Made by a program: the position numbers and the translations under genes. The notes under the pieces are model-generated. The model searched no databases and was not told the DNA's origin. It saw only the letters and a program-made list of their open reading frames with translations. Positions 1-16,462 of a DNA stretch of 16,462 nt are shown here, in pieces; position 1 is the stretch's first letter, and the number at the start of each line of letters is the position of its first letter. The stretch is from Bdellovibrionota bacterium (GTDB lineage: Bacteria > Bdellovibrionota_C > UBA2361 > JBIKWN01). The stretch is from positions 1 through 16,462 of the forward strand of contig JBIKWN010000056.1 of the NCBI GenBank assembly GCA_044356295.1. Reading direction: 5' to 3'.

Positions 1-1
1 T

Positions 2-178
2 AAAACCATCAACTTCTCTACTGCTTTCAGAGGAGAGAGCATAGCCATTGAGCCTGTCGATCGTGTAACTGTTCGTCTTTGGTTCACAGACTTTTGTTTA
101 GGTACCTGTGATAGAAATTTTAATGATAAAATTACTCCCCCAAAAATCTTGCGTAAGGACAAAATAGAAGGCTTATAA
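2..178 (+). mobile_element. C-terminal part of an IS481-family-like transposase (5' end outside the window)
   Basis: My translation of frame +2 is open from the window edge to TAA at 176-178: KTINFSTAFRGESIAIEPVDRVTVRLWFTDFCLGTCDRNFNDKITPPKILRKDKIEGL*. This resembles the IS481 C-terminal pattern (I.lS.af.Ge.vgl.evd.g.w.v.F..y.LG.iD) and is followed by an IS481-like end sequence. The catalytic DDE domain is not visible. Confidence 0.65.
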
Positions 179-187
179 TATGCTCAA

Positions 188-222
188 AAGTGTAAACCAT
201 GTATTGGCAGAGATCTGTAAAC
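188..222 (+). repeat. Putative IS481-type right-end subterminal repeats (incomplete)
   Basis: AAGTGTAAACCATGTATTGGCAGAGATCTGTAAAC: TGTAAAC occurs at 191 and 216, a 25-nt period like the tandem TGTnAnCnATGT units of IS481 ends. The second unit breaks off and no terminal ...ACA follows. Confidence 0.5.
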
Positions 223-310
223 GGTTTGAGCGCTCCGCTACGCTCACGCCTACGGTCAAGGTCACGGGGAAGAAAATCCTTAACTTAATGACATTAAGCT
301 GGCACCCCGA

Positions 311-733
311 CTAACGAGCATTCTCATACCGAGCAAGCTGAGACTTATACAGTCGATAAACCGAAGGATCCTCAGGAGGAGTAAGCTCAAACAGATCCCC
401 TAATTCCCCAAGTTCAGTTCCAGCAGCCGCAAAATCTTGCTGGGCAAAGAGCCCAATAATAAGAAATATTCGTAGTCCGATATTATCTTTATCTGTTTTA
501 AGACCCTGCTTAGCAGATTCGAGAAGCAATTCGAATTCATTATTGAAAGCATGAATATAACACCGACCCAACCACGCGAGAGTTTTGTCTGGTCGCACTG
601 CGGTAAGCCCTTTAAGAATTACTTCAGCAGTATGAAATTGACCGGATTGAATCAAATACCGGCTGATGGCATAGAATCTTTCATATTCATCTTCACCGTA
701 TATTTTTGAGAGGGAAATGTTTTCGTTGATCAT
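311..733 (-). CDS. TPR protein resembling class II T3SS (SycD/LcrH-type) chaperones
   Basis: 140 aa helical protein. EDEYERFYAISRYLIQSGQFHTAEVILKGLTAVRPDKTLAWLG matches the SycD-like TPR pattern (E.lY..ay.l.q.G....Ae..fkgL....P.....WLG). It lies at the distal end of the sct gene run. Confidence 0.6.
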   Translation of the reverse strand: MINENISLSKIYGEDEYERFYAISRYLIQSGQFHTAEVILKGLTAVRPDKTLAWLGRCYIHAFNNEFELLLESAKQGLKTDKDNIGLRIFLIIGLFAQQDFAAAGTELGELGDLFELTPPEDPSVYRLYKSQLARYENAR

Positions 734-735
734 CT

Positions 736-996
736 CTATCCTTTTTTTGTCTCAGGGATAGTAGTAGTAAATTGGAGTAATTCTCGAAGCATCGCTTCTT
801 CAAGAATTAGATTCATTTCGTGCTCCCGCTCTAGTGGTTGAGAACCACTTCTAAGGGTAAGGATTTGATCGAGACGAGAAAAAAGTACAGGGCGAGTGTT
901 TTCGATTGAAAGAGTGCTGACTTTTTCAGGAAGCAAACAAAAAAATGGTGCTATTGAAAAAGGATCAGGATGGAGGGGGGAGCGATCAGACGACAT
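736..996 (-). CDS. Small hypothetical protein
   Basis: 86 aa, ATG start, stop 2 nt before the TPR gene start. Pro/Ser-rich N-terminus and helical C-terminus (LILEEAMLRELLQF). No family recognised. Confidence 0.6.
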   Translation of the reverse strand: MSSDRSPLHPDPFSIAPFFCLLPEKVSTLSIENTRPVLFSRLDQILTLRSGSQPLEREHEMNLILEEAMLRELLQFTTTIPETKKG

Positions 997-1081
997 GGTG
1001 GTTACTTAATATTACTATCATAGGTTCTTTAGCGCAGCTAGATAGATCAAGGTCTTAGGGCGTATTTGAATATATATTTTA

Positions 1082-1151
1082 TAACGCGAAGGTCGCGAAG
1101 TACGCGAAGGGGTAAATCAGATCCTTCGCGTACTTCGTGACCTTCGCGTTA
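1082..1151. repeat. 29-bp inverted repeat (REP/MITE-like palindrome) built from CGCGAAG units
   Basis: Left arm 1082-1110 is TAACGCGAAGGTCGCGAAGTACGCGAAGG. Right arm 1123-1151 is its reverse complement with one mismatch (G1095/T1138). The loop is 12 nt. GC-rich element in an AT-rich intergenic region. Confidence 0.92.
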
Positions 1152-1206
1152 CAACTTTTTATAATTCATAACAGAGTGTCATGCCAGACTGATTATCTAA
1201 TACAAG

Positions 1207-1761
1207 CTAATGCTTAGGCCTTCCAGAAGCATATTCAAGCCTAAATAACCTTCTATCAATAAAAAAGCACAAAACTCCCTTCACAATGCTAATCCCACTC
1301 GCAATAAAAAGAAGTCTTGGGAGTAGTTTTTGAAGCGACTCGAGGGTTACCCCAGTAAGCTGAAATCCTTCTGAGATATTCCAAATAATACCAAGCAAAA
1401 TCAGAGCAGATATAAAATCAATCACACCGAAGTACATCAAACTCTTTGAGGACTGAGCATCGTCTACAATTTCAAATCGGGTATAAAATTTAGTCTGAAG
1501 AACAGTTAATGTAAATGAAAGAGCGATAATCACTGCAGTACTCGCTGCAATAAACAGAAACCATGGAATAATCATTGAAAGAATGACTTCTGATGTAAGT
1601 GCAGAGGGAAATGATATCTTCCACGGAACACCTTTAATTAAAATTGCTAGGAGTGCCATCGTAATACCACGAGCAATCGTTCGACTCGTTGCTTGAGAGA
1701 CAAAAACAATTCCTTCTTCTCGTAAACGCTCTATATCTAGCTTAGAATCTGCTGCAGTCAT
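1207..1761 (-). CDS. sctU: SctU/FlhB-like export-gate protein, transmembrane domain only
   Basis: The N-terminal ERLREEGIVFVS matches FlhB/SctU (kl.kaReeGqv.kS). About four hydrophobic segments, LQTKF (cf. lQ.Gf) after TM2 and IDRRLFR after TM4. It ends at 184 aa with no NPTH motif. Coupled to sctS by a TAATG overlap at 1759-1763. Confidence 0.65.
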   Translation of the reverse strand: MTAADSKLDIERLREEGIVFVSQATSRTIARGITMALLAILIKGVPWKISFPSALTSEVILSMIIPWFLFIAASTAVIIALSFTLTVLQTKFYTRFEIVDDAQSSKSLMYFGVIDFISALILLGIIWNISEGFQLTGVTLESLQKLLPRLLFIASGISIVKGVLCFFIDRRLFRLEYASGRPKH

Positions 1762-1997
1762 TACATTGTGCCGTTAATACACGCGACCATGAGTCCTTGA
1801 AAACTTTCAATAAGCGTTGGAAGAATAACAGTCAGGGCTAATCCTAAGCAGAGAAGCTTTACTCCGTAAATTAATGCTGATTCAGAGAGTCTAAAAAAAG
1901 ATTGTAAAATCCCAGCAATTAATCCACCAAAAACAGAGACACAAAGTAATGGAAGCGCTAATAGAATTATGATTCGAATCGACTGCTCAATTATCAT
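1761..1997 (-). CDS. sctS: SctS/FliQ-family export-gate subunit (divergent)
   Basis: LALPLLCVSVFGGLIAGILQSFFRLSESALIYGVKLL aligns with FliQ/SctS P.L......GL.isilQa.TQi.E.TL.f..K. I moved the start from 2027 to the ATG at 1997 (78 aa), which forms an ATGA overlap with the sctR stop. Confidence 0.85.
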   Translation of the reverse strand: MIIEQSIRIIILLALPLLCVSVFGGLIAGILQSFFRLSESALIYGVKLLCLGLALTVILPTLIESFQGLMVACINGTM

Positions 1998-2515
1998 CCC
2001 AATAACCTCTGTGTAATTAATGACCAACCATCAACTGACAAGAATAAAACTACTTTAAGAGGCAATGATAAAACTGAAACAGATAAGCCTTGAAAATCGA
2101 GTAATCGAAAAATGTGAAGGACCACAAGATCGATAATTAAAAATGGTATCAAAAGAAGAATTCCTGAGGTCATCCCTCTGGTTAAATCAGAGGTAATCAC
2201 CAACAAGGGAATCCGTGCTTCATGATCTTTAAATGTCTTTTCAATTTTTTGGGATACTACAGTGCCGTCTATCCTCTGCTCAAGCAAGGCTTGATACTGC
2301 CCGTTCATTGCACTCACCGGAGTCCCAGTAGCAACCTCAAATCGAATGACAGAGATATAGAACCCAAGTAAAATCGCACAAAACCCAAAGAAGATACCTC
2401 GAGCCCCCAGACCTACCATCAGAAACTGCAAAGAAATAATAGACTGAACAGCCCCACCTATAAGTATAATAGGGAGTATCGTGTCTAATGAATTAAGAGA
2501 ATGCATCCATTCCAT
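1994..2515 (-). CDS. sctR: SctR/FliP-family export-gate subunit (short, divergent)
   Basis: The C-terminal IPFLIIDLVV...LSLPLKVVLFLSVDGW is the FliP/SctR signature (iPFLiIDLVv...islPfKl.LFvlvDGW). The N-terminal half is degenerate. An in-frame stop at 2528-2530 prevents upstream extension. Confidence 0.9.
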   Translation of the reverse strand: MEWMHSLNSLDTILPIILIGGAVQSIISLQFLMVGLGARGIFFGFCAILLGFYISVIRFEVATGTPVSAMNGQYQALLEQRIDGTVVSQKIEKTFKDHEARIPLLVITSDLTRGMTSGILLLIPFLIIDLVVLHIFRLLDFQGLSVSVLSLPLKVVLFLSVDGWSLITQRLLG

Positions 2516-3023
2516 GAAGAGAGTAAATCACAGCTTTGTCTTTGCAGCGAGATACCTATTATCTTTGAGTGCCATTTTTTTCATCTCTTTTCCCCTCGTC
2601 GCTCAAAATAATCCGACCAGAGAGAACTTGGCTGAGAAATACCGTCAAGTAAATGAAGAAAGAATCTTTTTTCAAAGTAAGACAAAAAAATATATCTCGA
2701 TGGATGAATGCTATAAACACTGCCTCAGTAAGAACGCTACAGCAGCCCTGTGTGAGGATTCACTAACTCAGGTAAGGAATCAGATAGATCGTACTAATGC
2801 ATTAATTCCCGCTACCCCACTGCCCTCACCTCAACCAAATTCAGATATCTCAGTAGAGCAAAATACAACGATAGTTGTTGGGAGTTCTTATTTTTTTACA
2901 CCAGTACCAACAAGAGTCATTCCTCCGACTGCAATGCCTGTACCATCGCGAAATCAGTTTACTCCACGCCCTGGATTTACTCCTCAAAATAGATTTCAAG
3001 GTGGGGATGGATTTAATCAGTAA
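2514..3023 (+). CDS. Putative secreted protein with Cys motif and Pro/Thr-rich tail
   Basis: The ATG at 2514 gives a Sec-type signal peptide (MKR...LLSLSAIFFISFPLVA/QNN). It carries CYKHC-x9-C and PATPLPSP/PTPVPT low-complexity segments, and fills the sctQ-sctR gap almost exactly. The GTG at 2481 is less likely because it overlaps sctR further. Confidence 0.7.
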   Translation: MKRVNHSFVFAARYLLSLSAIFFISFPLVAQNNPTRENLAEKYRQVNEERIFFQSKTKKYISMDECYKHCLSKNATAALCEDSLTQVRNQIDRTNALIPATPLPSPQPNSDISVEQNTTIVVGSSYFFTPVPTRVIPPTAMPVPSRNQFTPRPGFTPQNRFQGGDGFNQ

Positions 3024-3029
3024 GAAAAA

Positions 3030-4058
3030 TTAGAGAACATTGAGCGCAAATCGATCATCATAAACACTGAGCTTACCTCGAGCGATTATCTCACCATTCA
3101 AATACATATCTACAAGATCAGATAACTTAATTCCAGTATCCCACACAGTTCCCGGAGATACATTTTCTTGAACAACAGCGCTATCAACATTAATCTTTCC
3201 GAGAACAACTGATATCCGTGTCATTCCCTCTGGTAAAATGGGTTGTACAGGATTCATTGATATAGTTTCGACAGCTAATTTACCGTCTGACTGAAACATG
3301 CGCGCCGAACCAAGGAGGCGCTCTGAAGTTCTAATAAAAATCGTATCTGATAAAGGAACTTCAAGATCAATTTTTGTATCAGGCTGAGTATACTGCACCA
3401 GATCTGCTGGTGGCACTGCAAGCTGTGCCACTTCAAAAAATACTGTCATGACTCCACTTGGAACTTGTGTTGTCGTTTTTTGAACAGGTTGATTCTGACG
3501 TTTCCACATTGCATCTAAACGCTCAACAACAGATTTTCCTAGACCAAGCCAAATCGTTGCTTCGTTACCATGAATTGTAAATGAAACTTTTACCGCACCT
3601 GCAATTGGAATACTAAATGGATCAATTCGTTTATCGAATAAAAGCTCGATAGCTTCCGAACCAACCCACGTACTTTTAAGAGTCGCTAGAATCCTTCGTG
3701 CTAAATATTCAAGTACAATATCTCTGTTTTCAGGATACGCACCTGGAACAACAACATCAATCGCCATGCGAATGGCTTCTCTATCAAAAAATAAACCGAA
3801 TGATTCATTATCAATTGAACCACCATATCCAAGTTCAAGCCCTTCGGGTACAGATCGTTCGGGGGTAACTTCCGTGACTCGTAATTCAGAAGAAAGTGAA
3901 TGAAAAAGGGGTAACCACTCTGACGCCAGTTGAGGAAACCATCTCTCGGGACGTGAGCGTAAAAAACCCTTAGCCAGTTTTAGGGCTGATAGATCAATAG
4001 GCTGCAGGCTTGTCCTCCACTGCCATACTTCAAGGATTGGTTCTTGCTGTTCCGTCAT
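3030..4058 (-). CDS. sctQ: SctQ/FliM-FliN-family C-ring (sorting platform) protein
   Basis: 342 aa with a C-terminal SPOA domain (ISVVLGKINV...PGTVWD...VDMYLNGEIIARGKLSVYDDRFALNV) and a preceding degenerate SPOA-like segment. Lies upstream of sctR. ATGA overlap with the previous gene. Confidence 0.85.
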   Translation of the reverse strand: MTEQQEPILEVWQWRTSLQPIDLSALKLAKGFLRSRPERWFPQLASEWLPLFHSLSSELRVTEVTPERSVPEGLELGYGGSIDNESFGLFFDREAIRMAIDVVVPGAYPENRDIVLEYLARRILATLKSTWVGSEAIELLFDKRIDPFSIPIAGAVKVSFTIHGNEATIWLGLGKSVVERLDAMWKRQNQPVQKTTTQVPSGVMTVFFEVAQLAVPPADLVQYTQPDTKIDLEVPLSDTIFIRTSERLLGSARMFQSDGKLAVETISMNPVQPILPEGMTRISVVLGKINVDSAVVQENVSPGTVWDTGIKLSDLVDMYLNGEIIARGKLSVYDDRFALNVL

Positions 4059-4354
4059 ACTTCTTCCATCGCTTCCTGTAACTCTACTGCACGTTCTTGC
4101 GCGCGCTCAATCCCCTTCGTGACTTCTTTGATATCATCATTGATTTTTTTAAGCTTTTTCATAAGCTCCACTCTATTTGATGCAAGATGAGCAATCTCAT
4201 GTGCAGTCATGACCCTACGAAATCCTTCAGAATGGGATTCATCGGCCAAAGAATTCTTTAGTGTTTCAAGTCGAGCAAGCTCTGTTTGTCTGCGTTGAAG
4301 CTCCGACATGACACGTTGCAACGCTTCTTGTAACTCTGAAAGGTTCTCTTCCAC
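4055..4354 (-). CDS. Coiled-coil protein, SctO/FliJ-like stalk candidate
   Basis: 99 aa, charged with heptad patterning and two long helices. Located just upstream of sctQ, close to the usual sctO position. The GTG start overlaps the upstream TAG. Confidence 0.5.
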   Translation of the reverse strand: MEENLSELQEALQRVMSELQRRQTELARLETLKNSLADESHSEGFRRVMTAHEIAHLASNRVELMKKLKKINDDIKEVTKGIERAQERAVELQEAMEEV

Positions 4355-4581
4355 TACCGAGACATCTCTTCAAGACTTTCTCTTAAAATAGTTCCAGCAA
4401 GAGGCATCCGAATCTCAGGAGCAAGCATAGCTAATGTATGCGCAGCCTCCTTAAGTGCAGCACCATACAGCTCATCGTATTGAAGATAATTTTCGGCTTC
4501 CCTTCCATCAAGTAATACTGCCACTGCAACGAGTGCGCGGTCGCGTGGAGCAAGAAGTTGAATTGTTTTCTCAATAGACAT
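4354..4581 (-). CDS. Small helical protein in the SctK/FliG position
   Basis: 75 aa directly after sctJ. LAPRDRALVAVAVLLDGREA loosely resembles the FliG N-terminal helix (ls..qkAailll.lg.e.a). The gene call is supported by tight coupling on both sides. The family is tentative. Confidence 0.5.
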   Translation of the reverse strand: MSIEKTIQLLAPRDRALVAVAVLLDGREAENYLQYDELYGAALKEAAHTLAMLAPEIRMPLAGTILRESLEEMSR

Positions 4582-4583
4582 AT

Positions 4584-5471
4584 TTAATCTCTTGTAATCT
4601 TAGGAAGTTCAACTGATCGTTTTGCTAAACGTGGAAAACTAGATACACGCTCTTGATCAAGCTCTACTCTTGTTTTCTGTAAAAAACCAAACCAGTATCC
4701 TAAAAATGCCCCAAGGCCCGCAATAAGGATTACTCCACCAAAAATAGTAAGTGAAAGAGTTGATATTTCAACCTCTGGAACATTAAAAACTCCTAAAAAA
4801 GGTACAAGGGGTAATGAGACAACAATGCCATCTTTATTTTTTACGCCCATTACATTCTTAATCGTTTTATCAACTGCATCGACTGCTGTGATCTGAACTG
4901 ATTCTGCTGATACACCAGGAACCGCTTTAAGGACCATCTGCACAATTGCGTTCTCATCGACCGTTGCACCATCAGTGCGTTTGATAATTAACGAGACACT
5001 TGGCGTACTATTTTGCCCCGTCCTTACAATCGCTCGAATTTCTTTGACAGTCGGAAGCACTCGAAGTGCTTCTTCTAACTCTGCAGCTCTTGCTCTATCA
5101 AGTCTCAGAGCTTCAATATCACGAGACGAAGGAAGAAATCCTCGTTGAGCAATTGACTCTGCAAACGTTAATTCTTCTCTTCTTGGAAGGTTATGTGCAT
5201 GCAGCAATACAATTGCTTGGGTATATTGATCACCTCTTACAGAGACAATATATCCACTTTGAGAGCCTGAGGATTTTTGAATTTTTCCTGCTATGCCTGC
5301 ATCAGCAAATAAAGAAACTATCTCTGTTGCTTGCTCTTGACTAATTCCTTCAACAACATTTTGACTGGAACAACCAGCTGAAAAAATGCAAAGAACAACA
5401 AGAGCTACTTTGAGCCAAGTCTGAGCAAGTACATGACTTACTGTGTGTGTAAAATTATCGTGCCCCAACAT
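4584..5471 (-). CDS. sctJ: SctJ (YscJ/PrgK)-family inner-membrane ring lipoprotein
   Basis: Lipobox-like FSAG-C34, then VVEGISQEQATEIVSLFADAGI, AIVLLHAHNLPR and GFLPSSRDIEALRLDRARAAELEEALRVLPTVKEIRAIV, all in YscJ motif order. C-terminal TM helix. At 295 aa it is too short for FliF. Confidence 0.9.
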   Translation of the reverse strand: MLGHDNFTHTVSHVLAQTWLKVALVVLCIFSAGCSSQNVVEGISQEQATEIVSLFADAGIAGKIQKSSGSQSGYIVSVRGDQYTQAIVLLHAHNLPRREELTFAESIAQRGFLPSSRDIEALRLDRARAAELEEALRVLPTVKEIRAIVRTGQNSTPSVSLIIKRTDGATVDENAIVQMVLKAVPGVSAESVQITAVDAVDKTIKNVMGVKNKDGIVVSLPLVPFLGVFNVPEVEISTLSLTIFGGVILIAGLGAFLGYWFGFLQKTRVELDQERVSSFPRLAKRSVELPKITRD

Positions 5472-6780
5472 TAGCGATTACCGAGACTAAAAATTCTAAG
5501 TCTCCAAATCGTACCCAGTCACCGTGCTGTAGCACAACCGTATCATATTCACGGCGATACGCTGTTGCATCACCAGTGCGAATAAAGACTCCACGGTCAC
5601 TTTTAAGATCTTGCACTAAAATGCCTGTATCATTCCCAATGGTGAACATAGCATGAGGGGTAGAGATGGTTTCATCTTCAAGAACAAGATCAGTACTGCG
5701 AAGCTGTGTGCTGCTCACGAAGAATCGACCTTCACGAAGCTCTATTGAACTTCCATTTGGATCTACATAGCTCACCAGCCACCCAAAAATCGTTCCGAGC
5801 TTTTCACCTCGTTTAATAGCATCTTTCGAACCATCACGAGCCACTGGAGCTGCTTTTGGACGCACCACTGGTGGTACTGAGTCCGACACTGAATCTTTCA
5901 TTTGTGGCTTCATATCAACCTCTTGTTCCTTAACCTTATTTACAACTTCTTGTTGTACTGCTTGTACTGGAGTAATAACTGGCTCAACTTTTGGCTCTTC
6001 AACAATTTGAGCTGGAGCTACTGGAGCCTGAACATTTTTCGGCTCAACCTTAGTTTCTTGTTTTGGTTTAGCGTCAAAACGAGACGGCGCACCAAACGAC
6101 AAGCCTTTCGAAAACTTACCCTTGCCTTGTTCAACGACAACTCTCGGTTTTGGTTGCGGAGCTGAGAAGTTTTCAACTTTTTTCTGGGCTTGAGCTAAAA
6201 CGTCTGCATTAAGCTTCGGCTCTACAATAGGAGTTTCTTCATTTTTAACTGGGAGTTCTGGATCGAGAGGTTTCGCTTGCTTTGATTCCTCTACTTTAGT
6301 TTCTTTCTGCTGATCATCTTCGTCATCGAAATCATCAAAGTCGTCGAAATCATCTAGATCATCTAAGTCATCAAGCTCTTCATCAAAATCATCGAAGTCA
6401 TCTTTTTCTTGAACAGCTGCCTCTACAGGTTCTTGCGGTTGTGATGAGGTATCTTCGGCAACAGGTGCTGCTTGTTGTACGTCGGCAGTATCATCTTCAA
6501 GAAAATCATCAAGTGGACTTTTTGGTTCTACTTCTGATTCAGGCGCATTTCCCTCATCACGAAGTTGTTGAATTTGATCATTAAAATCAGCAGCTCCAGC
6601 AGTTGTAGTTGTCTTTTGACGAACTCTACTGGTTGGTGGTGTTGGAGTAGAACCACTATCAGGTTTTAATTCTGTTCCAAGTCCAGCGCCACACATGCGA
6701 CACCGTGTCGACATTGCAGGGACAAGACTTCTGCACTCGGGACATCGAACAAAGGTTAATTCGGTTGTATCAGTTGCCAT
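5455..6780 (-). CDS. Zn-ribbon / long acidic disordered linker / C-terminal FHA-like domain protein
   Basis: N-terminal CPEC-x10-CRMC, an Asp/Glu/Pro-rich linker, and a C-terminal GWLV...DLVLEDETISTPHAMF...VQDLKSDRGVFI...LQHGDWVRFG FHA-fold pattern. Confidence 0.85.
   Translation of the reverse strand: MATDTTELTFVRCPECRSLVPAMSTRCRMCGAGLGTELKPDSGSTPTPPTSRVRQKTTTTAGAADFNDQIQQLRDEGNAPESEVEPKSPLDDFLEDDTADVQQAAPVAEDTSSQPQEPVEAAVQEKDDFDDFDEELDDLDDLDDFDDFDDFDDEDDQQKETKVEESKQAKPLDPELPVKNEETPIVEPKLNADVLAQAQKKVENFSAPQPKPRVVVEQGKGKFSKGLSFGAPSRFDAKPKQETKVEPKNVQAPVAPAQIVEEPKVEPVITPVQAVQQEVVNKVKEQEVDMKPQMKDSVSDSVPPVVRPKAAPVARDGSKDAIKRGEKLGTIFGWLVSYVDPNGSSIELREGRFFVSSTQLRSTDLVLEDETISTPHAMFTIGNDTGILVQDLKSDRGVFIRTGDATAYRREYDTVVLQHGDWVRFGDLEFLVSVIANVGAR
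6313..6402 (-). repeat. Coding 9-bp-period repeat encoding (DD[F/L])n
   Basis: Encodes DDFDDFDEELDDLDDLDDFDDFDDFDDEDD. Synonymous codons vary between units. Confidence 0.9.
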
Positions 6781-6784
6781 AAAT

Positions 6785-8158
6785 TTATCCGAACGTATGC
6801 ATCAATAAAAAACCAACGACAAGGACAAGAAAGATAGTAGCAAGTACGACGAGCGCCATAACAAGCTTTCCTTCTCTACCCGAACGTTTATACGCAACAT
6901 TAAGTGCTTGAAACGTACCAGTGGGCTTCCTTTCACGGAAACGTTCGTCAGAATCTGAGGAATCCTCAAATGATTCTTCACCATCCTGCGAAATATTATC
7001 AAGATCATCCTTCAAACTGTATCTAGGAGCCCCTAATGGCTTGATTTGGAGCCCCGATTCTGTATTTTTATTAAACGCTGTTTTGGATCCTTGCGATGCA
7101 ACAAATGACTGCTCTTGTTGTTCATTGAAACAGAGAGCAACTGTAATTCCACTACCGAAGTCAAAAACAACAGGCTCATTATTTAAGATCGAAGCTTCTC
7201 CCCGACTGAGCCTTCCAAAATCATAAAGAGTTCCATTTGTACTTTGATCAGTAGCAACAACCTGTCCTTGATCATCAAGTGCAAAGCTACAATGCATTCG
7301 TGATACGTGTGGCGCCCCAAGCCACATATCAGAAGTAGGATCGCGACCTATCTGAACTTGCCCATGCCCAACATCTGGAATCACGATTCGTGCTGGTCTG
7401 GCAACCTCAGAAACTGAAATGAGAATTGGATATCTTCGGGTACTTTGAGCACGAGTTCTTACAACACCAAGAGCAGATTTTTCTATTGAGCGTAGTTGAT
7501 GCTCAGATAAAACTCCCATGATAGTTGTATCACGACCTAAAACCATTGGAACAGCCGGAGCAACAGATACACGCCCTGATACTTGCTGATCATTTACAAA
7601 TGAACCGTTTGTAGAACCAAGATCTTCAATCCAGAATTCATTATTTTCAAAACCAATTCGAGCGTGTTGAGAACTAAGATCTGATTTTTCAATTCTTAGT
7701 AAACACTGCTTCGCTCTTCCAATATAGATTGGTTGATGTTTATCAAATGAAACAACGAGTTGTGGGTTACCTAATACAAGAACCGCTGGGAATTTAGGCT
7801 GAACAACAGTTGTTGCTTGACGAAGAATCCTGACCCCTGCTCTATCAGGTGGCTCTGTGTCTCGGATCAATAGATCTGTATCGATACATCGAATTAATAG
7901 TCCAAGATCTGCAACATTAAATTTTGCTTTAGTATCATAAAGCTCTGAAGGGTCTGATGATTTACTAGAATCATCATGAACTTTGCGTACACGAAACGAT
8001 CGCCCAAAGTCACGGGCAATTTCAAAGTGATATCCAGCCGTATGCATATCATCAATGATGACTTGGCATGCATCATCACCGCCAACAGTGGCGATGGGAC
8101 GACGAATCATCACTACCTCAGAGGTACCATCCTGAAATTGTATCTCTATCGCAAACAT
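6785..8158 (-). CDS. Multi-FHA-domain protein with C-terminal membrane anchor
   Basis: Two canonical FHA domains (IGR...SSQH...DLGSTNG and IGR...SRMH...DQSTNG), an N-terminal degenerate FHA-like segment (ATVGGDDACQVII) and a terminal hydrophobic helix (LVMALVVLATIFLVLVVGFLLM). Confidence 0.9.
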   Translation of the reverse strand: MFAIEIQFQDGTSEVVMIRRPIATVGGDDACQVIIDDMHTAGYHFEIARDFGRSFRVRKVHDDSSKSSDPSELYDTKAKFNVADLGLLIRCIDTDLLIRDTEPPDRAGVRILRQATTVVQPKFPAVLVLGNPQLVVSFDKHQPIYIGRAKQCLLRIEKSDLSSQHARIGFENNEFWIEDLGSTNGSFVNDQQVSGRVSVAPAVPMVLGRDTTIMGVLSEHQLRSIEKSALGVVRTRAQSTRRYPILISVSEVARPARIVIPDVGHGQVQIGRDPTSDMWLGAPHVSRMHCSFALDDQGQVVATDQSTNGTLYDFGRLSRGEASILNNEPVVFDFGSGITVALCFNEQQEQSFVASQGSKTAFNKNTESGLQIKPLGAPRYSLKDDLDNISQDGEESFEDSSDSDERFRERKPTGTFQALNVAYKRSGREGKLVMALVVLATIFLVLVVGFLLMHTFG

Positions 8159-8336
8159 TGAGAATTAACTACCCTATCCCCATCAAAACAACGGGGAAAA
8201 ACATTAACAGTTTGAGATTCTCTAAAAACTTGAACCTCTTCAACTGTTTCGGTATATATAATGGAGATTCTTTAATTTTTTTGTCAAAAACTGTTCTAAA
8301 TTCAGATTTAACCCTCCCAGAACCAAGGTAATTCTT
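8159..8336. promoter_or_regulatory. Divergent intergenic promoter region (FHA/sct operon versus response regulator)
   Basis: 178-bp AT-rich gap between divergent starts. Promoters are inferred from gene geometry only, and no boxes are assigned. Confidence 0.5.
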
Positions 8337-8699
8337 ATGAGCTCAAAAAAGATTCTTATAATTGATGACGACGTTACTGCTTTAGACATTGTTGACTTCC
8401 TTTTTGAGGATAAGGGTTTCGAAGTCATCCGAAGAACCGACGGGATATCTGCACTTGATTGTGTAGAGGAAGTTGCTGCAGACATAATCCTGATTGACCT
8501 CATGATGCCGCAAATGAATGGACAAGAGTGTATCAAAGAGATTCGAAATCGTGGTCTTAAAACTCCAATCGTAGCTTTTACTGCTTTGGATGATCCAGAA
8601 ATTCATAAAGAAGCAATGGACGCAGGTGCTAATTTAGTACTTACAAAACCTTGCAAGCCTTCAGTACTTGTTGGTCATATTGAAGGATTCCTGAAGTAA
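8337..8699 (+). CDS. Single-domain (CheY-like) response regulator
   Basis: ILIIDDD, the phosphoacceptor in IDLMMPQMNG, FTA and LTKP: the full receiver signature. 120 aa, no output domain. Confidence 0.95.
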   Translation: MSSKKILIIDDDVTALDIVDFLFEDKGFEVIRRTDGISALDCVEEVAADIILIDLMMPQMNGQECIKEIRNRGLKTPIVAFTALDDPEIHKEAMDAGANLVLTKPCKPSVLVGHIEGFLK

Positions 8700-8709
8700 G
8701 GCACGTATC

Positions 8710-9465
8710 CTACGTTACTTTTTCTTGAATTAATTTCGATAAAGATTCATAACATTCCAAAAAAGTTTGGTCTCCATCGATCAAACTCTTATGTAAGTTC
8801 ATGGTACCACTATCTCTTCGTGCAGCAGGACCTGTACAAAGCGAAGAAAAATCCTTTGAAAATGCAATGGGCAGTGAAGAATGTAAAAGCTGCTCAGTTA
8901 AAGCCTTAGCACTCTGTGAAGAAATATTGCACTCTTGAAAGAGGTTATAGCTCTGATTCAATAACATTGAGGTAAAGTTTGATGCGATGACAGACGCAAG
9001 GTGGTACTTCGCTTTATCTTCTGTACTAATCTGAAAACTCTTACCACCGATAAGCGTAAAAATATCATCAATAATTTTCTTCGCTTGTTCAGAACCTTCA
9101 ACAGCGAAAAGAACATCTTGGAAATTTGTATCAGCTCCAATTCTGATTGCTGGATGCATTGTAGCTCCAATCAATCCTTGCTTTTCAAAAACACTACTTG
9201 AAAAAGCACCACTACAATGAATAATTGGGATTTTCTTGATTGAAATACCGATGACATTCACAAGATTTTCAACGACAGGAGCGATTGCATCATCAGAAAC
9301 AGCCAACACGATAGCACTGCAGTTTGGGATCGATGAAACGAAAGCTTCTTCAAAACTTCTCGAATTAAATATCGCCGAATGATTTGCTCCAAGTGATCGG
9401 TGTAAAGCGGAGGCAACTTTGCCAGTTCCAACAATCGCTACAAACAGACTAGACGTAATTTCCAT
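8710..9465 (-). CDS. Rossmann-like plus DUF2520 oxidoreductase (PanG-like family)
   Basis: Motifs IVGTGKVA, LAVSDDAI, HCSGA, MHP, FAVEG, YHLASVIASNF and TGPAARRD. Confidence 0.88.
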   Translation of the reverse strand: MEITSSLFVAIVGTGKVASALHRSLGANHSAIFNSRSFEEAFVSSIPNCSAIVLAVSDDAIAPVVENLVNVIGISIKKIPIIHCSGAFSSSVFEKQGLIGATMHPAIRIGADTNFQDVLFAVEGSEQAKKIIDDIFTLIGGKSFQISTEDKAKYHLASVIASNFTSMLLNQSYNLFQECNISSQSAKALTEQLLHSSLPIAFSKDFSSLCTGPAARRDSGTMNLHKSLIDGDQTFLECYESLSKLIQEKVT

Positions 9466-10918
9466 TCTTTAAGTTTAAGCATTGATTCAAACATAGTCGA
9501 ATCGCTTTAAACCGCTGAACAGGTTCAAATCCCCCTATTTTGGTTAACTCGTCGTCTAATTCAAGGTAGAGGACCCCTGATTTCTCGTGATTTCCAATAA
9601 TCCCAGAAACTGAAGAGACTCGTTCGCCAAACATGACATTCCCATCCCTTTTAATAGGAACCTGAGATTGCAATGCTTCTAAAATGGGATTATCCGTACT
9701 GGACATAGAAGTGCTCGGTATCGATCTATATTCATCCAATGTCCTCTCACCGATCCTTAATCGCGGGACTAATTCGTTTTGTAAATTTGTAAGAAAGATA
9801 CAACCTCTTTTAAAACCGGACGCCGGAATACAATCAAGCACAAGAATTTGAAGTGCTTCTGGTGAGATCTCATTGGGTCGAACCAATGAATATACACGCA
9901 GAAGGCGTTGCTGGATATCTTCAGATACCTTTGTAGCAGCAGAGTTTTGACTAAACTGATATTCAGCAAATTTACGATTAGCTATTTCTAGATTTTTTTC
10001 AATTGAAAAGTCTGCTTCAAGACCTAGGTAAGGGAGTTCAGCATAGTTTTCAGACAGACTGAAGATCTTTGTTTGAAGTGATGACAAACCTTTTGGCCCA
10101 AGAATATCAGTAAGCTTTTGTGTGATTGATTTCCATTTCCGAGTTACGAGTGGATAGTGCTCTGGATCATTCATTTCAGCGAACGCTTCACTAAGCGTTG
10201 TAATATTTGATAATTTTTTTCCGAGAGCTGGCTGCTCAATATCTGTCTGTATTAAACCAAGAGCCATTCTGAGATCAGGAGAAGGATTGTTCAGTGTAAT
10301 CTGCGAAGCAATTTGTCGCGGTGAAAATCCTAGGCCTCTGTGTAAAACTATTTCAATATCTTCACCAGTTTCAGCGACATTTTGAAGAGCTTTCGCATAA
10401 ATTCTTGGATAATTCCACGCAACAAGAGCGAGCCCTAATTGCCTAATAACTGCAACCGAAAAAGCTAATCCAGGATCGACTCCTTCTTTAAGGGCTAATG
10501 CTTCAGCTGTAGCAGAGCTTATTAAACTATGCCGTAATCGTAATGATTGTGGTTTTAATGCACTTGTGAAAGCACCACAATGAATAAGTTCATCCATATG
10601 CGACATAATTTTGTCGAGTTCAGTGAGGGGTGCTGCTTCAAGAAGTTTCAACGGATTATCTACAAAAACTTCTTCTTCGGAAGCATATTTAAAAAGATAT
10701 GAAAGCAGTCCAATATCTTTTTTTATTTCTTCAATCAGAACACTACGATTACTTGTAAATTCTCCATCACGGATCCTTTGCTGAAGAAGTCTAACTGCTT
10801 TTTGGTTAATTGGTATCCAACCTGCAAGCAGATGATCGAGTGGTGATTTACTCTTTGTAGGAGAAGAAGGAGCGCTCCCAACTACCTTGTTTTGTAAAAT
10901 AAGCCGACGAATACTCAC
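9449..10918 (-). CDS. HDOD-like domain protein with a possible C-terminal GAF-like domain
   Basis: EEIKKDIGLLSYL, RHSLISSATAEALA, AFSVAVIRQLGLALV and LGFSPRQIA follow the HDOD pattern. The C-terminal GFKRGCIFL...GVLYLE is GAF-like. GTG start. Confidence 0.7.
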   Translation of the reverse strand: MSIRRLILQNKVVGSAPSSPTKSKSPLDHLLAGWIPINQKAVRLLQQRIRDGEFTSNRSVLIEEIKKDIGLLSYLFKYASEEEVFVDNPLKLLEAAPLTELDKIMSHMDELIHCGAFTSALKPQSLRLRHSLISSATAEALALKEGVDPGLAFSVAVIRQLGLALVAWNYPRIYAKALQNVAETGEDIEIVLHRGLGFSPRQIASQITLNNPSPDLRMALGLIQTDIEQPALGKKLSNITTLSEAFAEMNDPEHYPLVTRKWKSITQKLTDILGPKGLSSLQTKIFSLSENYAELPYLGLEADFSIEKNLEIANRKFAEYQFSQNSAATKVSEDIQQRLLRVYSLVRPNEISPEALQILVLDCIPASGFKRGCIFLTNLQNELVPRLRIGERTLDEYRSIPSTSMSSTDNPILEALQSQVPIKRDGNVMFGERVSSVSGIIGNHEKSGVLYLELDDELTKIGGFEPVQRFKAIRLCLNQCLNLKNGNYV

Positions 10919-11038
10919 GATGAAAGTATCGGGGGAAATAAGGATTTTAATGAGGGTAACTTACAGGTTAAACTTAGAAAATTTTTATTGTTTTAAAATT
11001 AGGGGAGCTAGCTACCAGATGATAAAACAATTACTTGT

Positions 11039-13078
11039 CTACTCTGCGTATTTTACGTAAGGATAAAGATATTTTCCCCATAAAAAGCTTGAAAAAGCGA
11101 TTATGAGCATCGACAGTAAAACAAGATATGGTTTTAATTTGGAAGGTTCATATGTTGCAGACACTTTATGGTTTCCCTGTGGAACCATAACTCCTATAAA
11201 TCCAGGACTTATCCATTCTTTTTTGGTTTCAATACCATCTACTTTGATATTCCAATTAGGATGAAAACCATGGGAAATAACCACGAGTTCATCTTTTATA
11301 AGTGACACTTCACTTTCAACACGCAAAGGATTCTTCTGTTGTACGGTTATTCTTGAATCTTTATCTGAAGGGATTGAATATGTTTTATAATTTGCGACCC
11401 ACGACCTCATCTCATTGGTTTGCCCTTGAAGATTTTCGGATCGAATAAAGCTGGAATCGCCAATAAACATTCGAGCAGAAGGACGACTCCATAAAGAGTA
11501 TTTCCCGCTTGCCATTACCTGCGAAAAATTAAGTGGTGCTTTCCAATCATACGGAGCGATGATTGAAGTAATACCATAGAGATTAAAGTGAGCAGGATTA
11601 TTAATATCAAAATCGAATAACGTCTCGCCTGCTAATGCAAACGCATGATACAAAATTCCACCGGCCGTCGGCATTCCTGTCTCAGTTGTAAATACATCTA
11701 AGGGAACAAACCCTGCAATTTTTAAATCAGATTGCCAGTTGTGACTTGCCCCAGTATAAATCCATCCGTAAGGCAATGTTTTTACTTTTGCTAAAACTTG
11801 TTGAAGAGCTGAATCACCATAAAATTCATTCGCTGCATATTGATGTCGTACCCAAGCAGTATCGTACATATTAGAACGTTCTACATATGCAGGTCGTAGA
11901 ATAAGAAAAATGAAAAAAAGTCCAAGCACTCCCGTTGCATATGATCGGGCGCAAAAACGAAACCCCGTTGCCAATGCATAGCCAATAAGAATGACACCAC
12001 TAAAATGAACACCAACTGCGAAACGGTGCACATGCAGATTTGCCAACACTGGCAGTGAATTCAAAAGGAATCCCCAGATCTCTCTGCCTGAACAAAGTGT
12101 GAAAAACAGAACAAAGATTACAAGAAATTTTGGTTTGAGTTTTTGTGTAAATGGCTGTGTGAGTGCTAGAGCAACACCAATAAACAACAATACCGTCAAA
12201 ACAGGGAAACGATCATTATCAAATAGCTGACCTTCAATTAAATGAGTCCATAGATATTCAAAACCACGTCCCTGATATTTCCATCTGGGCTCAAGAGCGC
12301 TTGGATTTATATAACGGGAATCTTGCAATATAAAAAACCATTGGTGCGCAGTCGCAATGAAAAGTAAAAAACCGTAGGTTAATACTCTGTATGTACGGAT
12401 TAAAATATCTTTTTTGCCGAACCCAAAAAATAACGCAGCACCAAAAAAGAAAAGAACAAATGCTGCAACAACATGACTTCCAAAGGTGCAAACACTAAAG
12501 AGGAGCGCTAATCCCAGACGCTTACCAGTAGTCATAAACTGGAAAAAATATCCTACAGCAAAAGGAAGAAACATCATTGCCCAAAGCTGTGTAAGGATAC
12601 CTGTTGTCCCAAAGGTAAAATTTTGAAGACCAAAACCATATTCACCACCATCAGATATAAGCGATGCAGCAAGGGCTGCACATGCTGCTTCAATACGTGG
12701 AATATGTAACAGACGTAAACCAAAGAAAATAAATACAGGAAATAGCGTTGTTAACAACACAGTCGTGCCAATCAGAACTTGAGCAATCGAAAAAAAACCT
12801 CCGCACAAACGATAAATTAGGTATACAAATTCATACGGCAGATATTGATATGATCGAAACAGCGCAAATCCAAATGGTGTCGATTCAAACCAAAAATCAA
12901 AGAGGCTGCCTCCATTTCGAAATGTTTGATCGAGTGTATTCAGAATCGCTAAGTGAAAAGCAGTATCACTGTACTGCACTTCGGGAAAATAGATCTCTGT
13001 TCGCATGCCCCACGCTATAGGCAACGTCGCCATCAATATGATGATAGTCGACCATATCTTCTCGAGGCGTTCGCTCAT
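11039..13078 (-). CDS. GT-C-like polytopic membrane protein (PTPS-related/YfhO-like)
   Basis: DTAFHL after the first TM, WFESTPFGFALFRSYQYLPY, many TM helices, and a YfhO-like C-terminus (FHPNWNIKVDG...FIGVMVPQGNHKVSATY) followed by a TM helix. Confidence 0.75.
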   Translation of the reverse strand: MSERLEKIWSTIIILMATLPIAWGMRTEIYFPEVQYSDTAFHLAILNTLDQTFRNGGSLFDFWFESTPFGFALFRSYQYLPYEFVYLIYRLCGGFFSIAQVLIGTTVLLTTLFPVFIFFGLRLLHIPRIEAACAALAASLISDGGEYGFGLQNFTFGTTGILTQLWAMMFLPFAVGYFFQFMTTGKRLGLALLFSVCTFGSHVVAAFVLFFFGAALFFGFGKKDILIRTYRVLTYGFLLFIATAHQWFFILQDSRYINPSALEPRWKYQGRGFEYLWTHLIEGQLFDNDRFPVLTVLLFIGVALALTQPFTQKLKPKFLVIFVLFFTLCSGREIWGFLLNSLPVLANLHVHRFAVGVHFSGVILIGYALATGFRFCARSYATGVLGLFFIFLILRPAYVERSNMYDTAWVRHQYAANEFYGDSALQQVLAKVKTLPYGWIYTGASHNWQSDLKIAGFVPLDVFTTETGMPTAGGILYHAFALAGETLFDFDINNPAHFNLYGITSIIAPYDWKAPLNFSQVMASGKYSLWSRPSARMFIGDSSFIRSENLQGQTNEMRSWVANYKTYSIPSDKDSRITVQQKNPLRVESEVSLIKDELVVISHGFHPNWNIKVDGIETKKEWISPGFIGVMVPQGNHKVSATYEPSKLKPYLVLLSMLIIAFSSFLWGKYLYPYVKYAE

Positions 13079-13090
13079 TGCGAGTTGTTA

Positions 13091-13657
13091 TTAAAATTTG
13101 AATTCAGCAGCGAGTCGCGGAATCATTTCGCTTTTAGGGGCTATTTCTTTCAAAGACTGAAAGTACTCTTTAGCTTCTTCATGTTTACCTTGACGCTCAA
13201 GAACCCTTACTAAACGCTCCCATCCAATAGCTTGTTCAGGAGCAACGCGAATACACTCCATCCAATGGTCTTCTGCTCCTTTAAGATCTCCCTTTGCCTG
13301 TGAGATTTCACCAGCATTAAATCGAGCAGCCCACGTAACTGATTTTAGCTCAGGAAACATGGACTTATAGTTATCTAATGCCTGATCCATTAACCCTCGT
13401 TGCTGTGCTCCCCACCCTAAAAGAAATCGTGCTCTTAGATTTTTAGGATCAAGAGCAACTTCACGTTGAGTAATATCCATTGCATGTTTTAATTGCTCAG
13501 CATTCCCTTTTGCCTCGTCAATTAATTTACTGGCAGTATTAAGTGGTGTTGTTTCAAAGGTTTCAGGACGCTTTGCAAAGTAGGTTCCAAAAAAAGTACC
13601 AAGGAATATGGCTACAATAACAAAAAAAGCAATTTGATTTTTATTCATAGAATTCAT
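13091..13657 (-). CDS. Membrane-anchored TPR protein
   Basis: N-terminal hydrophobic helix followed by TPR motifs (ALDPKNLRARFLLG, ARFNAGEI...GDLKGAE, APEQAIGWERL...GKHEEAKEYF). Confidence 0.85.
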   Translation of the reverse strand: MNSMNKNQIAFFVIVAIFLGTFFGTYFAKRPETFETTPLNTASKLIDEAKGNAEQLKHAMDITQREVALDPKNLRARFLLGWGAQQRGLMDQALDNYKSMFPELKSVTWAARFNAGEISQAKGDLKGAEDHWMECIRVAPEQAIGWERLVRVLERQGKHEEAKEYFQSLKEIAPKSEMIPRLAAEFKF

Positions 13658-13668
13658 CCATTCACTAA

Positions 13669-15936
13669 CTATTTAATAATTATTATTCCCATACCATTAT
13701 TGAGTCGAAGGAGTGGTTGCACCCCGATACTCTTCCCTATCTCATCAATATTGAGTAGAGGGAAAAGCATTTTTTCTTTTTCGCCAAATACTAAATGGGT
13801 GACTCCGTAGCTGGTAAGAGCTTGGCGATTAATATTGATGAGCAAAGAATTTTTTGCAAGTACGGCTTCCATAAAACCTTTAAACGCTTGAAGATAGCCG
13901 CCAAGTTTGTTCTCGACCCGAAGACCTTTAAAACCTGCTTGTTGTAGCGGGCTATTATATAACATTGCGTGTCTTGCCCAGCCGCAGATACCTATCCTTC
14001 CCGAGAAAGCTGCGATTCGACCTGACCAACCAAAATCGACTGGGACTTCCTGCATTCCCAGCCCACACGCTTCACCAATAACAAGTTGCTGATCATAGGG
14101 TAGGTTTCGCAAGAAATTTGCGAGGTATGAATCAGCCGGATATCGTAAATTAAATTCTGAAAACCCGTTTAAGGTCTGAGTTTGCCTTGCGCGAATTGAA
14201 CGATTTTGAAATCCAGGTGCGTGCGAGATGAAAAACGAGCAGATTACTAACGCCCCAATCAAAAGTGAAAATATTTTTATTTTTCTCTGACCAAGAAGAG
14301 TACTTACTGAAAGGGCAACAGCAAATGGAATTAAAATATATCCCTCTGGCCAAAATCGAAGTGACATTTGAAACCGTATCCATTCGACTCGAGAGTCCAT
14401 CTTATGATCGAATGCTATTACTTCGGGCATGAGCCAAATAAAAAAACTTGTTGCTGCGAATAAAGATAATACCGATTGTCTATCTTTTGGGTCATAGCCA
14501 TCCGATGAGAACGTCATAAACAAAGTAGATGCACAAAGAATCATTACCATTAACGCAGGACGCCCATATATCACCGATAAAGCAGCCAGAATAAATGTTA
14601 AAACCCATATCCATTCAGCAGCTTTTATTTTTTGAACTAATGTTTTCACCCGCCCCTTCTCTAAAAGAACAAGAGTTAAAGCTAAACAGAAAACTACAAG
14701 GACAGAGAGATTGAGATTAAGGAAAGGTAAAAGCTTACTAACGATCTCTCTGCTTGGAACAACGAATTTTACTTCGCCAGAAGGCAAATAAAGCTGTCCA
14801 GCAAAAACGATTGCAACGAGTGACGCATACGAAGCATTACTAAATAAACGCTTTAAAAGTTGAAACTCTCTGCAAGATACAATCCAACCAAGATAAAGAA
14901 TAACAAAACCACCAATGCTACAAAGATTAACGAGCAAACTTCCAGGGTGGCTAATTAAAAGTGCAGCAAGCAGTGCACCGACAATTGACGAACCAATAAT
15001 CGTTATTCGTTCATAGAGAACTAACGAAAGGAATGCTCCCCAAAAAAGTACCTGCAAGAAGTAAGCTTGAAAATATGCGTGATTGTCTCCGATCATCAGC
15101 AACCAGGCTGGATATTGATTATCAGTATACGGGATCACCTGACTACTTAAAGTCCACCAATTAACTTCATCGCCAGTAAAGAATCCTTTTATACCCATCC
15201 AAAACGCTTGAAAGTGTGTGCCTACAACAGTGATGGAAGCAGTAAAAATCGCAATGCATCGAATCGTAAATTGCTCTTTAGCAAACCTTCCAAACCAAAT
15301 AATCCAGGCTGCAATCAAAGATGCATACAACGCGGTATAAAAACTCTCAGAAAACAAAAAGAAAAACCCACCAGTATCTGCATTACCAAACCAAGCCCTT
15401 GCTAAAAATGACCAGACTCCAGGAAATGATTTTAAGAACGCATAGTACCGAATTGGCTCTCCTGAAAGCCAAACCCACTCAGGAGGATAACTTTTACCGT
15501 ATAGAAACGATTGTTGCATCGAAAGGTTAAATAGTTTTTCAACACCGACATCATCACCGTTATTGAGGAAGTTTACGAATGGATAATGTGAGCGTATCCA
15601 AAGGCAAAGGAGTAAAACAGTAGCAAGTAAAATCCATGGAACTATTTGTGAGAAAGATAACGTCGAAGGTCTCTCAGTTTTTTCAATTAGTGAGCTATCA
15701 AGGGAAACTGATCGAGTAGCCCAAAAAACAAAAAAAGCGCCAAATATAAAAGAGAGTGAATAGGAACAACCAAGACTGGCAAAGAAGGCAAAAAGAATCT
15801 GCTGTAGGGTAAACGAAAAAGTAAATGTAAGTAGCGTTGGAAACTGCGAATTTTGTAGTCTAATAATTCTGCAACAAAGAATTGGTACAGCAAAATACGC
15901 TATTAAAGAACCTATGATTGCTAGATAAAATCCCAT
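13669..15936 (-). CDS. DUF2298 (YYY-type) polytopic membrane protein, putative GT-C glycosyltransferase
   Basis: EKLFNLSM...YPPEWVWLSGEPIRYYAF (cf. EKfmd...fPP.DpW.aG..inYYYfG), WWTLSSQVIP, GDNHAY (cf. GDLHaH) and GRIAAFSGRIGICGWARH (cf. grvsa.TGlptvlGW.gHe). Confidence 0.8.
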   Translation of the reverse strand: MGFYLAIIGSLIAYFAVPILCCRIIRLQNSQFPTLLTFTFSFTLQQILFAFFASLGCSYSLSFIFGAFFVFWATRSVSLDSSLIEKTERPSTLSFSQIVPWILLATVLLLCLWIRSHYPFVNFLNNGDDVGVEKLFNLSMQQSFLYGKSYPPEWVWLSGEPIRYYAFLKSFPGVWSFLARAWFGNADTGGFFFLFSESFYTALYASLIAAWIIWFGRFAKEQFTIRCIAIFTASITVVGTHFQAFWMGIKGFFTGDEVNWWTLSSQVIPYTDNQYPAWLLMIGDNHAYFQAYFLQVLFWGAFLSLVLYERITIIGSSIVGALLAALLISHPGSLLVNLCSIGGFVILYLGWIVSCREFQLLKRLFSNASYASLVAIVFAGQLYLPSGEVKFVVPSREIVSKLLPFLNLNLSVLVVFCLALTLVLLEKGRVKTLVQKIKAAEWIWVLTFILAALSVIYGRPALMVMILCASTLFMTFSSDGYDPKDRQSVLSLFAATSFFIWLMPEVIAFDHKMDSRVEWIRFQMSLRFWPEGYILIPFAVALSVSTLLGQRKIKIFSLLIGALVICSFFISHAPGFQNRSIRARQTQTLNGFSEFNLRYPADSYLANFLRNLPYDQQLVIGEACGLGMQEVPVDFGWSGRIAAFSGRIGICGWARHAMLYNSPLQQAGFKGLRVENKLGGYLQAFKGFMEAVLAKNSLLININRQALTSYGVTHLVFGEKEKMLFPLLNIDEIGKSIGVQPLLRLNNGMGIIIIK

Positions 15937-16011
15937 AATGAACCGTAAGCAATGTATCGGAAAGATATCAAACTGAGAAGACTTAAACAGCAGTCAGATA
16001 TGGAATAGAGA

Positions 16012-16462: not shown

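Follow-up and report, generated by a model that had tools for sequence, protein, structure and literature searches.

An FHA-rich T3SS-like gene run and its association with Tad-like pilus genes in an uncultured bacterial lineage

The window analysed here, which is the entire 16,462-nt contig JBIKWN010000056.1, carries a run of T3SS-like genes that, judged by gene order in relatives, makes up half of a large cluster kept throughout an uncultured lineage. SctV and the genes of a Tad-like pilus belong to the same cluster. We consider it probable that the cluster encodes a phosphothreonine-gated, needle-less T3SS-like export gate that works with the pilus. The first-pass annotation of this DNA had instead described a minimal, self-contained machine. 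We reject a stand-alone minimal machine: the window, a complete contig with a dispersed repeat at its end, contains just one half of the ancestral cluster, and SctV is on another contig, C100. (C numbers are contigs of the host genome, a bin of 128 contigs that is 93.6% complete; G numbers are genomes of the lineage.) The absences that had been listed all hold within the window. Two of them do not extend to the genome, where a profile search finds SctV on C100 and a SctN-type ATPase on C38.

How the Tad-like Kil system and the needle-less T3SS* of Myxococcus cooperate is an open question. A 2025 review states that Kil/T3SS* co-occurrence "appears restricted to the Cystobacterinae" (PMC12428579), and a 2024 paper extends it to Bradymonabacteria (PMC11509652). 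New here is that a single cluster, near-universal in the genomes of another lineage that is uncultured, holds both gene sets, with a kinase, a phosphatase, FHA proteins and a pseudokinase around an arrangement in which SctV follows TadC; we found no earlier description of it in the open-access literature searched. The arrangement is independent genetic evidence that Tad-like and T3SS-like systems are a functional unit, with phosphothreonine signalling indicated as the switch, and it gives structural biology a far shorter list of parts to work on.

The gene run in the window

The eleven ORFs of the run are all on the minus strand, intact, and located as first annotated. Divergent from them is a single-domain CheY-like receiver of 120 aa (8337..8699, plus strand; Response_reg, 92 bits), whose orthologue adjoins the FHA gene in 16/16 loci of the same taxonomic order, with 45-89% identity. 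The gene first labelled a divergent regulator is this receiver, which has no DNA-binding domain. The run opens with a 457-aa tail-anchored protein with three FHA domains in the SctD position (6785..8158; two FHA matches, 106 bits, and Yop-YscD_cpl matches). It is followed by a 441-aa protein (5455..6780) with a Zn-ribbon (CxxC..CxxC at the N-terminus), an acidic linker and a C-terminal FHA domain (32 bits, residues 361-426), with orthologues in all 16 same-order loci. Next is a SctJ-type inner-membrane ring lipoprotein of 295 aa (4584..5471; YscJ_FliF, 43 bits), with a lipobox-like SAGC and a hydrophobic stretch at the C-terminus. Its score against the NCBIfam SctJ model TIGR02544 is 74 bits, under the cut-off of 162, and it is matched in 39 of 41 related genomes.

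Two small genes separate SctJ from SctQ. The first, s75 (4354..4581), encodes a conserved, lineage-specific four-helix protein of 75 aa (model pLDDT 95.5); a search of 1.84 billion proteins gave 132 representatives at E<=1e-3. It had been proposed as SctK/FliG-like, an assignment that we find unsupported; structural comparison of the model gave no clear match and no fold assignment. The second, s99 (4055..4354), is a 99-aa short coiled coil in the SctO/FliJ position. Its description as O-like stands by way of relatives, since among 20 positional orthologues ten match FliJ, four YscO-like and one YscO; the window's own copy has no family match in the Pfam search, and this SctO-like gene is absent from 8 of 30 loci. 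The SctQ-like cytoplasmic ring protein of 342 aa (3030..4058; FliMN_C) has two SpoA-like stretches, and against solved structures it matches YscQ-C (3uep) at residues 200-271 (E 8.6e-5) and FliN at 279-340.

The gate genes come next. SctR (1994..2515, 173 aa; FliP, 54 bits) is divergent and covers only positions 123-191, the C-terminal third, of the FliP profile, which its orthologues in relatives match in full at 112-128 bits. SctS (1761..2027; Bac_export_3, 33 bits) is 88 aa long if started at TTG; its real start is probably the ATG that overlaps the SctR stop, giving 78 aa. SctU (1207..1761, 184 aa) consists of the membrane domain only. It has no match in the family library itself, and is identified by an HMM of the SctU membrane domain of relatives (E 1.9e-8, positions 9-203 of 218). 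The C-terminal autocleavage domain is missing, and relatives match Bac_export_2 at positions 2-218 of 335. Two genes close the run: s86 (736..996, 86 aa), which has no family match in the Pfam search and whose motifs P..LLP and EE.ML..vL.WL are conserved in an alignment of 15 orthologues, and a 140-aa TPR protein (311..733; TPR_19 and TPR_14, both under the Pfam cut-offs; 16 orthologues aligned). We take the TPR protein as a candidate chaperone and s86 as its candidate client. The start/stop overlaps first noted are all found: TAGTG between s75 and s99, ATGA between s99 and SctQ, ATGA between the SctR stop and the internal SctS ATG, and TAATG between SctS and SctU.

The left boundary of the locus is the end of the contig. 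The ORF at that edge (2-178) has no Pfam match, so the IS remnant first proposed for this side is a putative one. A dispersed repeat at 124..295 matches the end of C46 and a site on C91 at 96-98%, and its 56-bp part 240-295 occurs on at least 8 further contigs; this repeat likely caused the assembly break.

One cluster with SctV and Tad genes

The cognate SctV is on C100, in the gene order TadZ-TadA-TadB-TadC-SctV-pseudokinase/HEAT, which is maintained in all six genomes of the same taxonomic order that we inspected. Among 14 loci from other orders, 10 have the HEAT gene immediately before the triple-FHA gene, and TadC immediately precedes SctV in the four (4/4) that reach that far. HEAT and SctQ share a contig, with 4-8 kb between them, in 15 of the 23 sister-order genomes and in 4 of the 82 from the same order, and the T3SS-like and Tad-like genes form a contiguous cluster in 19 genomes. 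A tie to Tad/Kil had first been drawn by analogy only; here it is one of physical synteny, with SctV beside TadC. From the arrangement in relatives, we infer that C36 is adjacent to C100 in this genome, and C94 to C91. SctV is full-length (FHIPEP positions 1-653 of 657). By score it resembles injectisome SctV more than FlhA, both in NCBIfam (497 vs 466 bits; all Sct matches are under the equivalog cut-offs) and against solved structures (349 vs 295 bits).

The cluster appears to be a core trait of the lineage. The SctQ marker is found in 105 of 110 lineage genomes, including 71 of the 73 of high quality, and in 87 of the 91 genomes of the order, including all 55 of high quality, with zero in-frame stops among the matches listed. 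For the ten locus genes with computable dS, dN/dS against one congener is 0.07-0.23, and pN is far under pS in every gene, which shows purifying selection. The host was also rightly described as AT-rich and non-myxococcal, the lineage being at 38.6% GC.

Phosphothreonine signalling and a proposed mechanism

The triple-FHA protein has a lone hydrophobic stretch, at residues 427-457. In its 29 orthologues the chain continues for 0-11 residues after the most hydrophobic 19-mer, so that all 29 end just after the hydrophobic stretch and the periplasmic ring-building domains of SctD are missing from every one, as a first reading of the window's copy had suggested. The third FHA domain has an invariant GR..SxxH..NG in 29/29 orthologues. 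In the second, the phosphothreonine-binding residues are present in most of the 29 (R in 26, S in 23, H in 27, N in 26). The closest solved structures are phosphothreonine-binding FHA proteins. Genes for a PP2C phosphatase, an FHA protein and a Ser/Thr kinase precede TadZ in G040, G015 and G010, an FHA protein and a kinase are seen in G022, and the host genome has the PP2C-FHA-kinase trio on C36. The pseudokinase/HEAT protein matches Pkinase weakly in 14 of 16 orthologues. A putative phosphothreonine module, with intact FHA residues, a kinase and a phosphatase, is encoded with the system, and the link to phosphothreonine signalling first suggested for the window is reinforced by these motifs and by the cluster of relatives.

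We propose the following working model, in which one half of a composite machine, its membrane ring, platform and gate, would come from the window. The inner-membrane gate would be formed by SctR, SctS, the SctU that lacks its switch domain, and the SctV from C100. The SctJ ring would house it, with SctQ pods and the SctO-like stalk beneath, and the tail-anchored protein with its three cytoplasmic FHA domains would substitute for the SctD ring. Phosphothreonine marks would be written by the Ser/Thr kinase of the cluster, erased by the PP2C phosphatase, and read by the triple-FHA protein, the second FHA protein and the pseudokinase/HEAT scaffold. The CheY-like receiver may provide a second signalling input, in this genus together with a kinase-receiver fusion. 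The Tad-like pilus motor encoded in the same ancestral cluster (TadZ/A/B/C, Flp, RcpC) would be its partner in both assembly and use. Upon activation, probably by cell contact, TPR-chaperoned proteins would cross the inner membrane and be released by or along the pilus. A use in predation is something we only infer. More tentatively still, the Tad-like and T3SS-derived parts might possibly form a single hybrid envelope nanomachine instead of two cooperating systems, and so represent a secretion-system architecture of its own. In that case the T3SS-derived gate, under phosphothreonine control, would load the cargo and the Tad pilus would deliver it, and the myxobacterial Kil/T3SS* partnership would have its genetic blueprint in the contiguous cluster seen here.

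Missing parts, other readings and known systems

The set of export-gate proteins R, S, T, U and V is incomplete: the window provides R, S and the U membrane domain and C100 provides V, without T. An HMM built on the T-position gene has no match in the genome, where PF01311, the SctT family, matches on C128 and C71 only; the first report of a missing SctT holds for the window. Other relatives have a ~200-aa membrane protein at the SctT position that is not recognisable as SctT, and by these profiles the absence of SctT is a feature of this genus. The description as needle-less and secretin-less also stands. The T3SS secretin SctC is not found in the genome, whose two PF00263 matches are PilQ (with PilMNO) and GspD (with T2SS genes). 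Nor is a Tad secretin, these being the only two secretins, so that the model lacks a route across the outer membrane. The best match to the needle family PF09392 (SctF) in the genome has 15.6 bits (E 0.05), under the cut-off of 29.4, and no SctP, SctK or translocators are recognisable. SctN and SctL genes are not part of the cluster. The SctN-type ATPase on C38 scores 401 bits vs a 605 cut-off and is preceded by an unassigned 207-aa ORF. A FliI/SctN-type ATPase is not found in 14 of 110 lineage genomes, all of which carry the SctQ marker and which include the near-complete G022, G033, G024, G004 and G113. These genomes, the missing SctT and Tad secretin, the partial FliP match of SctR and the loci lacking the SctO-like gene count against the export-gate model.

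With the SctU switch domain lost lineage-wide and the cluster dense in signalling domains, these absences of SctT, ATPase, needle and secretin speak for a reading in which the T3SS-derived proteins no longer export anything, and are instead a phosphothreonine-controlled membrane scaffold or positional landmark for recruiting or gating the Tad-like pilus motor. We regard this as unlikely. SctR, SctS, the SctU membrane domain and a full-length SctV are kept under purifying selection across the lineage, which makes a scaffold without a working channel hard to accept, and the gate genes are followed by a TPR gene and its small partner gene, like T3SS chaperone-client pairs. Another reading is that of one ordinary injectisome, dispersed in the genome, with SctT, SctI, SctN, SctL and the outer parts supplied by C71, C18 and C38. 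Indeed, C71 has a weak SctI-like match (E 4.9e-4), SctR, SctS, SctT, a SctU membrane domain, a separate FlhB C-terminal piece and an FHA protein; C18 has SctJ, SctV and a TPR protein; and C38 has the ATPase. However, beyond its flagellar set the genome has two copies each of J, R, S, U and V, which indicates two systems, not one, with C71 and C18 together as the second T3SS-like set. G040 retains the window-type set and its cognate SctV and lacks the R and V of the C71/C18 type. Given also that PilQ and GspD are the only secretins and that the needle match does not exceed 15.6 bits, we hold a dispersed injectisome to be quite improbable. Finally, the weak family scores of SctR, SctJ and SctS, the plus-strand ORF that in this genus interrupts the run after SctQ and before SctR, and the missing SctT could be signs of a decaying flagellar or injectisome cluster. 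The first-pass annotation had argued against simple decay, and we agree: every frame is open, translational coupling is kept, SctQ has no internal stop among the matches listed and is in nearly all high-quality genomes, and pN is far under pS throughout. Decay is already contradicted by these data, and we give it hardly any credence.

The preferred reading, an export gate working with a pilus, shares parts with several known systems. Like a canonical injectisome (Ysc/Inv-Mxi-Spa), the system has SctJ, a two-SpoA SctQ, a SctO-like protein, SctR, SctS, the SctU membrane domain and SctV; unlike it, there is no SctC, SctF, periplasmic SctD, SctU autocleavage domain, recognisable SctP or SctK, or translocator. 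With the host's own flagellar export apparatus (C128, C67) it has the FliP/Q, FlhB, FlhA and FliF families in common, but the flagellar set consists of separate high-scoring paralogues (FlhA 865, FliP 238, FliF 214 bits), and the window-type set is present in G020 and G022, where no flagellar-type FlhA or FliP match is found. Threonine phosphorylation controls the T6SS through Fha1/TagH with PpkA and PppA, and the chlamydial CdsD has true FHA domains. Here, similarly, FHA proteins with intact phosphothreonine-binding residues are encoded with a Ser/Thr kinase and PP2C beside a secretion apparatus; the differences are that the FHA modules are triplicated and anchored to the membrane in place of SctD, and that a pseudokinase/HEAT protein is added. 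PMC8460266 draws the T6SS parallel for Kil.

The closest resemblance in gene content is to M. xanthus, where PMC12075869 and PMC10433427 describe Kil/Tad and the needle-less T3SS* as co-localised and mutually dependent; the likeness is one of gene content, set against published descriptions. Like the T3SS* (mxan_2434-2464, as defined in PMC10433427), the system has inner-membrane and cytoplasmic T3SS-like parts without secretin, needle or translocon. Shared too, by PMC10433427, PMC12075869 and PMC8460266, are TPR/LcrH-type chaperone genes, a Tad-like pilus partner and an enrichment of FHA proteins around the Tad genes. In contrast to the separate loci of Myxococcus, the genes here form a single contiguous cluster in the 19 genomes above, with SctV right after TadC. 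Also different are a SctD without periplasmic part, a SctU without C-terminal domain, a cluster without SctN and SctL, a SctT that is unrecognisable or absent, and the host, of another lineage and low GC. The one lead towards possible orthology is an Atlas feature score of 0.89 to Myxococcota FliMN_C/SepQ_C clusters.

The gene run and its conservation

In the host genome (2.96 Mb in 128 contigs, 93.6% complete, 38.6% GC), of which the window is contig C94 in full, the window carries eleven open frames on the minus strand, most of them named by Pfam and NCBIfam. These libraries identify an FHA protein (6785-8158), a second FHA protein (5455-6780), SctJ (4584-5471), an SctQ-like protein (3030-4058), SctS (1761-2027) and a TPR protein (311-733), all on the minus strand. 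SctR (1994-2515, minus) is recognized by the FliP profile with a match limited to its last third, and the 184-aa membrane domain of SctU (1207-1761, minus) has no library match but scores E 1.9e-8 against an HMM built from the SctU membrane domains of relatives. SctQ contains two SpoA-like stretches and has YscQ-C as its best solved relative. All the noted start/stop junctions are there: TAGTG, TAATG and ATGA in two places. The first-pass annotation described this run correctly, with two caveats on its claim of a bounded locus: the left edge is the contig end, inside a dispersed repeat, and the divergent "regulator" is a single-domain CheY-like receiver. A 180-aa ORF with a signal-peptide-like start lies on the plus strand between SctQ and SctR (2481-3023); its sole homologue is in the congener G002, at 51% identity, and elsewhere SctQ is followed directly by SctR.

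The set is widely conserved. An SctJ orthologue is matched in 39 of 41 related genomes, and the receiver, both FHA genes, SctJ and SctQ occur together in all 16 same-order loci fetched; by BLAST, s75, a small protein of 75 aa, is in 15 of the 16. The SctQ profile finds a match in 87/91 genomes of the order (55/55 of high quality) and in 105/110 genomes overall (71/73 of high quality), where the 110 are the genomes at least 80% complete returned for the phylum, all labelled as the same order or the same class. A word-index search with SctJ gave 12 proteins. In the search with the FHA alignment generic FHA matches dominate the best 80, and four orthologues are among the matches listed. Two genomes of another family, G091 and G092 (loci L172 and L171; 1.2 and 1.8 Mb), have the receiver, both FHA genes, s75 and SctQ, with no SctJ match between FHA and s75. 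The few members of the Atlas cluster that carry a label are Bdellovibrionota. The window's stretch also recurs in lake-water metagenomes, including one from a separate study; no RNA datasets are among the listed sequencing runs that contain it.

Against the congener, pN is 0.13-0.34, pS about 0.7 and dN/dS 0.07-0.23, ratios that are rough because dS is saturated and that could not be computed for SctJ and the receiver. No in-frame stops occur in the SctQ matches listed. With the junctions kept as well, this comparative sequence evidence excludes decay of the locus, in agreement with the first-pass argument against simple decay.

One cluster with Tad genes

A third FHIPEP gene of the genome, on contig C100, follows TadZ, TadA, TadB and TadC and precedes a HEAT-repeat protein; it encodes SctV. 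The order TadZ-(Flp, RcpC)-TadA-TadB-TadC-SctV-HEAT is kept here and in 5/5 relatives examined. Loci retrieved from other orders of this class have the Tad block running directly into the window-type operon, in the order TadC-SctV-HEAT-tripleFHA-FHA-SctJ-s75-(SctO)-SctQ-SctR-SctS-(T position)-SctU_TM-s86-TPR, where triple-FHA is the tail-anchored protein in the SctD position, the T position is a slot between SctS and SctU, and s86 is a small protein of 86 aa. The HEAT gene stands directly before the triple-FHA gene in 10/14 loci from other orders. A comparison by hand of where HEAT and SctQ lie puts them 4-8 kb from each other on the same contig in 15 of the 23 sister-order genomes in which both occur. 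This spacing is also seen in 4 of 82 genomes of the window's own order, each of them from family f2, which contributes five genomes to the set. Wider spacings are 66 kb on one contig (G011) and 1.4 Mb on the single contig of G040. From the contiguity in sister orders, we infer that the window is one half of an ancestral cluster, split within its order. We take the SctV on C100 to be the cognate SctV of the window-type set, and G040, which has this set together with a C100-type SctV and in which R and V of the second non-flagellar set (below) were not found, is consistent with such a role.

Family searches of the genome itself identify three sets of T3SS-family genes: flagellar, second non-flagellar and window-type. 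The flagellar set (C128 and C67) is high-scoring. The second non-flagellar set is in two parts. On C71 (about 59-9786) there are an SctI-like protein of 98 aa, a 239-aa ORF, SctR, SctS, SctT and an SctU membrane domain, followed by a GAF/PAS histidine kinase of 1074 aa, then a separate C-terminal piece of FlhB (82 aa) and an FHA protein of 318 aa. C18 (about 52243-57224) encodes a sigma factor and SctJ and, after two small ORFs, SctV (620 aa) and a TPR protein. G015, G020 and G022 have these genes in the same order, and R and V of the C71/C18 type were not found in G040. An SctN-type ATPase lies on C38 (7830-9738), preceded by an unassigned 207-aa ORF, possibly SctL-like, and adjoining murJ, a neighbourhood that recurs in G015. 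The self-contained machine of the first-pass annotation is not upheld, given SctV on C100 and this ATPase on C38. A FliI/SctN-type ATPase is found in 96/110 genomes and was not found in the other 14, all of which have the SctQ marker and several of which are near-complete. G040 (2.28 Mb; completeness given as 82%) yielded none, although flagellar FlhA and FliP are present; its top TIGR01026 match, at 217 bits, is at the level of an F1-ATPase.

A proposed phosphothreonine-gated export gate, or possibly a scaffold

Several genes point to phosphothreonine signalling. Upstream of TadZ, G040, G015 and G010 have a PP2C phosphatase, an FHA and a Ser/Thr kinase gene, and FHA and kinase genes are seen there in G022; the PP2C-FHA-kinase trio in the same order is on the 4.5-kb contig C36 of the host genome. 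The triple-FHA protein is tail-anchored in 29/29 orthologues. In all 29, GR, SxxH and NG are retained in the third FHA domain; the second retains R in 26, S in 23, H in 27 and N in 26. Among solved structures the protein is nearest to phosphothreonine-binding FHA proteins rather than to SctD. The HEAT protein has a weak Pkinase match in 14/16 orthologues, and since by eye its consensus is missing the DFG aspartate, we read it as a pseudokinase. The gene after TPR in the congener encodes a kinase-receiver fusion. The host genome has an orthologue of this fusion, 81% identical, on C91, a contig of 3.4 kb, where it is flanked by the repeat found at the window end.

The set does not classify as an injectisome: secretin, needle, periplasmic SctD, SctU switch domain and SctT are all absent. 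The genome has two secretins in all, PilQ (type IVa pilus, with PilMNO) and that of a T2SS, and the needle family has no match above 15.6 bits. All Sct matches fall below the NCBIfam equivalog cut-offs, and SctV is closer by score to injectisome SctV than to FlhA. In Myxococcus xanthus, a needle-less T3SS* is described as acting with the Tad-like Kil system (PMC10433427, PMC12075869, PMC8460266), and by gene content the window-type system would work like it. Compared with the Myxococcus pair, the window-type system is further reduced and in a different host lineage, and its T3SS-like genes are contiguous with Tad genes in this lineage. The mechanism that we hold to be most likely, and fairly probable, is that of a needle-less, T3SS-like export gate that is controlled by phosphothreonine and works together with a Tad-like pilus. 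Its main rival assigns the same proteins a scaffold role in which nothing is exported. The first-pass reading, a minimal FHA-headed inner-membrane machine, is right in part and too narrow in scope. A role in predation would be an analogy.

Small proteins and flanks

The s75 protein is modelled confidently as four helices (pLDDT 95.5), and its family counts only 132 representatives (E<=1e-3) in a set of 1.84 billion proteins. It had been proposed as K/FliG-like; we reject a FliG-like or SctK-like identity and leave the protein unassigned, since it has no clear structural relative: its profile against solved chains gives nothing below E 0.23, Foldseek has no match at E<=0.001 (the FliFc:FliGn chain 5tdy_D is at rank 26, E 5.8), and the top VIA-wide Z is 5.8. 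The "O-like" assignment of the gene after s75 is borne out by the copies in relatives, which are FliJ/YscO-like; the gene is missing from 8/30 loci. At the T position, ten relatives have a membrane protein of about 200 aa, absent from the window, the congener and the remainder of the genome. It is not recognizable as SctT: aligned to SctT/FliR it has an hhalign probability of 0.14%, and its model (pLDDT 77) has no Foldseek match and a top VIA-wide Z of 7.9, among generic helical hairpins. In s86 the motifs P..LLP and EE.ML are conserved, and the protein may be a client of the TPR protein.

The right half of the contig (8710-16461) is unrelated to the T3SS-like system and encodes DUF2520, a 489-aa ORF, YfhO-like and DUF2298 membrane proteins and a TPR protein. 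Among relatives only the congener shares this flank; in the others its place is taken by small FHA proteins, RNase G, GAF proteins and MreB. At the other end, a 56-bp element (240-295) is also on at least eight other contigs of the genome at 80-96% identity, often in close inverted pairs (for example on C50, C57, C12 and C107), and resembles a small REP- or MITE-type repeat.
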